Source of the DNA: Escherichia phage vB-Eco-KMB39
Length of the DNA: 64,000 bases
Reading direction: 5' to 3' (one strand)
Sequence record: OR539219.1
Part shown: positions 1-64,000 of the stretch, piece after piece
Position numbering within the stretch: the first letter of the stretch is position 1
How the letters are laid out: every line of letters starts with the position of its first letter
Translations under genes and position numbers: made by a program
The notes under the pieces: model-generated
What the model was told of the DNA's origin: nothing
Databases searched by the model: none
What the model saw: only the letters and a program-made list of their open reading frames with translations

Positions 1-1030
1 AGGTGGTTCAGAATATATTTTTGCAACTGCACAAAACTGGCCAGAAGGCTTCTCTGGAATTTTAACTCTGTCTGGTGGATTATCATCAAATGCTGAAGTA
101 ACAGCAGGAGATTTGATGGAAGCCTGGGACTTCTTTGCTGACCGTGAATCTGTTGACGTTCAACTGTTTATTGCGGGTTCTTGTGCTGGTGAATCTTTAG
201 AAACAGCATCTACTGTCCAAAAACACGTCGTTTCAATTGGTGATGCTCGCCAGGATTGCTTAGTATTGTGCTCACCACCGCGTGAAACTGTAGTTGGAAT
301 TCCTGTAACCCGTGCTGTTGATAACTTAGTCAATTGGAGAACTGCAGCAGGTTCATACACTGATAATAACTTTAATATCAGTTCAACCTACGCAGCAATT
401 GATGGCAACTACAAATATCAGTATGACAAATATAATGATGTGAATCGTTGGGTCCCATTAGCAGCTGATATTGCTGGATTGTGTGCAAGAACTGATAACG
501 TATCTCAGACTTGGATGTCTCCAGCTGGTTATAATCGTGGCCAGATTCTTAACGTTATTAAACTTGCTATTGAAACTCGCCAGGCTCAGCGCGACCGTTT
601 ATACCAAGAAGCTATCAACCCGGTAACTGGTACAGGTGGTGATGGTTACGTATTGTATGGTGATAAAACAGCTACTTCTGTTCCTTCTCCATTTGATCGT
701 ATTAACGTTCGTCGTCTGTTTAATATGTTGAAAACGAATATCGGACGTAGTTCAAAATATCGTTTGTTCGAATTAAACAATGCGTTTACTCGTTCATCAT
801 TCCGCACAGAAACTGCCCAGTACTTACAGGGAATTAAAGCTCTCGGTGGAATTTATGAATATCGTGTAGTTTGCGATACAACAAATAACACTCCGTCAGT
901 AATTGATAGAAATGAGTTTGTTGCAACATTCTACATCCAACCGGCTCGTAGTATAAATTATATCCAACTTAATTTCGTCGCAACTGCTACTGGTGCAGAT
1001 TTCGATGAGTTAACTGGTCTTGCAGGTTAA
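1..1030 (+). CDS. 18: tail sheath protein gp18, C-terminal part (5' end lies outside window)
   Basis: Frame open from window edge (first full codon at nt 2) to TAA 1028-1030; C-terminal sequence ...FVATATGADFDELTGLAG; followed by GC hairpin; synteny with 19/20. Confidence 0.85.
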   Translation, partial: GGSEYIFATAQNWPEGFSGILTLSGGLSSNAEVTAGDLMEAWDFFADRESVDVQLFIAGSCAGESLETASTVQKHVVSIGDARQDCLVLCSPPRETVVGIPVTRAVDNLVNWRTAAGSYTDNNFNISSTYAAIDGNYKYQYDKYNDVNRWVPLAADIAGLCARTDNVSQTWMSPAGYNRGQILNVIKLAIETRQAQRDRLYQEAINPVTGTGGDGYVLYGDKTATSVPSPFDRINVRRLFNMLKTNIGRSSKYRLFELNNAFTRSSFRTETAQYLQGIKALGGIYEYRVVCDTTNNTPSVIDRNEFVATFYIQPARSINYIQLNFVATATGADFDELTGLAG

Positions 1031-1038
1031 TTGATTGT

Positions 1039-1052
1039 GGGGCTTCGGCCCC
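1039..1052 (+). terminator. GC stem with UUCG tetraloop after gene 18
   Basis: GGGGC-TTCG-GCCCC 9 bp after stop. Confidence 0.5.
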
Positions 1053-1117
1053 TATTCTCGAGGAAACAAGTGATTATTTCTAAGTTTGTTACAATAAAAC
1101 CAAGAAATCATTCAAAA

Positions 1118-1675
1118 ATGTGGTCGGCAATTCTAGGATATGAAGTATCATATCATGATACAGTATCTGTTCCAATAGAATTAATGCCAAAGAATAGTAA
1201 TAAAATAGTTGACGCTAAATGTGATTTGTGCGGTATTAAATTTAGTAGAAGCATTCAGCTTTTAAATAGAACACCCACACATGCGTGTAGAAAATGCAGT
1301 ATTAAACAAGTTGCTATTAAAAATTCGGAAGTTCAATCCGGAATAAGCAGACCATGGCAAAGAGGCGATAAACATCCTCGATGGACTGGTAAAAGAAAAG
1401 AGTTTGCATTATATGCTAGTAGAGTTCATTCTATAACTAAGTCAGCTAAAATAAGAAAAATTTGGTCAAAATGGCCGAATGCTGATAAAATAGGAGTGTG
1501 CGGTGTAGAAGGTGCTTATCAACTCGATCATAAAGTATCTATCAAATATGGATTTGATAATTTAATTCCGCCGGAAATTATAGCAAGCGTAAAAAATTTA
1601 GAAATAATCACTTGGGAATCTAACCGAGAAAAGTCAAAAAGAAATAGCGTAGATCTTTGGGATTTACTAGAATGA
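1118..1675 (+). CDS. HNH-like nuclease (putative free-standing homing endonuclease) inserted between genes 18 and 19
   Basis: ORF track frame 1031-1675; first ATG at 1118 (MWSAILG...); two CxxC pairs (CDLCG, CRKCS) and C-terminal DH..N..N motif (QLDHKVSIKYGFDNL...NLEIITWESNREK); flanked by hairpins. Confidence 0.5.
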   Translation: MWSAILGYEVSYHDTVSVPIELMPKNSNKIVDAKCDLCGIKFSRSIQLLNRTPTHACRKCSIKQVAIKNSEVQSGISRPWQRGDKHPRWTGKRKEFALYASRVHSITKSAKIRKIWSKWPNADKIGVCGVEGAYQLDHKVSIKYGFDNLIPPEIIASVKNLEIITWESNREKSKRNSVDLWDLLE

Positions 1676-1682
1676 TTCTAAA

Positions 1683-1700
1683 GGCCTGTTTCGGCAGGCC
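1683..1700 (+). terminator. hairpin after HNH-like ORF
   Basis: GGCCTG-TTTCGG-CAGGCC. Confidence 0.45.
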
Positions 1701-1701
1701 A

Positions 1702-1709
1702 TATAAATA
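1702..1709 (+). promoter_or_regulatory. late promoter core TATAAATA (gene 19, distal)
   Basis: Exact TATAAATA in 18-19 intergenic region. Confidence 0.6.
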
Positions 1710-1760
1710 CACTATATCCTTAATTCTTTAATTCTATATGCCCTAGGTTAAACATAGGGA

Positions 1761-1768
1761 TATAAATA
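1761..1768 (+). promoter_or_regulatory. late promoter core TATAAATA (gene 19, proximal)
   Basis: Exact TATAAATA 15 bp upstream of gene 19 ATG. Confidence 0.7.
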
Positions 1769-1782
1769 CTACAGAGGCTAAT

Positions 1783-2274
1783 ATGTTTGTAGATGATGTA
1801 ACACGAGCGTTTGAATCTGGTGATTTTGCTCGACCTAACTTATTCCAAGTAGAAATTTCTTATCTTGGACAAAATTTTACGTTCCAATGTAAAGCCACTG
1901 CTTTACCAGCTGGTATTGTAGAAAAAATTCCAGTCGGATTTATGAACCGTAAAATTAACGTGGCAGGCGATCGTACATTCGATGACTGGACTGTTACAGT
2001 AATGAACGATGAAGCTCATGATGCTCGCCAGAAGTTTGTTGATTGGCAAAGCATTGCTGCTGGTCAAGGAAACGAAATTACTGGTGGAAAACCTGCAGAG
2101 TATAAAAAGAGCGCTATTGTTCGTCAATATGCTCGTGATGCTAAAACAGTAACAAAAGAAATTGAAATTAAAGGTCTGTGGCCTACTAACGTGGGTGAAC
2201 TTCAATTAGATTGGGATTCAAACAATGAAATCCAAACCTTTGAAGTAACTCTTGCTCTCGATTATTGGGAATAA
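1783..2274 (+). CDS. 19: tail tube protein gp19
   Basis: 163 aa, MFVDDVTRAFESGDFARPNLFQVEISYLG...; two TATAAATA late promoters upstream. Confidence 0.9.
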   Translation: MFVDDVTRAFESGDFARPNLFQVEISYLGQNFTFQCKATALPAGIVEKIPVGFMNRKINVAGDRTFDDWTVTVMNDEAHDARQKFVDWQSIAAGQGNEITGGKPAEYKKSAIVRQYARDAKTVTKEIEIKGLWPTNVGELQLDWDSNNEIQTFEVTLALDYWE

Positions 2275-2281
2275 AATGAAT

Positions 2282-2295
2282 GGGGAGAAATCCCC
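2282..2295 (+). terminator. GNRA-loop hairpin after gene 19
   Basis: GGGGA-GAAA-TCCCC. Confidence 0.45.
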
Positions 2296-2306
2296 ATCCT
2301 GCTTAA

Positions 2307-3931
<1,625 letters not shown>

Positions 3932-3932
<1 letters not shown>

Positions 3933-4177
3933 TGGAAGGTTTAATTGAAGCTATTAAATCAAACGACCTCGTAGCCGCTCGTAAATTATTTGCTGAAGCC
4001 ATGGCTGCAAGAACGATTGATTTAATTAAAGAAGAAAAAATCGCTATCGCTCGTAATTTCTTAATCGAAGGTGAAGAACCTGAAGACGAGGATGATGAAG
4101 ACGAAGATAGTGATGATAAAGAAGACAAAAAAGACAAAGACTCTGATGAAGATGACGAAGACGAGGATGATGAATAA
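3932..4177 (+). CDS. 67: prohead core protein gp67 (acidic C-terminus)
   Basis: 81 aa, ATGA overlap with gene 20 stop; poly-acidic tail [30 protein letters not shown]; position between 20 and 68. Confidence 0.75.
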
Positions 4178-4602
4178 TGCTTCTGATCCCTGAAACTCAT
4201 GAATTAGTTCTCGAGAATGTCGAAGCACTTATTCCTGAAGCACAGGGTCGCTTTGACGAATTGTCTTCTGCTTTAAATAAAGACGATATAAATACAATTA
4301 TCGAGAATATGCTTGATGATGAAACTGATTTAGCAGTTGCATTAGCTTCTATTAATGAAAATATGCCGTTAAATGAATTCATTGTTAAGCATGTTTCAGC
4401 TCGTGGTGAAATTACACGTACTAAAGACCGCAAAACACGCGAACGTAATGCATTTCAAACCACTGGGCTGTCTAAAGCAAAACGTAGACAAATTGCTCGC
4501 AAAGCTACCAAAACGAAGATTGCCAATCCAGCAGGTCAATCTCGTGCTCAGCGTAAGCGTAAAAAAGCTCTTAAACGCCGTAAAGCATTAGGATTAAGCT
4601 AA
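4177..4602 (+). CDS. 68: prohead core protein gp68
   Basis: 141 aa; basic C-terminus; translationally coupled between 67 and 21. Confidence 0.7.
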
Positions 4603-5240
4603 TGAATGAACCCCAATTACTAATTGAAACTTGGGGTCAACCTGGCGAAATTATTGATGGTGTGCCAATGCTTGAATCCCACGATGGAAAAGACTTAGGT
4701 TTAAAACCTGGTTTATACATCGAAGGAATATTCATGCAAGCAGAAGTCGTCAATAGAAATAAACGTCTTTATCCAAAACGCATATTAGAAAAAGCGGTAA
4801 AAGACTATATTAATGAGCAAGTTTTAACTAAACAAGCTCTCGGAGAATTAAATCATCCTCCACGCGCTAATGTTGACCCGATGCAAGCCGCTATCATTAT
4901 AGAAGATATGTGGTGGAAAGGAAATGACGTATACGGACGAGCTCGTGTTATTGAAGGTGACCATGGTCCTGGAGATAAATTAGCAGCTAATATTCGTGCC
5001 GGATGGATTCCAGGAGTTTCTTCTCGTGGATTAGGTTCATTGACTGACACAAATAAAGGTTATCGTATCGTAAACGAAGGATTCAAATTAACTGTAGGTG
5101 TTGATGCAGTATGGGGTCCAAGTGCTCCAGATGCATGGGTAACTCCTAAGGAAATTACCGAATCACAGACGGCGGAAGCCGATACAAGTGCCGATGACGC
5201 CTATATGGCTCTCGCAGAGGCCATGAAAAAAGCGTTATAA
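4602..5240 (+). CDS. 21: prohead core scaffold/protease gp21
   Basis: 212 aa, [34 protein letters not shown]...; synteny. Confidence 0.9.
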   Translation: MNEPQLLIETWGQPGEIIDGVPMLESHDGKDLGLKPGLYIEGIFMQAEVVNRNKRLYPKRILEKAVKDYINEQVLTKQALGELNHPPRANVDPMQAAIIIEDMWWKGNDVYGRARVIEGDHGPGDKLAANIRAGWIPGVSSRGLGSLTDTNKGYRIVNEGFKLTVGVDAVWGPSAPDAWVTPKEITESQTAEADTSADDAYMALAEAMKKAL

Positions 5241-5243
5241 ATA
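5236..5243 (+). promoter_or_regulatory. late promoter core TATAAATA (gene 22)
   Basis: Overlaps gene 21 stop codon, 27 bp upstream of gene 22 ATG. Confidence 0.7.
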
Positions 5244-5270
5244 TTATTATCTAAACAACAGGACTACAAA

Positions 5271-6080
5271 ATGCTTAAAGAACAACTGATTGCCGAAGCG
5301 CAGAAAATTGATGCTTCCGTTGCTCTTGATAGTATTTTCGAATCAGTTAATATTTCTCCGGAAGCAAAAGAAACTTTCGGCACTGTATTCGAAGCTACCG
5401 TCAAGCAGCACGCCGTTAAATTAGCTGAATCTCATATCGCTAAAATTGCTGAAAAAGCAGAAGAAGAAGTAGAAAAAAATAAAGAAGAAGCCGAAGAAAA
5501 AGCTGAGAAGAAAATCGCTGAGCAAGCTTCTAAATTCATTGACCATCTTGCAAAAGAATGGCTCGCTGAAAATAAATTAGCAGTTGATAAAGGCATCAAA
5601 GCCGAACTGTTTGAATCCATGCTTGGTGGATTAAAAGAGCTCTTTGTTGAACACAACGTTGTTGTTCCAGAAGAATCAGTTGATGTTGTAGCTGAAATGG
5701 AAGAAGAGCTGCAAGAACATAAAGAAGAATCAGCTCGTCTGTTCGAAGAACTCAATATGCGCGACGCATATATCAATTATGTGCAGCGTGAAGTGGCATT
5801 GAGCGAAAGTACTAAAGATCTGACTGAGTCTCAAAAAGAAAAAGTCTCTGCTCTGGTCGAAGGTATGGATTATTCAGATGAATTCTCAAATAAATTGAGT
5901 GCCATCGTAGAAATGGTGAAGAAGTCTAATAAAGATGAAAGCACTATTACTGAGGGTATAAATACTCCTGATACTGAAGCAGCCGGACTGAATTTCGTCA
6001 CTGAAGCTGTAGAAGATAAAGCTGCACAGGGTGCAGAAGATATTGTAAGTGTATATGCGAAAGTCGCATCTCGTTTCTAA
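5271..6080 (+). CDS. 22: prohead scaffolding core protein gp22
   Basis: 269 aa, highly charged coiled-coil-like (E/K rich); late promoter TATAAATA at 5236. Confidence 0.9.
   Translation: MLKEQLIAEAQKIDASVALDSIFESVNISPEAKETFGTVFEATVKQHAVKLAESHIAKIAEKAEEEVEKNKEEAEEKAEKKIAEQASKFIDHLAKEWLAENKLAVDKGIKAELFESMLGGLKELFVEHNVVVPEESVDVVAEMEEELQEHKEESARLFEELNMRDAYINYVQREVALSESTKDLTESQKEKVSALVEGMDYSDEFSNKLSAIVEMVKKSNKDESTITEGINTPDTEAAGLNFVTEAVEDKAAQGAEDIVSVYAKVASRF
5957..5964 (+). promoter_or_regulatory. late promoter core TATAAATA inside gene 22 (gene 23 promoter)
   Basis: Exact match about 135 bp upstream of gene 23; a P23 promoter inside gene 22 is known for T4. Confidence 0.65.
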
Positions 6081-6098
6081 TTTTAAAGGTTAACACAA

Positions 6099-7664
6099 AT
6101 GACTATCAAAACTAAAGCTGAACTTTTGAACAAATGGAAGCCATTACTGGAAGGTGAAGGTTTACCGGAAATTGCTAATAGCAAACAAGCGATTATCGCT
6201 AAAATCTTTGAAAACCAGGAAAAAGATTTCCAGACAGCTCCGGAATATAAAGACGAAAAAATTGCTCAGGCATTCGGTTCTTTCTTAACAGAAGCTGAAA
6301 TCGGTGGTGACCACGGTTACAATGCTACCAACATCGCTGCAGGTCAGACTTCTGGCGCAGTAACTCAGATTGGCCCAGCTGTTATGGGTATGGTACGTCG
6401 TGCTATTCCTAACCTGATTGCTTTCGATATTTGCGGTGTTCAGCCGATGAACAGCCCAACTGGTCAGGTATTCGCACTGCGCGCAGTATATGGTAAAGAC
6501 CCAATCGCTGCCGGCGCTAAAGAAGCATTCCACCCAATGTATGGTCCAGATGCAATGTTCTCTGGTCAGGGTGCTGCTAAGAAATTCCCAGCTCTGGCTG
6601 CTAGCACACAAACCGTTGTAGGTGATATCTATACTCACTTCTTCCAGGAAACTGGTACTGTGTATCTGCAGGCTTCTGCTGTAGTAACAATCGATGCTGG
6701 TGCATCTGACGCAGCTAAATTAGATGCAGAAATTAAGAAACAAATGGAAGCTGGTGTACTGGTAGAAATCGCTGAAGGTATGGCTACTTCTATCGCTGAA
6801 CTCCAGGAAGGTTTCAACGGTTCTACCGATAACCCATGGAATGAAATGGGCTTCCGTATCGATAAACAAGTTATCGAAGCTAAATCTCGCCAGCTGAAAG
6901 CTGCTTACTCTATCGAATTAGCACAAGACCTCCGCGCTGTTCACGGTATGGATGCTGATGCTGAACTGTCTGGTATTCTGGCTACCGAAATCATGCTGGA
7001 AATCAACCGTGAAGTTGTTGATTGGATTAACTACTCAGCTCAGGTTGGTAAATCTGGTATGACCCTGACTCCAGGTTCTAAAGCTGGTGTATTTGACTTC
7101 CAGGATCCGATTGATATTCGTGGTGCTCGCTGGGCGGGTGAATCCTTTAAAGCTCTGTTGTTCCAGATTGACAAAGAAGCAGTTGAAATTGCTCGTCAGA
7201 CCGGTCGTGGTGAAGGTAACTTCATTATCGCTTCCCGTAACGTAGTTAACGTTCTGGCTTCAGTTGATACCGGCATTTCTTATGCTGCACAGGGTCTGGC
7301 TACCGGCTTTAACACTGATACTACCAAGTCAGTATTTGCTGGTGTTCTGGGTGGTAAATACCGTGTATATATCGACCAGTATGCTAAACAGGATTATTTC
7401 ACTGTAGGTTATAAAGGTCCGAACGAAATGGATGCTGGTATTTACTATGCTCCATATGTAGCTCTGACTCCGCTGCGTGGTTCCGATCCGAAGAACTTCC
7501 AACCAGTAATGGGATTCAAAACTCGTTACGGTATCGGTATCAACCCATTTGCAGAATCCGCTGCTCAGGCTCCGGCTTCTCGCATCCAGAGCGGTATGCC
7601 TTCTATTCTGAATAGCCTTGGTAAAAACGCTTACTTCCGCCGTGTATATGTTAAAGGTATCTAA
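6099..7664 (+). CDS. 23: major capsid protein gp23
   Basis: 521 aa, MTIKTKAELLNKWKPLLEGEGLPEIANSKQAII...; late promoter inside gene 22; strong terminator after stop. Confidence 0.95.
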   Translation: MTIKTKAELLNKWKPLLEGEGLPEIANSKQAIIAKIFENQEKDFQTAPEYKDEKIAQAFGSFLTEAEIGGDHGYNATNIAAGQTSGAVTQIGPAVMGMVRRAIPNLIAFDICGVQPMNSPTGQVFALRAVYGKDPIAAGAKEAFHPMYGPDAMFSGQGAAKKFPALAASTQTVVGDIYTHFFQETGTVYLQASAVVTIDAGASDAAKLDAEIKKQMEAGVLVEIAEGMATSIAELQEGFNGSTDNPWNEMGFRIDKQVIEAKSRQLKAAYSIELAQDLRAVHGMDADAELSGILATEIMLEINREVVDWINYSAQVGKSGMTLTPGSKAGVFDFQDPIDIRGARWAGESFKALLFQIDKEAVEIARQTGRGEGNFIIASRNVVNVLASVDTGISYAAQGLATGFNTDTTKSVFAGVLGGKYRVYIDQYAKQDYFTVGYKGPNEMDAGIYYAPYVALTPLRGSDPKNFQPVMGFKTRYGIGINPFAESAAQAPASRIQSGMPSILNSLGKNAYFRRVYVKGI

Positions 7665-7679
7665 TCTTTGACGATTTAA

Positions 7680-7708
7680 GGGACCTTCGGGTCCCTTTAG
7701 TTGTTTTT
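7680..7708 (+). terminator. rho-independent terminator after gene 23
   Basis: GGGACC-TTCG-GGTCCC followed by TTTAGTTGTTTTT. Confidence 0.75.
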
Positions 7709-7712
7709 ATGG

Positions 7713-7720
7713 TATAAATA
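7713..7720 (+). promoter_or_regulatory. late promoter core TATAAATA (gene 24)
   Basis: Exact match 27 bp upstream of gene 24 ATG, downstream of gene 23 terminator. Confidence 0.7.
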
Positions 7721-7747
7721 AATCATATAAACCAAAAGGAAAGCGCA

Positions 7748-9031
7748 ATGGCTAAAATCAACGAACTTCTGCGCGAATCAACCACAACGAATAGCAACTC
7801 AATCGGTCGCCCAAATCTCGTTGCTTTGACTCGCGCTACCACTAAATTAATATATTCTGACATTGTAGCAACGCAAAGAACTAATCAACCTGTTGCTGCT
7901 TTTTATGGTATTAAATACCTTAACCCAGATAACGAATTTACATTTAAAACTGGTGCTACTTACGCTGGCGAAGCTGGGTATGTAGACCGAGAACAAATCA
8001 CAGAATTAACAGAAGAGTCTAAATTAACTCTCAATAAAGGCGATTTATTCAAATATAATAATATCGTTTATAAAGTATTAGAAGATACACCATTTGATAC
8101 CATTGAAGAAAGCGATTTAGAATTAGCTCTTCAGATTGCAATTGTTCTTTTAAAGGTTCGTCTATTTTCTGACGCAGCGTCAACGAGCAAATTTGAAAGC
8201 TCTGATAGTGAAATTGCGGATGCTAGATTCCAGATTAATAAATGGCAAACTGCAGTTAAATCTCGTAAACTTAAAACTGGCATCACAGTTGAATTAGCAC
8301 AAGATTTAGAAGCAAATGGATTCGATGCTCCTAATTTCCTGGAAGATTTGCTTGCAACTGAAATGGCGGATGAAATCAATAAAGATATTTTACAGTCTTT
8401 GATTACAGTATCAAAACGCTATAAAGTTACAGGAATTACTGATACTGGATTCATTGATTTGAGTTATGCATCTGCACCTGAAGCTGGTCGTTCATTATAC
8501 CGAATGGTATGTGAAATGGTTTCACATATCCAAAAAGAATCAACTTATACAGCAACGTTCTGCGTTGCTTCAGCTCGTGCCGCTGCGATTCTTGCTGCAT
8601 CAGGTTGGTTAAAACATAAACCAGAAGATGACAAATATCTTTCACAAAATGCCTACGGGTTCTTAGCTAATGGTTTACCACTTTATTGTGATACTAACAG
8701 CCCATTAGATTATGTAATCGTTGGTGTGGTAGAAAATATTGGCGAAAAAGAAATTGTTGGATCAATTTTCTATGCTCCGTATACAGAAGGTCTTGATTTA
8801 GATGACCCTGAACATGTAGGTGCATTTAAAGTTGTAGTTGATCCAGAAAGTTTGCAGCCATCTATCGGTTTATTGGTTAGATATGCTTTATCTGCAAATC
8901 CTTACACTGTAGCAAAAGATGAAAAAGAAGCAAGAATAATTGATGGTGGAGACATGGATAAAATGGCGGGTCGTTCAGATTTGTCTGTTTTATTAGGTGT
9001 TAAGCTACCAAAAATTATCGTTGATGAATAA
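7748..9031 (+). CDS. 24: capsid vertex protein gp24 (gp23 paralog)
   Basis: 427 aa; own late promoter at 7713; gp23-like fold motifs (ELAQDL...). Confidence 0.9.
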   Translation: MAKINELLRESTTTNSNSIGRPNLVALTRATTKLIYSDIVATQRTNQPVAAFYGIKYLNPDNEFTFKTGATYAGEAGYVDREQITELTEESKLTLNKGDLFKYNNIVYKVLEDTPFDTIEESDLELALQIAIVLLKVRLFSDAASTSKFESSDSEIADARFQINKWQTAVKSRKLKTGITVELAQDLEANGFDAPNFLEDLLATEMADEINKDILQSLITVSKRYKVTGITDTGFIDLSYASAPEAGRSLYRMVCEMVSHIQKESTYTATFCVASARAAAILAASGWLKHKPEDDKYLSQNAYGFLANGLPLYCDTNSPLDYVIVGVVENIGEKEIVGSIFYAPYTEGLDLDDPEHVGAFKVVVDPESLQPSIGLLVRYALSANPYTVAKDEKEARIIDGGDMDKMAGRSDLSVLLGVKLPKIIVDE

Positions 9032-9037
9032 AACAAA

Positions 9038-9058
9038 GGGACCGAAAGGTCCCTTTTT
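9038..9058. terminator. bidirectional terminator between gene 24 and rnlB
   Basis: GGGACC-GAAA-GGTCCC then TTTTT; convergent genes. Confidence 0.7.
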
Positions 9059-9060
9059 AT

Positions 9061-10065
9061 TTAGCTTACCAATTCAATCCAAGCCGGACGAAGTACATCT
9101 TGTACCATTTTAACTAATTCCTTTTTAATCAAAGAAGGATTATCCGCTTGAGTTAGAGTAATACCTTCACGAGAAGTTTCTTCCAAAATATCTTGAACAG
9201 TTAGTCCCATCACTTTTCCAAAATCCTTCGGACCAATTTCGCCAATTTTAGAAATAACGTTATTTACTCGGTTCAGTGTAACGTAACAAGCTAAAATTCC
9301 CAGCAATTTATTATCAGCTTCTGACAGTTCAACTTTAGCTTTAATAGGCTTATCAGACTTTTTCTTTTCACTAAATTTAGAGTTCTTGCATTTAATCGCT
9401 ACGCGATTGCCATTAGGCATCCAAGAAGGATAACAAGGTTTCAATACATATCCTTCAGCAGTAAATACTTCGCCTTTTGCTTCGGCATTCCAAACGCATT
9501 TATTTGCATCAACTAATCCAGCATGGTCTACTGTAAAATTATAATCTTGAACGACAGAATCTAAATCGTTTGGCAATTTAATAAGCTCTTCAAATTTACC
9601 GCGACCCAAAAGTGGAGCCATTTTAAATTTAAATGTATTACAGAATGATTCCATCATATAATCATCGACATAAGTCACATCACCACTTTCGGTAGTAACA
9701 ATAATGTCAAATACATAAAAATCTTTATCACCATAATCGACATTCTTCTGAATGCCAGGTCCAGCAAATTCGCCAAAGACTTGATAAGATACAACTGCCG
9801 AAGTTTCCATAATATCTTGTACTGCTTTAATGGAATCAGCGTAATTTTTTAGAATAATTTCATACCCAAAGAAATCTTCAGCAGGAAGAATAGGACCAGT
9901 ACGTTTAGCACAAGTTGCTTTATCGCGTTCAATAATCAGTGAGAAATTTGTGCCATGAATCTTTTCACGAGCTACCCATTCGCCGCCAGTCAATCCTAAA
10001 CTGTAAAGTTTTTCAATGAATTTAGAATTGTAATGATTTTCAAGACTGCTATACTTTTTAAACAT
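9061..10065 (-). CDS. rnlB: RNA ligase 2
   Basis: 334 aa; nucleotidyltransferase lysine motif KIHGTN ([11 protein letters not shown]); convergent with gene 24 across bidirectional terminator. Confidence 0.85.
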
Positions 10066-10074
10066 AATTAATCC

Positions 10075-10353
10075 TCAAAATGTAATTTCTAACCAATCAC
10101 CATCACGCTGGTCACTATTGACTTTAAAGCTAAATCCTTCTTTTCTCAGCCAATCACCAATTTCTTCAGTAATCAATTTATCGCGAGCAGTGCAATAATA
10201 ACTAAAATATGTTTTACCTTGTTCAGCTGCTTTATTAGCAAGTTCCGAAAAATCTTTAATAAAACACTCTAGCTTAAACTGTTTGCTTTTAAGTGCTTTT
10301 TCGCGTAATTGATTAGCAAAAGATTCATTTTCATAAAGATCATACTGTTCCAT
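10075..10353 (-). CDS. hypothetical protein (24.2-like)
   Basis: 92-aa ORF translationally coupled upstream of rnlB. Confidence 0.55.
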   Translation of the reverse strand: MEQYDLYENESFANQLREKALKSKQFKLECFIKDFSELANKAAEQGKTYFSYYCTARDKLITEEIGDWLRKEGFSFKVNSDQRDGDWLEITF

Positions 10354-10555
10354 TTTTCACCTTCTTATTAATATGTCTTTTTCTATAGACAACTTTTTCT
10401 CGAGTCTCAAATTTATTCTTAGCAGTCATAGCTCGAGCCCATAATACAGCCACTTCCTTTGCCTGTAAGTTCAATTCACGAGCAATTTCAATGAATGACT
10501 TTCCAGACTCATGGAGTGTAAACACCACAACCTCAGTTCTCATAATCAATCTCAT
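10340..10555 (-). CDS. hypothetical small protein with helix-turn-helix-like segment (24.3-like)
   Basis: 71-aa ORF; SFIEIARELNLQAKEV resembles an HTH; TATAAT-like -10 upstream. Confidence 0.5.
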   Translation of the reverse strand: MRLIMRTEVVVFTLHESGKSFIEIARELNLQAKEVAVLWARAMTAKNKFETREKVVYRKRHINKKVKNGTV

Positions 10556-10624
10556 GTTATCGAGTTGGTGCCATTATATACATCGTTTTCTGATTGTGTT
10601 TTGTGTGCTTTCAAAATGAAGAAA

Positions 10625-10638
10625 GGGGCCGAAGCCCC
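10625..10638 (-). terminator. UUCG hairpin after hoc
   Basis: - strand GGGGC-TTCG-GCCCC 5 bp after hoc stop. Confidence 0.55.
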
Positions 10639-10643
10639 TGAGA

Positions 10644-12062
10644 TTATGGATAGGTATAGATGATACCAGTTTCTAAAGCAGTTTTATGAATGATGTATCC
10701 ATTACGCGATTCTTGAACATCAACTTCTGGATAGTCTTTCATCATCTTCTGAAGAGTGTAACGATGCAAGTAGTACTTACTATCTGGATCGTCAGTTTTC
10801 CAATCTTTACCTTCTTCAGTCATTTTTTGGATTTCATCCATAACCCACCAACCGCACCAGATATAAGCTGAAGTACGATGTGGAAGAGGATGAACATAAG
10901 GCAATTCACCTTCTGGTTCCGGAGCAACTTTATCAGTTACCTGAACTTGACCAGTCGCTTTAACTGTTTTACTATCATAGTCAGTTGCTGTAACGACAGC
11001 AGTAACTTCAATAGTTTGGCTTCCAATAGATGAGGTATCAACAGTATATACGTTAGTTGACCCTTCTACAGGAGAAGAATCTTTCTTCCATGAATACGTA
11101 ATTTGTGCTTCTTCCGGAGCATCCGTAACATTAGCGGTAAATGTAGCCGAAGCATCTTGCTGAACATTAATAGAAGGAGGAGTCAATGTAACCTGTGGAT
11201 TCATTGTCTTCTTATTAACCGTTAATGATACTTCATTAGAAGTAACTGTTTTTGCGTCGTAATCCGTTGCTGTTACTTGGGCTATGCATTTAATTTTTTT
11301 AACTCCAGCCACAGTTGGAGTATAGTTAAATGTAGAGTTAGTTTCTCCATCAACTTGTGAATCATCTACATACCACTGATACGTGGCAGACGCTCCATCA
11401 GGTTGAGAAGCTAAGGCAGCAGTAAATTGAACCGGGGTTCCAATTACTCCAGCAGCAGGACTATCAGGAGTTACTGCCAAGGTAGTTGTCTGCGTCTTTT
11501 TATTAACAGTCAGTGACACTTCATTAGAAGTAACTTCCTTTGTATCATAATCTGCCGCGGTTACTTGAGCTACACACTTAATTGTTTTAACTCCGCTTGT
11601 GGAAGGAGTGTAATTAAATGTAGCAGAAGTTGCTTCGCCCACAGGAGAACCGTCAACGTACCATTGATATGTAGCAGTTGCGCCCGATGGCTGCGAAGCT
11701 AAAGCAGCAGTAAATTCAACAGCTGTTCCAATTACTCCTTCTGGAGGACTATTAGGAGTTACAGCTAAAGTAGTTGTCTGTGTCTTATTTTGAACTGTGA
11801 TAGTTGTAGTAGCTTCTGCTGTTTCAGCATCAGTATCTGGAACTGGGTTTGTTGCAACTACTTTAATAGTTTTTTGACCGGCAGGTCCTTTTAATACATA
11901 ACTAAAAGTTGCAGATGTTTCTTCCTGTGGAACATCATCTACAGTCCAAGCATATGTAATAGGTCCATCTCCAGTTTGACCACTGGGTGTAGCAGTAAAC
12001 TGCTGAGTCTGATCTATAACTCCAGTAGGTGTTTTAGGAGTTATATCAACTGTAAAAGCCAT
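10644..12062 (-). CDS. hoc: highly immunogenic outer capsid protein Hoc with four Ig-like domains
   Basis: 472 aa; N-terminal tandem Ig-like domains and conserved C-terminal capsid-binding region (...WCGWWVMDEIQKM...); terminator hairpin after stop. Confidence 0.85.
   Translation of the reverse strand: MAFTVDITPKTPTGVIDQTQQFTATPSGQTGDGPITYAWTVDDVPQEETSATFSYVLKGPAGQKTIKVVATNPVPDTDAETAEATTTITVQNKTQTTTLAVTPNSPPEGVIGTAVEFTAALASQPSGATATYQWYVDGSPVGEATSATFNYTPSTSGVKTIKCVAQVTAADYDTKEVTSNEVSLTVNKKTQTTTLAVTPDSPAAGVIGTPVQFTAALASQPDGASATYQWYVDDSQVDGETNSTFNYTPTVAGVKKIKCIAQVTATDYDAKTVTSNEVSLTVNKKTMNPQVTLTPPSINVQQDASATFTANVTDAPEEAQITYSWKKDSSPVEGSTNVYTVDTSSIGSQTIEVTAVVTATDYDSKTVKATGQVQVTDKVAPEPEGELPYVHPLPHRTSAYIWCGWWVMDEIQKMTEEGKDWKTDDPDSKYYLHRYTLQKMMKDYPEVDVQESRNGYIIHKTALETGIIYTYP
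11211..11786 (-). repeat. tandem duplication (2 x 288 bp) encoding two near-identical Ig-like domains within hoc
   Basis: Protein residues 93-188 and 189-284 are about 80% identical (KTQTTTLAVTP...SLTVNK twice); DNA copies visibly similar. Confidence 0.8.
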
Positions 12063-12071
12063 AAGTTATCC

Positions 12072-12752
12072 TTATTTTAATGTTACGAAAGAAGAGTTGC
12101 GTGTTTCACGAATTAAAACTGATCCGTCACGGTTAATGTAGTAAATTAAGCTAAATAAAGTTTGGTGTGCCGACGCGTGTTCAAAACTAGTTGGGTGAGA
12201 TTTCCAATCCGGAGTTTCAGCGATCCATTGATAAATCCACCAAGGAACCGTGCAAAATCCTGGATTTTTTCCAATCAGCTGAAGATTCGGACTAAAGTTT
12301 TCCGGAAGAGTAAATACAGACGGCTTTTCAGATTCAATAATCTCAGCTACAGCCTGTTCGAATTTTTCTTCAACAAAAGGAGTATCTTCAATCAAAACGT
12401 CAGTATTTTCGGGAATTTTATCCGTTTCTACTACTTCAATTTTAATGTCAGATTTAACCGGAGAATCAATCAGAAGTGCTGCTTCTGGATTGACTTCTTC
12501 ATCGTCATATTTTAACCCCTCTGCGGCATCAGCAGCATTGATTAAGTCTTTAATAGATAACCCATCAGTCTCTGGCATAGGTTCACTAGCGAGCTTCTGG
12601 AGGGCTTCTTCAATATCAATAACGATATTATCAAAAGATTTATTCTTTTTGACCTTTATACCAAACTGTTCAGCATATTCAGCTAATTTAGCTTTAGCTT
12701 CTTTATTATCATCAAGAGCCTTCAGCTCTGCAATATAATCTTTATCTATCAT
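12072..12752 (-). CDS. inh: inhibitor of prohead protease Inh
   Basis: 226 aa ORF immediately upstream of hoc; synteny with T4 inh. Confidence 0.65.
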   Translation of the reverse strand: MIDKDYIAELKALDDNKEAKAKLAEYAEQFGIKVKKNKSFDNIVIDIEEALQKLASEPMPETDGLSIKDLINAADAAEGLKYDDEEVNPEAALLIDSPVKSDIKIEVVETDKIPENTDVLIEDTPFVEEKFEQAVAEIIESEKPSVFTLPENFSPNLQLIGKNPGFCTVPWWIYQWIAETPDWKSHPTSFEHASAHQTLFSLIYYINRDGSVLIRETRNSSFVTLK

Positions 12753-12765
12753 AATATTTCCTCAG

Positions 12766-12773
12766 TATAAATA
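12766..12773 (+). promoter_or_regulatory. late promoter core TATAAATA (seg-like gene / uvsW)
   Basis: Exact match 28 bp upstream of ATG 12802. Confidence 0.55.
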
Positions 12774-12801
12774 TAGATATATTTATTACTCGGAAAATAG
12801 T

Positions 12802-13419
12802 ATGTACCACTTTGTATATGAAACAACAAATCTAATAAACGGTAAAAAGTATATAGGAAAACACTCTACTGATGACTTGAATGATGGTTACCTTGGTTCC
12901 GGTAAGGCAATTCAGCAGGCTATAAAGAAATATGGTGAAAACAATTTCTCTAGAACAATACTAAAAGAGTTTAAAACTTCCGAAGAAGCGTACATGTATG
13001 AAGAAGAAATTATAACTCCTGAAATAATAAAAAGCAAAAATTATTATAATATGAAACCTGGTGGAATTGGTGGAATTGTTATGACTACAGAGGTTATAGC
13101 AAAGATGAAAGAATCTTCCGCTAAGAGATTTGAAAACTCACCGGGCACGGTATTAGGTACAACTTGTTACACCAATGGAACTAAAAATATTTTTATTAAA
13201 CCTGGAGAACTTGTTCCAGAAGGATTTGTAAAAGGGATGGTTCATCCTAATAGAAAGTCCAGAAAAGGATGTAAAGTCAAACCGACTACCACAGGAACTT
13301 TTTGGGTCAATAATGGCGCAATAAATAAATTAATACAACCAGACGGTATTATTCCCGACGGATTTATTAAAGGTCGTCTCATGAAAAGAGATTCTAAAGG
13401 CAAATTTAGTAAGGCATAA
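12802..13419 (+). CDS. segE: GIY-YIG homing endonuclease (SegE-like)
   Basis: 205 aa; N-terminal GIY-YIG module YHFVYETTNLINGKKYIGKHS; sits between hoc/inh block and uvsW as segE does in T4. Confidence 0.65.
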   Translation: MYHFVYETTNLINGKKYIGKHSTDDLNDGYLGSGKAIQQAIKKYGENNFSRTILKEFKTSEEAYMYEEEIITPEIIKSKNYYNMKPGGIGGIVMTTEVIAKMKESSAKRFENSPGTVLGTTCYTNGTKNIFIKPGELVPEGFVKGMVHPNRKSRKGCKVKPTTTGTFWVNNGAINKLIQPDGIIPDGFIKGRLMKRDSKGKFSKA

Positions 13420-13421
13420 TT

Positions 13422-14930
13422 ATGGATATTAAAGTACATTTTCACGACTTCAGTCATGTACGCATCGATTGTGAAGAGAGCACGTTCCACGAATTAAGAG
13501 ATTTCTTTTCGTTTGAGGCAGATGGATATAGGTTTAATCCTCGCTTCAGATATGGCAACTGGGATGGACGAATCCGTCTTTTAGATTATAATCGTCTTCT
13601 TCCGTTCGGCTTAGTCGGGCAAATTAAAAAGTTCTGCGATAACTTTGGCTATAAAGCCTGGATTGACCCTCAAATTAATGAAAAAGAAGAATTATCAAGA
13701 AAAGATTTTGATGAATGGCTTTCTAAATTAGAAATCTATTCAGGAAATAAAAGAATTGAACCACACTGGTATCAAAAAGATGCAGTGTTCGAAGGATTAG
13801 TTAATCGTCGCAGAATTCTTAATCTTCCAACATCCGCAGGTAAATCTTTAATTCAAGCTTTGCTTGCACGTTATTATTTGGAAAATTATGAAGGTAAAAT
13901 TCTTATCATTGTTCCAACAACTGCTCTGACAACTCAGATGGCTGATGACTTTGTTGACTATCGTTTATTCAGTCATGCAATGATAAAGAAAATCGGCGGC
14001 GGAGCATCAAAAGATGATAAATATAAAAATGATGCACCAGTCGTCGTTGGTACATGGCAAACTGTAGTTAAACAACCGAAAGAATGGTTCTCACAGTTTG
14101 GAATGATGATGAATGATGAATGTCATCTTGCTACAGGAAAAAGTATTTCATCTATCATATCAGGATTAAATAACTGTATGTTTAAATTTGGTCTATCAGG
14201 TTCATTACGTGATGGCAAAGCCAATATCATGCAGTATGTTGGAATGTTTGGTGAAATATTTAAACCAGTAACGACTTCTAAATTAATGGAAGATGGACAA
14301 GTAACTGAGCTAAAAATTAATAGTATTTTTCTTCGCTATCCCGATGAGTTCACTACTAAATTAAAGGGAAAAACTTACCAAGAAGAAATAAAAATTATTA
14401 CTGGACTCAGTAAAAGAAATAAATGGATTGCTAAATTAGCTATTAAACTTGCACAAAAAGATGAAAACGCTTTTGTCATGTTTAAGCATGTATCACATGG
14501 TAAAGCTATTTTCGATTTAATTAAAAATGAATACGATAAAGTTTATTACGTATCAGGGGAAGTTGATACCGAAACACGCAACGTAATGAAAACCCTAGCT
14601 GAAAACGGTAAAGGAATAATTATAGTAGCTAGTTATGGTGTATTTTCTACTGGTATTTCAGTTAAAAATCTGCATCACGTTGTTTTAGCGCACGGTGTTA
14701 AATCAAAAATCATTGTATTACAAACAATCGGTCGTGTATTACGTAAGCATGGTTCTAAGACAATAGCAACAGTCTGGGATCTTATAGATGACGCGGGCGT
14801 AGTTTCTAAATCAAAAACATCTTCTAAAAAATACTCGCATTTAAACTATCTTTTAAAACATGGACTTGATCGTATTCAGCGTTATGCTGATGAAAAGTTT
14901 AATTATGTGATGAAAGAGGTTAAACTTTGA
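13422..14930 (+). CDS. uvsW: UvsW RNA-DNA / DNA helicase
   Basis: 502 aa; Walker A LPTSAGKS and helicase motifs; MDIKVHFHDFSHVRIDCEE... Confidence 0.9.
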   Translation: MDIKVHFHDFSHVRIDCEESTFHELRDFFSFEADGYRFNPRFRYGNWDGRIRLLDYNRLLPFGLVGQIKKFCDNFGYKAWIDPQINEKEELSRKDFDEWLSKLEIYSGNKRIEPHWYQKDAVFEGLVNRRRILNLPTSAGKSLIQALLARYYLENYEGKILIIVPTTALTTQMADDFVDYRLFSHAMIKKIGGGASKDDKYKNDAPVVVGTWQTVVKQPKEWFSQFGMMMNDECHLATGKSISSIISGLNNCMFKFGLSGSLRDGKANIMQYVGMFGEIFKPVTTSKLMEDGQVTELKINSIFLRYPDEFTTKLKGKTYQEEIKIITGLSKRNKWIAKLAIKLAQKDENAFVMFKHVSHGKAIFDLIKNEYDKVYYVSGEVDTETRNVMKTLAENGKGIIIVASYGVFSTGISVKNLHHVVLAHGVKSKIIVLQTIGRVLRKHGSKTIATVWDLIDDAGVVSKSKTSSKKYSHLNYLLKHGLDRIQRYADEKFNYVMKEVKL

Positions 14931-15619
14931 ATTATAAATTAATATATGATAATTTAATTAATAGAGCCCAGAATCGGGCTCGCCTTAATGGATACACTGA
15001 AACACATCATATAATTCCTAGATGTATGGGTGGTACAAATGATAAGTGTAATTTAGTAGAACTAACGGCTGAAGAACATTTTATAGCCCATAAACTTTTA
15101 GCTAAAATTCATCCAAACCATTACGGTATAATTAAAGCTGTTATATGTATGGGGATGAATTCAAATACTCATGAAAGACACGTCAATAAATCTTACGCAT
15201 GGGAACGTCGTAAAATGGCAGAACTTCAATCCGGCGAAGGTAATCCATTTTACGGAAAACACCATACGGAAGAACATAAACAATATATGTCAAAACTCAT
15301 GAAAAGTCGTCCAATTACATGGGGAAATAAAATTAGTAAAACTAAAAGAATGAACCCAACGAAATGGACTGAAGAAGCTAAAAGATTACATTCAATCAAT
15401 CAATCGGGTAAAAATAACGGCATGTATGGAAGGAAACATTCCGCTAAATCTATTCAGAAAATTAAAGATAACATGCCAGATAATTCAGGAGCTAATAACC
15501 CAGCTGCTAAACCTATAGAAGTAAATGGTGTTAAGTATAAATGTATGAAAGATGCTTCTAAAGCTACTGGATTATCAATGTACAAACTAAGAATACTTAG
15601 AAAAACAGTTAATTTATAA
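14927..15619 (+). CDS. HNH homing endonuclease (Mob-like), TTG-initiated
   Basis: 230 aa; N-terminus near-identical to the mobE product at 42495-43226 (MNY.IY.DLI.RAQ...ETHHI.P.CMGG); starts at TTG 14927 overlapping uvsW TGA; GAGG 7 nt upstream. Confidence 0.75.
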   Translation: MNYKLIYDNLINRAQNRARLNGYTETHHIIPRCMGGTNDKCNLVELTAEEHFIAHKLLAKIHPNHYGIIKAVICMGMNSNTHERHVNKSYAWERRKMAELQSGEGNPFYGKHHTEEHKQYMSKLMKSRPITWGNKISKTKRMNPTKWTEEAKRLHSINQSGKNNGMYGRKHSAKSIQKIKDNMPDNSGANNPAAKPIEVNGVKYKCMKDASKATGLSMYKLRILRKTVNL

Positions 15620-15631
15620 GGGCTTCGGCCC
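15620..15631 (+). terminator. UUCG hairpin between Mob-like gene and downstream small ORF
   Basis: GGGC-TTCG-GCCC immediately before GGAG RBS; may be RNA stabiliser rather than terminator. Confidence 0.4.
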
Positions 15632-15632
15632 T

Positions 15633-15875
15633 TTGGAGAAAAAGATGTTACTAGAATTTAAACAATTTCTTTATGAAGCTTCTATTGATGAATTTATGGG
15701 TAAAATTGCCTCTTGTCAAACATTAGAAGGTTTAGAAGAACTTGAAGCTTATTATAAGAAAAGAGTTAAAGAAACTGAATTAAAAGATACTGATGACATC
15801 TCTGTGAGAGATGCTTTGGCAGGAAAAAGAGCTGAATTAGAAGATTCAGATGATGAAGTAGAAGAAAGCTTTTAA
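15633..15875 (+). CDS. small acidic protein (UvsW.1-like)
   Basis: 80 aa ORF with GGAG RBS after UUCG hairpin; position downstream of uvsW. Confidence 0.55.
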   Translation: MEKKMLLEFKQFLYEASIDEFMGKIASCQTLEGLEELEAYYKKRVKETELKDTDDISVRDALAGKRAELEDSDDEVEESF

Positions 15876-15930
15876 ATTAAAAAAGGCCCAACCAAAAAGG
15901 AAGGGCCAAAACTATAGACTAAAGGTCACA

Positions 15931-16098
15931 CTATAGCAAAAGTTGTGTTTCATTTAATTGTTCTTCCGAACTTTCTGAAACTGGTAGTTCTTTAATGTAA
16001 TTATAACAAGGCCCAGGATGTACAGGACCTTTGTCTGTTTCAACAACCAATGCAGAATCGATTGGAGTTTTACAGACAACACAAATCTTATCTGACAT
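15931..16098 (-). CDS. hypothetical small protein (uvsY.-2-like), 55 aa
   Basis: Hand-translated: MSDKICVVCKTPIDSALVVETDKGPVHPGPCYNY...; GAGGAG RBS; not in ORF track because under 60 aa. Confidence 0.45.
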   Translation of the reverse strand: MSDKICVVCKTPIDSALVVETDKGPVHPGPCYNYIKELPVSESSEEQLNETQLLL

Positions 16099-16126
16099 GA
16101 TTGTCTCCTCTAAATTATATATCTAT

Positions 16127-16351
16127 TTATATAACTCTCATATGCATATCAATACCCATATCTTTAGAATAAAAATATTCATCAAGATATCCAGCAAATT
16201 TTCCTTTAATATAAAGGACATCTTCACCACACGGGTGGTCGGCCAGGATACGAATATCCTGACGCTTAAGATTATACTTTTTCATTAAGAATTGAATCTC
16301 AGTTTCAAATTCTTCTTCATAATTAAAAGCATCATCAATGCTATATCTCAT
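16127..16351 (-). CDS. hypothetical protein (uvsY.-1-like)
   Basis: 74 aa; start overlaps uvsY stop. Confidence 0.55.
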   Translation of the reverse strand: MRYSIDDAFNYEEEFETEIQFLMKKYNLKRQDIRILADHPCGEDVLYIKGKFAGYLDEYFYSKDMGIDMHMRVI

Positions 16352-16764
16352 TATTTTCCAGCCTCAAATGCTCGCATGTCTTGAATGTGCTTAATAGCAA
16401 ATCCACGTGATTTAATAGCATCAAGAGCTCCGCTACAGAAATCTAATAAAATCCCCCAATACTGTAACGAGGTATCAACCTTTAAAACATCCTTATCAGC
16501 TGATAGAACTGTCTTCATTTCTGATTTCTCGTAACGATCCATACTAAATTCATCACCATCTCCTCGTCCCGAGTAGTAGTCTAATTTAGCTTTAAGAGCA
16601 ACTTTCTTTTGCGCGTCAATTCTAAGCATTTCCTTTTTAATACTTGAATGCTTATTAAGCCATTTACTATATAACATCACATTATTAGCTGCTTCATACT
16701 GTAATTTAGTCGAATCTATAAACACATCTTTCTTCAATTCTTCTTGAAGATCTTCTAATCTCAT
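16351..16764 (-). CDS. uvsY: recombination mediator UvsY
   Basis: 137 aa, MRLEDLQEELKKDVFIDSTKLQYEAANNV...; MotA-box middle promoter upstream. Confidence 0.9.
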   Translation of the reverse strand: MRLEDLQEELKKDVFIDSTKLQYEAANNVMLYSKWLNKHSSIKKEMLRIDAQKKVALKAKLDYYSGRGDGDEFSMDRYEKSEMKTVLSADKDVLKVDTSLQYWGILLDFCSGALDAIKSRGFAIKHIQDMRAFEAGK

Positions 16765-16804
16765 ATTGTTCTCTATTCAATTGTTATTGGATGGACTTAG
16801 ATTC

Positions 16805-16830
16805 ATTATACCACGTTTTAACGTGAAGCA
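16805..16830 (-). promoter_or_regulatory. MotA-box middle promoter upstream of uvsY (candidate ori(uvsY) promoter)
   Basis: - strand TGCTTCA, 13-bp spacer, TATAAT; begins directly after gene 25 stop. Confidence 0.55.
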
Positions 16831-17229
16831 TTATACTCTATTACTAGAAGCCAGTTGCAGTTTTATCTGCTCAATATCATCAGGGTTATCGATGACCGAA
16901 AAACGTATTTCTACTATCAGAGTATAATCATCATAAACGGGTATCACATTAACTGCTAATTTATCAATACGTGGCTCATAGTTTCTTACTGCGCTTTCGA
17001 TATTACGCTCAACTGTGTCAGCAGTAAGAGGAGTCATATTTTCAAAAAGCTGGTCTGATAAATCACATCCAAATTCAGGGTCAAACGGTCTTGAACCTTT
17101 TCTTGTTGTAATAATTCCCAAAAGACTGTTTTTAATTGACCTTAATCCAAGTGATCTGGAAACGTCTTTGTTCCAATCCATTTTCATTTCCGGGTCAATG
17201 TCAGAATAAAGCTTATTAATATTTGACAT
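16831..17229 (-). CDS. 25: baseplate wedge protein gp25
   Basis: 132 aa; coupled to gene 26; synteny. Confidence 0.8.
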   Translation of the reverse strand: MSNINKLYSDIDPEMKMDWNKDVSRSLGLRSIKNSLLGIITTRKGSRPFDPEFGCDLSDQLFENMTPLTADTVERNIESAVRNYEPRIDKLAVNVIPVYDDYTLIVEIRFSVIDNPDDIEQIKLQLASSNRV

Positions 17230-17855
17230 TATAGTAACTCAAAGAACTCTTTGAGGCCTCTTATTACGTGAGCATGGGTTTTTCCACACTCTGGACACTT
17301 AATTGGAACAGCCAAATAAACAGTAGGCTTTAAAAGCATATCTTTTATAGCTACAATATCTGACTCTGTGATGATAGAATATAAATCTTCCAGTTCTTTT
17401 TCATTTAAGTCTTCAACTGGAATGCTTTCCCCGTTAGCATGAATCGTTTCTATACATGATACTATCATGTGGGCTATATTTTTATCATCAAAAATTTTAG
17501 GGTATCGGAATTTAATTTTAATGTCACCCAGTGTATACCAGAGGTCTTCTGGTGCATCTATTTGTGTATGTAATAGATTTATATGGGTTGGTATTTCAGT
17601 TCCACAGGTGCACTTCCAGGAGTTTTCGTGATTAACTTCACCGAGAGAATGTGCCCATAAATGAATCAACAATAGTTCTGATTCTTGGCGGTTTAAATCT
17701 TTTGCATTTGTGCAGTCTTTGATTAGCTTTTTAACAATTACTTCTACGGAACCATTATTTTTGGCAGTAATAAGTTCTAGATATTCTTTAAGCGTGAATG
17801 CGCGACAATTGATTATTTTAGAACCAACTCTCACATCAAATTTGTATTCATACAT
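17229..17855 (-). CDS. 26: baseplate hub protein gp26
   Basis: 208 aa; divergent from gene 51 across a bidirectional late promoter. Confidence 0.75.
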
Positions 17856-17876
17856 ATTTAGCTCCTTTATTTATCA

Positions 17877-17884
17877 TATTTATA
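17877..17884 (-). promoter_or_regulatory. late promoter core TATAAATA (gene 26), overlapping the gene 51 promoter
   Basis: Reverse complement of TATTTATA; palindrome TATTTATAAATA gives two divergent cores. Confidence 0.6.
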
Positions 17885-17888
17885 AATA
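17881..17888 (+). promoter_or_regulatory. late promoter core TATAAATA (gene 51)
   Basis: Exact match 17 bp upstream of gene 51 ATG. Confidence 0.7.
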
Positions 17889-17905
17889 GAATAAAAGGAG
17901 CATCT

Positions 17906-18655
17906 ATGGCAAACATTATTCGTTGTAAATTACCAGATGGTGTTCATCGTTTTAAACCATTTACGGTAGAAGATTATCGAGATTTTTTGTTAGTTCGAAA
18001 CGATATAGAACATCGGTCACCACAAGAACAGAAAGAAATAATTACTGATTTAATTGATGATTATTTTGGAGACTATCCGAAGACTTGGCAACCATTTATA
18101 TTTTTGCAGGTATTTGTAGGGTCAATAGGTAAAACAAAAGTACCGGTCACATTTGTATGTCCAAAATGTAAAAAAGAAAAGACAGTTCCATTTGAAATAT
18201 ATCAAAAAGAATTAAAGGAACCTGTTTTTGATGTAGCTAATGTTAAAATTAAATTAAAGTTTCCTTCTGAGTTTTATGAAAATAAAGCAAAGATGATTAC
18301 TGAAAATATTCATTCTGTTCAAGTAGATGAAATATGGTATGATTGGAAGGAAATTAGTGAATCCAGTCAAATAGAACTTGTTGATGCCATCGAGATAGAA
18401 ACATTAGAAAAAATTCTCGATGCAATGAATCCTATTAATTTAACTCTACATATGTCATGCTGTAATAAGTACATTAAAAAATACACTGATATAGTAGACG
18501 TGTTTAAGCTATTAGTTAACCCAGATGAGATATTTACTTTTTATCAAATTAATCACACACTCGTAAAAAGTAATTATAGCTTAAATTCAATAATGAAAAT
18601 GATTCCTGCCGAGCGCGGATTCGTATTAAAACTGATTGAGAAGGATAAACAATAA
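17906..18655 (+). CDS. 51: baseplate hub assembly protein gp51
   Basis: 249 aa; late promoter TATAAATA at 17881; CxxC pairs. Confidence 0.75.
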
Positions 18656-19827
18656 TGAGTATGTTGCAACGCCCCGGATATCCAAATCTCAGCGTTAAAT
18701 TATTTGATAGCTACGACGCTTGGAGTAATAATAGATTTGTTGAATTAGCTGCTACTATTACTACATTAACTATGCGGGATTCTCTTTATGGCCGAAATGA
18801 AGGAATGCTGCAGTTTTATGATTCTAAAAACATCCATACAAAAATGGATGGAAATGAAATAATTCAGATTTCTGTAGCTAATGCAAATGATATTAATAAT
18901 GTTAAAACACGAATTTATGGATGTAAGCATTTTTCCGTGTCAGTAGATTCAAAAGGTGATAACATCATTGCTATTGAATTGGGAACTATTCATTCTATAG
19001 AAAATCTTAAATTTGGTAGACCATTTTTCCCTGATGCGGGTGAATCAATAAAAGAAATGCTTGGTGTCATTTATCAAGACCGTACACTATTAACTCCAGC
19101 AATAAATGCTATAAATGCTTATGTTCCTGATATTCCATGGACTAGCACATTTGAAAACTATTTGTCATATGTAAGAGAAGTTGCTCTAGCTGTAGGAAGT
19201 GACAAATTTGTATTTGTGTGGCAAGACATCATGGGAGTTAACATGATGGACTATGATATGATGATAAACCAAGAACCATATCCAATGATTGTCGGCGAGC
19301 CATCTTTAATAGGTCAATTCATCCAAGAATTAAAATACCCATTAGCATATGATTTCGTTTGGTTGACTAAATCGAATCCTCACAAACGTGACCCAATGAA
19401 AAATGCTACTATCTATGCTCATTCATTTTTAGATTCTTCATTGCCAATGATTACTACGGGAAAGGGCGAAAACTCTATTGTAGTGTCAAGGTCAGGTGCT
19501 TATTCTGAAATGACTTATAGGAATGGTTATGAAGAAGCTATTCGTCTTCAAACTATGGCACAATATGACGGCTATGCTAAATGTTCTACTGTTGGTAATT
19601 TTAACTTGACTCCTGGTGTTAAAATTATTTTTAATGATAGTAAAAACCAATTTAAAACAGAATTTTACGTTGATGAAGTTATCCATGAATTATCCAATAA
19701 TAACTCAGTAACTCATCTATATATGTTCACTAATGCAACGAAACTGGAAACAATAGACCCAGTTAAGGTTAAAAATGAATTTAAATCTGATACTACCACT
19801 GAAGAAAGTAGTTCTTCCAATAAGTAA
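18655..19827 (+). CDS. 27: baseplate hub protein gp27
   Basis: 390 aa; ATGA coupling with gene 51. Confidence 0.8.
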
Positions 19828-20308
19828 TAAAGAAGTTTCTATTCCTAAAATGGGTCTTAAACATTATAACATTTTAAAAGATGTTAAAGGCCCTGATGAA
19901 AATTTAAAACTTCTTATTGATTCTATTTGTCCGAATTTGTCACCAGCAGAAGTTGATTTCGTTTCTATTCATTTATTGGAATTTAATGGAAAGATTAAAT
20001 CTCGTAAAGAAATAGATGGTTATACTTATGACATTAATGATGTTTATGTGTGCCAAAGATTAGAATTTCAATACCAAGGAAATACATTTTATTTTAGACC
20101 TCCTGGAAAATTTGAACAATTTTTAACGGTGAGCGATATGTTATCTAAATGCTTACTTAAGGTCAACGATGAAGTTAAAGAAATTAATTTTCTTGAGATG
20201 CCAGCATTCGTTTTAAAATGGGCAAATGATATTTTTACAACTTTAGCAATTCCTGGCCCTAATGGTCCAATAACTGGAATTGGCAATATTATTGGATTAT
20301 TTGAATGA
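19775..20308 (+). CDS. 28: baseplate hub distal protein gp28
   Basis: 177 aa; ATG 19775 with AAGG RBS; overlaps 3' end of gene 27. Confidence 0.7.
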
Positions 20309-22077
20309 AAAAGCCACAAGAAATGCAAACGATGCGTAGAAAAGTTATTTCAGATAATAAACCAACACAGGAAGCGGCTAAATCCGCTTCTAACACTTTA
20401 TCTGGACTTAATGATATATCTACGAAATTGGATGATGCTCAAGCTGCTTCTGAATTAATAGCTCAAACTGTCGAAGAAAAATCGAATGAAATAGTTGGAG
20501 CAATTGGTAACGTAGAAAGCGCAGTGAGTGATACTACTGCCGGTTCTGAGTTAATTGCTGAAACTGTCGAAATTGGCAACAATATTAATAAAGAAATCGG
20601 TGAATCACTCGGAAGCAAATTAGATAAATTAACAAGTTTACTGGAACAAAAAATTCAGACAGCTGGAATTCAGCAAACTGGAACGAGTTTAGCTACGGTT
20701 GAAAGCGCTATTCCCGTTAAAGTCGTTGAGGATGGTACTGCTGAATCTGTGGGTCCTTTATTACCAGCTCCTGAAGCAGTTAATAATGATCCTGACGCTG
20801 ATTTTTTCCCTACCCCTCAGCCAGTTGAGCCAAAGCAAGAATCACCAGAAGAAAAACAGAAAAAAGAAGCATTTAACTTAAAATTATCTCAAGCTTTAGA
20901 TAAATTAACAAAGACAGTTGATTTTGGATTTAAGAAATCCATTTCAATTACTGATAAAATATCAAGCATGCTATTTAAGTATACCGTCAGTGCTGCTATT
21001 GAAGCTGCTAAAATGACTGCAATGATATTGGCTGTTGTTGTTGGAATAGACCTGTTGATGGTTCATTTTAAATACTGGTCAGATAAATTTTCAAAAGCCT
21101 GGGATTTATTTAATACTGACTTTACTAAATTCTCTAGCGAAACCGGAACATGGGGTCCTTTATTACAGAGCATCTTTGATTCTATTGATAAAATTAAACA
21201 ACTTTGGGAAGCGGGAGATTGGGGTGGATTGACAGCAGCTATTGTTGAAGGACTCGGAAGTGTTCTTTTTAATTTAGGTGAACTTATTCAATTAGGTATG
21301 GCTAAATTATCTGCAGCAATTCTTCGAGTCATTCCTGGTATGAAGGATACTGCTGATGAAGTAGAAGGAAGAGCATTAGAAAATTTCCAAAATTCTACTG
21401 GAGCATCTCTCAATAAAGAAGACCAGGAAAAAGTTGCAAATTATCAAGATAAACGAATGAATGGAGACCTTGGTCCGATAGCAAAAGGATTAGATAAAAT
21501 TGCTAATTGGAAAACTCGTGCATCTAATTGGATTCGTGGGGTTGATAATAAAGAAGCACTAACTACCGACGAAGAACGCGCAGCAGAAGAAGAAAAATTA
21601 AAGCAACTTTCACCTGAAGAAAGAAAAAATGCTTTAATGAAGGCTAATGAAGCCCGTGCCGCAATGATTCGCTTTGAAAAATATGCTGATTCAGCTGATA
21701 TGAGTAAAGACTCAACGGTTAAATCAGTTGAAGCTGCCTATGAAGACCTTAAAAAACGGATGGATGACCCGGATTTAAATAATTCGCCGGCAGTTAAAAA
21801 AGAACTTGCTGCTAGATTTTCTAAAATTGATGCTACTTATCAAGAGCTCAAGAAAAATCAGCCTAATGCCAAACCTGAAACTTCTGCTAAATCGCCAGAA
21901 GCAAAACAAGTCCAGGTAATAGAAAAGAACAAAGCACAGCAAGCTCCTGTTCAACAAGCATCTCCTTCAATCAATAATACTAATAATGTTATTAAGAAAA
22001 ATACTGTCGTTCATAATATGACACCCGTAACGAGCACGACTGCTCCTGGTGTATTTGATGCGACTGGAGTTAATTAA
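20305..22077 (+). CDS. 29: baseplate hub / tail length determinator gp29
   Basis: 590 aa, extended alpha-helical low-complexity protein; synteny. Confidence 0.8.
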   Translation: MKKPQEMQTMRRKVISDNKPTQEAAKSASNTLSGLNDISTKLDDAQAASELIAQTVEEKSNEIVGAIGNVESAVSDTTAGSELIAETVEIGNNINKEIGESLGSKLDKLTSLLEQKIQTAGIQQTGTSLATVESAIPVKVVEDGTAESVGPLLPAPEAVNNDPDADFFPTPQPVEPKQESPEEKQKKEAFNLKLSQALDKLTKTVDFGFKKSISITDKISSMLFKYTVSAAIEAAKMTAMILAVVVGIDLLMVHFKYWSDKFSKAWDLFNTDFTKFSSETGTWGPLLQSIFDSIDKIKQLWEAGDWGGLTAAIVEGLGSVLFNLGELIQLGMAKLSAAILRVIPGMKDTADEVEGRALENFQNSTGASLNKEDQEKVANYQDKRMNGDLGPIAKGLDKIANWKTRASNWIRGVDNKEALTTDEERAAEEEKLKQLSPEERKNALMKANEARAAMIRFEKYADSADMSKDSTVKSVEAAYEDLKKRMDDPDLNNSPAVKKELAARFSKIDATYQELKKNQPNAKPETSAKSPEAKQVQVIEKNKAQQAPVQQASPSINNTNNVIKKNTVVHNMTPVTSTTAPGVFDATGVN

Positions 22078-22085
22078 GGAATAAT

Positions 22086-23180
22086 ATGGCAATTGTTAAA
22101 GAAATAACTGCTGATTTAATTAAAAAGTCCGGTGAGAAAATTTCAGCCGGACAGAGTACTAAATCAGAAGTAGGAACTAAAACATACACTGCCCAGTTTC
22201 CAACTGGGCGTGCTAGTGGTAATGACACTACAGGGGACTTCCAGGTAACAGATCTATATAAGAATGGATTATTATTTACTGCATACAATATGTCATCTAG
22301 GGATTCTGGAAGTCTTAGATCGATGAGATCTAACTACTCTTCTTCATCTTCGAGTATTTTACGTACAGCCAGAAACACTATTAGTAGTACAGTATCAAAA
22401 CTATCAAATGGATTAATATCAGATAATAATTCAGGAACAATAAGTAAAGCTCCTATCGCAAACATTCTTTTACCGAGATCTAAATCTGATGTTGATACAT
22501 CATCACACAGATTTAATGATGTTCAAGAAAGCCTTATCAGTAGAGGCGGAGGTACTGCTACTGGTGTGCTAAGTAATATTGCTTCAACCGCAGTATTTGG
22601 GGCGCTGGAAAGTATAACACAAGGTATAATGGCTGATAATAATGAACAGATTTATACGACAGCCAGAAGTATGTATGGTGGTGCTGAAAATAGAACTAAA
22701 GTGTTTACATGGGATTTGACTCCACGTTCAACAGAAGATTTAATGGCTATTATTAATATCTATCAATATTTTAACTATTTTTCTTATGGTGAAACGGGTA
22801 AATCTCAATATGCTGCTGAAATAAAGGGGTATTTAGATGATTGGTATCGTTCTACGTTAATTGAACCTTTATCTCCGGAAGACGCAGCTAAAAATAAAAC
22901 ACTATTTGAGAAAATGACATCGAGTTTAACTAACGTTCTAGTGGTTTCAAACCCGACAATTTGGATGGTGAAAAACTTTGGTGCAACATCTAAGTTTGAT
23001 GGAAAAACGGAAATATTTGGTCCATGTCAAATACAGAGTATCAGATTTGATAAAACACCTAATGGTAACTTTAACGGATTAGCTATTGCTCCAAACCTCC
23101 CTAGTACATTTACTCTTGAGATTACTATGAGAGAAATTATCACGTTAAACCGTGCTTCTTTATATGCGGGGACTTTTTAA
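22086..23180 (+). CDS. 48: baseplate tail tube cap gp48
   Basis: 364 aa; synteny. Confidence 0.8.
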   Translation: MAIVKEITADLIKKSGEKISAGQSTKSEVGTKTYTAQFPTGRASGNDTTGDFQVTDLYKNGLLFTAYNMSSRDSGSLRSMRSNYSSSSSSILRTARNTISSTVSKLSNGLISDNNSGTISKAPIANILLPRSKSDVDTSSHRFNDVQESLISRGGGTATGVLSNIASTAVFGALESITQGIMADNNEQIYTTARSMYGGAENRTKVFTWDLTPRSTEDLMAIINIYQYFNYFSYGETGKSQYAAEIKGYLDDWYRSTLIEPLSPEDAAKNKTLFEKMTSSLTNVLVVSNPTIWMVKNFGATSKFDGKTEIFGPCQIQSIRFDKTPNGNFNGLAIAPNLPSTFTLEITMREIITLNRASLYAGTF

Positions 23181-24145
23181 TGTATTCTTTAGAGGAATTT
23201 AATAATCAAGCAATAAACGCAGATTTCCAACGTAATAATATGTTTAGCTGCGTTTTTGCGACAACTCCATCAACTAAAAGCTCTTCGTTGATAAGTTCAA
23301 TTAGCAACTTTTCTTATAATAACTTGGGTCTAAATTCAGATTGGTTAGGATTGACTCAAGGCGATATTAATCAGGGAATTACCGCGCTAATTACAGCTGG
23401 CACACAAAAACTGATAAGAAAATCAGGAGTTAGTAAATATCTTATTGGTGCCATGAGTCAACGTACAGTTCAAAGTTTATTAGGCTCATTTACAGTTGGT
23501 ACATATTTAATTGACTTCTTTAACATGGCATATAACTCATCTGGATTGATGATATATTCTGTAAAAATGCCAGAGAATAGATTATCCTATGAAACTGACT
23601 GGAACTATAATTCTCCTAATATTCGTATAACTGGGAGAGAATTAGACCCTTTGGTTATTTCATTTAGAATGGATTCAGAAGCTTGTAACTATCGTGCAAT
23701 GCAAGACTGGGTTAACGCTGTTCAAGACCCAGTAACTGGACTGCGTGCTTTGCCACAAGATGTCGAGGCAGATATTCAGGTTAATCTTCATTCTCGCAAT
23801 GGATTACCTCATACTGCGGTAATGTTCACCGGATGCATTCCAATGTCAGTGAGCGCTCCTGAATTATCATATGATGGAGATAACCAAATAACTACATTTG
23901 ATGTTACTTTTGCGTATAGAGTCATGCAGGCTGGAGCAGTTGATAGGCAAGCTGCGCTTGAATGGCTTGAATCTGCTGCTATAAATGGTATTCAAAGCGT
24001 TCTCGGAAATAGTGGAGGTGTTACTGGACTATCTAATTCGCTTTCACGACTCAGTAGATTAGGTGGAACTGCAGGAAGCATTTCAAACATTAATACTATG
24101 ACAGGAATTGTCAATTCGCAAAGTAAAATATTAGGAGCAATATAA
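23180..24145 (+). CDS. 54: baseplate tail tube initiator gp54
   Basis: 321 aa; ATGA coupling with 48; bidirectional terminator after stop. Confidence 0.8.
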   Translation: MYSLEEFNNQAINADFQRNNMFSCVFATTPSTKSSSLISSISNFSYNNLGLNSDWLGLTQGDINQGITALITAGTQKLIRKSGVSKYLIGAMSQRTVQSLLGSFTVGTYLIDFFNMAYNSSGLMIYSVKMPENRLSYETDWNYNSPNIRITGRELDPLVISFRMDSEACNYRAMQDWVNAVQDPVTGLRALPQDVEADIQVNLHSRNGLPHTAVMFTGCIPMSVSAPELSYDGDNQITTFDVTFAYRVMQAGAVDRQAALEWLESAAINGIQSVLGNSGGVTGLSNSLSRLSRLGGTAGSISNINTMTGIVNSQSKILGAI

Positions 24146-24149
24146 CAAT

Positions 24150-24175
24150 GGGGACCTTTCGGTCCCCATATTTTT
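24150..24175. terminator. bidirectional terminator after gene 54 / 96-aa ORF
   Basis: GGGGACC-TTTC-GGTCCCC then TATTTTTATTT. Confidence 0.7.
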
Positions 24176-24464
24176 ATTTACGGAATGAAATGAAAGCAGC
24201 AACTGAAGCAACTAAACTGTCTTCAATATAAACTTCAATTTTTACCGGAGCTTCTGACTCAAATTTACCTGTTACTACACCCTGAAAAATACTTTCAGTC
24301 TGTTTTGGCTTTGAAAAATTTTCAGAAGGAAAAATTCCGAACTTTTTATCTGTTCCAAAAATTTTGATAAATTCATCGTAAACTGCTTCATTAAAAGCGT
24401 TATCAGCAGGAATAACGCCTTCAACTACAAGTTCTTGACCTAAAAAGCGCAAAGAAGATTTCAT
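24174..24464 (-). CDS. hypothetical protein downstream of alt
   Basis: 96 aa; own early-type promoter (GTTTAC / TATAGT) and GAGGAA RBS. Confidence 0.5.
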   Translation of the reverse strand: MKSSLRFLGQELVVEGVIPADNAFNEAVYDEFIKIFGTDKKFGIFPSENFSKPKQTESIFQGVVTGKFESEAPVKIEVYIEDSLVASVAAFISFRK

Positions 24465-24495
24465 TTTGTGTTCCTCATGTTATGTCAGTAAGACT

Positions 24496-24525
24496 ACTAT
24501 AACACAACATAAGGAACTTGTAAAC
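24496..24525 (-). promoter_or_regulatory. T4-type early promoter (GTTTAC -35, TATAGT -10)
   Basis: GTTTAC-N18-TATAGT on - strand, upstream of ORF 24174-24464. Confidence 0.55.
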
Positions 24526-26582
24526 TACATTTTGAACTTTTTAGACATTCCGTTGATGTTAACCAAAGAAGCCAAGATTTGAGAAACTTCGTTTTCCTCT
24601 TCTTTTGATTCTTCTACAAGAAATTGATTAAATCCAGCCATTGGACGAACTTCACCAGTTTCCATTAGATGGTCTCCATCATATACTGATTCTTCTAATT
24701 GTTCAGAAGGAGGAACGATTGTACCTTCAATTAGATACTTGTTATAAGCAGTTTCTTTCATAAAGTACGTACTTACTTTATTAATCTTCAGTAAAATTCC
24801 ACGCGGTAGAATAACTTCAGCTTCTGATGGAAATCCTGATAAATGACCTGGAACGATAACTTTGATTCGCTCAGCTCCTTTAATTACCATACCCACGCTA
24901 GTTTCAGCATCTTCATTAGCATATGTAGAATGACTACCCATATGCATCAAATCTTCTGCATCAACGGAATCTTCTCCTTCACCGGAAAATACTGCGCCGG
25001 AATCATCTAGAGCCATATAGTTTTTACCATGCTCACCGAAGATATTTGGTTTAAGCGATGTGGATACGAAGTTCTTGAAATAAAACATTTTATTTTCAAT
25101 GTTATGACGCAAAGTTTTAAAGGTAACTTCTTGTCCACGGTAAAGCGTAGTTCCTGGAGGAAGAACTGAACCTTTAGCGAATGCAGAATCCAACGTCTCG
25201 ATGTGCTTAATAGCACGTTCCATATATTCTTCACGGGTAGAATCTGGTTTACCCAAAAGGAACGAGTTCATTTCAACATATGAATCTGCACAATAATCTT
25301 CAATTACATCAGACTCAGCCTGAGTCAGTCCTTTTGGAGTTACTTCAGTGCTTGCGTATTCATATGCCTGAGCAGCAGATTCATTAATCAATTTATAAAT
25401 GCCATTCATGACAAATTGAATAATAGCTGTCTTTTCATCTGGCGTAGCTTTAGAACCTTTAACCAAATCATTGATAATTTTCTTAATAACATCAAAGCTA
25501 TTAGAAATATTAATGTCAGCAAGATCGCTTAAAATTTTATCGGTTTTATAATCAAAGAATTCTTTATTCTTTAAATATTCTTGAGAACCTTGATATGTTA
25601 TATCGCTCTGCAGCTTGATAGATGGATCACGTAAACGCGCATGGGCCAATGCGATATGATTTCGGAAGTTTTCTAGTTCATAATCGCTAGATTTAAAACG
25701 AGAAGCACTCCTCATACCACCAATAGCTCCTTTGCTGAAGTTTGAACCAATCTGGATAACGCCAGAGTTCATTGGTCCTTCTGCTTTATATACCGGAACT
25801 TTAGATTCAAACTCTTGATATTTCTTGGCAGCGAAGCTATCACCCTGAAGTGAAGCATCAACAGTAGAATATTGAGCTTGTGCTGCTAATCGACGACTGA
25901 TTTTAGTTTTCTGAATAACAGCTTGGTCCGTGCGTTTATCATTTTCTAAAGCAATAGAAGCAGCAACAGCGACAGCTTTAGGAACAGCATTTCCTGTTTT
26001 AACGTCTACATAAACATCACCGACCTTTGATTCAACTTTTGTGAATAACTCAGTTGAAATAGGAGGTACACCTGGAATGTCTTCTAAATTGGCATTTTTA
26101 CGGTAAACCATAATATATGCATACTTTTTATCATAGTCCCAGATTTCCTTTAAAAGAACATATCGACCTGCTCCTTTAGTACGTACTAAACGGTCAGCAA
26201 TAACTTGCATTTGACGAGCTGCGCCATTTGTTTTACTCTTTAGTACACGGAATAAGCACGCGTCAATTTTGTACTGCTTCATTGTTTGAAGAGCAGTATC
26301 AAAAACAGCATTAATGACGCCAATTGGATTTCCACCCAAGTTTCTAAGCTTAACCAGCGATAATTTCTCGTTGACACCTATCATTACGATATGCATCATT
26401 TTATCGCCTAGTTTAACGTTTTTATTTGTATCACCACCAGAGGTGTATGTACAAAATCTAAATCCAGGAAGCACGCTTTCTTCGCCGGCTTGGATAGCAA
26501 AAATTTGAGGTATTTTATGCTTAGGATTTAAGTTAACAACCGGCGCCGAAGCGCCGTCAAATAATTCTGTAATAAGTTCCAT
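24525..26582 (-). CDS. alt: Alt-family ADP-ribosyltransferase (copy 1, 685 aa)
   Basis: C-terminal ART signature: R (LYRGQ), S-T-S (FVSTSL), E-x-E (SEAEVILPRG); N-terminus MELITELFD... Confidence 0.8.
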   Translation of the reverse strand: MELITELFDGASAPVVNLNPKHKIPQIFAIQAGEESVLPGFRFCTYTSGGDTNKNVKLGDKMMHIVMIGVNEKLSLVKLRNLGGNPIGVINAVFDTALQTMKQYKIDACLFRVLKSKTNGAARQMQVIADRLVRTKGAGRYVLLKEIWDYDKKYAYIMVYRKNANLEDIPGVPPISTELFTKVESKVGDVYVDVKTGNAVPKAVAVAASIALENDKRTDQAVIQKTKISRRLAAQAQYSTVDASLQGDSFAAKKYQEFESKVPVYKAEGPMNSGVIQIGSNFSKGAIGGMRSASRFKSSDYELENFRNHIALAHARLRDPSIKLQSDITYQGSQEYLKNKEFFDYKTDKILSDLADINISNSFDVIKKIINDLVKGSKATPDEKTAIIQFVMNGIYKLINESAAQAYEYASTEVTPKGLTQAESDVIEDYCADSYVEMNSFLLGKPDSTREEYMERAIKHIETLDSAFAKGSVLPPGTTLYRGQEVTFKTLRHNIENKMFYFKNFVSTSLKPNIFGEHGKNYMALDDSGAVFSGEGEDSVDAEDLMHMGSHSTYANEDAETSVGMVIKGAERIKVIVPGHLSGFPSEAEVILPRGILLKINKVSTYFMKETAYNKYLIEGTIVPPSEQLEESVYDGDHLMETGEVRPMAGFNQFLVEESKEEENEVSQILASLVNINGMSKKFKM

Positions 26583-26585
26583 GAT

Positions 26586-28679
26586 TTATCCTTGAACGAA
26601 CTTGTAAGGCATGTTTGTAATATCTATGCAAGACGCAATAATTCCAAGAGATGATTCTACTTTCTGTTTAACATTTGATGAAACAAATGATGCAAAGTCA
26701 ACTTTGTCTTCTATTTCAATATCACCTGTCATTGCAACTACTTCGCCGGTTTCCATTAAACGGTCACCGTCATAAATTACCGATTCGGTGAGTTCTTCTG
26801 TGGTCATAACTTCAGCTTGAATGAGTTTTGTATTATTAGACGTGATTCCGTCATTATTAGAAGCATCAGTTATTTTATTAACTTTGACCATCAATCCACG
26901 CGGTAGAATAACTTCAGCTTCTGTTGCTATTCCGAGACTTCCTGGATATACAACATTAACTTTATGAGCTCCATCAATTGCCCATCCTATTTGAACTTTA
27001 ACGTATTCAGGATTTTCTTTATACGCTCTTATTTCGTTTGGATTAATAGTTATTCCTTCTTCATTTTTATCAACTGTTAATTCATTGCGAGCTTCTGGTT
27101 CTAAAAGACCAATACCAGCATGTGTAATTCCAAAACGTCCAAAAATGATAGGAGTTAAAGAAGTAGATACAAAATTTCTGAAATAGAACACTTTATTTTT
27201 AACTAGTGCTTCGTATATAGGAGCAGTCATACTTTGAGCACGATAAACTGTAATGCCTTCTGGTATACGGTCACCATTTTCAAAAGCTGAATCTAAATTA
27301 TTTATAGCAGATTCAATTTCTTTTTCACTCATTATATCATATCGTTCTGGATTGTAACGACCTAAAAGAAGATTATTGATGTCTGTATATCCTGAACCAC
27401 AATACTCTCTAATGCCGCGCTTTTGTGATGGAGTATATTTAGAACCATCACGGGCAATAGTAATATCAATCATTGGACCTGCACCAATTCCGGAAAAGCT
27501 ATAAATCATTCGTTTGAGGAATTTAGTTTTTGCTGCATTCCAGGCATTTTTAGTTATTTCTCCCCAGACTTCATCTGGCTGCCCTTTACGAGTTTTATTA
27601 TGTTTATCAAGCCAATTATCTTTATATTCTTCAAATAATTGATTAACAGCTGCTGCGTATTTCTCTAAACATTTTATTGAAGTAGTTGGTTCATTTTTAA
27701 TCGCATTAAGAATTACATCTTTAATTTTTTCTGAAACTTCACCGACTTGACTCATTGGAAAGAATTTATAATCATAGTGAAGTTCATCTGCCGTTCCTTC
27801 AGCAATAATTTTTGCTGCCTTAGTTTTAGAAGCTAATGAATTAATTCCAAGCTTCATTTCTTCTGCTTCGGGAATTAAAGGTGCAGTAGCAGGTTTATTG
27901 AAATTAGCTGCGGTAGATTCATACTTCTGGAATAATTCACTTTCAAATCTAGAAGATTCCAATGACTGACTTTGTGCAATTGCTCTACGGGAAATTTTAA
28001 CTTTAACGATTACGGCTTGGTCAGAACGTTTATCGTTTTCTTGTGCAATAGATGCAGCAATTGCCTCATTTTTGGTTACTTGAGCTCCAGTATCTTTATT
28101 AATATAAACATCACCGACCTTCGATTCAACTTTAGTAAAGAGCTCGGTACTAATTTCCGGAACTCCTGGAATGTCTTCTAGTGATACATTTTTGCGATGT
28201 ATAAGAATATATGCATACTTTTTATCATAATCCCAGAGTTCCTTAAGAAGGACGTATCTGCCACCTGAACGACTACGGATAAGTCTATCAGCAATAACTT
28301 GAATTTGTCGAGCTTGGCCAGCAGTTTTAGACTTAAGAATACGAAGCATACAAGCATCAATTTTATACTGACGCATTGTTTGCATTGCAACAGTAAAAAC
28401 TGAATTGATATAATTAATTGGGCTTGGACCAAGACCTTTTAATTTAGCAATTGAACCTTTAGCAGTTAATGTAAAAGGAACAATATGCATCATTTTGTCG
28501 CCCATTTTTAAATCGCGATTAGTATCACCTCCAGATGTATAGGTACATAAACGAAAGCCTGGTTGTTCAATTGCATCATCAACATGAACTGAAAAAATTT
28601 GTGGTATTTTCTTCTTTGGATTTAAGTTTGTAATCGGAAGAGTAGTATCTTCGTCAAATAATTCTGTAATAAGTTCCAT
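26586..28679 (-). CDS. alt: Alt-family ADP-ribosyltransferase (copy 2, 697 aa)
   Basis: Same N-terminus and ART motifs (VYRAQ, FVSTSL, TEAEVILPRG); central region diverged; late promoter TATAAATA upstream. Confidence 0.8.
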   Translation of the reverse strand: MELITELFDEDTTLPITNLNPKKKIPQIFSVHVDDAIEQPGFRLCTYTSGGDTNRDLKMGDKMMHIVPFTLTAKGSIAKLKGLGPSPINYINSVFTVAMQTMRQYKIDACMLRILKSKTAGQARQIQVIADRLIRSRSGGRYVLLKELWDYDKKYAYILIHRKNVSLEDIPGVPEISTELFTKVESKVGDVYINKDTGAQVTKNEAIAASIAQENDKRSDQAVIVKVKISRRAIAQSQSLESSRFESELFQKYESTAANFNKPATAPLIPEAEEMKLGINSLASKTKAAKIIAEGTADELHYDYKFFPMSQVGEVSEKIKDVILNAIKNEPTTSIKCLEKYAAAVNQLFEEYKDNWLDKHNKTRKGQPDEVWGEITKNAWNAAKTKFLKRMIYSFSGIGAGPMIDITIARDGSKYTPSQKRGIREYCGSGYTDINNLLLGRYNPERYDIMSEKEIESAINNLDSAFENGDRIPEGITVYRAQSMTAPIYEALVKNKVFYFRNFVSTSLTPIIFGRFGITHAGIGLLEPEARNELTVDKNEEGITINPNEIRAYKENPEYVKVQIGWAIDGAHKVNVVYPGSLGIATEAEVILPRGLMVKVNKITDASNNDGITSNNTKLIQAEVMTTEELTESVIYDGDRLMETGEVVAMTGDIEIEDKVDFASFVSSNVKQKVESSLGIIASCIDITNMPYKFVQG

Positions 28680-28702
28680 GTTATCCTCTCTAGTGTTTAT
28701 TC

Positions 28703-28710
28703 TATTTATA
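28703..28710 (-). promoter_or_regulatory. late promoter core TATAAATA (Alt copy 2)
   Basis: Reverse-strand exact match 23 bp upstream of ATG 28679. Confidence 0.65.
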
Positions 28711-28715
28711 AAATT

Positions 28716-28733
28716 AAAGGCCCGAAGGCCTTT
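28716..28733 (-). terminator. hairpin upstream of Alt copy 2 late promoter
   Basis: AAAGGCC-CGAA-GGCCTTT (UUCG loop on - strand). Confidence 0.5.
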
Positions 28734-28735
28734 AA

Positions 28736-28921
28736 TTAATAGAGAGCTAAAAGAGTACGATATACTTCAAACTTTGGACCTTTTTCATATGGATCAAATC
28801 TTTCCATGAATTCATCATATGCTAGTTTATCTGGGAATTCAAGAATAACCTGCGATACCGCAGTGGAAACATCTCCACCTTCTTTTTGAGCCACGACAAT
28901 TGTTTCTAAGTAAGCTTTCAT
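28736..28921 (-). CDS. hypothetical small protein
   Basis: 61 aa; ATGA-coupled to gene 30 stop; terminator hairpin downstream. Confidence 0.45.
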   Translation of the reverse strand: MKAYLETIVVAQKEGGDVSTAVSQVILEFPDKLAYDEFMERFDPYEKGPKFEVYRTLLALY

Positions 28922-30381
28922 AAACCAGTTACCTCATGAAAATCGCCAAATACATCTTCGAACGTATTAGCTTTAGTTTTATCTTCACGTAAACGAATTG
29001 CAATTGGAAGAAATAGCTTAACGTAATCAGTACGTCCATCTAATTTTACCCAGCCGTTGCATTCGCACTCTAGAATTTTTCCAATATAATAATTTTGGTT
29101 TTCCATAATGCGAGTACGATCAAGTTCATGCGATTTTATACCGGCTTTATCTTTTAAGCCTGAACCAGCATTTACTTTAATTTTTCCACACTCTGATTCA
29201 AGAATGAAACCACCTGCTTTAGTAGGGTCTTTACGGTGAGGATAAATTCCTACAATTTTTAAATCAACATCAATTACTTCTTTAAATTTATAAAGATTTT
29301 TTGAACGAGCATTTTCCCATAATCCATCGATATTTTTAAGAATAATACCTTCAAGACCTTGGTCAATATACTTTTTATAAATTACCTTAGCTTCATCTAG
29401 GTTATTTACTACTTGGTTTTCAATTAAAATTACTTTATCATAGCCTGATGTCATTTGTTCTAGTTTAGAAAAACGTACATCATATTTTAAACGAAATGCT
29501 GGAAGACCATATATTTCTACTAATGGAACATAGTCCCAGACCTGAAACTTCATGCATTGTGCTTCTTTTTCAGAAATGGTTCCCTTTAAAGATTTATTAG
29601 CGATTCCATTAGAAGTAGTACGTGATTCAGCTACTTCGGCGAATTCTTTAGCTTTACTAATTTCAGGATAAGCATCAAAAAGAAAATCTAGGCCTTCTGG
29701 TTCCTTTTTAACTTGCTCATGGTATACCAATTCGCCATCAATTAACACACCTTCTGGATGAATCTGGCGAGCTTCTGCAGTCATTTTGATTAACTCTTCC
29801 TTGAGAAGATCTAATCCTAGATATTCATTACCAGCTCGTGATAAAAGACGAACATCATCTAATTCATCACCTCTGACTTCAGCAAAACAGCGAGCTCCAT
29901 CAGCTTTTAGCTGTGCAAAGGCTGGAAATTTGATATTCTTATTAATGCCTTTTTCGTCATAAGAACTTGCTAGCATTTGAGGTTGTTCAGGAATTAAACC
30001 TGGCCAAACTTTGTTTGCAATAGATACTGATGCACCGCATTCAAGGTCTCGCATCATCACCCGACGCAAAACTTCAACATCATCTTTTTTACCGTCAGTA
30101 ATATATCCAGTTAATTCCTCAATTGCCGCATTTCCAGTCAATTTCCGAGTAGCTAACGTGAATTCAATGAAGTCAAGCATATCGGTAAGAGTCAACATTC
30201 CAAAACTCTGGGTAGTAATACCCGGTTTAGGCCATTTCTTGATATAATACTGTAACCCACGAGAATAAGTCAGACGATATACTCGTTTAAGCAATTCATT
30301 ATCTTTATTCTTTTCAAGAATTGCTTGCTTCTGCTTAGTTGAACCAATAGATGCTATTTCGTTCAGAATTTTAAGAATCAT
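28918..30381 (-). CDS. 30: ATP-dependent DNA ligase gp30
   Basis: 487 aa; adenylation lysine motif region (...KADGARC...); MILKILNEIASIGSTKQKQAILEKN... Confidence 0.95.
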   Translation of the reverse strand: MILKILNEIASIGSTKQKQAILEKNKDNELLKRVYRLTYSRGLQYYIKKWPKPGITTQSFGMLTLTDMLDFIEFTLATRKLTGNAAIEELTGYITDGKKDDVEVLRRVMMRDLECGASVSIANKVWPGLIPEQPQMLASSYDEKGINKNIKFPAFAQLKADGARCFAEVRGDELDDVRLLSRAGNEYLGLDLLKEELIKMTAEARQIHPEGVLIDGELVYHEQVKKEPEGLDFLFDAYPEISKAKEFAEVAESRTTSNGIANKSLKGTISEKEAQCMKFQVWDYVPLVEIYGLPAFRLKYDVRFSKLEQMTSGYDKVILIENQVVNNLDEAKVIYKKYIDQGLEGIILKNIDGLWENARSKNLYKFKEVIDVDLKIVGIYPHRKDPTKAGGFILESECGKIKVNAGSGLKDKAGIKSHELDRTRIMENQNYYIGKILECECNGWVKLDGRTDYVKLFLPIAIRLREDKTKANTFEDVFGDFHEVTGL

Positions 30382-30647
30382 TGTTCATCCTTTAGAGTTT
30401 GGTTTACAGCTCTATTATAAATCAATTCATCATTAAGCTCAGTCAAAGACCTGTGATACGTGGTTCTAACTTTATTTCCTTGCATCCAGTGCTTGACATA
30501 AATGAAACCTTGCTCTACACATTTTTTAAAAATTCGTTCGTCTTTTTGAGCTCGGAATTCTGGATTGCATCTAAAAAATTGATTTACGTGACCGTAATCA
30601 CGTGTAGTATTACCTTCATTTTCATAAATAGTGTGAACGACAAACAT
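30378..30647 (-). CDS. hypothetical protein (30.1-like)
   Basis: 89 aa, coupled in early operon. Confidence 0.5.
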   Translation of the reverse strand: MFVVHTIYENEGNTTRDYGHVNQFFRCNPEFRAQKDERIFKKCVEQGFIYVKHWMQGNKVRTTYHRSLTELNDELIYNRAVNQTLKDEQ

Positions 30648-31483
30648 TAGAATGCTCCTTGGAAAATATTATCACCACTAGTAGGTCTATTATACAAATA
30701 CTCTATGCCACCGGGTTTAATATAGTTCCATGTCTGAAACGGATGCGTCTGATATGGATGATATAGATTATAAGGATTAAATCCAGGAGTTCTCCAGGTA
30801 GTGTTCCAAGGAAAAGAATCGTTTTTAATCATCTTTTCAATTACATCTTTTATAGCTTTTTCACTATCAAAACTTTCTTTATTTTCATTCGATGGAAAAA
30901 GCTTATTCTCTACATCATTCCATGTATAAACTCGCTGTGCAGCTTTTGGAATATTGTCACGCTCTCCTCGAGCCATCCAATAAACAGGAACATTTAATAT
31001 TTCACTCGCATGATCGCAGTGGTGAGCGAGATCGTCAATATAACAAATTACGTTATATTTCTCTTTTGCCTTTTTGAACAACTCTTCTTTTGAAGAATCA
31101 TGACCACACATCAATACTTCTGAGAAGGCATCAGGAAAAAGAGCATTCAAATTAAATTGACGATTCAGCAGAGCGTCAATAGAATCACCCAGTGCTGTAA
31201 CAGCTACAAAATTATAATCTTCTTTTAATTTGTTAATTACACACAGGGCATCTTTATATGGAGACAAATAGCGAATAAAATCTGAACGATTATACTTTTC
31301 GATTAATTTAACACCAAGTTCTTCATCGCAATTAAAGAGCTTACCAGGAGAAATAAATTTTTCGTCCTGAATCATTTTTAAAATATGTTCCAACGGAAGA
31401 TTATATTTTTGGGCAAAATAAGGAAGGCCTGATTGCCAGCTTAAACATACTCCATCAATATCAGTTAAAATAGTAGGCTTCAT
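30647..31483 (-). CDS. hypothetical protein with HAD-like N-terminal motif (30.2-like)
   Basis: 278 aa; LTDIDGVC resembles HAD hydrolase motif I (DxDG[TV]). Confidence 0.55.
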   Translation of the reverse strand: MKPTILTDIDGVCLSWQSGLPYFAQKYNLPLEHILKMIQDEKFISPGKLFNCDEELGVKLIEKYNRSDFIRYLSPYKDALCVINKLKEDYNFVAVTALGDSIDALLNRQFNLNALFPDAFSEVLMCGHDSSKEELFKKAKEKYNVICYIDDLAHHCDHASEILNVPVYWMARGERDNIPKAAQRVYTWNDVENKLFPSNENKESFDSEKAIKDVIEKMIKNDSFPWNTTWRTPGFNPYNLYHPYQTHPFQTWNYIKPGGIEYLYNRPTSGDNIFQGAF

Positions 31484-31944
31484 AGAGAGTCTCTTAATAG
31501 GTTTAACACATCAATAAATTCAGCTTCGGTTAGTATTGTATCATCTTTTGTTAGACCACTAGCCATGCTATGCTTCAAAATTTTTCCTTTTGAGGCTTGT
31601 AAGGCATCACGAAACCCCTTGTTTTGGATCGCTGCTTCAAAATATGCATTTGTATACAATTCTTTCCACGCTGGAGAGTATCTTGAAAACGGAACTCCAA
31701 GCCAGAAGAGGGTCCCACGGTCTTGAGCTCTAGCATAAGACCTTCCAGCTTGTTGGGCGGCAAGCCCGGATAACCCAAATATACGACGTTGTTGTTCAGC
31801 ATTTTTCACCTTACATCCTTGAAGGAATCCTTCGAGACCTCCAAATTGGATACCATCCATAACGAAAGGCCATTGGGCGAAATTGCTTAATGCACATGAT
31901 GGCCATCTAAAATTGCTTCTTATTTCTAGCTCAGACATTTTCAA
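31480..31944 (-). CDS. NADAR / YbiA-like domain protein (30.3-like)
   Basis: 154 aa; ALSNFAQWPFVMDGIQFGGLEGFLQGCK resembles YbiA motif DFSNFAAWP..VDG...SEHYFQAQK. Confidence 0.6.
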   Translation of the reverse strand: MKMSELEIRSNFRWPSCALSNFAQWPFVMDGIQFGGLEGFLQGCKVKNAEQQRRIFGLSGLAAQQAGRSYARAQDRGTLFWLGVPFSRYSPAWKELYTNAYFEAAIQNKGFRDALQASKGKILKHSMASGLTKDDTILTEAEFIDVLNLLRDSL

Positions 31945-32137
31945 TACTTATAATTTCAACATCAGCCCAATGACCATAGCAAGGAAGACGAAATTCAACT
32001 GGCCAGTTAGGGTCCTTTTCTAATATAATAGACTTAACTTGTGGTTCTTCATGTTCATCGGTATACGGACCTTTATACGTTACTTTATATGTGACCTTAA
32101 TGTACTGAATTCCAAAAATCTTATTAATTATATTCAT
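31931..32137 (-). CDS. hypothetical protein
   Basis: 68 aa, overlapping coupled ORF. Confidence 0.45.
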   Translation of the reverse strand: MNIINKIFGIQYIKVTYKVTYKGPYTDEHEEPQVKSIILEKDPNWPVEFRLPCYGHWADVEIISIENV

Positions 32138-32331
32138 ACTAATTCCTTTAATCCATAGATAGGAGATAATTCATCACCCATACGAAGGTCTTCATTTCCA
32201 TCTACCCAGGAAACAATATAAGCCTCTTTTATTTGAATACCACTCCATTTAAATGGAGGTAGAACCTTAGAAATTAATCCAGGTATACCGACTCCCTTTA
32301 ATTCAACAGTTTGACCCAAAAAGAATTTCAT
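32134..32331 (-). CDS. hypothetical protein
   Basis: 65 aa, coupled ORF. Confidence 0.45.
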   Translation of the reverse strand: MKFFLGQTVELKGVGIPGLISKVLPPFKWSGIQIKEAYIVSWVDGNEDLRMGDELSPIYGLKELV

Positions 32332-32618
32332 TAGAACCTCATCTGAAAACCATGCGATTTAACATTACCGCCGTCAATATCAGAAATGTTAATTTCACGC
32401 GCAATTGAAGGGTCAATGTCAATTTCACGATTGAGTTTAGCGATAGCTAGAGTATCACGCCCATTTACAGTACGGAACTCTAAAGGGCAGACTGCATTAA
32501 CATAGTTTTTAATCGATTCACTGGTAGGCTGCAAATGAGCAGGAAGGTCTTTAGGCGCCTTAGAGAAAACTACTTCGCAAAAATTTTTACGAGTATCAAA
32601 ATAAGTAGTCATAAACAT
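32331..32618 (-). CDS. hypothetical protein
   Basis: 95 aa; GAGGAAAA RBS after UUCG hairpin. Confidence 0.5.
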   Translation of the reverse strand: MFMTTYFDTRKNFCEVVFSKAPKDLPAHLQPTSESIKNYVNAVCPLEFRTVNGRDTLAIAKLNREIDIDPSIAREINISDIDGGNVKSHGFQMRF

Positions 32619-32635
32619 AGTATTTTCCTCAGTAA

Positions 32636-32649
32636 GGGGCCGAAGCCCC
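32636..32649 (-). terminator. UUCG hairpin within early operon
   Basis: - strand GGGGC-TTCG-GCCCC between ORFs 32659-33024 and 32331-32618. Confidence 0.45.
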
Positions 32650-32658
32650 TATTTTATT

Positions 32659-33024
32659 TTAAATATCAAATTCATTAAGAACTACATCAAAGATTGCTTC
32701 AAGATGCTCAGGTTTAGCTCTGTTGCTCAGAATATGACGAATCCAAGTTTTAACCAGAAGCTTGCGATTAACGCCATTCCAACAAGGATGAGTACCTAAA
32801 TCACGTTGACGGAAATCATCATCTAATGCGATTTTAAAGGAAGAACCTTCTTTCGTGATTGAAACCGTGATGCCATTTTCAAATCGCATATAAACGTAGT
32901 TAGGAGTCATATACTGTTCAATTTCGCATACTGATCCATTTTGATGTTTCCAAAGGCAGATAGTATCAATAGAACCTGCAATACCATTAGAAACATATTT
33001 ACGTTCAAAGTTGATGTAGTTCAT
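32659..33024 (-). CDS. hypothetical protein
   Basis: 121 aa; early-type promoter upstream. Confidence 0.5.
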   Translation of the reverse strand: MNYINFERKYVSNGIAGSIDTICLWKHQNGSVCEIEQYMTPNYVYMRFENGITVSITKEGSSFKIALDDDFRQRDLGTHPCWNGVNRKLLVKTWIRHILSNRAKPEHLEAIFDVVLNEFDI

Positions 33025-33061
33025 TTTTATTCTCCGAGATGTTTAATTGCGGTACAGGTAT

Positions 33062-33090
33062 ATAATATCATATCCTGTACCAAAGTAAAC
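33062..33090 (-). promoter_or_regulatory. T4-type early promoter (GTTTAC, TGaTATTAT)
   Basis: GTTTAC-N17-TATTAT with TG extension; -10 sits between 8-bp inverted repeats GGTACAGG / CCTGTACC. Confidence 0.55.
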
Positions 33091-33092
33091 AA

Positions 33093-33425
33093 TTATTTTA
33101 CTACTTTCCAGTGCTGCATGTCAAGTTTGCCAACTTTTTTCATCTTCTCAATTAAGCGTTCGGCACGTTGGCGAGCTGTAACATAATACCATTCACCTAA
33201 TTCATTTTGTTCAATTTTTCCAACGATTACTGTATTCAACTCATAAATCCAACCGGTAAAGAAATTATGAACTTGAATTGTAAAGGTGAAATCTGTTCCC
33301 ATACCTTCTGTTGTTTCTACTTCAATAATATCACCTTCAACTGCCATTAAGAACCACATAGTTTCATCATATTTACCATTGAAGCATTTAGTTTTAACTG
33401 TAGCGTTCAGATTAATCGTTTTCAT
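33093..33425 (-). CDS. hypothetical protein
   Basis: 110 aa; early-type promoter and GGAG RBS upstream. Confidence 0.5.
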   Translation of the reverse strand: MKTINLNATVKTKCFNGKYDETMWFLMAVEGDIIEVETTEGMGTDFTFTIQVHNFFTGWIYELNTVIVGKIEQNELGEWYYVTARQRAERLIEKMKKVGKLDMQHWKVVK

Positions 33426-33452
33426 TTTATTCTCCTTTGTTTGTGTAAGATA

Positions 33453-33482
33453 ATACTATCACAAAGGAACTATACTGTAAAC
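33453..33482 (-). promoter_or_regulatory. T4-type early promoter (GTTTAC, TGaTAGTAT)
   Basis: Motif upstream of ORF 33093-33425, downstream of terminator. Confidence 0.55.
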
Positions 33483-33510
33483 AACTTTGTGCAATCTTTG
33501 GAAAATAAAA

Positions 33511-33532
33511 AAGGACTCCCGAAGGAGTCCTT
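33511..33532 (-). terminator. rho-independent terminator
   Basis: - strand AAGGACTCC-TTCG-GGAGTCCTT followed by T-run. Confidence 0.65.
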
Positions 33533-33535
33533 AAC

Positions 33536-33754
33536 TTATGCTTTCTGCTTACCAAAACGAGAAGCATCATCTCGAAGAACCGCACGTGCTCGGCGCATGA
33601 TCTTCTCAACAGTTTGATTAATACGAGAGTTCGACCCACGCTTGTAACCAGCGCGTTTAGAATCACCAACTTTCTTTTCAACTGCTTTCTTTGCTTTAGC
33701 TTGTTTTGCCATTATAAATTCTCTTTTAAATGAAAATGCAGGACTTATTGGCAT
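33536..33754 (-). CDS. small basic protein (start uncertain; ATG at 33712 gives 58 aa)
   Basis: Lys/Arg-rich ORF MAKQAKAKKAVEKK...; terminator after stop. Confidence 0.4.
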   Translation of the reverse strand: MPISPAFSFKREFIMAKQAKAKKAVEKKVGDSKRAGYKRGSNSRINQTVEKIMRRARAVLRDDASRFGKQKA

Positions 33755-33831
33755 TGCCTGCGCAAGCCCTCAAGGGGAACATAGGTTTTATATATTTACC
33801 GACAGGATAACCATAAACCTCGTCAACATAA

Positions 33832-34080
33832 TTACTTCAGTGTTACCACAAAGTGACGAACTGCTTTTCGTGCAGCAGAAGCCAGAGGCTTAGCATATTT
33901 AAGTTCATCTTTTTCCTGAAGCTCAGCAGCTAATGCAGTTTGAGCAGGATTCAGATGTTTGAAATAACGCAGGATTTCAAGAGCTTCGGCTTCAACATCA
34001 ATAGATGCGCCATAGTTTTCGTGACCATTATTCCATGCGTTTCGTTGCAGTTCAAGAGCGTGTTGTAATTGTTTAATCAT
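33832..34080 (-). CDS. rIII: lysis inhibition accessory protein rIII
   Basis: 82 aa ORF directly downstream of gene 31, matching T4 rIII size and position as I recall them; TATAAATA late promoter upstream. Confidence 0.6.
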   Translation of the reverse strand: MIKQLQHALELQRNAWNNGHENYGASIDVEAEALEILRYFKHLNPAQTALAAELQEKDELKYAKPLASAARKAVRHFVVTLK

Positions 34081-34219
34081 TTAAAAATTCTCGTTAGAGA
34101 TTAAAACTCGGTAGTCACGTTCTTCTGAATTTCATCTTCTTTCGACAGATCTCTCAGTTGTAGACTACCACGTAGAATTGTTCGGTTAACTTATTATTCC
34201 GACACCCAATTCATATTAT

Positions 34220-34227
34220 TATTTATA
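34220..34227 (-). promoter_or_regulatory. late promoter core TATAAATA (rIII)
   Basis: Reverse-strand exact match directly 3' of gene 31 stop. Confidence 0.5.
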
Positions 34228-34563
34228 TCACTTATAAAGACATGGAATAGCTTTATAATGACATGTTACGAATTTTTGTTTAATTTCTTTTGGCTGCTTA
34301 AGACCCAGAGCTACAAAAGGATGCGGAACATTTCGAATTTGACCAACTGGAAGAGAAGTCAAATCACCAACTTCGCAGAAACCTTCAGGAACATCAGGAC
34401 CAACAGAGTGAACTACACACAGTTCAGGAACTTCACCTTGAACACGTTTACCGATAATGAGTCCTGATTCTGTAACTTCTTCATCACCAGCTTGCGCAGG
34501 TTCAGAAACTAAAATAACAAATTCACCGACAGCACGAATTGGTAGCTGTTGTACTTCAGACAT
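34228..34563 (-). CDS. 31: co-chaperonin gp31 (GroES analogue)
   Basis: 111 aa, [30 protein letters not shown]...; MotA-box promoter upstream. Confidence 0.9.
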
Positions 34564-34593
34564 TGTTTTTCCTTTTTGTTAACAGATGAATTA

Positions 34594-34618
34594 ATAATAA
34601 CAAATAATTCTTAAAGCA
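34594..34618 (-). promoter_or_regulatory. MotA-box middle promoter upstream of gene 31
   Basis: - strand AAATGCTTTA, 12-bp spacer, TATTAT. Confidence 0.5.
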
Positions 34619-34619
34619 T

Positions 34620-34928
34620 TTATTTACCAATAAATTGAAGCAAATGCTCAACTTTCATACCATTAACAGAAATCAATTTGTCAATAGAAAAACCTCGCCA
34701 TGCACCGAGTTCAACATCAAATATCGGAATCATATCAGTAGATTCTTTCCGAGTAGATTCAGTCAATTTACCGGTTTGCATAGTTGGCATAAAGTCAGCA
34801 TCACGAGTGCCTTTCATAGTACGAATAGTACCATCAGACTTTTCAAAAACCACGTTTGAAATACCCATGGACAATTTAGTTTTCAAAATTTCACGAATTG
34901 CTACTTTCTGTTCAGTTGTCAATTTCAT
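34620..34928 (-). CDS. hypothetical protein (31.1-like)
   Basis: 102 aa ORF. Confidence 0.5.
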   Translation of the reverse strand: MKLTTEQKVAIREILKTKLSMGISNVVFEKSDGTIRTMKGTRDADFMPTMQTGKLTESTRKESTDMIPIFDVELGAWRGFSIDKLISVNGMKVEHLLQFIGK

Positions 34929-35165
34929 TTATTTACCTATTACAGTTTTAATATGGGTTGTTCCACGTTCTTTAAGAGTGGAAAGCAATTTTTGGCATTT
35001 TTCTAAATCAGATTTCCAACTATACGGTCTATCAATACAAACCCATTCTGACTTATAATACTGCTTCCATTTAGAGAAAAAATATTTCTTATACTCTACA
35101 GCAAATGAAATGTTCTCGTTAGAATAAGAACTAATTGCTGTGAGCTGTACCAAACGAAATTTCAT
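34929..35165 (-). CDS. hypothetical protein (31.2-like)
   Basis: 78 aa ORF coupled to cd. Confidence 0.45.
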   Translation of the reverse strand: MKFRLVQLTAISSYSNENISFAVEYKKYFFSKWKQYYKSEWVCIDRPYSWKSDLEKCQKLLSTLKERGTTHIKTVIGK

Positions 35166-35746
35166 TATTCACCACAGAATTCGTTGATATTTTCCCAATT
35201 TAACTTATTTAAGTTTTTCTTAGGAACATTAAACACTTCAATACCCGCATTTCGCAGAATATCATCCCAGCCAGGTTTATTTTTATCGTATGTTTCGCAA
35301 TAAACCAACTTTTTAATTCCAGATTGAGCTATCGCTTTTGCACAATCTGGGCAAGGAGAAAGTGTTACATACATAGTAGCACCTTCAATTGAAGAACCAT
35401 TTCGCGCAGCAAACAAAATCGCATTTAGTTCAGCATGAATTTCATTTTTAGACGACCATTCAGAGTGAGCGCTACGGTGTTCTTTCGCCAAGACAAAGCG
35501 ATCAGTTGAACCAAATGATACGCATTCAGGCTTATGGCCTTGAATGATAGTGTGTTTAGGCTTATTCAACAACCAACCTTGCTCAGCAGCATAATCACAA
35601 CAGTTCACACCTCCTGCGGGTGAACCATTATATCCGGTAGAAATAATACGTCCATTCTTTTCAATTACTGCTCCTACCTTCCAGGAGCAACATTTTGATT
35701 CTTGTGATACTAAATATGCAATTTGAAGTACTGTACTCGCTTTCAT
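35165..35746 (-). CDS. cd: dCMP deaminase
   Basis: 193 aa; zinc-binding deaminase motifs HAELNA...PCPDCAKAI. Confidence 0.9.
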   Translation of the reverse strand: MKASTVLQIAYLVSQESKCCSWKVGAVIEKNGRIISTGYNGSPAGGVNCCDYAAEQGWLLNKPKHTIIQGHKPECVSFGSTDRFVLAKEHRSAHSEWSSKNEIHAELNAILFAARNGSSIEGATMYVTLSPCPDCAKAIAQSGIKKLVYCETYDKNKPGWDDILRNAGIEVFNVPKKNLNKLNWENINEFCGE

Positions 35747-36081
35747 TTCATAATCACCAGATAAGCAGATTTAGCAGTTTCAACACGATAAATTTCGTGA
35801 CGAAGTTTAGTTATACTTTTAATAACAGAACTAATTATATTCTGCCCATCTTTAAAGCGGTTTTTCTTATCAATAAAAATTGCGCCAACCATCTTTTTGT
35901 GAAGCTCAACTGGATACTTCGTCACAATAATAGCATCATATACAGAAGGATGAATACTATTTACTAGAGTGTCATTCATTAAAGTTATTCTAATGAACTG
36001 TGCTGTTTCAGAGTCAAGCGCTCTATGATCGCCAGTATCATTTTCAAGACAATTATCAATTATATCAGTTAAATTCATCAT
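35743..36081 (-). CDS. hypothetical protein
   Basis: 112 aa coupled ORF. Confidence 0.45.
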   Translation of the reverse strand: MMNLTDIIDNCLENDTGDHRALDSETAQFIRITLMNDTLVNSIHPSVYDAIIVTKYPVELHKKMVGAIFIDKKNRFKDGQNIISSVIKSITKLRHEIYRVETAKSAYLVIMK

Positions 36082-36314
36082 AGTACGCCATACACCCTTT
36101 GTGCTTCAACTAATCCATCAAAATCCAATTTGAGATGTGTTATTTGATCACCATCACCTGGATTCACAATTACTAATACTGAACGAGGAGTTTCGGTAAT
36201 AACACGAACCGATGTTTCAGGAAATCGTTCAGAAACCTTATTTACCAATTCCTGAGCAAATAGTTTAACTTTTTCTTGGAATTCTTTAACAGTAATTGGT
36301 TTTTCACTTAGCAT
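36078..36314 (-). CDS. hypothetical protein
   Basis: 78 aa; early-type promoter upstream. Confidence 0.45.
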   Translation of the reverse strand: MLSEKPITVKEFQEKVKLFAQELVNKVSERFPETSVRVITETPRSVLVIVNPGDGDQITHLKLDFDGLVEAQRVYGVL

Positions 36315-36344
36315 TTCAATTTCCTCATTTGTTTTGGTAGAGCT

Positions 36345-36374
36345 ATAATATCACAACTCTACCAAAAAGTAAAC
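36345..36374 (-). promoter_or_regulatory. T4-type early promoter (GTTTAC, TGaTATTAT)
   Basis: Motif upstream of ORF 36078-36314; -10 flanked by GGTAGAG / CTCTACC. Confidence 0.55.
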
Positions 36375-36376
36375 TA

Positions 36377-36658
36377 TTAAATTGCCTTGAATTCTGATGT
36401 CTGTGATTCAAAGCGAATATCGCCTTTGATGACTAGCTCAGCATCAAGACCAAATACGACAATGATATGCGCGGAACCCGGATACAGCGTAATTGCAATA
36501 GAATCCACCTGGTCTGGAAGCAAAGTATTCAATACATGAGTCACTTGAGCATGAATTCGAAGCTCGGCTGCGTTATCAAGCTTTTCAAACATATTATTAG
36601 CGATAATTTGACTAAACACTACTTCTACGATTTTAGAATAAGTCGGAAACATATTCAC
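36377..36658 (-). CDS. hypothetical protein
   Basis: 93 aa ORF. Confidence 0.45.
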   Translation of the reverse strand: MNMFPTYSKIVEVVFSQIIANNMFEKLDNAAELRIHAQVTHVLNTLLPDQVDSIAITLYPGSAHIIVVFGLDAELVIKGDIRFESQTSEFKAI

Positions 36659-36847
36659 CTCACATAATTTTCTTCAAGCCAATTAATAACATCCAACGCA
36701 TTATCAAAAGTTGAACCATCTACTATTTCTTCTGTTTCATAATCAAGAATATCTAAGTCTACTCTTCCATCAACAATAGGCCATAAACAAAATAGATATT
36801 TCTTTTCTTTTTCAATTTTATCACAAAGTTGATAAATCTTTTCTATG

Positions 36848-36855
<8 letters not shown>
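36655..36855 (-). CDS. hypothetical protein
   Basis: 66 aa ORF. Confidence 0.4.
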
Positions 36856-38266
<1,411 letters not shown>

Positions 38267-38270
<4 letters not shown>

Positions 38271-38497
38271 TTATTTTTCTCAACTAATGATTGAATATAA
38301 TCATGCAGATCTTTAGACGCCTTAGCCCAATTATTTTGATATTCATTTTTAAGATTAGCACGTGATTGAGCTAATAAAACATCATTAGTTGGAGGTAAAG
38401 ATTCTAACCGCTGAATCTGGCGTCCGTAAATCATTGCAGCCATCTCGGATTCATAAATCAATCCTTTGAGATGTTCAAATTGATGCCATGAAATCAT
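38267..38497 (-). CDS. hypothetical protein
   Basis: 76 aa coupled ORF. Confidence 0.45.
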
Positions 38498-38793
38498 TTA
38501 CATTTATCCTCTTTTAACTCTTGACGATAATAACATATCATAGTTTTTTGATCATGTACATATCGTTTTACATCATTAAGCCAAATACGAAATTCCTGGG
38601 AATCTTCAAATGGCATACCGACCCAAGCTTTACCATCAATAACTTTAACTTGCCAAGATAGTTTAGCTTCGTCATATGACTTTATTTGTACAGGCCAATT
38701 AGGATGAACTGTTTCTTTCTTTACTTCTAGAGGCTTTGTCGAACAACCAACTAGAAGACCAATAGATAATATTACTGCTGATAGTTTAATCAT
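38494..38793 (-). CDS. outer-membrane spanin (lipoprotein, o-spanin)
   Basis: 99 aa; signal peptide plus lipobox LLVGC; overlaps end of the upstream i-spanin-like gene. Confidence 0.6.
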   Translation of the reverse strand: MIKLSAVILSIGLLVGCSTKPLEVKKETVHPNWPVQIKSYDEAKLSWQVKVIDGKAWVGMPFEDSQEFRIWLNDVKRYVHDQKTMICYYRQELKEDKCK

Positions 38794-39143
38794 TTAGAAA
38801 GGTCCTGGATGTCTTCTGCGAACTTGTTGAAGGAGCTGTTGATTTGTTTTTCAACCAATCCTGGCTTACGAGCCACCACATCCGCCTTCTTTGCGTCTTT
38901 GCGCAGCTTTTCATTTTCACGCTCAATAGCAGCAATTGCCTCACGATTTTTATTATTCATCGCGTCAATATAATTATACTGAATTCGCAAATTATTTAAT
39001 GCTAAGGCGTTTTCATTGGCCGTTTTTGTAATTTCAGTAACTGATGTTTCTAATCTTTCTACCTTATTTTTTAAAATAATAGATGTTCCGCCTAATGCTA
39101 TTACAATTAATAGCAAACCTGCTGTAGTATTACTTAATTGCAT
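38790..39143 (-). CDS. inner-membrane spanin (i-spanin)
   Basis: 117 aa; N-terminal TM helix (GLLLIVIALGGTSIIL) followed by coiled-coil-like periplasmic segment. Confidence 0.6.
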   Translation of the reverse strand: MQLSNTTAGLLLIVIALGGTSIILKNKVERLETSVTEITKTANENALALNNLRIQYNYIDAMNNKNREAIAAIERENEKLRKDAKKADVVARKPGLVEKQINSSFNKFAEDIQDLSK

Positions 39144-39637
39144 AAAGTTTTAATAACCTCTACAATATCATCTTGAGAAAGACCGTTAATTAAAATATGA
39201 TGTTCAGCCGGAGATTTAGAAATTTTAAAGCATGCCTCAACATCTTCTGCCATATCCGATGCACTACGATTTGGATTACTAATTCCAAGACGATGCTTTC
39301 CAGTCAAAGGATTAACGATGATATAGCATTTACAGCTATTGATATGAACATTGGGCTGAGTCTGATTAATGAACACTTCGCACTCATACTTAGCGAGTTG
39401 ATTTTCTAAAAAGACTTTCATCTCTTCAACCGCATCAGGAAGCATATCGCGGGCTTGCTCAAGACGACGATTTCGATATTCTTTAATGGCAGTTTTCCGC
39501 TTGACTTGCTTAGCTAAATCTTTCTTAAGATCGGTGATATATCCAACTCGACGATTTCCTTTGAATACAGAAATCCCATCTGTAGTATCACCGTATGCTT
39601 CAACGACCATCTCAGTAGTAATAAGCTGCAAATCCAT
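39134..39637 (-). CDS. alc: Alc, inhibitor of host transcription on dC-DNA
   Basis: 167 aa; position between rnlA and spanins; own early promoter. Confidence 0.7.
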   Translation of the reverse strand: MDLQLITTEMVVEAYGDTTDGISVFKGNRRVGYITDLKKDLAKQVKRKTAIKEYRNRRLEQARDMLPDAVEEMKVFLENQLAKYECEVFINQTQPNVHINSCKCYIIVNPLTGKHRLGISNPNRSASDMAEDVEACFKISKSPAEHHILINGLSQDDIVEVIKTLCN

Positions 39638-39668
39638 TATAAAGTCCTCATGTTATGTCAGTAAGATT

Positions 39669-39698
39669 ATTATAACACAACACGAGGGACTTGTAAAC
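39669..39698 (-). promoter_or_regulatory. T4-type early promoter (GTTTAC, TATAAT) for alc
   Basis: About 50-bp block nearly identical to the promoter at 24496-24525. Confidence 0.6.
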
Positions 39699-39701
39699 AG
39701 C

Positions 39702-41289
<1,588 letters not shown>

Positions 41290-41297
41290 AATAAAAT

Positions 41298-41311
41298 GGG
41301 CCTTGCGGCCC
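41298..41311 (-). terminator. hairpin between nrdB and denA
   Basis: - strand GGGCC-GCAA-GGCCC. Confidence 0.45.
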
Positions 41312-41316
41312 ACTCC

Positions 41317-42495
41317 TTAAAAGTATTTTTTAAAACTCATCATAACTTTATCATCAACATCATTATCAATCTGTGCAACAAGATAAGATGACAGTTCTAC
41401 TTCTTGCGGCGCGGATTGAACATTATCAGAATTAAGGTATTCACGAATCCAAGGATATGGATGTTTAACCGGAGCATCGGTAATTGGGCATGGAAGACCA
41501 CACTGTTTCATACGAGATACAGTTAAGTAATCAATAAAGCTCCACATGCTATTTGTATTTAATCCAGGAACATCGCCATCTTTAAATAAATGAACTGCCC
41601 AATCTTTTTCTTGGCGGTTAACTTCCATGAAAATATCAACTGCTTCTTGTTCACACTCTTTGGCAATTTTAACCCATTCATCACCATCAGTGCCAAGTTG
41701 AAGTTGACGAATAATATACTGGGTGCCTTTAAGGTGGAGTTGTTCGTCTCGAGCAATGAATTTCATAATCTTCGCATTACCTTCCATGATTTCCATATTT
41801 TTATGGAAGTTGAAAGTACATGCAAAGGATACATAAAAACGAATAGCTTCCAGGGCATTGATAACATGAAGGCAGAGATAAAGCGACTTCATCAATGCAT
41901 ATTTACATTCTTCCACATGCATAAGACTATTTGAATATGCATCTAAATCATATTCATTTTCGGAAAAACATTTAAAAATTTCTTTTGCATTTTCCCATTC
42001 GCGCGTCTTAACCAGAACATCATCATAATAACGACCAATAGATTCAGCACGTTTCATGATAGCTTTATCTAATACAATCTCATCAAATACCTTTGACGGA
42101 TCAGTATAAAGATTTCGCATAATATGAGTGTATGAACGACTGTGAATAGTTTCACTAAAAGTCCATGTAGCAACCCATGTATCAAGACTTGGGTCTGAAA
42201 TTAACGACATAAGTACAGCAGACGGTGCACGACCCTGAATGCTATCTAGAAGTGATTGATACTTCAGGTTATTAGTAAAAATATCTTGCTGATATTGAGG
42301 AAGCTTGTTAAATTGCGCAGCATCCATCATTAAGTTTACTTCTTCAGGACGCCAGAAAAATGACAACTGCTTTTCGGTTAAATCTTCAAAAACTTTATGA
42401 CGTTGAATATCGTAACGCGCAATACCAAGACCTGAACCGAAGAACATAGGTTCTTTTAAAACATCAACTGGATTTGTATTAAAAACTGTAGACAT
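41317..42495 (-). CDS. nrdB: ribonucleotide reductase small subunit, uninterrupted
   Basis: 392 aa from ATG 42495 (MSTVFNTNP...); continuous reading frame; start overlaps mobE stop (TAATG). Confidence 0.9.
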   Translation of the reverse strand: MSTVFNTNPVDVLKEPMFFGSGLGIARYDIQRHKVFEDLTEKQLSFFWRPEEVNLMMDAAQFNKLPQYQQDIFTNNLKYQSLLDSIQGRAPSAVLMSLISDPSLDTWVATWTFSETIHSRSYTHIMRNLYTDPSKVFDEIVLDKAIMKRAESIGRYYDDVLVKTREWENAKEIFKCFSENEYDLDAYSNSLMHVEECKYALMKSLYLCLHVINALEAIRFYVSFACTFNFHKNMEIMEGNAKIMKFIARDEQLHLKGTQYIIRQLQLGTDGDEWVKIAKECEQEAVDIFMEVNRQEKDWAVHLFKDGDVPGLNTNSMWSFIDYLTVSRMKQCGLPCPITDAPVKHPYPWIREYLNSDNVQSAPQEVELSSYLVAQIDNDVDDKVMMSFKKYF

Positions 42496-43226
42496 TAATT
42501 TTTCCTCTTTAAAATTCTGCCGCGTTTCCAACCTGGCGGTATAATATCATCTTTACCTATAAGCGTGCATTCACTTCCATTATTAATCCATTTCTTACCG
42601 CGGATTCCTTTATAATCTCTTGGTTGTATTTTGTCAAACTTTGCATCAAGTTGATATGCCCATCGAAATCCATAGGCATATTGAAATTTACCCTCAGCAC
42701 AATATTTGATATTTGACCCGTTTCCATTAACTGACCTGGACGCTGCGGCAATAGAGTGAAAGGTTTCTATGAAATCCCCATCTAATGAGAATTTATGTAT
42801 TTCGATAGATGGGCATGCATACCTATTCACGTTTGATACATGTTGTTTAGTTTCGTTTTTATGATGCTTGCCTAACATTCCTCTAGGATGAGGATTATTT
42901 TTCCAATATTTCTTAAAGAAATCAGAATTAGCTTTAGCAAATAATTTTCTGTGCAAGCTATACAATCTGTTATTAATTCTATTACCAGCTTTATCTGTTG
43001 CCATTAACGTTAACGCAGAGGCAAGACCAAAATGGCCTTCATTTATCTTGCATAGTAATAGATGCGCTATAAAATGTTCTCTAGCTGTTAATTCAACTAA
43101 ATTTTCTTTATCATCAGAACCTCCCATGCATTTAGGGACTATATGATGTGTCTCTTTATACTCGGATAAATGTTCCCGAGCCTGAGCTCGGGAAATTAGG
43201 TCATTATAGATTTTTTGATAATTCAT
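42495..43226 (-). CDS. mobE: HNH homing endonuclease MobE
   Basis: 243 aa; HNH core ETHHIVPKCMGGSDDKENLVELTAREH; located between nrdA and nrdB as T4 mobE. Confidence 0.75.
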   Translation of the reverse strand: MNYQKIYNDLISRAQAREHLSEYKETHHIVPKCMGGSDDKENLVELTAREHFIAHLLLCKINEGHFGLASALTLMATDKAGNRINNRLYSLHRKLFAKANSDFFKKYWKNNPHPRGMLGKHHKNETKQHVSNVNRYACPSIEIHKFSLDGDFIETFHSIAAASRSVNGNGSNIKYCAEGKFQYAYGFRWAYQLDAKFDKIQPRDYKGIRGKKWINNGSECTLIGKDDIIPPGWKRGRILKRKN

Positions 43227-45490
43227 TACAATTTACACGCTGCACAATCGTCGGCTTTAGGAGTTTCTATTTCATAATCATCAGTACCAGAACCATCACG
43301 GGTATTATGATAATAGAAATTTTTAATGCCATAATACCATCCGTATAACATGTCATCAATCATTATTGACATTGGAACCTTTCCTTTTGGAAAAATCTGC
43401 GGGTCATAGTATGTATTCGCTGAAGCTGATTGACATACCCATTTCAGCATAATAGCTACCTGCGTAAGATAAGGTTTATTACCTTTCTTAGCTAATTTCC
43501 ACGTATAATCATATAGGTCTATGTTATGCTCAATATTGGGCACGACTTGATTAAAGGAGCCCTCTTTTGATTCTTTAACAGAGACTGGTCCACGTGGAGG
43601 CTCGATACCGTTTGTACTGTTAGAAACTTGGGAAGATGACTCACATGGCATAAGTGCTGATAATGTGCTATTACGGATGCCAAAGAGCTTAAGGTCTTCC
43701 CGCAGCGCCGACCAGTCACAAACGTATTTTGGAGATGCGATTTGGTCAATCTTTTTATTGTACCAGTCGATAGGTAATTCGCCTCGAGACCAACGAGTGT
43801 CTGAATAATATTCGCAAGGTCCTTTTTCTTTGGCGAGCTTAATGGATGCTTTAATGAGTCCATACTGTAATCTCTCAAATAGTTCATGTGTTAAATCATT
43901 AGCATCTTCATAAGAAGCAAAGTTACTTGCCAGCCAAGCTGCATAGTTGGTAACACCTACGCCAAGATTTCGACGCTTTTTAGCTTTTTCTGCTTCAGGA
44001 ACCGGATATCCTTGGTAATCCAAAAGATTATCAAGAGCACGAACTTGAACTTCTGCCAATTCATTAATTTTATCTTGGTCTTGCCAGTCAAAATTATCTA
44101 ATACGAATGCAGAGAGAGTACACAATCCAATTTCAGCATCAGGACTATTCACATCATTTGTTGGAATAGCAATTTCACAGCACAAGTTACTCTGACGAAT
44201 AGGTGCCTTTTCACGAATAAACGGAGTATAGTTATTCGTATTATCAATGAACTGCACATAAATCCTTGCTGTTCCTGAGCGTTCAGTCATGAGTAATTCA
44301 AATAGTTCACGGGCTTTAATACGCTTTTTACGAATATTAGGGTCTTTTTCTGCGGCTTCGTACAATTCACGGAAACGGTCTTGGTCTTTAAAATAAGAAT
44401 AATAAAGCTCGCCACCCATTTCATGCGGACTGAACAAAGTAATGTAGTCGTTCTTTCCAAAACGTTCCATCATCAAATCATTCAGCTGGACGCCATAATC
44501 CATATGACGGATACGGTTTTCTTCTACACCCTTGTTATTTTTTAGAACGAGAAGATTTTCAACTTCCAAATGCCAAATAGGATAATAAGCAGTAGCAGCG
44601 CCGCCACGAATTCCACCCTGTGAGCATGATTTAACAGCAGTCTGAAAATGTTTCCAAAAAGGAATAACACCAGTATGGCGTACTTCACCCATGCCAATCT
44701 TAGAACCTTCGGCACGAATCATACCAACGTTAATACCAATTCCAGCACGTTTGGAGATATATTCAACAATTGAAGTGGAAGCCTTATTGATAGACTTTAA
44801 TGAATCACCTGCCTCAATAACAACACATGAACTAAACTGTCGAGTCGGAGTACGGCAACCAGCCATAATAGGAGTTGGTAATGAAATCTGTCGAGTAGAT
44901 ACTGCTTCATAAAAATGAATAACATGTTTTAATCTATCAATAGGTTCATCTTGATGCAATGCCATTCCAATAGTCATAAATGCAAACTGAGGAGTTTCAT
45001 AAATTTGACCAGTGGTTTTATCTTTAACTAGATATTTTTCTTTTAATTGCATCGCCCCGGAATAAGTAAATTCCATATCCCGCTCGTGCTTAATTTTTGA
45101 TTCTAAAAATGTAATTTCTTCTGCTGAATATTTTGACAATAATTCAGGGTCATATTTACCTTCATTTACACAGTAAGAAATATGGTCAATAAATGAACGT
45201 GGTTCATACTGCCCATAAACATGCTTACGAAGAGCAAACATTAAACAACGTGCAGCTACATATTGATAATCAGGCTCTTCAACTGAAATAGAATTCGCAG
45301 CAGCCTTAATTACAATGGTTTGAATGTCATCAGTGGTCATTCCATCACGGAGATATGATTTAATATTTTCATATAATTCATAAGGATCTACAGATGTTCC
45401 TTCAGCTGCCCAAGATAAAACTTTAATAATTTTTTGCGGGTCAAAGCTTTGAGAAACACCACTACTTTTGATAACATTAATTAATTGCAT
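43226..45490 (-). CDS. nrdA: ribonucleotide reductase large subunit
   Basis: 754 aa; ATP-cone N-terminus and catalytic core. Confidence 0.95.
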   Translation of the reverse strand: MQLINVIKSSGVSQSFDPQKIIKVLSWAAEGTSVDPYELYENIKSYLRDGMTTDDIQTIVIKAAANSISVEEPDYQYVAARCLMFALRKHVYGQYEPRSFIDHISYCVNEGKYDPELLSKYSAEEITFLESKIKHERDMEFTYSGAMQLKEKYLVKDKTTGQIYETPQFAFMTIGMALHQDEPIDRLKHVIHFYEAVSTRQISLPTPIMAGCRTPTRQFSSCVVIEAGDSLKSINKASTSIVEYISKRAGIGINVGMIRAEGSKIGMGEVRHTGVIPFWKHFQTAVKSCSQGGIRGGAATAYYPIWHLEVENLLVLKNNKGVEENRIRHMDYGVQLNDLMMERFGKNDYITLFSPHEMGGELYYSYFKDQDRFRELYEAAEKDPNIRKKRIKARELFELLMTERSGTARIYVQFIDNTNNYTPFIREKAPIRQSNLCCEIAIPTNDVNSPDAEIGLCTLSAFVLDNFDWQDQDKINELAEVQVRALDNLLDYQGYPVPEAEKAKKRRNLGVGVTNYAAWLASNFASYEDANDLTHELFERLQYGLIKASIKLAKEKGPCEYYSDTRWSRGELPIDWYNKKIDQIASPKYVCDWSALREDLKLFGIRNSTLSALMPCESSSQVSNSTNGIEPPRGPVSVKESKEGSFNQVVPNIEHNIDLYDYTWKLAKKGNKPYLTQVAIMLKWVCQSASANTYYDPQIFPKGKVPMSIMIDDMLYGWYYGIKNFYYHNTRDGSGTDDYEIETPKADDCAACKL

Positions 45491-45807
45491 AAGTCCTCAA
45501 CTTGAAAATCGTCTTTAAACAATCGGTTAACTATATGAGCTATTATATCACCATGACACGGCTTTGGTTTACATGTGCATCCTAGCCTCATTCCACGTAA
45601 AGGCTCTAAATGTGCTTTAGTTATTTCTCCGGATTTAATTCGACGTATAAAATCTTTTTTGAATAATTCAATGGCAGCCTCCCGGCTGCCAGCATCTTTA
45701 CCGACGTAATTTCCCCAAAATGTACCACGGTGAATATTAACATCAAAGTCGGATTTATATTTATTCACTACCTGGCATAGACGGCCCGCGCGGTGATAAT
45801 TCGTCAT
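45481..45807 (-). CDS. hypothetical Cys-rich protein
   Basis: 108 aa; [11 protein letters not shown] motif; overlaps upstream ORF by about 47 nt. Confidence 0.45.
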
Positions 45808-46024
45808 ATTGTTTTTCCGTTAAAACAGTAATATCATAGTAACAATCTGAAGAAGTTTTAACTGTAGAAATTTTATTATCAAAATACTCACGAGTCATTT
45901 TATGAGTATAATATTTTTTGCCATAAATGATAATAGGCTGATTTGGTCCTGGAACTTCTAACTCACTTGGGTTAGGAAGTGTAAAAAGAACTACACCAGA
46001 AGTATCTTTAAATCGTAAAATCAT
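45761..46024 (-). CDS. hypothetical protein
   Basis: 87 aa from ATG 46024 with GAGGA RBS. Confidence 0.4.
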
Positions 46025-46047
46025 ATATCCTCGCAATTAATAATTAA

Positions 46048-46359
46048 TTACACCGCCATTTTTCCTTTAATAGGAGGGTGTGATTCGTAACCTTTAAGAA
46101 CGAAATCTTTAGGCCTGAGTTTAAGAACATATTTTAATTGTTCTTTAGTAGAAAGATGACGGAATTTATAAGGCAATCCGCCTATTACCAGTTCACAAAG
46201 CTCTTTAGGTTCACGACGTAAAATTTCTTTACATTGTTCAACGTGATTCATATAGATATGAGTATTACCGCCAGAAAATATCAAATCTCCAGGAATAAGA
46301 TTACACATCTTAGCTACAATATGAATTAACGCAGCATATGATGCAATATTAAACGGTAG
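46048..46359 (-). CDS. td: thymidylate synthase, exon 2
   Basis: Frame begins directly after intron 3' AUG (CUACCGUUUAAU = LPFN...); C-terminal half of thymidylate synthase. Confidence 0.9.
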   Translation of the reverse strand, partial: LPFNIASYAALIHIVAKMCNLIPGDLIFSGGNTHIYMNHVEQCKEILRREPKELCELVIGGLPYKFRHLSTKEQLKYVLKLRPKDFVLKGYESHPPIKGKMAV

Positions 46360-47375
46360 CATTATGTTCAGATAAGGTCGTTAATCTTACCCCGGAATTA
46401 TATCCAGCTGCATGTCACCATGCAGAGCAGACTATATCTCCAACTTGTTAAAGCAAGTTGTCTATCGTTTCGAGTCACTTGACCCTACTCCCAAAAGGGA
46501 TAGTCGTTAGGCATTTATGTAGAACCAATTCCATTTATCAGATTTTACACGATAAGTAACTAATCCAGACGAAATTTTAAAATGTCTAGCTGCATCTGCT
46601 GCACAATCAAAAATAACCCCATCACATGAAATCTTTTTAATATTACTAGGCTTTTTACCTTTCATCTTTTCTGATATTTTAGATTTAGTTATGTCTGAAT
46701 GCTTATGATTAAAGAATGAATTATTTTCACCTGAACGATTTCTGCATTTACTACAAGTATAAGCAGAAGTTTGTATGCGAACACCGCACTTACAAAACTT
46801 ATGGGTTTCTGGATTCCAACGTCCGTTTTTACTTCCGGGTTTACTGTAAAGAGCTTTCCGACCATCAGATCCAAGTTTAAGCATCTTAGCTTTAACAGTT
46901 TCAGAACGTTTCTTAATAATTTCTTCTTTTAATGGATGCGTAGAACATGTATCACCAAACGTTGCATCAGCAATATTGTATCCATTAATTTTAGAATTAA
47001 GCTCTTTAATCCAAAAATTTTCTCGTTCAATAATCAAATCTTTCTCATATGGAATTTCTTCCAAAATAGAACATTCAAACACATTACCATGTTTGTTAAA
47101 AGACCTCTGAAGTTTTATAGAAGAATGGCATCCTTTTTCTAAATCTTTAAAATGCCTCTTCCATCTCTTTTCAAAATCTTTAGCACTTCCTACATATACT
47201 TTATTGTTTAAAGTATTTTTAATCTGATAAATTCCGCTTTTCATAAATACCTCTTTAAATATAGAAGTATTTATTAAAGGGCAGTCCTACAATTTAGCAC
47301 GGGATTGTCTACTAGAGAGGTTCCCCGTTTAGATAGATTACAAGTATAAGTCACCTTATACTCAGGCCTCAATTA
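46360..47375 (-). ncRNA. group I self-splicing intron in td (1016 nt)
   Basis: 5' splice site ...UUGGGU|UAAUUGAGGCCUGAGUAUAAGGUG; 3' end ...AUG|CUACCG; splicing restores a continuous thymidylate synthase frame; carries the I-TevI ORF. Confidence 0.9.
46507..47244 (-). CDS. intron-encoded GIY-YIG homing endonuclease I-TevI
   Basis: 245 aa; GIYQIKNTLNNKVYVGS GIY-YIG module, Zn finger and C-terminal DNA-binding domain; lies wholly inside the td intron. Confidence 0.9.
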   Translation of the reverse strand: MKSGIYQIKNTLNNKVYVGSAKDFEKRWKRHFKDLEKGCHSSIKLQRSFNKHGNVFECSILEEIPYEKDLIIERENFWIKELNSKINGYNIADATFGDTCSTHPLKEEIIKKRSETVKAKMLKLGSDGRKALYSKPGSKNGRWNPETHKFCKCGVRIQTSAYTCSKCRNRSGENNSFFNHKHSDITKSKISEKMKGKKPSNIKKISCDGVIFDCAADAARHFKISSGLVTYRVKSDKWNWFYINA

Positions 47376-47924
47376 ACCCAAGAAAACATCTACTGATCGT
47401 TGATACCACTGCAAATCCAAATAGCCATTACGCACATTAAACTGATAGAACATATGACAAGGCGGTAATGCCATTTGCTTGAGTTCAGCTGGATTCCATG
47501 CTGAAACAACTTGACGTCTATCATTTGGCAGTTTTTTAATACGATCAATAACTTCTACAATTTGGTCTACACCGCCAAAATCACGCCATTGTTTTCCATA
47601 AATTGGACCAAGTTCACCGCTATGGTATCCTAAATCTTTTGCTTGATTTTCGTAATTTTCATCCCAGACTGTTTTGCCTTGAATTAATGAATCATGCTGA
47701 ATTAATCGTAAATCATTTACGTTAGTACTTCCTGACAAAAACCATATTAGCTCAGCAATACAAGCTTTCCAGGCGAGCTTCTTAGTCGTTACTGCAGGAA
47801 AACCTTTAGTTAAATCCCAGCGTAATTTAGTACCGAACAAAGCAATTGTTCCTGTGCCTGTTCGGTCATCGGTTTCATAGCCATTTTCAAAAATGTCTTT
47901 AATTAAATCTTGGTATTGTTTCAT
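47376..47924 (-). CDS. td: thymidylate synthase, exon 1
   Basis: MKQYQDLIKDIFENGYETDDRTGTGT...; frame reaches intron-borne UAA directly after 5' splice site. Confidence 0.9.
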
Positions 47925-47969
47925 TTAGTACCTTATATAAATTATAATACATTTTATGAAGCTAAATAA

Positions 47970-48320
47970 TCAATACGGTTTAGCATCAAATTTTCTTTCA
48001 ATTTCAGGCGTGAAATACAATTCTTTACCGCGTTTGGAAAAGCGACCAATAATATGATAATTATTCTCATCAAACGTAATATTGCCAATATCCATAGCTT
48101 TCAACCAAATATCGATATTTCTATCCAGTTTTATATCAAAATTCCAATACGGAGAACTATTACCGAAAATACTGCAAGCGGATTCAGTGCAATAACTGCT
48201 GCTATAAATCTTGTCTTTGGGAACTACTAATTGATAGACGCCTTTGATAAACTGAGGACCCTGCCATTTTGGTTGTTTCGCGTCTTTTTCTAATAGAATA
48301 GGATAATAATTAAAGTTCAT
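47970..48320 (-). CDS. hypothetical protein inserted between frd and td
   Basis: 116 aa from ATG 48320 (GTG at 48332 gives 120 aa); no recognisable motif; T4 frd and td overlap in my recollection. Confidence 0.5.
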   Translation of the reverse strand: MNFNYYPILLEKDAKQPKWQGPQFIKGVYQLVVPKDKIYSSSYCTESACSIFGNSSPYWNFDIKLDRNIDIWLKAMDIGNITFDENNYHIIGRFSKRGKELYFTPEIERKFDAKPY

Positions 48321-48340
48321 ATTTTCCGCCACGCGTTATT

Positions 48341-48928
<588 letters not shown>

Positions 48929-49171
48929 TCAAAACCCCCTTTCAATAAACCATTCAGTGGCTTTATTAGCGTCAAAGAATAATTCTTCATATGTCTTTTC
49001 TTTGTTTTCAAAGACTGTCACACAAACACGTTGGCATTCTCCACAGTATTCTTCTGACATACGCAAAGCATCAGAAAACATTTCATTAAATTCATTTAAA
49101 TCAGGATTATACAATGCGTTAAAAATTGCATAATCGAATTCATCATTCATAAATTCAAATACAAAAATCAT
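48929..49171 (-). CDS. hypothetical protein
   Basis: 80 aa; CGEC pair. Confidence 0.45.
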   Translation of the reverse strand: MIFVFEFMNDEFDYAIFNALYNPDLNEFNEMFSDALRMSEEYCGECQRVCVTVFENKEKTYEELFFDANKATEWFIERGF

Positions 49172-49181
49172 ATTATTTTCC

Positions 49182-49424
49182 TTAAACAGACTTTTTCACA
49201 ATTTTCCAATCAGCTTTAAACTGTTCAACGTCAGAGTGGTAAATCCAGAATCCTGCGCTTTCTCCATCCTCATAAAGAGGGCATCCATCGCATTCATCTT
49301 CCCATCCCATGTCACGTAAAAGATGTTCAGCTTTTTCAACAAGTTCAGAATCTTTACCTATGATATTAAAATACCATTTACCTCTAACTTCTGAATCTTT
49401 AATGCTCTGGCGTTGTAATCTCAT
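49182..49424 (-). CDS. hypothetical protein
   Basis: 80 aa; early-type promoter upstream. Confidence 0.45.
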   Translation of the reverse strand: MRLQRQSIKDSEVRGKWYFNIIGKDSELVEKAEHLLRDMGWEDECDGCPLYEDGESAGFWIYHSDVEQFKADWKIVKKSV

Positions 49425-49449
49425 TTTATTCTCCTTAGTTGATAGGGTA

Positions 49450-49479
49450 ATAGTATCACACTACTACCCTACTGTAAAC
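49450..49479 (-). promoter_or_regulatory. T4-type early promoter (GTTTAC, TGaTACTAT)
   Basis: Motif upstream of ORF 49182-49424; -10 flanked by TAGGGTA / TACCCTA. Confidence 0.55.
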
Positions 49480-49859
49480 TACTTTTTGAAAGTTTTTCGC
49501 AAAAGTTCAATGATTTCATCTACATTGTTTTCGTCTACAATGCAGTGAATTTTTGTTACGCCAGAAATCTTGTCTTCGACTTCATCTTCTTCAGAAGTCG
49601 GTTCTTTATACTCACGAAAACAATGAAATTCGTCTTCACAAATTTCTAAAAGTCTATCTTTGAGGTAAAAATGCTTTCCATTTGCGCATTCAATGTGTTT
49701 TACTGCTTTATATCCATTAGCGACAGAAACTTCTTTAACTTCAAACCATCCGCCATTATCTCGAATAGCTTTAACTATTGATGAATTAGAACGTGGGCTA
49801 TAATTAATAAATGTATCAATAAGTCTTGGAACAAGTTCATACTTTCTACCAGTATACAT
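49479..49859 (-). CDS. hypothetical protein
   Basis: 126 aa ORF. Confidence 0.45.
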   Translation of the reverse strand: MYTGRKYELVPRLIDTFINYSPRSNSSIVKAIRDNGGWFEVKEVSVANGYKAVKHIECANGKHFYLKDRLLEICEDEFHCFREYKEPTSEEDEVEDKISGVTKIHCIVDENNVDEIIELLRKTFKK

Positions 49860-49878
49860 TGTGTTTTCCTCATTTTAA

Positions 49879-49895
49879 CGGGGCTGTAATAGCCC
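49879..49895 (-). terminator. hairpin after ORF 49904-50134
   Basis: GGGGCT-GTAAT-AGCCCC. Confidence 0.4.
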
Positions 49896-49903
49896 CTTGA
49901 TAA

Positions 49904-50134
49904 TTATTGTTCAATCAGTCCCATATAAAATTCTGCATCTTCAGAATCCATGCCATCACAATATTCATTAGCCATAAAGCGGGTGAGGTCTTCAAGAGGA
50001 CCTTCAATGACAATAGAAAAATTGCAATAATTGGGATCATCATGAATACTTGTGATACTAAGTTCAGGATAACGATTACGAATAATTTCTTCAATATATT
50101 CAAAATCAACGATGTCAATATCAACTTTAGCCAT
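49904..50134 (-). CDS. hypothetical protein
   Basis: 76 aa; early-type promoter upstream, hairpin after stop. Confidence 0.45.
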
Positions 50135-50178
50135 ATTATTTTCCTCTTTTAATCATCAGCAGTATTGCCGATAGTTGT

Positions 50179-50208
50179 ATAGTACCATGGAATGACAAGA
50201 ATGTAAAC
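50179..50208 (-). promoter_or_regulatory. T4-type early promoter (GTTTAC, TGgTACTAT)
   Basis: Motif upstream of ORF 49904-50134, downstream of gene 32 terminator. Confidence 0.55.
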
Positions 50209-50238
50209 TGTTTTGTGAAAAAATTTTAAAATAAAAAA

Positions 50239-50257
50239 GGGGACCTCTAGGGTCCCC
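50239..50257 (-). terminator. rho-independent terminator after gene 32
   Basis: - strand GGGGACC-CTAGA-GGTCCCC followed by TTTTTTATTTT. Confidence 0.7.
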
Positions 50258-50279
50258 AATTAATTAGTAATATAATCTA

Positions 50280-51185
50280 TTAAAGGTCATTCAAAAGGTC
50301 ATCCAGGTCCGTGTCATCAGCACCAGATGAACTGCCAGAGATTGAGCTCATAAAATCATCTTCAGTTTTTGGTTTGAAGTCATCAACATTGAATGCATCC
50401 AAATCATCAGCAACTTTATCAGCTTTCTTAGCAGCAGTTGCAGCGGCACCGCCCATCACAGCAGTTCCCATAACTTGACCGAATTTAGTGCTCAGTTCTT
50501 CAAATGATTTGAATTTATCTTTAGAAGTCATTTCAGAAAGGTCAACCATTTGTTCGAACAGTTCTTTCTGGAAAGATTCATCATCAATGTTTGGAATCGC
50601 AGATTGATTCAGGAATTTAGATTCGTCGTAGTTACTAAAACCAGAAACTTGTTTAACTTTCAGTACAAAGTTAGCACCTTCCCACGGACAAGTTACATCA
50701 ACCGGAGTTTCACCCATTTCAACATCAACTGCAATCATTGCATTGATTTTATCCCAGATTTTCTTACCGAAACGGTATTTAAATACTTTACCTTCATTTT
50801 CTGGAGCAGCTGGGTCTTTTACTACAAGAATGTTAGCCCAGTAAGAAGTTTTACGTTTAACAAGACCGTACTCTTTATTGTCAGTGTTATACAAATCATT
50901 TTTACTGATGTATTGACATACTGGGCAAGAATCGTAATCACCGTGGGTAGATGAACATGTTTCAATATACCATTTACCATTTTTCTTGAAACCGTGATTT
51001 ACAAGAATTGCGAATGGTGCTTGTTCATCATTTTTAGACGGAAGAAAACGAATTACTGCTTGACCGTTACCCGCATTATCGAGTTTCAGTTTCCACTCGC
51101 CTTTATCTTCAGAAGAAAAACCTTTATTGCCATTCAGTTTAGCCATTTGTGCAGCAAGTTCAGCAGTAGATTTACGTTTAAACAT
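50280..51185 (-). CDS. 32: single-stranded DNA-binding protein gp32
   Basis: 301 aa, [50 protein letters not shown]...; acidic C-terminus; classic UUAAA-repeat operator upstream. Confidence 0.95.
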
Positions 51186-51250
51186 TTTATTTCCTTTTTA
51201 ATTTAATTTAATTAACAGTTGGTGCTATGACACTTTACCTCATAGCTGGC
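51186..51250 (-). promoter_or_regulatory. gene 32 translational operator (UUAAA repeats plus upstream pseudoknot region)
   Basis: - strand ...GCCAGCUAUGAGGUAAAGUGUCAUAGCACCAACUGUUAAUUAAAUUAAAUUAAAAGGAAAUAAAAUG, matching the gp32 autoregulatory site as I recall it. Confidence 0.75.
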
Positions 51251-51872
51251 ATAATTCGCAATACTCTGGGTCTTCGAGAGGTATCCAACCTGAGTTGAAA
51301 TACTTTACCATCGATTTAGCAGTTGTATCAGTTATATTTATATTACCTTTAACTCTTCGCCATCCAGGAGTTTTACCGTACAGATTAGAGGATAATAATA
51401 ACACATAATTCTCGTAAGCAATATGAGATAATTTCCAAGACTCTATATTAGCTCGTGATGTTTTCCAAGGTCTAAAATCGTCACGGTTCATATAATTAGC
51501 CAATCTCATATGCTCTCTAACTTCCGGGTCTTTAGCTGGATGAGTTTCACCACTCACACCAAATCCACCACCAGCATATACCAGATTAAAATAGTCTGGA
51601 TTATCTCTGGCATTTACTTCAAGTTGGTATTTTCGTTCTGCTTCAATAACATCCAAGTCATCATCAATTTGAATTATTTTAACGCTCGGTTTTTGAAGCA
51701 TTACCGCATTCAAAAATCTTTTTTGTTTACATGAGCTCCAGTATTCCTTTCCGGAAGAGTCATATATTATTCCGTTCTCAAATGAGCAATTTAATTTACT
51801 ACCGATATAGTAGTATGGCGGAGTCTTATTTTTGACACGGTCTTCAAATGTAAACCAATATACTATATTCAT
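51240..51872 (-). CDS. segG: GIY-YIG homing endonuclease SegG-like
   Basis: 210 aa; N-terminal IVYWFTF...PPYYYIGSK; located between 59 and 32. Confidence 0.65.
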   Translation of the reverse strand: MNIVYWFTFEDRVKNKTPPYYYIGSKLNCSFENGIIYDSSGKEYWSSCKQKRFLNAVMLQKPSVKIIQIDDDLDVIEAERKYQLEVNARDNPDYFNLVYAGGGFGVSGETHPAKDPEVREHMRLANYMNRDDFRPWKTSRANIESWKLSHIAYENYVLLLSSNLYGKTPGWRRVKGNINITDTTAKSMVKYFNSGWIPLEDPEYCELCQL

Positions 51873-51873
51873 A

Positions 51874-52527
51874 TCAATACTTGCAAGATTTCACAGTTTC
51901 AATGAAAACATTTTTAGCTTTCTGTGAATCAATATTTAAAATTTTTCTATAAGCCTTTAACTTTATAGAATAATTATTCCAGACTAAATTATCAGTCTGT
52001 TCATCGTGTTTATCAATTATATTTAAAAACGAATCAAGCAAGATAAACGTCTCAAACGAAATTATGTTCGATTGCAGAAGTTTAAAAATATAACTTGACT
52101 GAACCTTTGGATTATATTCAAAGATTTCTTTAAAAGCAGAAACTTCAACTTTTTTACTAAAATAGTAAATATTGCGAATATCTTCTTCAAACTTAAACTT
52201 AATTTGCTTTAAGCGTCCGATATATTCACGATAAAACACAAGTGCATCAGCGTCAGAGATGTCGCCAATCCAAGCATCTTGGTTAGCAACCAAATTACTT
52301 ATAAAGATTAAAGCGAGTTCCTTTAATTTATATTTTTCTGATAACTTCTGGAAAAAATACTTATCCCTTCGCTTTTGATAAGCGGCATCAGACACCCGCA
52401 TGCACCAATTATACTTAATAACATCATACTTTCCATTCATATGTTGTTTTATCATTAAGTATAATTTATAAACTGATTTACCATCAATGTATCTTTCACC
52501 ACCAGCAGGCATGCGGAGTTTAATCAT
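51874..52527 (-). CDS. 59: helicase loader gp59
   Basis: 217 aa; synteny 33-59-32. Confidence 0.75.
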   Translation of the reverse strand: MIKLRMPAGGERYIDGKSVYKLYLMIKQHMNGKYDVIKYNWCMRVSDAAYQKRRDKYFFQKLSEKYKLKELALIFISNLVANQDAWIGDISDADALVFYREYIGRLKQIKFKFEEDIRNIYYFSKKVEVSAFKEIFEYNPKVQSSYIFKLLQSNIISFETFILLDSFLNIIDKHDEQTDNLVWNNYSIKLKAYRKILNIDSQKAKNVFIETVKSCKY

Positions 52528-52862
52528 AGCAGAAAATCTAATGTATTAGTTTTTTCACAACGAACAACAGAAGGACGTAAAAGATTTTCGTCAATAGCTT
52601 CCGACTGAATTTTTTCAATTATACCCGAAGGAATAAATTTAGCAAATTGAGTTTCAGGAATAGAGTTTTCTTCCAAGAATGCTGTCGTAGCTTCAAGATA
52701 ACTCATTCCAAACTCTTCTACCATTTTTTCAATAATAAATCCATTTTCTTGACGATCAAGAAGCTTTGCTATTTCATCCTTTTCTTTCTTGATTGAAAGT
52801 TCTTTTTCTGAAAGACCGGTCTCATCGACCGGACGAATATCATTTAGAGAAAACTGTGTCAT
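52524..52862 (-). CDS. 33: late transcription co-activator gp33
   Basis: 112 aa from ATG 52862; coupled to gene 59. Confidence 0.65.
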   Translation of the reverse strand: MTQFSLNDIRPVDETGLSEKELSIKKEKDEIAKLLDRQENGFIIEKMVEEFGMSYLEATTAFLEENSIPETQFAKFIPSGIIEKIQSEAIDENLLRPSVVRCEKTNTLDFLL

Positions 52863-53109
52863 AAAGTTCAACTACCTCTTCAGTTTCAGCTTCAAACACA
52901 TCACGGTTATCTTTATGATACAAAGCTAATAGACGATTAAACATCTTACCATCAACGCCAAGTTCATCTTTGGCACGAATTCGAATATCTTTAATCAGTT
53001 CATTATAACCGGAAATTTTCAGTTTATGATCAGATGCTTCTTTAATAAATTTAGCCAAGTCTTCGCCATGGATAGCTTCATCAAATTCAACCATTTCTTT
53101 TTTAGCCAT
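52840..53109 (-). CDS. dsbA: dsDNA-binding protein DsbA
   Basis: 89 aa; synteny between rnh and 33. Confidence 0.65.
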   Translation of the reverse strand: MAKKEMVEFDEAIHGEDLAKFIKEASDHKLKISGYNELIKDIRIRAKDELGVDGKMFNRLLALYHKDNRDVFEAETEEVVELYDTVFSK

Positions 53110-53117
53110 TATTCACC

Positions 53118-54035
53118 TCAAAATTCATTAATGCTGTTAGTTAATTTAGAAAGACCCGCTTTTACAAAATATGAATAAATTTTGCCACGCGGTGGTAATT
53201 TATATGAATTATAGTAATTCACAATGTTTGAAGCAATATTATCAGGAATATAATCAAAATCAATTAGAACTAAATTTTCTTTATAACGATTATATTCAGA
53301 TTCTGTGAGAAGCACCTTAGCTTGCTCACGGTCATTAGCAATAGCTTCAACGATTGAAGTTTTCATTGAAGGAGTTCGTTCACCTTCAACTCTGGTAAAC
53401 CAAAAGTCAGATCGTACTTTAACTGAAGCAACGTTATCCTTTTTGTCGCCTTTAAGGATTTTAGTCATACAGTCAATTTCAGCAGAACCGCTTTTAATTT
53501 TAACCCATTTCTTATGCATCGGTGACCATTGCTTAACATTTGGGTATTTGTGAAGCTGTGTAAAGTCACCATCCGACGAAATGATTAAAATTTTATGTCC
53601 TTCTAAAGAGAACTTTTTAACAAGAACAGCAATGTGGTCATCTGCTTCATACTTATCAATATCCATAACAATGTATGGCATATAAGCTTTCAATTCATCT
53701 ATAACTTTATGGCTGGATTCAAAATAACCTTCCCAGTCCCAAGTAGATTCTTCTCGTGCTTTTCCGCGGTTTTTCTTGTAATAGTAAGCAAAATCACGAC
53801 GCCAATATCCAGATTTCGCATTATCAATACACAGTACAATTTTAGTGTATCCAAGCGTTTTTGCTTTTTTGACATTAAACTTAATTGAGTTCAATATCAA
53901 ATGACGAACCATTGATAAATTAATTTTTTCTTTATCTGGGAAGTTTACCAAAGCAGTTGAAAGCGCAATTTGACTAAAGTCAATAAAGCAAATTCCTTCT
54001 TTGTAATCTTCATCCAACATCATTTCTAAATCCAT
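53118..54035 (-). CDS. rnh: RNase H (5'-3' exonuclease, FEN family)
   Basis: 305 aa from ATG 54035 (MDLEMMLDEDYKEG...) with GAGG RBS; ORF track frame extends to TTG at 54050. Confidence 0.85.
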   Translation of the reverse strand: MDLEMMLDEDYKEGICFIDFSQIALSTALVNFPDKEKINLSMVRHLILNSIKFNVKKAKTLGYTKIVLCIDNAKSGYWRRDFAYYYKKNRGKAREESTWDWEGYFESSHKVIDELKAYMPYIVMDIDKYEADDHIAVLVKKFSLEGHKILIISSDGDFTQLHKYPNVKQWSPMHKKWVKIKSGSAEIDCMTKILKGDKKDNVASVKVRSDFWFTRVEGERTPSMKTSIVEAIANDREQAKVLLTESEYNRYKENLVLIDFDYIPDNIASNIVNYYNSYKLPPRGKIYSYFVKAGLSKLTNSINEF

Positions 54036-54064
54036 ATGAACCTCGTTCAATTAGTGAGATTTAT

Positions 54065-54094
54065 ATTATATACCATCCAAATCTTAAAGTAAAC
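54065..54094 (-). promoter_or_regulatory. T4-type early promoter (GTTTAC, TATAAT) for rnh
   Basis: GTTTAC-N18-TATAAT in rnh / 34 divergent region. Confidence 0.5.
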
Positions 54095-54097
54095 AAG

Positions 54098-54105
54098 TAT
54101 AAATA
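54098..54105 (+). promoter_or_regulatory. late promoter core TATAAATA (gene 34)
   Basis: Exact match 34 bp upstream of gene 34 ATG. Confidence 0.7.
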
Positions 54106-54139
54106 CTTATTATTGAAAACACAATAGGAGCCCGGGAGA

Positions 54140-57100
54140 ATGGCCGAGATTAAAAGAAAGTTCAGAGCAGAAGATGGTCTGGACGCAGGTGGTGATAAAA
54201 TAATCAACGTAGCTTTAGCTGATCGTGCCGTAGGAACTGACGGCGTTAACGTTGATTACTTAATTCAAGAAAACACAGTTCAACAATATGATCCAACTCG
54301 TGGATATTTAAAAGATTTTGTAATCATTTATGATAACCGCTTTTGGGCTGCTATAAATGATATTCCAAAACCAGCAGGAGCTTTTAATAGCGTACGATGG
54401 AGAGCGTTACGTACTGATGCAAACTGGACAACTGTTTCATCAGGACCTTATCAATTAAAATCGGGCGAATCAATTTCAGTTGATACTGCAGCTGGTAATG
54501 ACATTACATTTACTTTACCATCTTCTCCAATTGATGGTGATACCATCGTTCTCCAAGATATTGGAGGAAAACCTGGAGTTAATCAAGTTTTAATTACAGC
54601 TCCGGTACAAAGCATTGTAAATTTTAGAGGTCAGCAAGTACGTTCAGTACTAATGACTCATCCAAAATCACAGATAGTTTTAATTTTTAGTAATCGTCTG
54701 TGGCAAATGTATGTTGCTGATTATAGTAGAGAAGCTGTAGTTGTAACTCCTGCGAGTCTCTATCAGGCACAATCAAACGATTTTATCGTACGTAGATTTA
54801 CTTCTGCTTCAGCAATTAATATTAAACTTCCAAGATTTGCCAATCATGGCGATATTATTAATTTCGTTGATTTGGATAAATTAAATCCTCTTTATCACAC
54901 AATTGTTACTACATATGATGAAACAACTTCAGTACAAGAAGTTGGAACTCATTCCATTGAAGGCCGTACATCGATTGACGGTTTCTTGATGTTTGATGAT
55001 AATGAGAAATTGTGGAGATTGTTTGACGGGGATAGTAAAGCACGTTTACGCATTATAACAACTAATTCTAATATTCGTCCAAACGAAGAAGTCATGGTAT
55101 TTGGCGCGAATAATGGAACAACCCAAACAATTGAACTTCAGCTTCCGACTGATATTTCTGTTGGTGATACTGTTAAAATTTCCATGAATTATATGAGAAA
55201 AGGACAAACAGTTAAAATCAAAGCTGCCGGTGAAGATAAAATTGCTTCTTCAGTTCAATTGCTGCAATTCCCAAAACGTTCAGAATATCCACCTGAAGCT
55301 GAATGGGTGACTGTTCAAGAATTAGTTTTTAACGGCGAAACTAATTATGTTCCAGTTTTACAGCTTGCTTATATAGAAGATTCTGATGGAAAATACTGGG
55401 TGGTACAACAAAACGTTCCAACAGTTGAAAGAGTTGATTCTTTAAATGATTCTACTAGAGCAAGATTAGGCGTAATTGCTTTAGCTACACAAGCTCAAGC
55501 AAATGCTGATTTAGAAAATTCTCCGCAAAAAGAATTAGCAATTACACCAGAAACATTAGCTAACCGTACTGCTACAGAAACTCGTAGAGGTATCGCAAGA
55601 ATAGCAACTACTGCCCAAGTGAACCAGGATACTACATTCTCTTTTGCAGATGACCTTATCATTACTCCTAAAAAGCTGAATGAAAGAACTGCTACAGAAA
55701 CTCGTAGAGGTGTCGCAGAAATTGCTACGCAGCAAGAAACTAATGCAGGAACCGATGATACTACAATCATCACTCCTAAAAAGCTTCAAGCTCGCCAAGG
55801 TTCTGAATCATTATCTGGTATTGTAACCTTTGTATCTACTGCAGGTGCTACTCCAGCTTCTAGCCGTGAATTAAATGGTACGAATGTTTATAATAAAAAC
55901 ACTAATAATTTAGTTGTTTCACCTAAAGCTTTGGATCAGTATAAAGCTACTCCAACACAACAAGGTGCGGTAATTTTAGCAGTTGAAAGTGAAGTAATTG
56001 CTGGACAAAGTCAGGAAGGATGGGCAAATGCTGTTGTAACGCCAGAAACGTTACATAAAAAGACATCAACTGATGGAAGAATTGGTTTAATTGAAATTGC
56101 TACGCAAAGTGAAGTTAATACAGGAACTGATTATACTCGTGCAGTCACTCCTAAAACTTTAAATGACCGTAGAGCAACTGAAAGTTTAAGTGGTATAGCT
56201 GAAATTGCTACACAGGTTGAATTCGACGCAGGCGTCGACGATACTCGTATCTCTACACCATTAAAAATTAAAACCAGATTTAATAGTACTGATCGTACTT
56301 CTGTTGTTGCTCTATCTGGATTAGTTGAATCAGGAACTCTCTGGGACCATTATACCCTTGATATTCTTGAAGCAAATGAGACACAGCGTGGTACACTTCG
56401 TGTAGCTACACAGGTCGAAGCTGCTGCAGGAACATTAGATAATGTTTTAATAACTCCTAAAAAGCTTTTAGGTACTAAATCTACTGAAGCACAAGAAGGT
56501 GTTATTAAAGTTGCAACTCAGTCTGAAACTGTGGCTGGAACGTCAGCAAATACTGCTGTATCTCCAAAAAATTTAAAATGGATTGTGCAGAGTGAACCTA
56601 CCTGGGCAGCTACTACTACAGTAAGAGGCTTTGTTAAAACTTCATCTGGTTCAATTACATTTGTCGGTAATGATACGGTAGGTTCAACACAGCCATTAGA
56701 ATCATATGAGAAAAATGGTTATGCAGTATCACCATATGAATTAAACCGTGTATTAGCAAATTATTTGCCATTAAAAGCAAAAGCTGTAGATAGTAATTTA
56801 TTGGATGGTCTAGATTCATCTCAGTTCATTCGTAGGGACATTGCGCAGACAGTTAATGGTTCACTAACCTTAACCCAACAAACGAATCTGAGTGCCCCTC
56901 TTGTATCATCTAGTACTGCTACGTTTGGTGGTTCAGTTTCGGCAAATAGTGTACTAACTATTTCTAATACTGGAACAGAAACTCATCTGATTTTTGAGAA
57001 AGGACCTCAAACTGGAACTAACCAAGCGCAGACGGTGACTATTAGAGTGTGGGGTAATCAATTTAGTGGGGAATCAGACACAACACGTTCTACTGTATTT

Positions 57101-58009
57101 GAAGTTGGTGATGAAACGTCTAATCATTTTTATTCTCAGCGCAATAAAGCCGGAAATATAACATTTAATATCAACGGTACAGTAACACCGATAAATGTTA
57201 ATGCTTCAGGAACATTGAATGCAAATGGCGTAGCAACATTTGGTAATTCAGTCACTGCAACTGGTGAAATTATTTCTCGAAGCGCAAATGCTTTCCGTGC
57301 TATTAGCGGAAATTATGGTTTCATTGTTCGCAATGACGGGTCAGTAACGAATTTTATGCTTACTGCATCGGGTGATCAGACTGGCGGATTTAATGGATTG
57401 CGTCCTTTAGCTATCAATAATGCATCTGGTCAAGTAACGATTGGCGAAAGCTTAATCATTGCCAAAGGTGCTACTATAAATTCAGGCGGTTTGACTGTTA
57501 ACTCGAGAATTCGTTCTCAGGGTACTAAAACATCTGATTTATATACCCGCGCACCAACAACTGATACTGTAGGATTCTGGTCAATTGATATTAACGATTC
57601 AGCCACTTATAATCAGTTCCCGGGTTATTTTAAAATGGTTGAAAAAACTAATGAAGTGACTGGACTTCCATACTTAGAACGTGGTGAAGAGGTTAAATCT
57701 CCTGGTACATTGACTCAGTTTGGTAACACACTTGATTCGCTTTACCAAGATTGGATTACTTATCCAACAACACCAGAAGCGCGTACCACTCGTTGGACAC
57801 GCACATGGCAGAAAACCAAAAACTCTTGGTCAAGTTTTGTTCAGGTATTTGACGGAGGTAACCCTCCTCAACCGTCTGATATTGGTGCTTTACCATCTGA
57901 TAATGCTATAATGGGTAATCTTACTATTCGTGATTTCTTACGAATTGGTAATGTTCGCATTGTTCCTGACCCAGTGAATAAAACGGTTAAATTTGAATGG
58001 GTTGAATAA
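54140..58009 (+). CDS. 34: long tail fibre proximal subunit gp34
   Basis: 1289 aa; repeated ATQxE.N.GT...TPK beta-repeat motifs; late promoter at 54098. Confidence 0.9.
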   Translation: MAEIKRKFRAEDGLDAGGDKIINVALADRAVGTDGVNVDYLIQENTVQQYDPTRGYLKDFVIIYDNRFWAAINDIPKPAGAFNSVRWRALRTDANWTTVSSGPYQLKSGESISVDTAAGNDITFTLPSSPIDGDTIVLQDIGGKPGVNQVLITAPVQSIVNFRGQQVRSVLMTHPKSQIVLIFSNRLWQMYVADYSREAVVVTPASLYQAQSNDFIVRRFTSASAINIKLPRFANHGDIINFVDLDKLNPLYHTIVTTYDETTSVQEVGTHSIEGRTSIDGFLMFDDNEKLWRLFDGDSKARLRIITTNSNIRPNEEVMVFGANNGTTQTIELQLPTDISVGDTVKISMNYMRKGQTVKIKAAGEDKIASSVQLLQFPKRSEYPPEAEWVTVQELVFNGETNYVPVLQLAYIEDSDGKYWVVQQNVPTVERVDSLNDSTRARLGVIALATQAQANADLENSPQKELAITPETLANRTATETRRGIARIATTAQVNQDTTFSFADDLIITPKKLNERTATETRRGVAEIATQQETNAGTDDTTIITPKKLQARQGSESLSGIVTFVSTAGATPASSRELNGTNVYNKNTNNLVVSPKALDQYKATPTQQGAVILAVESEVIAGQSQEGWANAVVTPETLHKKTSTDGRIGLIEIATQSEVNTGTDYTRAVTPKTLNDRRATESLSGIAEIATQVEFDAGVDDTRISTPLKIKTRFNSTDRTSVVALSGLVESGTLWDHYTLDILEANETQRGTLRVATQVEAAAGTLDNVLITPKKLLGTKSTEAQEGVIKVATQSETVAGTSANTAVSPKNLKWIVQSEPTWAATTTVRGFVKTSSGSITFVGNDTVGSTQPLESYEKNGYAVSPYELNRVLANYLPLKAKAVDSNLLDGLDSSQFIRRDIAQTVNGSLTLTQQTNLSAPLVSSSTATFGGSVSANSVLTISNTGTETHLIFEKGPQTGTNQAQTVTIRVWGNQFSGESDTTRSTVFEVGDETSNHFYSQRNKAGNITFNINGTVTPINVNASGTLNANGVATFGNSVTATGEIISRSANAFRAISGNYGFIVRNDGSVTNFMLTASGDQTGGFNGLRPLAINNASGQVTIGESLIIAKGATINSGGLTVNSRIRSQGTKTSDLYTRAPTTDTVGFWSIDINDSATYNQFPGYFKMVEKTNEVTGLPYLERGEEVKSPGTLTQFGNTLDSLYQDWITYPTTPEARTTRWTRTWQKTKNSWSSFVQVFDGGNPPQPSDIGALPSDNAIMGNLTIRDFLRIGNVRIVPDPVNKTVKFEWVE
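54805..54828 (+). promoter_or_regulatory. MotA-box middle-promoter-like element inside gene 34 (candidate ori(34))
   Basis: TGCTTCA, 11-bp spacer, TAAACT on + strand, 665 bp into gene 34. Confidence 0.35.
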
Positions 58010-58017
58010 GAGGTATT

Positions 58018-59133
58018 ATGGAAAAATTTATGGCAGAGTTTGGACAAGGATACGTCCAAACGCCATTTTTATCGGAAAGCAATTCAGTAAGATATAAAAT
58101 AAGTATAGCGGGTTCTTGCCCGCTTTCTACAGCAGGACCATACGTTAAATTTCAGGATAATCCTGTAGGAAATCAAACATTTAGCGCAGGTCTTCATTTA
58201 AGAGTTTTTGATCCTTCTACAGGAGCATTAGTTGATAGTAAGTCATATGCTTTTTCTACTTCAAATGATACTACATCAGCTGCTTTTGTTAGTTTCATGA
58301 ATTCTTTGACGAATAATAGAATTGTTGCTATATTAACTAGCGGAAAGGTTAATTTTCCTCCTGAAGTAGTATCTTGGTTAAGAACCGCCGGAACGTCTGC
58401 TTTTCCATCTGACTCTATATTGTCAAGATTTGATGTATCATATGCTGCTTTTTATACTTCTTCTAAAAGAGCTATTGCATTAGAGCATGTTAAATTAAGT
58501 AATAGAAAAAGCACAGATGATTATCAAACTATTTTAGATGTTGTATTTGACAGTTTAGAAGACGTTGGAGCTACCGGGTTTCCAAGAAGAACATATGAAA
58601 GCGTTGAGCAGTTTATGTCAGCGGTTGGTGGAACTAATAACGAAATTGCACGTCTACCAACTTCATCCGCGATAAGTAAACTTTCTGACTACAATTTAAT
58701 TCCTGGCGATGTTCTTTATCTTAAAGCACAACTATATGCTGATGCCGATTTACTTGCTCTTGGAACTACGAATATATCCATTAGATTTTATAATGAATCG
58801 GATGGATATATTTCTTCAACACATGCTGAGTTTACTGGTCAAGCTGGGTCATGGGAATTAAAGGAAGACTATGTAGTTGTTCCTGAAAATGCGGTAGGAT
58901 TTACGATATATGCACAAAGAACTGCCCAAGCAGGTCAAGGAGGCATGAGAAATTTAAGCTTTTCTGAAGTATCAAGAAATGGCGGCATTTCAAAACCTGC
59001 TGAATTCGGCGTCAATGGTATTCGTGTTAATTATATCTGTGAATCTGCTTCACCTCCGGATATAATGGTACTTCCTACACAAGCATCGTCTAAAACTGGT
59101 AAAGTGTTTGGGCAAGAATTTAGAGAAGTTTAA
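58018..59133 (+). CDS. 35: long tail fibre hinge protein gp35
   Basis: 371 aa; synteny. Confidence 0.8.
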   Translation: MEKFMAEFGQGYVQTPFLSESNSVRYKISIAGSCPLSTAGPYVKFQDNPVGNQTFSAGLHLRVFDPSTGALVDSKSYAFSTSNDTTSAAFVSFMNSLTNNRIVAILTSGKVNFPPEVVSWLRTAGTSAFPSDSILSRFDVSYAAFYTSSKRAIALEHVKLSNRKSTDDYQTILDVVFDSLEDVGATGFPRRTYESVEQFMSAVGGTNNEIARLPTSSAISKLSDYNLIPGDVLYLKAQLYADADLLALGTTNISIRFYNESDGYISSTHAEFTGQAGSWELKEDYVVVPENAVGFTIYAQRTAQAGQGGMRNLSFSEVSRNGGISKPAEFGVNGIRVNYICESASPPDIMVLPTQASSKTGKVFGQEFREV

Positions 59134-59138
59134 ATTGA

Positions 59139-59160
59139 GGGAGCCTTCGGGTTCCCTTTT
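59139..59160 (+). terminator. UUCG hairpin terminator after gene 35
   Basis: GGGAGCC-TTCG-GGTTCCC then TTTTTCTTT. Confidence 0.6.
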
Positions 59161-59164
59161 TCTT

Positions 59165-59172
59165 TATAAATA
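59165..59172 (+). promoter_or_regulatory. late promoter core TATAAATA (gene 36)
   Basis: Exact match 23 bp upstream of gene 36 ATG, after UUCG hairpin. Confidence 0.65.
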
Positions 59173-59195
59173 CTATTAAAATAAAGGGGCATACA

Positions 59196-59852
59196 ATGGC
59201 TGATTTAAAAGTAGGTTCAACAACCGGAGGCTCTGTCATTTGGCATCAAGGAAATTTTCCATTGAATCCAGCCGGTGACGATGTACTCTATAAATCATTT
59301 AAAATATATTCAGAATATAATAAACCACAAGCTGCTGATAACGATTTCGTTTCTAAAGCTAATGGCGGTACTTATTTAAATAAAGTAATTTTTAATAAAG
59401 GAATGACTGTTCCTGGCGCAGGGTCAGGTGATAATGGTATTTTTGCTGGTCCTGGTGATAGTGCCACGTATGATACTACAAATATGGATATTGTTTCATG
59501 GTATGGTATTGGTTTTAAATCATCACAAGGAACAGCAGGTAGAACTGTAGTAATTAACACACGAAATGGAGATATTAGCTCAAAGGGCGTAATTGAAGCA
59601 TCACAAATCCGTGTAACTTCGTTATCACCAGTAAATAATTATGACCTTACGCGGAAAGATTATGTTGATGGAGCAATAAATATTGTTACAGCAAACGCAA
59701 ACTCTAGGGTATTACGCTCTGGAGACACTATGACAGGAAATTTAACTGCGCCAAACCTTTTTTCACAGAATCCTGCATCTCAACCCTCGCATGTTCCACG
59801 ATTTGACCAAATTGTTATTAAGGATTCTGTTCAAGATTTCGGCTATTATTAA
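59196..59852 (+). CDS. 36: long tail fibre proximal part of distal half gp36
   Basis: 218 aa; late promoter at 59165. Confidence 0.8.
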   Translation: MADLKVGSTTGGSVIWHQGNFPLNPAGDDVLYKSFKIYSEYNKPQAADNDFVSKANGGTYLNKVIFNKGMTVPGAGSGDNGIFAGPGDSATYDTTNMDIVSWYGIGFKSSQGTAGRTVVINTRNGDISSKGVIEASQIRVTSLSPVNNYDLTRKDYVDGAINIVTANANSRVLRSGDTMTGNLTAPNLFSQNPASQPSHVPRFDQIVIKDSVQDFGYY

Positions 59853-59860
59853 GAGGACTT

Positions 59861-62800
59861 ATGGCTACTTTAAAACAAATACAATTTAAAAGAAGCAAAA
59901 CTGCAGGAGCACGTCCTGCCGCTTCAGTATTAGCCGAAGGTGAATTGGCTATAAACTTAAAAGACCGTGTACTTTTTACTAAAGATGACCAAGGAAATAT
60001 TATTGATCTGGGTTTTGCTAAAGGCGGTAGTATTGACGGGAATGTTATTCATACAGGCAATTATAACCAAACTGGCGATTATACTTTAAATGGCGTCTTC
60101 ACTCAGACTGGTAATTTTAATTTAACTGGTATTGCTCGAGTAACTCGCGATATTATTGCCGCTGGGCAGATTATGACTGAAGGCGGAGAACTTATTACAA
60201 AAAGTTCAGGTACAGCGCATGTTCGTTTTTTCGATAACAATAGTCGCGAACGCGGAATCATTTATGCCCCGGCTAATGATGGTTTAACTACACAAGTACT
60301 TAATATCAGGGTTCAAGACTACGCCGCTGGTAGCGAAAGCACTTATGCATTTTCAGGCAGTGGACTATTTACTTCACCTGAAGTATCAGCATGGAAATCT
60401 ATTTCGTCTCCACAAATTCTGACCAACAAAGTCATTACTAATAATAAATCTACGGGTGATTATGACATCTATTCGATGGCAGACAATGTTCCATTGTCTG
60501 AAAGCACTACTGCTATTAATCATCTTCGTGTCATGCGTAATGCCGTTGGTTCTGGTATTTTCCATGAAGTTAAAGATAATGATGGAATAACTTGGTATGC
60601 AGGTGATGGACTTGACACCTATCTTTGGTCATTTACTTGGAGCGGCGGAATTAAATCAAGTCACTCAATTTCTATTGGTTTAACACCTGGTAATAAAGAT
60701 TATTCAATATTAGGACCATCTAGTATTGCTTTAGGAGATAATGATACTGGATTTAAATGGCATCAAGATGGATATTATTTTAGCGTTAATAATGGAACAA
60801 AAACGTTTTTATTTAGTCCTAGCGAAACAACTAGCCTAAGAAAATTTGTAGCTGGATATTCTACTAACGGAACCGATTTAACTACTCCTCCAACTGAAAA
60901 TTATGCTCTTGCTACTGTCGTGACATACCACGATAATAACGCGTTTGGAGATGGTCAGACTCTTTTAGGATATTATCAAGGCGGTAACTATCATCACTAT
61001 TTCCGCGGCAAGGGTACTACAAACATTAATACTCACGGCGGTTTGTTAGTTACTCCTGGTAATATTGACGTTATTGGTGGTTCTGTTAATATCGATGGTA
61101 GAAATAATGCTTCTACACTGATGTTTAGAGGTAACACAACTGGTAGCAGTTCAGTTGATAATATGACAATTTCCGTGTGGGGTAATACCTTTACTAATCC
61201 TAGCGAAGGCACCCGTAAAAATGTCATGGAAATTTCTGACGCAACTAGTTGGATGAGCTATATTCAACGAACAACTGCAGGTAAAGTCGAATCGGTTATA
61301 AATGGCACCCAGATTGTTAATGAAAACTTGACAGTAGTAAAAAATGCTACATTTGACGGTACAATCAGCGCAGCCGGTGAAATCGCGACAAATGCTGTAA
61401 ATGGTCTTCGCATTTGGAACGCAGATTATGGAGCTATTTTTAGACGTTCAGAAGGAAGTCTTCATATTATTCCAACTGCTTACGGTGAAGGTAAATATGG
61501 CGATATCGGTCCACTTCGCCCGTTTAGTATGGCTTTAGATACTGGTAAAGTTACTATTCCAGATTTACAATCAAGTTACAATACGTTCGCTGCTAACGGT
61601 TATATTAAATTTGTTGGTCATGGAGCGGGTGCCGGCGGTTATGACATTCAATATGCTCAAGCGGCTCCTATTTTCCAGGAAATTGATGATGATGCTGTAA
61701 GCAAATATTATCCTATTGTTAAACAGAAGTTTTTAAATGGTAAAGCCGTTTGGTCTTTAGGTACTGAAATTAATTCGGGTACATTCGTTATTCATCATCT
61801 GAAAGAAGATGGTTCACAAGGCCATACGTCTCGTTTTAATCAAGACGGTACTGTTAACTTCCCAGATAACGTTTCTGTCGGCGGCGGTGAAGCTACTATT
61901 GCTCGTAATGGTAACATCTGGTCTGATATCTGGAAAACGTTTACTTCAGCAGGCGACGTAACTAATATTCACGATGCTATTGCTACTCGCGTTGCCAAAG
62001 AAGGCGACACGATGACCGGCACTCTTTGGATTAATAAAGATGCTGCTGGAATAGTTCTTAATCCTCCTTTGACCAGTGATTCATCATTTATTCGTTCTGA
62101 TACGGCCGGGGCCAATAATTGGTATATTGGTAAAGGCGGTGCCGACAATGGTCTAGGTTTTTACAGTTACATTACACAAGGCGGTGTATACATAACAAAT
62201 AACGGTGAAATATCGCTTTCTCCTCAAGGACAAGGAACATTTAATTTTAATAGAGACCGCCTTTATATAAATGCTAGTCAATGGGTTGCACATAAATCTG
62301 GCGCTTGGGGCGACCAATGGGGCTTAGAAGCTCCTGTATTTGTGGATTTTGGTAGCGTTGGTAATGATAGTTATTATCCTATTATCAAAGGAAAATCTGG
62401 TATTACTAACGAAGGATACGTATCCGGTGTAGATTTTGGTATGCGCCGCATCACTAATACATGGGCCCAAGGTATTATTCGTGTAGGTAACCAGGAAAAT
62501 GGCTCCGACCCGCAAGCTATCTATGAATTCCACTCTAATGGTACTTTTTATGCTCCGAGCTTACTTAAGAGCAACAGAGTATCGGCTGGTGGTGGAGACC
62601 CTGTATGGACTGGACCATGTATTGTTATCGGCGATAACGACACCGGATTGGTATGGGAAGCAGACGGTATTTTCAACGCATATGCAAACGGTCAAGGTGT
62701 GTTTAGTTTCCGCGCTGGTCTTGCTCAGACATTTGGCAACGTGTCCCTTAACGTTAACGCCGGTATGTACGTTCGTGATAACATTGATGTTAACGACGTT

Positions 62801-63130
62801 TATATTCGTTCTGATATTCGTTGTAAGTCAGAAATTAAGCTTATTAAGAACGCTCAAGAGAAATCTAAACTCTTAGGTGGTTATACTTATCTGCTTAAAA
62901 ACTCTGTCACAGACGAAGTTAAACCGTCTGCAGGTTTAATTGCTCAGGAAGTTCAAGAAGTATTGCCTGAACTTGTTTCTGAAGATAAAGAGACCGGCTT
63001 ACTTCGTTTAAACTATAACGGTATTATCGGTTTAAATACTGCTACTATCAACGAGCATACTGACGAAATCAAGGAATTGAAATCTGAAATTGCTGAATTG
63101 AAAGCATTAATTAAATCATTGATAAAATAA
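59861..63130 (+). CDS. 37: long tail fibre distal subunit gp37 with C-terminal intramolecular-chaperone-like domain
   Basis: 1089 aa; N-terminus MATLKQIQFKRSKTAGARPAAS...; C-terminal about 106 aa with SDIRCK and coiled coil. Confidence 0.9.
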   Translation: MATLKQIQFKRSKTAGARPAASVLAEGELAINLKDRVLFTKDDQGNIIDLGFAKGGSIDGNVIHTGNYNQTGDYTLNGVFTQTGNFNLTGIARVTRDIIAAGQIMTEGGELITKSSGTAHVRFFDNNSRERGIIYAPANDGLTTQVLNIRVQDYAAGSESTYAFSGSGLFTSPEVSAWKSISSPQILTNKVITNNKSTGDYDIYSMADNVPLSESTTAINHLRVMRNAVGSGIFHEVKDNDGITWYAGDGLDTYLWSFTWSGGIKSSHSISIGLTPGNKDYSILGPSSIALGDNDTGFKWHQDGYYFSVNNGTKTFLFSPSETTSLRKFVAGYSTNGTDLTTPPTENYALATVVTYHDNNAFGDGQTLLGYYQGGNYHHYFRGKGTTNINTHGGLLVTPGNIDVIGGSVNIDGRNNASTLMFRGNTTGSSSVDNMTISVWGNTFTNPSEGTRKNVMEISDATSWMSYIQRTTAGKVESVINGTQIVNENLTVVKNATFDGTISAAGEIATNAVNGLRIWNADYGAIFRRSEGSLHIIPTAYGEGKYGDIGPLRPFSMALDTGKVTIPDLQSSYNTFAANGYIKFVGHGAGAGGYDIQYAQAAPIFQEIDDDAVSKYYPIVKQKFLNGKAVWSLGTEINSGTFVIHHLKEDGSQGHTSRFNQDGTVNFPDNVSVGGGEATIARNGNIWSDIWKTFTSAGDVTNIHDAIATRVAKEGDTMTGTLWINKDAAGIVLNPPLTSDSSFIRSDTAGANNWYIGKGGADNGLGFYSYITQGGVYITNNGEISLSPQGQGTFNFNRDRLYINASQWVAHKSGAWGDQWGLEAPVFVDFGSVGNDSYYPIIKGKSGITNEGYVSGVDFGMRRITNTWAQGIIRVGNQENGSDPQAIYEFHSNGTFYAPSLLKSNRVSAGGGDPVWTGPCIVIGDNDTGLVWEADGIFNAYANGQGVFSFRAGLAQTFGNVSLNVNAGMYVRDNIDVNDVYIRSDIRCKSEIKLIKNAQEKSKLLGGYTYLLKNSVTDEVKPSAGLIAQEVQEVLPELVSEDKETGLLRLNYNGIIGLNTATINEHTDEIKELKSEIAELKALIKSLIK

Positions 63131-63133
63131 TAA

Positions 63134-63943
<810 letters not shown>

Positions 63944-63973
63944 TTTGAATAAATATCCTTAAAAGGAGGGTCT

Positions 63974-64000
63974 ATGGCAGCACCTAGAATATCATTTTCG
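63974..64000 (+). CDS. t: holin t, first 9 codons (3' end outside window)
   Basis: AAAAGGAGGG RBS then ATG; MAAPRISFS matches holin T N-terminus as I recall it. Confidence 0.6.

Follow-up and report, generated by a model that had tools for sequence, protein, structure and literature searches.

A putative promoter-less homing endonuclease gene of a divergent HNH type behind the tail sheath gene of T4-like phages

What occupies the space between the tail sheath gene (gene 18) and the tail tube gene (gene 19) in those T4-like phages in which these two genes have moved apart, and how did it get there? The window analyzed here, a 64,000-nucleotide stretch of the genome of Escherichia phage vB-Eco-KMB39 (OR539219.1), is a Tequatrovirus (T4-like) segment with 99% identity to Escherichia phage VEc20. 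The 3' part of gene 18 (1..1030, plus strand; 99% identity to annotated tail sheath genes) is cut by the window start and ends with a TAA stop codon at 1028-1030, while gene 19 extends on the same strand from its ATG at 1783 (1783..2274). A first-pass annotation of this DNA had described genes 18 and 19 as adjacent in T4 and had put their distance here at about 0.75 kb, and the actual spacing of 752 nt in the window versus 116 nt in T4 bears this out. Direct comparison with T4 delimits an insert of 644 bp (1031..1674, plus strand) that stands in place of the octamer TACGGTGC, a sequence that is the same in all 13 empty-site genomes examined. After the insert, identity with T4 restarts at ATTCTAAAGGCC; the last base of the TGA stop codon of the inserted open reading frame is consequently the first base of the sequence held in common with T4. 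The GC content of this reading frame is 32.8%, that of gene 18 is 40.7%, and that of gene 19 is 38.4%. In our judgment, the insert is probably a promoter-less cassette with a free-standing, putative homing endonuclease of the HNH type. A free-standing homing endonuclease in the tail operon had already been proposed in the first-pass annotation, and this proposal is supported by the patchy occurrence of the insert, its fixed boundaries and the exchange of a module between its alleles; at the level of sequence, it is also backed by incongruent homologs at the same site, by a tract of synonymous changes in gene 18, and by fusions of the catalytic core to NUMOD3.

The reading frame of the insert is open from position 1031 onward. 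It had previously been delimited as a 185-amino-acid ORF from 1118 to 1675, and although this frame is indeed open and does encode 185 residues, the ATG at 1118 is probably the wrong start codon. The true start is probably the GTG at 1070, which yields a protein of 201 amino acids (1070..1675, plus strand, TGA stop codon), since all 42 aligned homologs span the additional 16 residues (MIISKF...), the alignment with phrog_5104 begins at profile position 18, the records of T6 and ECML-134 annotate a CDS of 606 nt, and eight of the nine homologous loci that were inspected likewise start with GTG. A Shine-Dalgarno sequence, GAGG, is located at 1059..1062 on the plus strand, 7 nt 5' of the GTG codon. 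The ORF matches phrog_5104 with E = 5e-76, a family labeled in PHROGs as "unknown function", and tblastn searches found it in 242 phage records, in 232 of which at least 80% of the protein is covered. It is a real gene under purifying selection. An intact ORF is present in each of the 10 Tequatrovirus copies sampled, its dN/dS ratio lies between 0.03 and 0.16, and the window and PP01 versions differ by 16 synonymous and 2 non-synonymous substitutions. When all ORFs of the 64-kb window were searched with the family profile, no paralog was recovered.

The two CxxC pairs and the C-terminal signature to which attention had been drawn at the outset are both found in the ORF, as CDLC...CRKC and QLDHKVSIKYGFDNLIPPEIIASVKNLEIITWESNREK, respectively. 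The former belong to a CxxC...CxxC zinc-binding module (C51, C54, C73, and C76; 1220..1297, plus strand) of a treble-clef or DUF4379-like type, which is presumed to be the DNA-binding domain. Three of its cysteine residues are invariant among 42 aligned homologs, and the fourth is conserved in at least 90% of them. The window protein scores 14.2-14.3 bits against DUF4379 (PF14311, a probable treble-clef zinc finger), for which the Pfam gathering threshold is 24.5 bits, and weak matches to this domain occur in 15 of the 42 family members (best E = 8e-4). The best PDB sequence matches in a profile search were mS66 zinc-finger proteins (E = 0.0055), and the N-terminal Cys4 region weakly matches PHROGs that bear a homing or HNH endonuclease annotation.

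The C-terminal part of the protein is predicted to be a cryptic HNH catalytic core of the HNN type (1499..1633, plus strand), delimited by residue conservation, an AlphaFold model, and structural matches. Its conserved residues are C144-G145, Y150-Q151-L152-D153-H154, N176-L177, W182, N185, and K188, and the plus-strand codons of those central to the prediction lie at 1526-1531 (D153-H154), 1595-1600 (N176-L177), and 1622-1624 (N185). In 113 diverse relatives, Q151, D153, H154, N176, L177, W182, and N185 are the sole invariant positions, and the same residues are invariant both in alignment A1 and in alignment A3 of the C-terminal domain. AlphaFold returned a pLDDT of 89.8 for the whole protein, and of 91.5 with a pTM of 0.79 for the C-terminal domain. 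The model displays a predicted beta-beta-alpha-metal fold of the His-Me finger kind, in which D153-H154 end a first strand (150-154), N176 precedes a second (177-181), and N185 resides in a helix (182-188); the D-H pair closing strand 1, the structural asparagine, and the metal ligand in the helix thus all have their counterparts. In structural comparisons, the C-terminal domain is matched best by 4h9d, then by 5h0o, and, lower down, by 9qgx.

Curated HNH models did not recognize the window protein, neither in Pfam (including PF01844, PF13391, PF13392, PF13395, and PF14279) nor in NCBIfam; the matches to PF01844 and PF13392 that the first-pass annotation had suggested looking for did not materialize. 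Likewise, no HNH chain was matched among PDB sequences, neither by the protein on its own nor by any of three family profiles, traces of HNH_4 (E = 0.06-0.08) appeared in only two out of 42 plus 20 relatives, and the Foldseek matches in the PDB were weak ones to Cas9-HNH (E = 0.19). Nevertheless, the earlier assignment to the HNH or His-Me finger nucleases is upheld by the D-H...N...N pattern that is invariant in 113 relatives and by the fold of the AlphaFold model. The prediction of a divergent, HNN-type His-Me finger nuclease core is supported because the invariant D-H, N, and N residues coincide with confident models and because the core is fused to NUMOD3, helix-turn-helix, and zinc-finger modules in its relatives.

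These fusions came to light in an exhaustive search with a profile of the C-terminal domain, which gathered 2,927 cluster representatives (defined at 50% identity) at E <= 1e-3. Most of these relatives comprise about 200 amino acids with the core in C-terminal position. Their N-terminal partners are Cys4 fingers or DUF4379 (relative P0235 passes the DUF4379 threshold with 33.4 bits), repeats of HTH_23, HTH_38, and HTH_7, DUF7487, and NUMOD3, which is known as a component of DNA-binding regions in homing endonucleases. The NUMOD3 fusions are detected with E = 3e-15 and 1e-13, and their scores of 56 and 51 bits exceed the cut-off of 20.4. Stand-alone forms of the core measure 106-114 amino acids, and two short ones are named McrA by JGI. 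A core combined with interchangeable DNA-binding modules, as homing endonucleases possess it, is therefore what the family as a whole displays. A location behind a sheath gene was also considered for distant HTH-fused relatives and dismissed, since the gene upstream of them encodes a baseplate wedge protein.

Within the genus Tequatrovirus, the 18-19 site is occupied in about 116 of about 520 records (~22%). The gene comes in two alleles, designated A (~74 carriers, including the window, T6, PP01, and ECML-134) and B (~42 carriers, including RB5, RB10, and HP3), and the site is empty in T4, T2, RB32, RB27, and most other Tequatroviruses; an exact-pattern scan of IMG/VR for Tequatrovirus junctions yielded four loci, all of them empty. 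A gene universally present at this locus, an outcome that had been named beforehand as speaking against a homing endonuclease, is hence not what we encountered, as ~78% of Tequatroviruses lack it. The boundaries of the insert are the same in the 10 carriers examined. Comparison of the 18-19 junction among related phages, suggested as a check in the first-pass annotation, thus revealed patchy occupancy with fixed boundaries, the combination expected of a homing element, in Tequatrovirus, and pairs of occupied and empty sites exist in Jiaodavirus and Karamvirus as well (Roth21 versus the empty Roth01, and KMB20 versus the empty CC31, respectively).

Alleles A and B are not uniformly divergent. 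Their first ~60 nt, encompassing the hairpin, the ribosome-binding site, the GTG codon, and MIISKF, share ~92% identity, and their last ~200 nt, encoding the catalytic core, share ~90%; the middle ~390 nt, encoding the DNA-binding module, are unalignable, with ~43% identity equaling the level of random sequences. The proteins encoded by the window and by RB5 mirror this pattern: gp18 and gp19 are 99.3 and 100% identical, respectively, the ORF is 56.5% identical, and its N-terminal part 37%. Homologs of the gene were sampled in 10 other lineages, and every one of them is situated directly 3' of gene 18. These same-site homologs include those of Dhakavirus UP19, Gaprivervirus RZ, Krischvirus phiS, Karamvirus KMB20, Jiaodavirus Roth21, Gelderlandvirus S16, Winklervirus CBH8, Shewanella phage Thanatos-2, and Sinorhizobium phage phiM12, in the last of which the gene following the endonuclease homolog is not gp19. 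In Salmonella phage S16, what appeared to be a decayed half-gene is an under-called ORF in the record; the full-length, GTG-initiated frame is intact. In its N-terminal part, allele A most resembles the copies of UP19, KMB20, and RZ (55-62% identity), and allele B those of Roth21 and Thanatos-2 (61-62%). The N-terminal classes consequently cut across genera, and since such similarities cross genus boundaries, the gene does not follow the phylogeny of the phages; a history that differs from that of the flanking genes is a further trait of homing elements.

A second trace of this history may be written into gene 18 itself. A dense patch of synonymous substitutions (R-S-I-N-Y-I-Q-L-N-F-V; 947..979, plus strand) near its 3' end is a candidate co-conversion tract or a candidate target or immunity site. 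T4-type sequences and those of carriers differ at 14 of the 36 nt from 944 to 979 (A-R-S-I-N-Y-I-T/Q-L-N-F-V), and these differences are synonymous except for the T/Q codon change. The background divergence over 2.4 kb of flanking sequence is 2.5%, and the next-worst stretch of 36 nt contains five differences; a second, weaker hot spot precedes the stop codon of gene 18 by ~720 nt. When genomes with and without the insert are compared, 14-23 changes, nearly all of them synonymous, are seen over the terminal ~120 nt of gene 18 in three genera, with the remainder of the gene being only 0-3% divergent. Roth21 and Roth01 differ at 32 positions over the terminal 1,500 nt of the gene, and 19-23 of these fall within the final ~110 nt, where the proteins are identical. 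Similarly, KMB20 and CC31 differ at 23 positions in the final 120 nt versus 0-2 per 30 nt across the preceding 1,000 nt. In both pairs, the right flanks are identical near the junction.

The relationship between this patch and the occupancy of the site was surveyed in 23 Tequatrovirus sequences and in BLAST rows sampled at even spacing. All four carriers of allele A possess one patch haplotype, and five of the six carriers of allele B possess another; the exception, sb2, combines an intact ORF with a T4-like patch. Among 13 empty genomes, a non-random sample, the patch is of the T4 type in six and of a variant type in seven, and the evenly spaced BLAST rows suggest that the variant is present in about a third of the empty Tequatroviruses, T2 included. 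The I-N-Y codons read ATY-AAC-TAC in empty genomes of three genera and ATA-AAT-TAY in seven of 12 carrier lineages, with the carriers RZ, CBH8, phiS, and phiM12 retaining T4-like I-N-Y codons. A stretch of 23 nt, GCGCGCAGTATAAATTATATTAC, is identical between Klebsiella phage Roth21 and the patch of allele B and T2, an indication that the gene travelled along with its flank. Judged from these sequence patterns, the tract in gene 18 may be a co-conversion scar that would probably contain or adjoin the cleavage site along with its resistant variants. A GCA/GCT polymorphism located 7 nt ahead of the stop codon of gene 18 was considered as a marker of occupancy and discarded, as it does not track occupancy.

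The signals surrounding the gene had been described in the first-pass annotation as hairpins on both sides and as late promoters that gene 19 keeps for itself. Both hairpins exist, but only the left one is carried by the insert: it is a UUCG-tetraloop hairpin, GGGGCUUCGGCCCC (1039..1052, plus strand; -10.8 kcal/mol), between the gene 18 stop codon and the ribosome-binding site, whereas the right one (1683..1700, plus strand; -12.8 kcal/mol) is native to the intergenic region of genes 18 and 19, is also present in T4, and lies outside the insert. The statement on the promoters stands, as two TATAAATA late-promoter boxes for gene 19 (1702-1709 and 1761-1768, plus strand) are native T4 intergenic sequence. 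No such TATAAATA box occurs within the Tequatrovirus insert, and neither sigma-70 promoters nor intrinsic terminators are enriched in or around it, with no convincing example of either; both hairpins lack a T-run. The layout of the Tequatrovirus insert is hairpin, ribosome-binding site, and GTG start codon in this order, and in other genera hairpins of different sequence take the equivalent position. An RNA structure hiding the ribosome-binding site was also considered and rejected, since the 105-nt leader folds no better than its shuffled versions (z = -0.27); the tetraloop hairpin alone stands out in it. Both promoter-less cassettes and hairpins beside the ribosome-binding site have been described for homing endonuclease genes of T4-type phages (PMC2988022). 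The variant patch in gene 18 creates a TATAAAT(T) sequence at 952 (TATAAAT at 952-958 in the haplotype of the window), and this candidate could be a weak late promoter for an otherwise promoter-less cassette, which would give the patch an alternative meaning.

These data lend themselves to a working model for the spread of the gene. Transcription would probably occur by read-through from late transcripts of gene 18, and translation from a GTG codon right after a hairpin should be weak. The N-terminal treble-clef-like Cys4 finger and the linker that follows it presumably read the DNA. Going by other HNH enzymes, the general base would be H154, the metal ion would be bound by D153 and N185, and N176 would stabilize the hairpin. 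In a mixed infection, the allele that lacks the insert would then be nicked or cut by the enzyme, either within the 3' end of gene 18 or close to it. Recombinational repair off the insert-bearing genome would copy the gene together with a short adjoining stretch of gene 18, whose synonymous changes would protect carriers against cutting. A nick is plausible because the protein is small and probably has a single active site and because nicking enzymes are its best structural matches; alternatively, a dimer might introduce a double-strand break.

The gene could also be of use to the phage without being mobile, for instance as a nuclease or DNA-binding protein that attacks host DNA or phages infecting the same cell, or as a regulator, and could have been inherited vertically at an ancient site with repeated loss and ordinary recombination. 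Its strict position after gene 18 in all sampled lineages, even in the distant phiM12, its very low dN/dS along with intact copies, and the occurrence of variant gene 18 patches also in genomes without it fit such a role, yet we regard this explanation as unlikely. The similarities among the copies are incongruent with those of gp18 and gp19, the DNA-binding module has been swapped at a single locus, the insert is bordered by the synonymous tract in three genera, and some related cores are joined to NUMOD3, a module typical of homing endonucleases. Furthermore, the empty sites do not resemble independent deletions because all 13 of them hold the same 8-mer. Counting against homing are the facts that T-even genomes are mosaic anyway, that the variant patch of gene 18 is also present in non-carriers, and that the strong purifying selection and the strict synteny throughout a phage superfamily are also compatible with a useful, vertically retained gene.

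Two further explanations concern the biochemical role of the protein. If the HNH-like scaffold had been kept in a catalytically dead DNA-binding repressor or regulator of the 18-19 junction, then the failure of all HNH models to recognize it and the lack of the Cys/His zinc site usual in many HNH domains would be accounted for, and I-TevI-type enzymes do double as autorepressors (PMC2988022); such a loss of activity is nonetheless quite improbable, as the residues that are invariant over 113 relatives are precisely those expected for catalysis (D-H, N, and N). Still less probable, and in our estimate very much so, is a packaging-associated HNH protein that aids the large terminase in the manner of HK97 gp74 or the GVE2 HNH protein. 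The location between the terminase (gene 17) and portal (gene 20) genes and the appearance of GVE2 HNH among the best structural matches would agree with it, but the gene is no constant companion of the terminase genes: T4, T2, RB32, RB27, and most other Tequatroviruses, ~78% in all, do without it, and T4 and T2 package their DNA normally. In addition, the T4-type terminase gp17 has a nuclease domain of its own according to the annotation of the T4 record, and a variable, sequence-reading N-terminal module would be unexpected in a terminase cofactor.

With a homing endonuclease cassette as the preferred reading of the insert, a wider proposal can be formulated, which we put forward tentatively and rate at somewhat below even chances. 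The gene may represent the founding example of a large, cryptic HNH-type family (core in ~2,900 representatives) missed by curated models, one branch of which would have kept to the 3' end of the tail-sheath gene throughout the T4 superfamily, taking a short recoded stretch of gene 18 along from genus to genus and swapping its zinc-finger reading head. If true, a homing enzyme and an essential structural gene would be engaged in a natural arms race that is amenable to experiment, with ATY-AAC-TAC (cleavable) versus ATA-AAT-TAY (resistant) as its predicted switch. Homing endonuclease genes are a main driver of T-even mosaicism and marker exclusion and a source of sequence-specific nucleases. 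The present locus would offer a simple test system, with T6 as a carrier, T4 and T2 as empty counterparts, and two natural alleles differing only in their DNA-reading module. A hypervariable synonymous patch in an otherwise conserved tail-sheath gene would find its explanation, and the Pfam and NCBIfam HNH models would be seen to miss a sizeable clade. The annotation would be corrected in some two hundred genomes of therapeutic and reference phages, that of T6 included; in the records sampled, nearly all copies are called "hypothetical protein", and the labels "holin", "head morphogenesis protein", and "type II restriction endonuclease" used elsewhere are wrong for the family of the window gene.

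The type of element that we describe is already well known, and the novelty lies in an undescribed family and not in a new kind of biology. I-HmuI and I-HmuII, nicking endonucleases of the HNN type from the Bacillus phages SPO1 and SP82, carry an Asp and a His in strand 1 and bind the metal via this Asp and a C-terminal Asn. The window protein may resemble them, with no sequence similarity detected, in having D-H...N...N in place of H-N-H, a modular DNA-binding part, and probably a monomeric single active site, so that it is possibly a nickase; I-HmuI and I-HmuII are intron-encoded with an N-terminal catalytic domain, whereas the gene behind gene 18 is free-standing and encodes its catalytic domain C-terminally. 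The structural matches Gme HNH (4h9d), GVE2 HNH (5h0o), and T5 SciA (9qgx) are small, metal-dependent, stand-alone His-Me finger nicking enzymes. Our full-text literature search found no description of the gene or its family, and Petrov et al. (2010) counted one unnamed "other HNH" in T6 and none in RB3. I-TevIII from the nrdB intron of RB3 likewise joins a T-even HNH core to zinc-finger DNA binding, but differs in domain order and locus (PMC2988022). A stable hairpin just 5' of a ribosome-binding site that is left uncovered is shared with seg43(25) of Aeromonas phage 25 (PMC2988022), which encodes a GIY-YIG (Seg-type) enzyme in gene 43, as opposed to an HNH-type enzyme behind gene 18. Closest in genetic organization are the T-even genes mobA to mobE, of which MobE is the experimentally tested member: like the insert, they are small, free-standing, promoter-less ORFs with patchy occurrence in intergenic gaps between conserved genes, with a presumed target in the neighboring essential gene and, presumably, co-conversion of flanking DNA (PMC2988022; PMC2790892). 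The Mob proteins are classed in the HNH family (PMC2988022), whereas the window protein matches no curated HNH model, and it is set apart from them by description through its N-terminal Cys4 finger, its C-terminal HNN core, and its residence between genes 18 and 19.

The synonymous-substitution tract near the 3' end of gene 18 may bear on how the inserted putative endonuclease gene is expressed. In its variant form, this patch generates the sequence TATAAAT(T) at window positions 952-958. The sequence precedes the stop codon of gene 18 by 72 nt and corresponds to the T4 late-promoter box in seven out of eight bases; the same position reads CATTAAC in T4-type patches. This element is a candidate promoter from which the insert, lacking one of its own, might be transcribed late in infection. 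A second and weaker cluster of gene 18 polymorphisms is located at about 280-350 of the window, some 680-750 nt upstream of the stop codon, where 11 sites within 36 nt, mostly third codon positions, vary among 11 Tequatroviruses. This cluster has no obvious connection with the insert.

Shigella phage sb2 (locus L012) is the sole sampled carrier that possesses a T4-like gene 18 patch. Its patch contains two private changes, one of which replaces R by S, and its allele-B open reading frame is intact. Phage sb2 may represent a recombinant, or else its genome record may reflect a problem of assembly quality.

The interval between genes 18 and 19 of Enterobacter phage KMB20 (L020) harbors two family genes in tandem. 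The second paralog (3210-3902; the start of gene 19 is given as 3871) encodes a protein of 230 aa that belongs to the same family as the putative endonuclease of the window (hhalign probability 99.9%, E = 1e-33). It has inserted at the late-promoter box that directly precedes gene 19, and the opening 30 nt of this gene contain nine differences between KMB20 and its empty relative CC31. The 227-aa CBH8/CHI14 type may belong to this gene-19-proximal subclass.

The family gene is wrongly named or overlooked in several public records. It is mis-annotated as 'putative head morphogenesis protein' in T6 (NC_054907; L031, 801-1406), labelled 'holin' in SYGD1 (MW883059), and designated 'type II restriction endonuclease' in Roth21 (PQ657794; L003, 2597-3217). 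The annotated coding sequence in S16 (NC_020416; L004, 2896-3216) is cut to 106 aa, while the full GTG-start reading frame is intact, and the gene carries no annotation at all in RB5 (KM606995; L002) and RB10. In the sb2 record, it is the tail sheath coding sequence that is annotated far shorter than gene 18 of the other phages compared. The host label of OR584013.1 (hit H45), 'Pseudomonas phage PsgM02F' with Pseudomonas coronafaciens as the stated host, is odd for a T4-type coliphage genome; this record is 97.8% identical to the Tequatrovirus insert region of the window.

Relatives of the catalytic core fused to HTH repeats are present on two metagenomic contigs (L034, 4001-4897; L035, 4001-4927), and in each case a gene for a baseplate wedge protein (phrog_219, E = 1e-19 to 1e-22) lies 50-60 nt upstream. 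Sites adjoining conserved tail genes may be preferred by the wider family, too.

Follow-up and report, generated by a model that had tools for sequence, protein, structure and literature searches.

The hoc gene of Escherichia phage vB-Eco-KMB39 (sequence record OR539219.1) raises the question of why its product has 472 residues when Hoc of T4 has 376, and where in the history of the gene this difference belongs. It was addressed in a stretch of 64,000 nucleotides, here called the window. The features that the analysis needs are the following.

10644..12062, minus strand: hoc coding sequence, 472 aa plus stop (open reading frame list, PDB and PHROG matches, T4 synteny)
11787..12062, minus strand: Ig-like domain 1, residues 1-92; aligns with T4 Hoc 1-92; beta strands, pLDDT 79-93
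11499..11786, minus strand: repeat copy A, Ig-like domain 2a, residues 93-188; the unit that T4 is without
11211..11498, minus strand: repeat copy B, Ig-like domain 2b, residues 189-284; ortholog of T4 domain 2
10923..11210, minus strand: Ig-like domain 3, residues 285-380; ortholog of T4 domain 3 (alignment, Pfam, model)
10647..10922, minus strand: C-terminal capsid-binding domain, residues 381-472; aligned to T4 Hoc 285-376
12069..12073, minus strand: AAGGA, resembling a Shine-Dalgarno sequence; it overlaps the stop codon of inh and ends 6 nt ahead of the ATG (read from the sequence)
10624..10639, minus strand: terminator-like GC-rich hairpin AGGGGCTTCGGCCCCT with a T-rich run, 4 nt past the hoc stop (pattern scan)
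12072-12752: inh, next to hoc with a 9-nt spacer
9061-10065: rnlB

The hoc locus and its internal repeat

The identity of the gene was established from its neighbours and its product. The gene order rnlB-24.2-24.3-hoc-inh-segE-uvsW is that of T4 (NC_000866) in both order and orientation; hoc lies between 24.3 and inh, with all three on one strand, and the spacer of 9 nt between inh and hoc has the same length in T4. The protein encoded by 10644-12062 matched 5vf3_Z (T4 Hoc) and four other PDB entries at E=1e-214, as well as PHROG 1149 'Hoc-like head decoration' at E=7e-141; PHROG 21694 was also matched. Because of the T4 synteny and the matches to 5vf3_Z and PHROG 1149, the reading frame is hoc. 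The first-pass annotation had likewise called it a Hoc of 472 residues, and the open reading frame list, the PDB and PHROG matches and the synteny agree on this. At the spot that corresponds to the hairpin behind hoc, a terminator is annotated in the record of phage vB_EcoM_NBG2.

Two further features were observed beyond inh. Between inh and uvsW, a GIY-YIG reading frame of 205 aa (12802-13419, plus strand) with a SegE_GIY-YIG Pfam match corresponds in position and length to T4 segE; this gene is missing from the matching spacer in AV111, JQD51, UGKSEcP2 and RB69, where inh is directly followed by the helicase gene. The uvsW region (13422-15875, plus strand) appears to be split by an inserted endonuclease-like gene; in T4 (NC_000866.4) uvsW is a single gene of 587 aa. 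The frame 13422-14930 (502 aa) is identical at 490 of 502 positions to T4 UvsW residues 1-502, and the frame 15633-15875 (80 aa) at 80 of 80 to residues 508-587. Between them, the frame 14927-15619 (230 aa as listed) contains NUMOD3 motifs (Pfam E=7.6e-14), which are typical of homing endonucleases.

The length of T4 Hoc, which the first-pass annotation had given as roughly 376 aa, is 376 aa (1131 nt), and its alignment to the 472-residue protein left a single gap of 96 aa; T4 Hoc is shorter and has one Ig domain fewer. The annotation had placed a direct repeat at residues 93-188 and 189-284, corresponding to 11211-11786. These coordinates map exactly. The repeat itself stands, and its identity, given there as about 80%, is lower: in register the two copies are identical at 74 of 96 residues (77%) and 215 of 288 nucleotides (74.7%). 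The 73 differing nucleotides are distributed over the three codon positions as 16/12/45. When Hoc was compared with itself, an offset of 96 aa gave 68 of 90 identities in the best window and any other offset at most 28 of 90, showing that the 288-bp periodicity which a self-alignment was to reveal is present and that this offset dominates. A maximum of 21 identities per 96 residues was reached in 20,000 shuffles, against the 74 observed. A direct-repeat search returned two families with a start-to-start spacing of 288 nt, which span 11206-11510 and 11494-11798. Tandem Repeats Finder reported no array in 10000-12800 even at a minimum score of 30, presumably since the copies are too diverged for the score threshold.

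The copies are adjacent and in frame, and their period of 288 nt or 96 aa equals one domain plus its linker, as is found for a tandem domain duplication. The other Ig domains are 29-43% identical, both to one another and to A and B, compared with 77% between A and B; the whole Ig string is therefore an older family of paralogs. T4 domain 2 shares 90% nucleotide identity with copy B, at a dS of 0.27 that resembles the remainder of the gene, and 77% with copy A (dS 0.86). Since it is closer to B on both measures, T4 domain 2 is orthologous to copy B, and the unit missing in T4 is copy A.

Domain architecture of the 472-residue Hoc

The N-terminal part of the protein was analysed with Pfam, AlphaFold2 and Foldseek, and all three found a string of Ig-like beta-sandwiches of the PKD/I-set type. 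PKD or Ig Pfam matches were obtained in both repeat copies, with PKD, BiPBP_C and Ig_2 in copy A and PKD at residues 195-253 in copy B. Domain 3 matched Ig_3 and I-set at residues 289-374. The AlphaFold2 model, built with 26 homologs, had a mean pLDDT of 84 and showed four all-beta domains followed by an alpha/beta C-terminal domain. Over residues 1-376, the means of ten-residue blocks were mostly 84-96, falling to 79 at residues 1-10 and 71-80. The strand pattern is the same in copy A (pLDDT 82-95) and copy B (about 94-96). The C-terminal domain was weakly modelled (pLDDT 40-68), and with a pTM of 0.54 the geometry between the domains is unreliable. The best Foldseek matches in the PDB, at a probability of 1.00, were Dscam1 Ig1-4, ICAM-5 D1-D4 and NCAM Ig1-3; their TM-scores were low because the inter-domain angles differ. 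The Pfam matches, the model and the Ig-string matches together support an architecture of four Ig-like domains plus a capsid anchor. The four Ig-like domains and capsid-binding C-terminus proposed in the first-pass annotation thus reappear as four beta domains in the model and as four-Ig strings in Foldseek.

The anchor was recognised by its sequence. The published capsid-binding domain of T4 Hoc comprises residues 281-376, and between T4 residues 285-376 and the C-terminal domain encoded here only one of 92 aligned residues differs. The gp23-contact residues named in PMC10385173 are all conserved at the T4 number plus 96, namely Y389, H391, H395, R396, Y400, W402, W405, W406, D409, Q450 and E451-S452-R453-N454-G455. 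An intact capsid-binding domain with its gp23 contacts is therefore found at the C-terminus.

Age of the duplication, the length ladder and its history

The age of the repeat was estimated from the substitutions between the copies. A and B differ with a dS of 1.27, which is essentially saturated, a dN of 0.146 and a dN/dS of 0.12, and both copies are under purifying selection. The orthologous parts of the window and T4 genes differ with a dS of 0.27-0.36. Since the dS between A and B is far higher, the duplication predates the split of the window allele from T4; it is old, and much older than that split. We then compared the units of 29 four-Ig proteins (28 database representatives and the window's own). 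Between proteins, the mean identity was 0.88 for unit 1 against unit 1 and also 0.88 for unit 2 against unit 2. Unit 1 against unit 2 gave 0.79 within one protein and 0.80 between proteins. This comparison of within- and between-protein identity in the 29 proteins gave no signal that the copies undergo concerted evolution or gene conversion, and the unit identities point to position-specific orthology. Neither a recent origin nor homogenisation was found, as the dS is 1.27, the identities within and between proteins are 0.79 and 0.80, and the longest exact in-register match between A and B is a run of 18 nt.

To see how widespread the arrangement is, the hoc gene was compared by megablast with 50,697 phage records, and 678 matched, mostly from Tequatrovirus phages of Escherichia and Shigella. 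From the 678, an even-step sample of 60 records was drawn and classed by how far the match spans, since coverage reaches 100% for three-Ig genes too, through two overlapping pieces. The classes were as follows.

Four Ig (span 1419/1416 nt): 20 of 60 records
Three Ig (span about 1131 nt): 30 of 60 records
Five Ig (partial match at two places per record): 2 of 60 records (UGKSEcP2 was checked, 570 aa; the other is assumed from its like pattern)
Two Ig (span 843/849 nt): 2 of 60 records
Divergent (match to the C-terminal domain only or another partial match): 6 of 60 records

The duplication is a common allele class in about one third of the related phage records and is not peculiar to vB-Eco-KMB39. 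Four-Ig genes with 90-97% nucleotide identity occur in OES_C-1/2/3, DCP2, ECO07P4/5, PP01, ime09, the slur phages (slur02/04), pSs-1 and Sf23. Among the best 120 cluster representatives listed from the protein collection, 81 have 376 aa, 29 have 472 aa and 8 have 568/570 aa; an identical 472-residue protein is P0009 of this collection. The natural lengths of Hoc form a ladder of 280/282, 376, 472 and 568/570 aa. In the same collection, the Hoc clusters P0006, P0017, P0023 and P0028 carry Escherichia coli or Shigella as source and names such as 'PKD domain-containing protein' and 'endonuclease [Shigella sonnei]'; phage contigs in bacterial assemblies, together with one misannotation, probably account for them.

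In IMG/VR, 23 loci have the C-terminal domain of Hoc, and the lengths of their products are 179, about 280, about 375, about 472 and 907 aa. Another, distinct Hoc lineage was observed there (L010-L018), with the N-terminus MAYTV..IAPLAATAVIG and a C-terminal domain that is 80-86% identical, and it has a ladder of its own with 282, 373-377 and 471-472 aa. The locus L019 encodes a Hoc-like protein of 907 aa and L025 one of 179 aa. Because of this second ladder and the 907- and 179-residue forms, changes in the copy number of the Ig module are recurrent across T4-like phages.

The four-Ig allele is already sequenced in hundreds of public records, and it is an ordinary one whose biology is not new. 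That the number of Hoc domains varies has been stated before (PMC11150434, PMC10385173, PMC11853027), and Hoc has been described as a conserved anchor with a variable Ig-like string that reaches up to 10 Ig domains in Muldoon (PMC10385173). A literature search brought up no paper in which the tandem copies of domain 2 in the 472-residue Hoc are explicitly set out; what it returned was general variability of the domain number and the two-Ig variant of PNJ-9.

Traces of recombination were then sought in the shorter and longer genes. In the Hoc of JQD51 (280 aa; L003:1501-2343), domain 1 is joined straight to domain 3 at TITV|NKKTMNPQ, with the crossover in the homologous linkers. The Hoc of AV111 (282 aa; L002:1501-2349) consists of domain 1 and a D2/D3 chimera that starts as a B-type domain 2 and switches at the shared TATDYD|SKT. 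AV111 itself is classified as a Mosigvirus, yet its hoc is of the Tequatrovirus type. The 570-residue Hoc of UGKSEcP2 has three middle units. Judged at the 22 sites that separate the window's A and B, middle units in other phages form a patchwork mosaic; of 79 three-Ig sequences, T4 included, 57 have a sole middle unit that resembles A more closely and 17 one that resembles B more closely. Such units fit frequent recombination among alleles and among units, and their strong mosaicism blurs a simple history of duplication. Chimeras with A on the left and B on the right, as a single-crossover origin of three-Ig genes would leave them, were also sought at the 22 diagnostic sites and were not the dominant pattern; a patchwork was found instead.

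Taken together, these results are best explained as a whole by a five-domain Hoc (D1-D2a-D2b-D3-C-terminal) with an old duplication, which forms one rung of a ladder made by recombination; we give this reading a probability of about 0.9. In this reading, one module of 288 nt, a domain and its linker, was duplicated in frame long ago, and both copies were retained by purifying selection. The arrangement is one rung of the two-to-five-Ig ladder of the Tequatrovirus-type hoc, and this ladder was made through in-register unequal homologous recombination between paralogous domain modules. The first-pass annotation had also proposed that the repeat is a substrate for unequal recombination. Over evolutionary time this agrees with the ladder from two to five Ig domains and with the two in-register deletion junctions. 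For the present day the proposal has to be weakened: we infer that homologous slippage in vB-Eco-KMB39 is rare or inefficient, and copy-number variants in a clonal stock are expected to be rare because the longest perfect in-register match has 18 nt.

Within the ladder, the direction of change can be read in more than one way. The four-Ig gene could be the older state of the hoc lineage, with the T4-type three-Ig genes and the two-Ig genes as deletion derivatives produced by unequal crossing over, and the three-Ig form of T4 may equally be such a derivative. The excess of the A-B dS over that between window and T4, which puts the duplication before the split of the alleles, speaks for this order. 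So do the sole middle units of the three-Ig genes, which resemble A or B depending on the cluster and are often mosaics, and the natural occurrence of in-register deletion products in AV111 and JQD51. It is opposed by the A-left/B-right chimeras, which do not dominate among the three-Ig units, by the three-Ig class being the commoner one (30 against 20 in the sample of 60), and by the Hoc of RB69, in which one domain (D2) is co-orthologous to A and B with 52% and 57% identity. The single co-ortholog in RB69 fits a duplication within the Tequatrovirus-type lineage. On balance, a four-Ig ancestor is a tentative reading to which we give slightly less than even chances.

A different origin would be an unequal recombination between diverged A-type and B-type three-Ig alleles during a mixed infection. 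The divergence of A from B would then reflect that of the alleles and not the age of a duplication. T4-like phages recombine heavily, the units are mosaic, and A-like as well as B-like sole units do occur among the three-Ig genes, all of which such an event would draw on. It would need, however, a crossover between the ends of D1 (TITVQNKT) and D2 (LTVNKKT), where the homology of the linkers is very short. In addition, among 30 four-Ig proteins (29 representatives and the window's own), 29 have an A-like unit 1 and 25 have a B-like unit 2, a pattern that suggests a single origin followed by spread, although it discriminates only weakly from the old duplication favoured above. We regard the mixed-infection origin as unlikely. 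A recent duplication private to vB-Eco-KMB39 or an assembly artefact, for which nothing speaks beyond the existence of a tandem repeat, is ruled out for practical purposes by the A-B divergence (73 of 288 nt, saturated at synonymous sites) and by the many independent genomes, since the 1419-nt gene is present at 92-97% in dozens of independently sequenced phages (PP01, ime09, slur, pSs-1) and P0009 has the identical protein.

Consequences for the fibre and comparison with known Hoc proteins

Hoc of the T4 type is present in 155 copies per capsid and is dispensable for growth. It is the main display scaffold of T4 and the capsid adhesin in the bacteriophage-adherence-to-mucus model. The hoc allele that a therapeutic or display phage carries therefore affects the fibre length, the antigenicity and possibly the mucin binding. 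According to the published T4 work, each gp23* hexamer binds a single Hoc monomer at its centre, and the monomer protrudes as a flexible fibre; with four domains, this fibre is 180 A long (PMC10385173, PMC9958956). By analogy, the C-terminal domain encoded here would anchor one Hoc monomer at each gp23* hexamer centre, and the extra module would lengthen the fibre by about 45 A, about one Ig domain, to roughly 225 A if the 180 A scales.

The duplication would also add a second copy of the domain-2 surface, including an S-L-T motif. The Ig domains of Hoc bind fucosylated glycans of MUC2 at a site that varies by phage (PMC11150434, PMC11853027); the domain reported to contact mucin is D1 in PNJ-6, D2 in PNJ-9 and D3 in T4. 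In PNJ-9 Hoc the contact to MUC2 fucose was reported for S183-L184-T185 (PMC11853027). The SLT motif is found in both copies of the window's Hoc, at residues 183-185 and 279-281. Because the reported mucin-contact sites differ between phages, a functional gain from a doubled domain 2, such as twice the avidity, is speculative. It is conceivable, but in our judgement rather improbable, that the middle Ig module is a copy-number-variable mosaic cassette (0-3 copies), kept polymorphic as the fibre length and the mix of A and B tune reach and glycan specificity to mucosal and bacterial surfaces, with A and B diverged in their ligand preference.

The practical value of the result lies in annotation, as hoc encodes a four-Ig protein here. 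In several public records the same gene goes by 'PKD domain protein', 'capsid and scaffold protein' or 'hypothetical protein'. When residues are compared with T4, the T4 numbers shift by +96 after residue 92.

Among the closest known systems are the 472-residue Hoc proteins of many other Tequatrovirus phages, which share the length, the D1-A-B-D3-C-terminal architecture and 90-97% nucleotide identity over the whole gene, and from which the window's Hoc is set apart only by point differences and by patches of mosaicism inside the units. With T4 Hoc (PDB 5VF3, 8T1X and others) it shares the gene position and the orthologous D1 (85%), D3 (87%) and C-terminal domain (95%, all at the nucleotide level), but T4 has one middle Ig domain and three in total, whereas two middle and four total domains are found here.

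RB69 (Mosigvirus) has a Hoc of 471 aa that also consists of four Ig-like domains, in shared synteny and with a C-terminal domain of 98% amino acid identity. Unlike the anchor, its Ig domains are 31-63% identical to those of the window. Both A and B have their co-ortholog in D2 of RB69, whose D3 is a paralog at a greater distance, and the four-domain state of RB69 therefore has a separate history. At the nucleotide level, the C-terminal domains (10647-10922 and RB69 L005:2501-2773) are 96% identical and the Ig part is too diverged for megablast; the identity of the anchors reflects either an extreme constraint on this module or an exchange between the genera.

Shorter and longer forms complete the comparison. 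The two-Ig 'variant Hoc' of phage PNJ-9, which has been characterised (PMC11853027), and the Hoc proteins of AV111 (282 aa) and JQD51 (280 aa) belong to the same protein family with the same module size, and their domain number changes in register; modules were lost there, whereas the window allele has one more than T4. The five-Ig Hoc of UGKSEcP1/P2 (568/570 aa) and that of the Serratia phage Muldoon (10 Ig; PMC10385173) stand on further rungs of this ladder and likewise combine a C-terminal anchor with a variable Ig string, but they have more copies, and Muldoon is only distantly related.

Follow-up and report, generated by a model that had tools for sequence, protein, structure and literature searches.

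The window, which is the whole stretch of 64,000 nucleotides from Escherichia phage vB-Eco-KMB39 (OR539219.1), has on its + strand segE (12802-13419), which encodes a free-standing GIY-YIG homing endonuclease of 205 aa and was assigned from Pfam, its T4 match and its position. This is followed by the helicase gene uvsW (13422-14930, +, 502 aa; Pfam UvsW_N, ResIII, DEAD and Helicase_C), by an ORF of 230 aa with a TTG start, assigned to the Mob family of HNH homing endonucleases (14927-15619, +), and by uvsW.1 (15645-15875, +, 76 aa; Pfam UvsW-1, E = 1.5e-30), which is named as such in the PST and RB51 records. Because the next gene downstream is uvsW.1, the HNH gene is located exactly on the boundary between uvsW and uvsW.1. 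It lies between conserved genes and in the same orientation, and this is neither an intron nor an intein location. The window also contains a paralogous HNH homing endonuclease gene, mobE, between nrdA and nrdB (42495-43226, - strand).

The TAA of segE ends at 13419 and the ATG of uvsW is at 13422, leaving a gap of 2 bp. At the other end of uvsW, the TTG of the HNH gene (14927-14929) and the TGA of uvsW (14928-14930) overlap as TTGA (14927-14930). An earlier note on this DNA had placed a GIY-YIG gene 2 bp upstream of uvsW and an HNH gene whose start, TTG 14927, overlaps the uvsW stop and follows a GAGG by 7 nt; the codons and coordinates are as it claimed. Its description of uvsW as having homing endonuclease genes on both sides is also correct, with SegE upstream and the Mob-family HNH protein downstream.

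The upstream gene is the segE of T4. The proteins are identical at 202 of 205 aa, the Pfam SegE_GIY-YIG score is 37.6 bits against a cutoff of 25, and in T4 the gene is likewise found between inh and uvsW with the same 2-bp gap; this is the textbook arrangement, with nothing notably different. Comparison of alleles identifies a haplotype block linked to segE at the start of uvsW (13422-13620, +): the segE-less phages G8, ZN18, L086 and L087 have 28-30 differences from the window in the first 100 uvsW columns and 12-15 in the next 100, while T4, PST, T6 and SF6, which carry segE, have 0-1 and 2-5. The 5' end of uvsW is where SegE is known to act (PMC2988022, PMC2330249), and the recovery of a linked block there serves as an internal control for the allele analysis.

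The T4-type late promoter consensus TATAAATA is found upstream of segE at 12766-12773 (+), where it presumably functions as a promoter; from 7721 to 17880 the + strand has no other exact match. In phages lacking segE, the same promoter sequence is directly 5' of uvsW. An internal late promoter for the HNH gene was rejected, as TATAAATA is absent inside both uvsW and the HNH gene, and sigma-70-like matches were no commoner than in shuffled sequence (11, compared to 15.1 +/- 4.7).

The start codon and RNA structure at the uvsW junction

The Shine-Dalgarno sequence GAGG (14916-14919, +) is formed by the recoded uvsW codons GAG GTT (Glu-Val) and is separated from the TTG by a spacer of 7 nt; alleles without the HNH gene read ACA GTT (Thr-Val) at this site. 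This is an overlap of the NUGA type, in that the start overlaps the upstream stop and the Shine-Dalgarno sequence is within the upstream ORF, its 7-nt spacing falling in the range of 4-9 nt for such pairs. The earlier note had named an overlooked in-frame ATG as what would refute the TTG start. There is none upstream: a TAA at 14921 interrupts the HNH frame two codons 5' of the TTG and makes any upstream start impossible. The next in-frame ATG is codon 34 (15026), which is 3' of the catalytic residues His27-His28.

The arrangement GAGG-N7-TTG overlapping TGA is present in all 48 of the phage records that carry the gene. Over 14890-14965, 32 of these 48 are identical, and the other 16 differ only outside the Shine-Dalgarno sequence and start codon. 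The HNH copies within Tequatrovirus are 96-100% identical, and therefore the invariance of TTG within this genus says little. In other genera, orthologues at the same junction have their start codon at exactly the aligned position. It is TTG in Dhakavirus UP19 and ESCO10, with GAGG-N7 upstream, and in Gaprivervirus SP18 and pEC-M719, with AGGTGG-N4 upstream; it is ATG in Klebsiella phage Roth16, which has no Shine-Dalgarno sequence, and in Yersinia phage P8, so that the comparison across genera is a small one of three TTG lineages (two of them sisters) with two ATG lineages. The (T/A)TGA overlap at the junction is common to five lineages, namely that of the window and four others, and the UUG start is kept across genera between which synonymous sites are saturated. 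Mob-family homologues located elsewhere have ATG at the aligned position (MNY.../MDY...).

Most of the annotated copies inspected, among them T6, PST and Pu-Krd-SF6, begin at the same TTG, while the records of SP18, pEC-M719 and W143 start the gene at an internal ATG. The TTG start is thus backed by comparison across phages, through the 48 of 48 records, the aligned starts of the orthologues and the position of the His-His pair before the first internal ATG. It is concluded from these sequence comparisons that TTG 14927 is strongly supported as the sole credible start of the ORF.

Three RNA hairpins were predicted around the gene. The first is a possible AU-rich hairpin of 11 bp (14894-14928, +), in which 14894-14904 pair with 14918-14928. 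It is weak (dG -6.3 kcal/mol, z -2.9, equalled by 2 of 200 shuffles) and is not backed by covariation; if formed, it would sequester everything from within the Shine-Dalgarno sequence to the second base of the TTG, including the spacer. No equivalent of this pairing is predicted for the T4 allele, which lacks the HNH gene. The second is a GC-rich hairpin, GAGCCC-AGAAUC-GGGCUC (14964-14981, +; dG -12 kcal/mol, z -3.2), within HNH codons 13-18. No other 28-nt stretch of the ORF folds as strongly; the same was seen in 7 of 8 Mob-family genes tested. Its position is equivalent to that of the internal terminator hairpin of mobE, which in the window is CCCGAGC-UCAG-GCUCGGG, in a gene whose ATG overlaps the nrdA stop. 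No U-tract follows the hairpin in the HNH gene, and termination as in mobE is therefore doubtful. The GC hairpins of Mob-family genes were scored gene by gene. RNAalifold, applied to eight Mob-family 5' regions, predicted no more than a weak AU-rich stem across the start codon (-3.3 kcal/mol, with no real covariation); the GC hairpins, whose register differs from lineage to lineage, escaped it for that reason.

The third hairpin, GGGC-UUCG-GCCC (15620-15631, +; dG -9.3 kcal/mol), is between the HNH stop and the Shine-Dalgarno sequence of uvsW.1. It also follows uvsW in phages without the HNH gene and, to judge from this, is part of the phage backbone and not of the mobile gene. A search of 12500-16200 against Rfam gave no credible RNA family, the sole match being to a miRNA model with E = 0.55.

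The HNH protein and its occurrence among phages

The HNH protein has the motif E-T-H27-H28-I-I-P...N42...H51, which is invariant in 13 homologues. Searched as a profile, these 13 hit solved HNH domains, those of McrA (6ghc), of Cas8f-HNH and of a group II intron maturase, at E = 3e-4 to 9e-3, and the columns of the HH...N...H motif line up. The protein on its own does not reach the gathering score of Pfam HNH (PF01844; 16.2 bits compared to 21.4), and the MobE of the window is also under this cutoff, while 10 of the 13 homologues match Pfam HNH at E <= 0.01 (best 2.8e-4); the short HNH motif is typical of this divergent phage subgroup. The protein matches PHROG 655, 'homing endonuclease', with E = 4e-59, as does MobE. 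Its C-terminal half contains two copies of NUMOD3 (E = 7e-14), in contrast to the NUMOD1 of MobE, and its C-terminal segment aligns weakly to the DNA-binding domain of I-TevI (PDB 1i3j, E = 0.006; Pfam I-TevI_DNA-bd, E = 0.029). On these weak matches its layout would resemble that of I-HmuI and I-TevI, with an N-terminal catalytic cartridge followed by NUMOD3 repeats and an I-TevI-like C-terminal segment, except that the HNH gene is free-standing and not encoded in an intron.

The HNH protein and the MobE of the window are 46% identical over 134 aa (E = 3e-34). The paralogy proposed in the earlier note therefore stands, but the first 40 residues, which it had called near-identical, are the same at only 25 positions (62%). 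By alignment the two proteins are clear paralogues in the N-terminal nuclease domain, with unlike C-terminal halves. At the DNA level, the HNH gene has short matches to T4 mobB and RB3 mobD. It evolves under purifying selection (dN/dS 0.05-0.30; between genera the synonymous sites are nearly saturated). The ORF of 230 aa is intact in 15 of the 16 copies fetched in full; the copy in BF15 has a frameshifting deletion of 4 nt, which suggests that some copies may be decaying.

The gene is present between uvsW and uvsW.1 in 48 of 501 related phage records (about 10% of Tequatrovirus), including T6 and PST, and the carriers are scattered. Presence and absence at this single site were also seen in further sets of records (9 of 64 and 13 of 183). 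It is absent from T4 and T2. The statement in the earlier note that T4 has no HNH gene after uvsW is borne out, since T4 has no gene between uvsW and uvsW.1; T6, PST and about one in ten Tequatrovirus records do carry one, mostly annotated from the same TTG, and so the locus is not new. A full-text search of the literature turned up no paper that describes an endonuclease gene at the uvsW/uvsW.1 boundary. Dhakavirus, Gaprivervirus and a group of Klebsiella phages have diverged orthologues at this site; in a Yersinia phage it is taken by a related Mob-type gene with a different C-terminus. In phages without the gene the junction of uvsW and uvsW.1 is exactly contiguous. Scans of IMG/VR gave no more than two close copies of the gene, along with 14 uvsW.1 loci; the GenBank phage collection was much the richer source.

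The duplicated uvsW tail and the linked block

The last codons of the HNH ORF, AAA ACA GTT AAT TTA TAA (KTVNL*; 15602-15619, +), are the native tail of uvsW. The same sequence forms the 3' end of uvsW in T4, T2, LH2 and PP01, which lack the HNH gene, and it runs on into the downstream flank; in the window it provides the C-terminus and stop of the HNH ORF. The uvsW gene of the window ends in a recoded tail, KEVKL*, the codons of which supply both the GAGG and the TTG within the TGA stop. The tail is also duplicated in SP18, UP19, Roth16 and P8, and a repeat finder gave a 22-nt direct repeat of 95% in SP18 and a 24-nt repeat of 75% in UP19, each with a spacing of 692 nt. The insertion is seamless, leaving intact the downstream hairpin and the ribosome site of uvsW.1.

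The 3' end of uvsW is of foreign type over about 150 nt (14790-14930, +), and this HNH-linked block is a candidate zone for targeting and co-conversion. All 37 of the fixed uvsW differences between alleles with and without the HNH gene are in the last ~210 alignment columns. When the window is compared to T2, the terminal 150 nt of uvsW contain 45 mismatches, as against 13 in the 420 nt before them, and for Roth16 and Roth34 the corresponding numbers are 30 and 8, so that the block is linked to the gene in both Tequatrovirus and Klebsiella phages. On the other side, only 1-4 of 228 sites differ in the uvsW.1 flank, and the right flank is native. The left flank of the window (~150 nt) is ~70% identical to T2, falling to 53% at -150..-90, next to 99% in the 150 nt further upstream. 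Leaving aside LH2, the segment at -150..-90 matches the other lineages sampled at only 53-62% identity, and no donor of the foreign block was found among these lineages. LH2 lacks the HNH gene and carries part of the HNH-type block, from which it follows that block and gene are separable. No HNH-linked divergence block is seen in Gaprivervirus SP18 compared to VR7, which shows that such linkage is not found in every lineage. The block could be the trace of a single past transfer instead of a sign of target immunity. The HNH ORF ending in the native uvsW tail, the recoded uvsW tail and the co-travelling block of ~150 nt are the features newly found here.

Proposed mode of action and alternative explanations

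T4 mobE has no promoter of its own, a start that overlaps the nrdA stop, an internal hairpin terminator, and protection by polymorphisms (PMC2790892, PMC2988022), and its product nicks nrdB at nt 122-126, about 120 nt into the neighbouring gene (PMC2790892). The HNH gene resembles it in encoding a homologous N-terminal HNH domain of the same PHROG family, in its apparent lack of a promoter of its own, in overlapping the stop of an upstream gene of an essential pathway (UAAUGA in mobE, PMC2988022; UUGA here), in the strong GC hairpin at codons 11-18, and in the polymorphic block within ~150 nt in a neighbouring conserved gene. It differs in having UUG and not AUG as its start, together with a Shine-Dalgarno sequence; in the hairpin without a U-tract; in the C-terminal half, which is NUMOD3 twice and I-TevI-like rather than NUMOD1; in the position of the block, which is in the upstream gene and not in the downstream one; and in borrowing its last codons and stop from the tail of the host gene.

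From these sequence features, the ORF probably encodes a free-standing MobE-like homing endonuclease that is expressed late and weakly through translational coupling. The gene would be transcribed late from TATAAATA at 12766 together with segE, uvsW and uvsW.1. Translation from UUG 14927 would be mainly by ribosomes terminating on uvsW, with reinitiation aided by the GAGG at 7 nt, and coupling from a UUG would give little HNH protein relative to UvsW. Low expression from a weak codon and coupling is a reasonable expectation, and the Edgell-Gibb-Belfort review proposes it likewise for mobE with its overlap (PMC2988022). In a mixed infection, the enzyme is expected to nick or cut the 3' region of uvsW in phages without the gene, such as T4 and T2, and recombinational repair would then copy the gene and the adjacent ~150 nt into the recipient. 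The genome of the carrier would be spared because its foreign block differs in sequence.

A different view of the gene is that it is a stranded or domesticated relic, now immobile and kept because its removal would harm the uvsW tail or the expression of uvsW.1, with the linked block as the footprint of one old recombination event. This would fit the missing block in SP18 and VR7, the frameshifted BF15 copy and the separation of block and gene in LH2, as well as the fact that MobE activity was never demonstrable in vitro (PMC2790892). It is nevertheless thought unlikely, given the low dN/dS and the invariant catalytic residues. In addition, at least four genera have a patchy distribution of the gene at this site, each time with flanks of the local type, which needs repeated transfer; and the direct repeats on either side would permit clean deletion, yet the gene persists. 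The same repeats allow the suggestion that the arrangement is ancestral and that T4-type genomes have lost the gene by deletion between the duplicated tails, as recombination between them regenerates the exact HNH-less junction (the SP18 repeats, for example, would give the VR7 sequence). This too is distinctly unlikely: the divergent left flank beside sequence that is 99% identical to T2 is the signature of import with the gene, and carriers are scattered and make up only ~10% of records. It concerns the history of the gene and not its working, and loss and gain are compatible.

Two other explanations concern the product. If translation began at the internal ATG (codon 34, 15026), as the annotators of W143 and SP18 chose, the product would be a protein of 197 aa without the His-His pair, no longer an endonuclease but a DNA-binding remnant, and the TTG would play no part. 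ATG is indeed used as a start codon far more often, but there is no Shine-Dalgarno-like sequence upstream of 15026, and the 33 preceding codons are open in every copy and conserved at the protein level across genera, including the invariant E-x-H-H-I-x-P. Since Roth16 and P8 moreover have an ATG at the position of the TTG, and most other annotated records inspected use the TTG, an internal start is considered very unlikely. It is hardly conceivable that UvsW and the HNH domain are made as one protein by programmed frameshifting, even though the ORFs overlap and the HNH frame is -1 relative to uvsW. The TAA at 14921 in the HNH frame means that a shift would have to occur in the last two uvsW codons (14924-14930), and these (AAA CTT TGA) contain no slippery heptamer; the +1 frame stops after three codons, and the overlap sequences vary between genera. 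The fusion is thus effectively ruled out by stops in both alternative frames and the lack of a slippery site.

A Mob-type HNH gene between ORFs long taken as one protein recalls Aeh1 mobE in nrdA and the T4 mobA / gene 60 cassette; T4 'UvsW' was once annotated as 587 aa, and here, as in those cases, the insertion preserves the expression of both neighbours. The universal split of uvsW and uvsW.1 might then be a scar left when a gene of this family inserted long ago ('genes-in-pieces', as in Aeh1 nrdA and T4 gene 39/60), in which the duplicated tail could be a remnant, and the ATGA and TAATG junctions of phages without the gene could be clean excisions between the repeats. We regard this as a long shot. 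A fused UvsW-UvsW.1 was sought and not found, as all 75 of 75 UvsW.1 clusters stand alone (52-96 aa); in contrast to the Aeh1 and T4 cases, every phage examined has uvsW and uvsW.1 as separate ORFs, whether or not it carries the endonuclease gene, and so there is no evidence that it caused the split. In a milder version, the recoded tail with its Shine-Dalgarno sequence and weak start, the endonuclease gene and the native tail may together be an evolved portable cassette. If so, the gene would sit on a stop/start junction, leave its neighbours unchanged, and be able to leave again without trace.

The HNH gene belongs to a well-known class, of which it is a neatly built but otherwise ordinary example, already annotated in T6 and its relatives, and the findings at this locus leave the current understanding of homing endonucleases unchanged. 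Its seamless design makes it a compact system for studying how selfish nucleases limit their own expression while sparing their neighbours, and the classical T-even set gains a T6-borne Mob-type endonuclease whose predicted target zone is the final ~150 nt of uvsW. For annotation, the TTG start is the right one, and the internal-ATG records of SP18, pEC-M719 and W143 cut off the catalytic motif.

Layout of the locus and identity of its endonuclease genes

The locus consists of segE (12802-13419, + strand, 205 aa), uvsW (13422-14930, +, 502 aa), which starts after a gap of 2 bp, and an HNH ORF of 230 aa running from TTG at 14927 to TAA at 15619 (+). The TTG (14927-14929) overlaps the uvsW stop codon TGA (14928-14930), and is preceded by a Shine-Dalgarno (SD) sequence, GAGG at 14916-14919 (+), with a 7-nt spacer. 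The ORF listing and direct reading agree with the earlier note on all these coordinates and codons. Directly after the HNH ORF comes uvsW.1 (15645-15875, +; Pfam UvsW-1, E = 1.5e-30), which places the ORF on the uvsW|uvsW.1 boundary.

The upstream GIY-YIG protein is identical to T4 SegE at 202/205 aa, and the position of its gene and the 2-bp gap to uvsW also match T4. SegE is a characterised homing endonuclease, whose insertion site is given as inh/uvsW (PMC2988022; PMC2330249). The HNH protein matches PHROG 655 ‘homing endonuclease’ (E = 4e-59) and contains NUMOD3 twice (E = 7e-14), and its C-terminal stretch aligns weakly to the I-TevI DNA-binding domain. As a single sequence it scores 16.2 bits for Pfam HNH, under the threshold of 21.4; in a profile of 13 homologues, the invariant E-x-H-H...N...H columns align with the solved HNH domains of McrA, Cas8f-HNH and a group II intron maturase (E = 3e-4 to 9e-3). 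The earlier note described this protein as a paralogue of the window's MobE (gene at 42495-43226, −) with near-identical first 40 residues. The paralogy holds (46% identity over 134 aa, E = 3e-34), while ‘near-identical’ is an overstatement because those residues match at 25/40. Its interpretation of the locus was essentially right.

Translation start and probable expression of the HNH gene

A start upstream of the TTG is impossible, because there is a TAA at 14921 in the HNH frame. The possibility of an overlooked in-frame ATG had been raised: there is none upstream, and the next ATG is codon 34 (15026), which lies 3′ of His27-His28. Within Tequatrovirus, 14890-14965 is identical in 32/48 carrier records, and the other 16 vary solely at 14894, 14900 (one record) or 14947, outside the SD and start codon, although these genomes are too similar for the invariance to mean much. 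Orthologues in other genera occupy the same junction with about 70% nucleotide and 57-69% amino acid identity; synonymous sites between genera are near saturation (pS 0.6-0.78), and dN/dS of the HNH gene is 0.05-0.30. The start position is common to all lineages compared. In the Dhakavirus phages UP19 and ESCO10 it is TTG in TTGA, with the SD GAGG-N7, and in the Gaprivervirus phages SP18 and pEC-M719-6WT.2 it is TTG in TTGA with AGGTGG-N4. Klebsiella phage Roth16 has ATG in ATGA and no SD, and Yersinia phage P8, which carries a Mob-type gene with a different C-terminus, has ATG in ATGA with a weak or absent SD. Mob-family homologues from unrelated contexts start with ATG at the aligned Met. 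Comparison of these sequences strongly supports TTG 14927 as the start position.

In three carriers, namely SP18 (L115 2142-2837), pEC-M719-6WT.2 (L116 2187-2882) and W143 (L105 938-1630), the orthologue is annotated from an internal ATG at codon ~33-34, so that 32-33 residues are lost from the N-terminus, the catalytic His-His among them. All three have the TTG that overlaps the uvsW stop.

Initiation at UUG in E. coli is several-fold weaker than at AUG. The start codon shares its first base with the last sense codon of uvsW (CTT Leu or ATT Ile), where that base is in third position, and a T to A change there would be silent in uvsW and yield ATG. The TTG has therefore been kept, though ATG is one silent step away. 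This is suggestive of a weak start being favoured, rather than proof of it, in a small sample whose three TTG lineages include a sister pair. All three TTG lineages have a good SD and both ATG lineages a weak or absent one, a pairing that would fit selection for weak initiation, whichever way this is achieved. UUG is unusual for this class, because the free-standing endonuclease genes of T4 all start with AUG except mobA, which has GUG (PMC2988022).

The sole + strand late-promoter consensus nearby is at 12766, 5′ of segE, and in segE-less phages the same promoter is directly 5′ of uvsW. Within uvsW and the HNH gene, promoter-like sequences are not in excess. The HNH gene is probably read late, on a segE-uvsW-HNH-uvsW.1 transcript. 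The UUGA overlap with its SD would fit termination-reinitiation, which has been proposed for mobE (PMC2988022). An AU-rich hairpin of 11 bp (14894-14904 with 14918-14928) is weak (−6.3 kcal/mol, z −2.9), and the consensus fold gave no covariation support for it; it could keep the SD and start hidden until the stem is opened by a ribosome that is translating uvsW.

The strongest local fold of the HNH ORF is a GC hairpin at 14964-14981 (codons 13-18, −12 kcal/mol). The strongest hairpin lies at codons ~9-18 in 7/8 Mob-family HNH genes tested, P8 being the exception, and at codons 9-13 in SP18 (L115 ~2173-2190), pEC-M719, Roth16, UP19, ESCO10 and the window's mobE (43172-43195, −); further positions among the phage loci are L114 ~2173-2192, L119 ~624-641 and L013/L014/L016 ~2539-2564. 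The stems differ in sequence and register, and an 11-bp stem at codon 13 is found in three homologues that are more distant. Alone among these hairpins, that of T4 mobE is a documented weak terminator (PMC2988022; PMC2790892). The uvsW-linked hairpin differs in that no U-tract follows 14964-14981, which would be understandable, given that uvsW.1 follows and has no obvious promoter.

The duplicated uvsW tail and a possible homing signature

In HNH-less alleles (resequenced T4, T2, LH2 and PP01) uvsW ends in GTA ATG AAA ACA GTT AAT TTA TAA GGGCTTCGGCCC. In the window the HNH ORF reads, at its right end, AGA AAA ACA GTT AAT TTA TAA GGGCTTCGGCCC, so that its C-terminus is the native uvsW tail KTVNL*, with the native stop codon, while uvsW itself ends in a recoded tail, KEVKL* (ATG AAA GAG GTT AAA CTT TGA). 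Both GAGG and TTG come from this replacement tail. The insertion adds a net 689 nt. This construction is found again in SP18 (uvsW tail IKQVEI*, homing endonuclease C-terminus IKQVEI*), UP19 (MKEVQI*, MKQVDL*), Roth16 (MKTVNL*, RNL*) and P8 (VKHVEL*, IKQVEI*). An independent repeat finder gave flanking direct repeats of 22 nt (95%) in SP18 and 24 nt (75%) in UP19, spaced by 692 nt in each. The uvsW.1 SD lies within the native tail, in genera with a TAATG/ATGA overlap, so that through the duplication neither neighbour loses its translation signals. Recombination between the flanking repeats would, from their sequence, give the exact HNH-less junction.

The endonuclease of Yersinia phage vB_YenM_P8 at this junction (L121 588-1373) is a different, longer protein of 261 aa with an unrelated C-terminal half, and its last residues copy a uvsW-type tail. 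It appears that more than one homing endonuclease gene has used this junction as a landing site. It is unlikely that such a gene created the uvsW/uvsW.1 split, as no fused UvsW-UvsW.1 was present among 75 homologue clusters. The T4 RefSeq NC_000866 (L004 5180-5200) still carries an annotated fused UvsW of 587 aa; it has TTTAATAAGCTTCGG where resequenced T4 OL964745 (L110 ~815-835) and all relatives have TTTATAAGGGCTTCGG, and the true uvsW stop and hairpin are masked there by this old sequence error. In BF15 (L106) the HNH ORF has lost 4 nt in an ATCAATCAATCG repeat at about nt 476; this causes a frameshift and cuts the ORF to 195 aa. The copy may be decaying, or the deletion may be a sequencing error.

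In an alignment of uvsW from six HNH+ and three HNH− Tequatrovirus alleles, all fixed differences between the two groups inside uvsW (37/37) lie in the last ~210 columns, most densely at 14799-14840. Between the window and T2 there are 45 mismatches in the last 150 nt of uvsW, 13 in the preceding 420 nt and 4/228 in uvsW.1. Counted from the uvsW stop, identity to T2 is 99% at −300 to −150, 53% at −150 to −90 and 81% at −90 to 0. A one-sided block is also seen between Roth16 (+) and Roth34 (−), with 30 vs 8 mismatches and 1/228 in the right flank; SP18 against VR7 gave no HNH-linked block. As a control, the same alignment shows a block linked to segE over the first ~200 nt of uvsW, where SegE acts. 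The HNH-linked block resembles the documented pattern of MobE, whose nick falls about 120 nt inside the adjacent gene, nrdB, and is accompanied by co-conversion and protective polymorphisms (PMC2790892). HNH-less LH2 (L112) is HNH-type at −150 to −90 (98% to the window) and T4-type at −90 to 0 (100% to T2), and may have arisen by natural recombination or through loss of the endonuclease gene, with a crossover near 14840. The uvsW start is MDIKV (502 aa) in segE+ alleles (13422-13424 in the window) and MTDIKV (503 aa) in segE-less ones (L085-L088), a one-codon difference inside the segE-linked block.

Occurrence among phages and neighbouring genes

The region 12000-16400 is 97-98% identical to Pu-Krd-SF6, AV121, PST, T6, ACG-C40 and others. 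A 693-nt ‘homing endonuclease’ CDS is annotated in PST, T6 and Pu-Krd-SF6, with a 4-nt overlap with the uvsW stop and hence the same TTG start. The gene is present in 48/501 records matching the uvsW 3′ and uvsW.1 flanks; in the remaining, HNH-less records uvsW and uvsW.1 are contiguous, among them T4, T2, RB51 and wV7, which bears out the earlier note's statement that T4 has no HNH gene directly after uvsW. The two endonuclease genes are separable, because both segE+/HNH+ genomes (31 records) and segE−/HNH+ genomes (17 records) occur. By approximate counts, segE is found in ~31/48 HNH+ vs ~125/~453 HNH− records, which is above independence and could be due to phylogeny or to co-mobilisation of genes 1.5 kb apart.

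A full-text literature search found no description of the HNH gene. Elements like this locus are already known and are annotated in T6-type phages; the upstream partner is simply segE of T4. What is added here is the start position by comparison, the tail-duplication design in at least four genera, and a predicted target and co-conversion zone.

Elsewhere in the window, hoc (10644-12062, −) encodes 472 aa vs 376 aa in T4 (1131-nt CDS), with an extra Ig-like module repeat visible in the translation; the T6 RefSeq splits hoc into two CDS. The nrdB gene (41317-42531, −) is one uninterrupted ORF. T4 nrdB holds a group I intron with I-TevIII, and this phage would therefore have mobE without the intron that mobE mobilises in T4.

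Follow-up and report, generated by a model that had tools for sequence, protein, structure and literature searches.

The middle promoter between gene 25 and uvsY in Escherichia phage vB-Eco-KMB39, a probable core of replication origin oriF

R-loop origins of T4 and comparable systems

The element and the mechanism discussed here are already known, and have belonged to the textbook picture of T4 since the 1980s-1990s. The minimal oriF of T4 spans ~100 bp and combines a middle promoter with an A+T-rich unwinding element (DUE), in which the R-loop forms (PMC3016281). The evidence in T4 includes a non-template strand that is sensitive to single-stranded DNA cleavage, plasmid replication upon infection, and bubble arcs from genomic DNA (PMC3016281). 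Heterologous unwinding elements can take the place of the DUE, and no specific sequence is needed for the oriF R-loop (PMC3016281). A role for T4 RNase H in converting the R-loop RNA to a primer has been proposed, gp59 loads gp41 on the displaced strand, and UvsW unwinds the origin R-loops late in infection, thereby switching off oriF and oriG (PMC3016281). T4 possesses several redundant origins (PMC3016281), and PuvsY and P34i have been named as the two origin-driving promoters, with transcription starts at 115371 (PMC2988021, Table 1) and 153011 (PMC2988021), respectively. The MotA box of such promoters follows the consensus (a/t)(a/t)(a/t)TGCTTtA, and is separated from the -10 element by 12 +/- 1 nt (PMC2988021).

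A parallel between the T4 R-loop origins and the ColE1-type origin was drawn in PMC3016281 and PMC4412123. In both systems a promoter transcript forms a persistent RNA-DNA hybrid, which is converted by RNase H-type processing to the leading-strand primer. ColE1 needs a folded RNA II of ~550 nt, a specific rG/dC interaction and control by the antisense RNA I. In contrast, the hybrid of the oriF type lies within ~100 nt, control is exerted through MotA/AsiA timing and the UvsW helicase, and no conserved RNA structure was found at the leader. E. coli oriK, which serves constitutive stable DNA replication, also shares R-loop-primed initiation with oriF (PMC3016281), but it is active only without RNase HI and does not consist of defined promoter-plus-DUE modules.

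Promoter elements and their identity with T4 PuvsY

The window, by which we mean the whole stretch of 64,000 nucleotides analysed from record OR539219.1, belongs to a Tequatrovirus that is a close relative of T4. Three phage records match the region 16300-17300 at 100% identity, and about 500 match it at 90-99%. The original prediction placed TGCTTCA, a 13-bp spacer and TATAAT at 16805-16830, directly after the gene 25 stop and in the architecture of a T4 middle promoter, and every coordinate proved exact. The minus strand reads ...AGA GTA TAA, TGCTTCA, CGTTAAAACGTGG, TATAAT, GAATCTA... at this position; the coordinates of the elements, the flanking genes and the candidate trans-acting genes are collected in Table 1.

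Table 1. Coordinates of the promoter elements, the transcribed region and the relevant genes in the window
Feature	Position	Strand	Basis or remark
MotA box TAATGCTTCA	16824..16833	-	sequence; core TGCTTCA 16830-16824
Spacer CGTTAAAACGTGG, 13 nt	16811..16823 (16823-16811)	-	sequence
-10 element TATAAT	16805..16810	-	sequence; TATA_box in T4 record M77695
Predicted transcription start, A, 7 nt after TATAAT	16798	-	equivalent of mapped T4 PuvsY start 115371
Leader unit TCCAATAACA, single copy, +8 to +17	16782..16791	-	alignment to T4
A+T-rich transcribed tract, putative equivalent of the T4 DUE	16700..16798	-	composition, stability, T4 identity
uvsY, 137 aa	16351..16764	-	Pfam UvsY, E = 4.5e-52; 98.5% identical to T4 UvsY
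Gene 25, baseplate wedge, 132 aa	16831..17229	-	Pfam GPW_gp25; stop abuts MotA box
uvsW helicase	13422..14930	+	Pfam UvsW_N, E = 8e-44, and helicase domains
rnh (T4 RNase H)	53118..54050	-	Pfam RNaseH_C, E = 7e-70
Gene 59, helicase loader	51874..52527	-	Pfam T4_Gp59_N and T4_Gp59_C
gp32	50280-51185		encoded in window

The gene 25 stop TAA (16833-16831, in minus-strand reading) provides the first three bases of the MotA box. All three are A or T, so that the full 10-nt consensus is matched, with C at the t/c position, and the 13-nt spacing to TATAAT falls inside the 12 +/- 1 range (PMC2988021). The spacer ends at its 3' side in TGG, which places an extended -10 motif (TGn) in front of a perfect TATAAT. 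No -35/-10 pair was reported at 16805-16830 by a sigma-70 scan, which missed the site because the promoter lacks a -35 hexamer. The locus thus has the features of a MotA/AsiA middle promoter, namely a box near -30, the proper spacing, an excellent -10 element and no -35 hexamer. The ATG of uvsY (16764) lies 41 nt downstream of TATAAT, within an arrangement in which 66 bp separate gene 25 from uvsY.

Alignment to the T4 ori(uvsY) region, which had been suggested as a check, gave a clear match: between -47 and +183 relative to the T4 PuvsY start, the window differs from T4 in a single 10-nt unit, and the promoter is base for base the T4 uvsY middle promoter. The published T4 start, 115371, is an A located 7 nt after TATAAT, in agreement with the start predicted about 7 bp past the -10 element, and it maps to 16798 in the alignment. 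In the early T4 record M77695, these elements carry the labels "mot box" and "TATA_box". The T4 genome record carries the rep_origin feature "oriF (oriuvsY)", with minus-strand direction, at 115321, six bases into uvsY, and the text of this feature describes the primer RNA as the same as the uvsY transcript. The order of gene 25 and uvsY is the same in T4 and in the window. The site is, about as certainly as sequence allows, the orthologue of T4 PuvsY. The further proposal that this promoter doubles as ori(uvsY) finds support in the homology with T4, whose rep_origin oriF stands at the matching place. We estimate a probability of about 0.85 that the site is both the PuvsY orthologue and the core of replication origin oriF/ori(uvsY), where origin activity in vB-Eco-KMB39 itself would follow from that of T4 by homology.

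Comparison with T4 oriF/PuvsY reveals the same flanking genes, identical MotA box, spacer, -10 element and start region, and a downstream tract of the same A+T content and stability. The exception is the unit TCCAATAACA, which occurs once in the window and twice in T4, giving leaders of 34 nt and 44 nt, respectively.

The promoter is widely conserved. A 61-nt promoter stretch was found over its full length, with at least 90% identity, in 499 phage records. The comparison across genera covered 20 loci from five genera, in which the elements always stand directly after gene 25. All Tequatrovirus loci carry TGCTTCA, a 13-nt spacer and TATAAT, and Mosigvirus (RB69, JS09 type) carries TGCTTCA and TATAAT with a 12-nt spacer of unrelated sequence. 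The box is represented by CGCTTAC in Moonvirus (14 nt from GCTT to TATAAT), by CGCTTTC in Karamvirus (15 nt from GCTT) and by TGCTAAC in Jiaodavirus (15 nt from the GCTA core), while TATAAT is invariant in all 20 loci. Retention of both elements while the DNA between them changes is the pattern that would be expected of a real promoter. The bases after the -10 element and the first ~12 transcribed nucleotides (16787-16804, minus strand) are also conserved in the five Tevenvirinae genera, as TATAATG....TAAGTCCATCC; the transcribed part is AAGTCCATCC in the window and AGGTCCTTCC-like in the other genera. Outside these bases the leader diverges among the five genera, as does the promoter spacer. 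No pairs of a conserved leader RNA structure were predicted across these genera, and the leader found no match in Rfam at E <= 1.

The pattern TGCTTYA-N11-13-TATAAT is expected 0.11 times per window, based on 100 dinucleotide-preserving shuffles, and was found twice; none of the 100 shuffles contained two or more matches. The heptamer TGCTTYA alone is common, with 65 copies on the two strands where shuffles give an expectation of 31 +/- 6, and therefore only the composite pattern carries weight. Most of the TGCTTYA copies in the window have no -10 partner. We also note a second mot box, AATGCTT (16624-16630, minus strand), inside uvsY, which is annotated likewise in M77695 and is not followed by a -10 element at the correct distance.

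The two strict composite matches in the 64 kb correspond to the two origin-driving middle promoters of T4, PuvsY and P34i. The second match is situated at 56349-56374 (minus strand), antisense within gene 34 (54140-58009), with a predicted start at 56342. Its surroundings are 99% identical to T4 ori(34)/oriG over 221 nt, and its location is that of the T4 rep_origin oriG. It is the homologue of T4 P34i/oriG (ori34), the other plasmid-tested origin of T4. The window has G instead of the T of T4 at -15, by which the extended -10 "TG" of T4 P34i is lost (AAGGGTATAAT in place of AAGTGTATAAT). T4 oriG/P34i resembles oriF in TGCTTCA, the 13-nt spacer, TATAAT, the start 7 nt downstream and its action as an R-loop origin in T4. 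It differs from oriF in being antisense inside gene 34, where it serves no downstream gene, and in sharing no sequence similarity beyond the promoter elements; in the window, the 100 bp downstream of the oriG homologue are, in contrast to those of oriF, not unusually unstable.

The transcribed tract, its leader unit and the proposed initiation pathway

The tract proposed as the R-loop site runs through the 34-nt leader and ~65 nt into uvsY, its extent being taken from the ~100-bp minimal origin of PMC3016281. A+T content is 70-72% in the tract and 68-76% from -50 to +175, compared with 64% for the window. Stability was profiled with SantaLucia nearest-neighbour parameters in windows of 50, 60 and 100 bp. 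The segment +1..+100, with 71% A+T, belongs to the least stable ~5% of 100-bp windows, and the 100-bp windows within 16620-16809 are among the least stable 3.5-5%. Purines make up 62-63% of the RNA-like strand, a share that ranks in the top ~1.5-2% of windows on both strands. The tract is not a local stability minimum, however, as 16114-16213, 17808-17907 and other nearby windows are less stable. The helical stability profile, offered originally as a way to check the origin, is consequently non-diagnostic: the tract is moderately unstable with less stable windows in its vicinity. The RNA:DNA hybrid minus duplex stability is unremarkable at the 15th-33rd percentile (Sugimoto parameters), the nascent RNA shows no deficit of structure relative to shuffled controls (z ~0 for both origin homologues), and GC/AT skew only reflects the coding strand of the uvsY-25-26 block, which is read leftward. 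Sequence properties alone would not single out the site as an origin; the tract may be regarded as a DUE through its identity with T4 and not through a distinctive profile.

As a separate observation, 16114-16213, located at the uvsY.-1/uvsY.-2 junction, ranks third from the bottom in stability among the 100-bp stretches of the 64 kb. It contains the sequence of this region that best matches a sigma-70 promoter, ATGAGA-16-TATAAT (10/12), at 16141-16114 (minus strand).

The 10-nt leader unit is the one difference from T4 within the aligned region. T4 carries two tandem copies (TCCAATAACA/ACCAATAACA), and the window one. The single-copy form is present in 483 of the 499 Tequatrovirus records. 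The other 16 comprise 14 T4 records together with RB55 and RB59, and 14 of these 16 have two copies. The two exceptions, T4_583L and T4_7t1, are engineered genome-reduced T4 clones with 4 and 5 copies, respectively; this expansion is putative, since it may be an assembly artefact, and PMC9825161, the paper describing the genome-reduced T4 clones, makes no mention of it. The duplex stability of +1..+60 is -68.9 kcal/mol in the window versus -68.8 kcal/mol in T4, with 70% A+T in both. Heterologous unwinding elements work and no specific sequence is required (PMC3016281), and therefore it is unlikely that the difference between one and two copies abolishes origin function.

The pathway in vB-Eco-KMB39 can be outlined by homology with T4, for which its steps have been demonstrated. 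Early in infection, AsiA would remodel region 4 of the host sigma-70, and MotA would bind the box TAATGCTTCA near -30 and contact sigma, with sigma region 2 engaging TGG-TATAAT. Transcription would run from ~16798 leftward into uvsY, and a part of the transcript would stay hybridised to the template at ~16798-16700 as a persistent R-loop. Recourse to such an R-loop in the original prediction agrees with the promoter, DUE and R-loop described for T4 in PMC3016281. The phage RNase H would probably trim the RNA to the leading-strand primer, and gp59 would load the gp41/gp61 primosome on the displaced strand. The origin would be turned off late in infection, both by the UvsW helicase and by the change to late transcription.

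The window carries the genes for all four trans-acting partners, UvsW, RNase H, gp59 and gp32, and Pfam confirmed the neighbours UvsY, gp25, gp26, gp51, UvsW and UvsW.1. The right end of the window falls in gene 38; the asiA and motA genes of T4 are found 1-3 kb beyond this point. MK327937.1, which is 100% identical at the uvsY locus, encodes both motA and asiA; from relatives such as this one, both genes are presumably present in the vB-Eco-KMB39 genome.

Several features of the surrounding genome are recorded here in their own right. At the right end of the window (59000-64000; gene 37 and a glycine-rich gene 38 adhesin) the best phage record reaches 92%, in contrast to the 100% matches of the uvsY region. 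The source phage is a mosaic that has no counterpart as such in the phage collection, where no record is collinear with its tail-fibre end. A 230-aa open reading frame with an HNH-like N-terminus and NUMOD3 (14927-15619, plus strand) lies between uvsW and uvsW.1 and overlaps the uvsW stop. It is absent from T4 and looks like a sporadic mobile element, full-length copies annotated as homing endonucleases being carried by 48 of 492 Tequatrovirus records. A segE-like GIY-YIG open reading frame (12802-13419) is situated upstream of uvsW, as in T4.

Alternative readings and significance

The most serious question is whether the site is only the uvsY middle promoter, with no origin firing in vB-Eco-KMB39 and with replication starting from other origins or by recombination. 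A shorter leader, for instance, or a factor elsewhere in the genome, would then block the persistent R-loop. Such a situation is conceivable as origin function was shown with T4 DNA only, which has two 10-nt copies where the window has one, as the tract displays no outstanding thermodynamic signature, and as the origins of T4 are several and redundant. It is nevertheless unlikely, given that the oriF R-loop is independent of a specific DUE sequence, with heterologous elements being functional (PMC3016281), that the +1..+60 stability equals that of T4, and that everything else between -47 and +183 is identical to T4. An accidental pairing of TGCTTCA and TATAAT in A+T-rich DNA, devoid of promoter function, might be suspected from the frequency of TGCTTYA and from the abundance of TATAAT-like hexamers in DNA of 36% G+C. 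The composite is expected just 0.11 times, though, and it stands in the 66 bp between two genes, correctly oriented and ahead of a middle gene; its conservation, moreover, extends to 499 records and across genera, with a spacer that diverges freely. Conservation and identity with the experimentally mapped T4 promoter effectively refute an accidental origin of the pair, the probability of which is close to nil.

The spacer also contains a palindrome of 14 nt, CACGTTAAAACGTG (16825-16812, minus strand), which begins 5 nt past the gene 25 stop and takes in the end of the MotA box, with most of its length in the spacer. It could be the functional element itself, either by forming a hairpin at which gene 26-25 transcripts are terminated or processed, or by binding a dimeric protein, in which case the promoter-like hexamers would be incidental. 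The closeness to the stop, the z of -2.1 of its single-stranded DNA hairpin, and the arms, which are kept in all Tequatrovirus loci examined (a common variant, CACGTATAAACGTG, alters the loop only), speak for such a function. On the other side, no more than 5-6 pairs form the stem (-3.9 kcal/mol), and Mosigvirus and the other genera retain the box and the -10 element without having the palindrome; we therefore regard a primary role of the palindrome as very improbable. As a terminator it was rejected: it is weak, has no T-run, gave no match in the terminator scan and is not conserved outside the genus.

The reading as PuvsY and the core of oriF is mainly of use for annotation: a rep_origin/promoter feature and its oriG partner can be placed in a gap that public relatives mostly leave unannotated. 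What is mildly new is that the T4 reference has a minority two-copy allele, that the repeat is expanded in two engineered clones, and that the ~12 first transcribed bases are conserved. The minority status of the T4 allele matters to users of T4 oriF plasmids as a model. It is a long shot that the copy number of the leader unit and the conserved first ~12 nt are not neutral and tune the origin or uvsY expression. If this were true, with R-loop nucleation or the primer end being set there, oriF would have sequence-specific determinants beyond the view that any unwinding element suffices, and the T4 laboratory strain would carry an atypical allele of its own model origin. The scientific gain is small, and the added value is comparative, in that the position of the promoter has been kept through several genera of the Tevenvirinae.

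Follow-up and report, generated by a model that had tools for sequence, protein, structure and literature searches.

A 12-bp palindrome carrying two overlapping late-promoter boxes between the divergent baseplate hub genes 26 and 51 of a T4 relative

RESULTS AND DISCUSSION

Divergent baseplate hub genes 26 and 51

Within the window (the whole 64-kb stretch of DNA that was analyzed), genes 26 (minus strand) and 51 (plus strand) diverge from a 50-bp gap, and it is in this gap that the palindrome described here sits. The two genes were identified from the T4 annotation and from Pfam family PF12322:

17229 to 17855, minus strand: gene 26, baseplate hub subunit, 208 amino acids
17906 to 18655, plus strand: gene 51, baseplate hub assembly protein (in T4, hub assembly catalyst), 249 amino acids

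A first-pass annotation, made from the sequence alone, had read them as genes 26 (−) and 51 (+) of baseplate hub operons, an assignment that both the T4 annotation and Pfam uphold. In the T4 records AF158101 and HM137666, genes 27, 28, and 29 lie beyond gene 51, and gene 25 and uvsY lie beyond gene 26. A search with 1.5 kb around the site returned matches to 501 phage records, with 99.8% identity to Escherichia phage vB_EcoM_G2540 and 99.1% to T4, and the 26/51 gap is base-for-base the same as in T4 (M77695). By this degree of identity the window is from a Tequatrovirus, a T4 relative about 99% identical to T4 rather than the T4 reference itself. Also in the window, at 52524 to 53109, are gene 33 and dsbA, which both specify late-transcription factors; genes 55 and 45 are located outside it.

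The products of the two flanking genes match PF12322 (T4_baseplate) over its full length, with scores of 215.6 bits for gp26 and 187.2 bits for gp51 against a gathering cutoff of 24.5. The two proteins share 20% identity in BLASTP (E = 1e-5), and profile hidden Markov models of the gp26 and gp51 families cross-match at about 1e-18. On these comparisons, gp26 and gp51 are paralogues. The two genes thus form a head-to-head pair of paralogues with the palindrome at its axis of symmetry, and an ancient inverted duplication is a possible origin of the pair.

Two late-promoter boxes in one palindrome

Late promoters of T4 consist of the 8-bp element TATAAATA at −13 to −6, followed by an AT-rich stretch downstream and lacking a −35 element (PMC1524935, PMC2988020). 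Around 50 late-promoter sites are listed for T4, 32 of them at the perfect consensus, and late transcription proceeds in both directions (PMC1524935, PMC2988020). The 26/51 gap contains two such boxes, one on each strand:

17877 to 17888: 12-bp palindrome TATTTATAAATA, comprising two late-promoter boxes with a common central TATA at 17881 to 17884
17881 to 17888, plus strand: P51 late-promoter box TATAAATA, an exact consensus match, facing genes 51-27-28-29 and two open reading frames beyond
17877 to 17884, minus strand: P26 late-promoter box TATAAATA, an exact consensus match, facing genes 26-25

The palindrome is perfect, being identical to its own reverse complement, and the TATAAATA consensus of Christensen and Young is matched exactly on both strands. 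The first-pass annotation had claimed a 12-bp palindrome with a late box on both strands, offset by 4 bp, and this arrangement is indeed present at 17877 to 17888. Outside the common core, positions 17885 to 17888 (AATA) are private to P51 and positions 17877 to 17880 are private to P26. Only TATA, the first four letters of TATAAATA, is self-complementary, so 4 bp is the maximum overlap at which boxes on opposite strands can both remain at consensus. On both sides the distance from gene to box is 17 to 21 nt, the gene faced is in each case a baseplate hub gene, and a Shine-Dalgarno sequence lies between.

As in other late promoters, there is no conserved −35 element: in an alignment of distinct variants, conservation beyond the 12-mer was confined to the Shine-Dalgarno blocks. 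No sigma-70-type promoter or terminator pattern was found in the 26/51 gap. No other NATAAATA occurs on the plus strand from 17881 to 30623, where the rightward cluster ends, which leaves P51 as the only consensus-type late promoter of the rightward hub cluster. Upstream of the gene 26-facing box, GATGCTCCT resembles a MotA box at six of nine positions when compared by eye, a weak likeness that we judged unconvincing.

The exact 12-mer TATTTATAAATA occurs once in the 64-kb window, compared to 0.02 occurrences expected from dinucleotide-preserving shuffles, and the 8-mer TATAAATA occurs 18 times, compared to 9.0 ± 3.2 expected. Taken by themselves, these motif counts make a modest case against chance; what decides the matter is where the palindrome lies, in the 50 bp that separate two divergent late genes, together with its conservation across genera.

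Predicted starts and mutually exclusive occupancy

Transcription starts were predicted by taking each box as −13 to −6, following the rule in PMC1524935. The resulting features are as follows:

17894, plus strand: predicted P51 start (A), which would give a leader of 12 nt, AAAGGAGCATCT, ahead of the ATG at 17906
17871, minus strand: predicted P26 start (A), which would give a leader of 16 nt, AATAAAGGAGCTAAAT, ahead of the ATG at 17855
17895 to 17900, plus strand: gene 51 Shine-Dalgarno sequence AAGGAG, a purine-rich block conserved in all variants
17862 to 17867, minus strand: gene 26 Shine-Dalgarno sequence AAGGAG (CTCCTT on the plus strand), read in the sequence and corresponding to the ribosome_binding_site at 791 to 794 of M77695
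17882 to 17895: predicted melted region of P51
17870 to 17883: predicted melted region of P26

A distance of 23 bp separates the predicted starts of P26 and P51, and the predicted melted regions abut, with 2 bp in common. An A is found at the predicted +1 position in 19 of 20 variants for P51 and in 17 of 20 for P26, a preference confounded with the A-rich run that precedes each Shine-Dalgarno sequence. Positions −5 to −2 vary freely among the 20 variants.

Cryo-electron microscopy structures show late-promoter DNA unwound between −12 and +2, gp33 on the upstream duplex, and the gp45 ring at the upstream end (PMC7892883, PMC2988020), and gp45 is loaded with a defined polarity (PMC7892883, PMC2988020). 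The palindrome very probably represents the back-to-back T4 late promoters P26 and P51. Each strand would offer one 8-bp recognition box, TATAAATA, to gp55. Core RNA polymerase with gp55 and gp33, activated by the DNA-loaded clamp gp45, would then melt the DNA from about −12 to +2 and start transcription in one of two directions: rightward from about 17894, into genes 51-27-28-29 and the region past them, or leftward from about 17871, into genes 26-25. Both mRNAs would carry very short leaders (12 and 16 nt), with their 5′ ends just upstream of the Shine-Dalgarno sequences. Each polymerase complex, together with its upstream clamp, would cover the opposite promoter, making occupancy of the two mutually exclusive. 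With predicted starts only 23 bp apart and melted regions that abut, two polymerases could therefore not share the site, and on geometric grounds that we consider sound, simultaneous occupancy of P26 and P51 is sterically implausible. From the same geometry we infer that the two directions would require sliding clamps of opposite polarity.

Conservation of the palindrome across genera

A protein search with gp26 returned 1,309 phage records, and 26/51 junctions were compared from 12 further genera and from 30 IMG/VR contigs. The exact palindrome TATTTATAAATA was present in 39 of the 44 loci in which sequence upstream of gene 26 was examined. These represent 19 to 20 distinct variants from approximately 10 genera (Tequatro-, Karam-, Moon-, Mosig-, Jiaoda-, Marfa-, Dhaka-, Gapriver-, Muldoon-, and Lazarusvirus), and the identity of gp26 to that of the window falls as low as 41% among loci that keep the palindrome. 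Information content was calculated from intergenic variants that carry the exact TATTTATAAATA; in this palindrome-anchored alignment, all 12 palindrome columns held 2.0 bits, compared to 0.1 to 0.7 bits in the four columns on either side. Each of the outer tetrads is invariant and belongs to one box only, which suggests that both promoters are under selection. That the whole 12 bp, rather than a single 8-mer, are kept over about 10 genera is an argument for function in both orientations. This comparison offers clean evidence, new here, consistent with use of both orientations.

Departures from the exact palindrome were found in several lineages. In the Krischvirus KFS-EC (locus L013, 1134 to 1203), a 1-bp insertion (TATTTATAAAATA) splits the two boxes, with an exact box toward gene 51 only; on the gene 26 side, ACTAAATA may serve as a replacement. 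Overlap of the boxes is therefore not obligatory. Aeromonas phages of Tulanevirus and Biquartavirus (L014, 1141 to 1188; L017, 1137 to 1182; and L046) carry a different, 10-bp palindrome, TATTTAAATA, which reads TTTAAATA on both strands with a 6-bp overlap, so that the 2-fold symmetry is kept. Genes 26 and 51 do not lie side by side in divergent orientation in Aeh1 or in a cyanophage.

A known promoter pair of T4

The short T4 GenBank record M77695 carries a TATA_box feature for "protein 51" at 768 to 774 (TATTTAT) and another for "protein 26" at 772 to 779 (TATAAATA), and these are the same overlapping palindrome motif. Its depositors also marked two variant boxes on the gene 26 side, given here in window coordinates:

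17868 to 17875, minus strand: variant box GATAAATA facing gene 26, an extra TATA box in M77695, found in Tequatrovirus variants only and absent outside that genus among the junctions compared
17845 to 17852: variant box TATGAATA facing gene 26, inside the gene 26 coding sequence

The site therefore shows no difference from P26/P51 of T4 as annotated in M77695: the genes are the same, the 50-bp gap is identical, and so are the annotated overlapping boxes. The title of Gruidl et al. 1991 (Virology 184:359), cited in PMC2988022, fits the description of M77695. A differential RNA sequencing study of T4 lists 150 start sites (bioRxiv 10.1101/2024.04.04.588121). The full T4 records AF158101 and HM137666 carry no promoter features at the 26/51 site, and a protein search with gp51 turned up no other short T4 record. 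Scarlato, Storlazzi, Gargano, and Cascino reportedly mapped divergent late transcripts from overlapping promoters of the base plate gene cluster in 1989.

The first-pass annotation had further proposed that the palindrome forms overlapping divergent late promoters of both hub operons. The TATA boxes of M77695 and the conservation of the 12 bp support that proposal, and the case that both directions are in use draws on the depositors' annotation, on earlier literature, and on conservation. The palindrome is thus the long-known T4 promoter pair P26/P51, and the proposal was correct but not new. As a discovery it carries small weight, being a textbook-era feature of T4 that has been in GenBank since the early 1990s; what it does illustrate is that T4 late promoters and gene order are recognizable from raw sequence alone.

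Alternative explanations for the palindrome

It could be argued that only one of the two boxes works, the other being a by-product of an AT-rich and partly self-complementary consensus, with the operon it faces transcribed from elsewhere. The palindromic TATA opens TATAAATA, so a partial mirror image arises easily, and several exact copies of TATAAATA are expected by chance in the window (9.0). Geiduschek and Kassavetis caution that activity in vivo is not proven for all 50 listed T4 late sites (PMC2988020), and T4-type phages possess a second gene 26-facing box, GATAAATA. Yet the private tetrad of an idle box would be expected to drift, whereas 17877 to 17880 and 17885 to 17888 are both invariant in 20 variants whose neighboring positions are variable. 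Transcription from elsewhere also fits poorly on either side, given that there is no further NATAAATA ahead of gene 51 or the remaining rightward cluster and that GATAAATA is not kept outside Tequatrovirus. The depositors of M77695, moreover, gave each gene, 26 and 51, one box. We therefore consider a single working box very unlikely.

Slightly less probable still is that the palindrome is kept mainly as a binding site for a dimeric protein, DsbA or another regulator, with its promoter role secondary. Perfect 2-fold symmetry is typical of dimer operators, and DsbA, whose gene is in the window, binds weakly to AT-rich sites that overlap two late promoters (PMC2988020). Its affinity is only micromolar, however, and DsbA is nonessential (PMC2988020). 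The limits of the conserved block coincide exactly with those of the two 8-mers, which account for it without any further constraint, and where the palindrome has changed, in the Aeromonas phages, the new sequence still leaves late-box-like 8-mers on both strands. A dimeric-protein operator may act as an additional layer at the palindrome but is not needed. That the palindrome works by folding, as a cruciform or hairpin in DNA or RNA, is barely credible. A 42-nt stretch of the gap does fold at −5.4 kcal/mol (z = −2.9), but this signal comes from the opposite-strand Shine-Dalgarno sequences (CTCCTTT/AAAGGAG) and not from the 12-mer, and we rejected the secondary-structure reading for this reason. 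The Shine-Dalgarno sequences face apart, which makes the gap from 17862 to 17900 a loose inverted repeat (CTCCTTT ... AAAGGAG). A loopless 12-bp palindrome composed entirely of A and T would form a very weak stem, and neither predicted transcript has both arms. Among the aligned related phages, no compensatory changes were seen that would preserve pairing at the cost of the TATAAATA boxes.

Relation to other promoters and possible consequences

Taken as back-to-back late promoters, P26 and P51 share with canonical T4 late promoters such as P23 (PMC2988020, PMC7892883) the TATAAATA box, the lack of a −35 element, an AT-rich stretch downstream, and a location before virion genes. They differ from P23 in that two promoters on opposite strands have four base pairs in common, so that the DNA upstream of either promoter is transcribed as the leader of its partner.

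Warman, Forrest, Wade, and Grainger described bidirectional sigma-70 promoters in which symmetric −10 elements give rise to starts 7 to 25 bp apart (bioRxiv 10.1101/2020.01.31.928960). At the 26/51 site, −10-type elements likewise coincide on opposite strands, and the predicted start spacing of 23 bp falls within the 7- to 25-bp range and among the spacings enriched in that study (bioRxiv 10.1101/2020.01.31.928960). Unlike that class, P26 and P51 would depend on the sigma-like gp55 rather than on sigma-70 and on activation by a polar sliding clamp. T4 late boxes are read by gp55. The site therefore resembles the bidirectional class without belonging to it, because it would be read by gp55 with a clamp that has polarity. 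Reciprocal stimulation in the bidirectional promoters acts via R451 of sigma-70 and position −18 (bioRxiv 10.1101/2020.01.31.928960), and stimulation of this kind cannot be assumed at the 26/51 site.

We speculate further that the exact 4-bp overlap may have been selected, and not just tolerated, which would make the palindrome a two-way switch centered on an ancient head-to-head duplication. We regard this idea as unlikely. If it were true, exclusive occupancy and opposite clamp polarity would link the two hub operons or keep their output in balance on each replicating DNA copy. To our knowledge, there has been no test of competition versus reciprocal stimulation at this site, which would lend itself well to studies of competing promoters and of the effects of clamp polarity in gp45-activated transcription.

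Similar sites in other phages and elsewhere in the window

A pattern scan of IMG/VR found at least 120 viral contigs in which the 12-mer is flanked by opposite-strand Shine-Dalgarno sequences. Among the 80 IMG/VR loci that were fetched (L049 to L128), only 13 were 26/51 junctions. Because the search pattern itself selects for the motif, telling the 67 others apart from chance occurrences would take knowledge of how large the collection is and of its composition, and they serve only as a lead. Others of the sites with the 12-mer lie between divergent tail tube and tail-tube-like genes, again a pair of paralogues, or beside a head-tail adaptor or endolysin gene. Examples of the fetched loci are L082 (5564 to 5599), L109 (3234 to 3271), L080 (6418 to 6475), and L120 (5202 to 5255). 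The sites between other divergent late-type genes of uncultivated phages hint that the 12-mer device recurs.

Within the window, opposed late-type boxes also occur at 12766 to 12787, in the gap between inh (12072 to 12752, minus strand) and segE (12802 to 13419, plus strand):

12766 to 12773, plus strand: late-type box TATAAATA
12780 to 12787, minus strand: late-type box AATAAATA

These two boxes are crossed, each lying downstream of the predicted start of the other, and their predicted starts are about 5 bp apart.

Further along the same strand as segE, an open reading frame of 230 amino acids (14927 to 15619, plus strand), in which an HNH-type motif, HHIIPRCMGGTNDKCNLVELT, was recognized by eye, lies between a 502-amino-acid uvsW open reading frame (13422 to 14930) and an 80-amino-acid open reading frame (15633 to 15875) that, by position, we take to be uvsW.1. 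In the T4 reference, uvsW here is one continuous gene of 1,764 bp, which indicates an insertion of about 690 bp in the window. The insertion is probably a mobile endonuclease.
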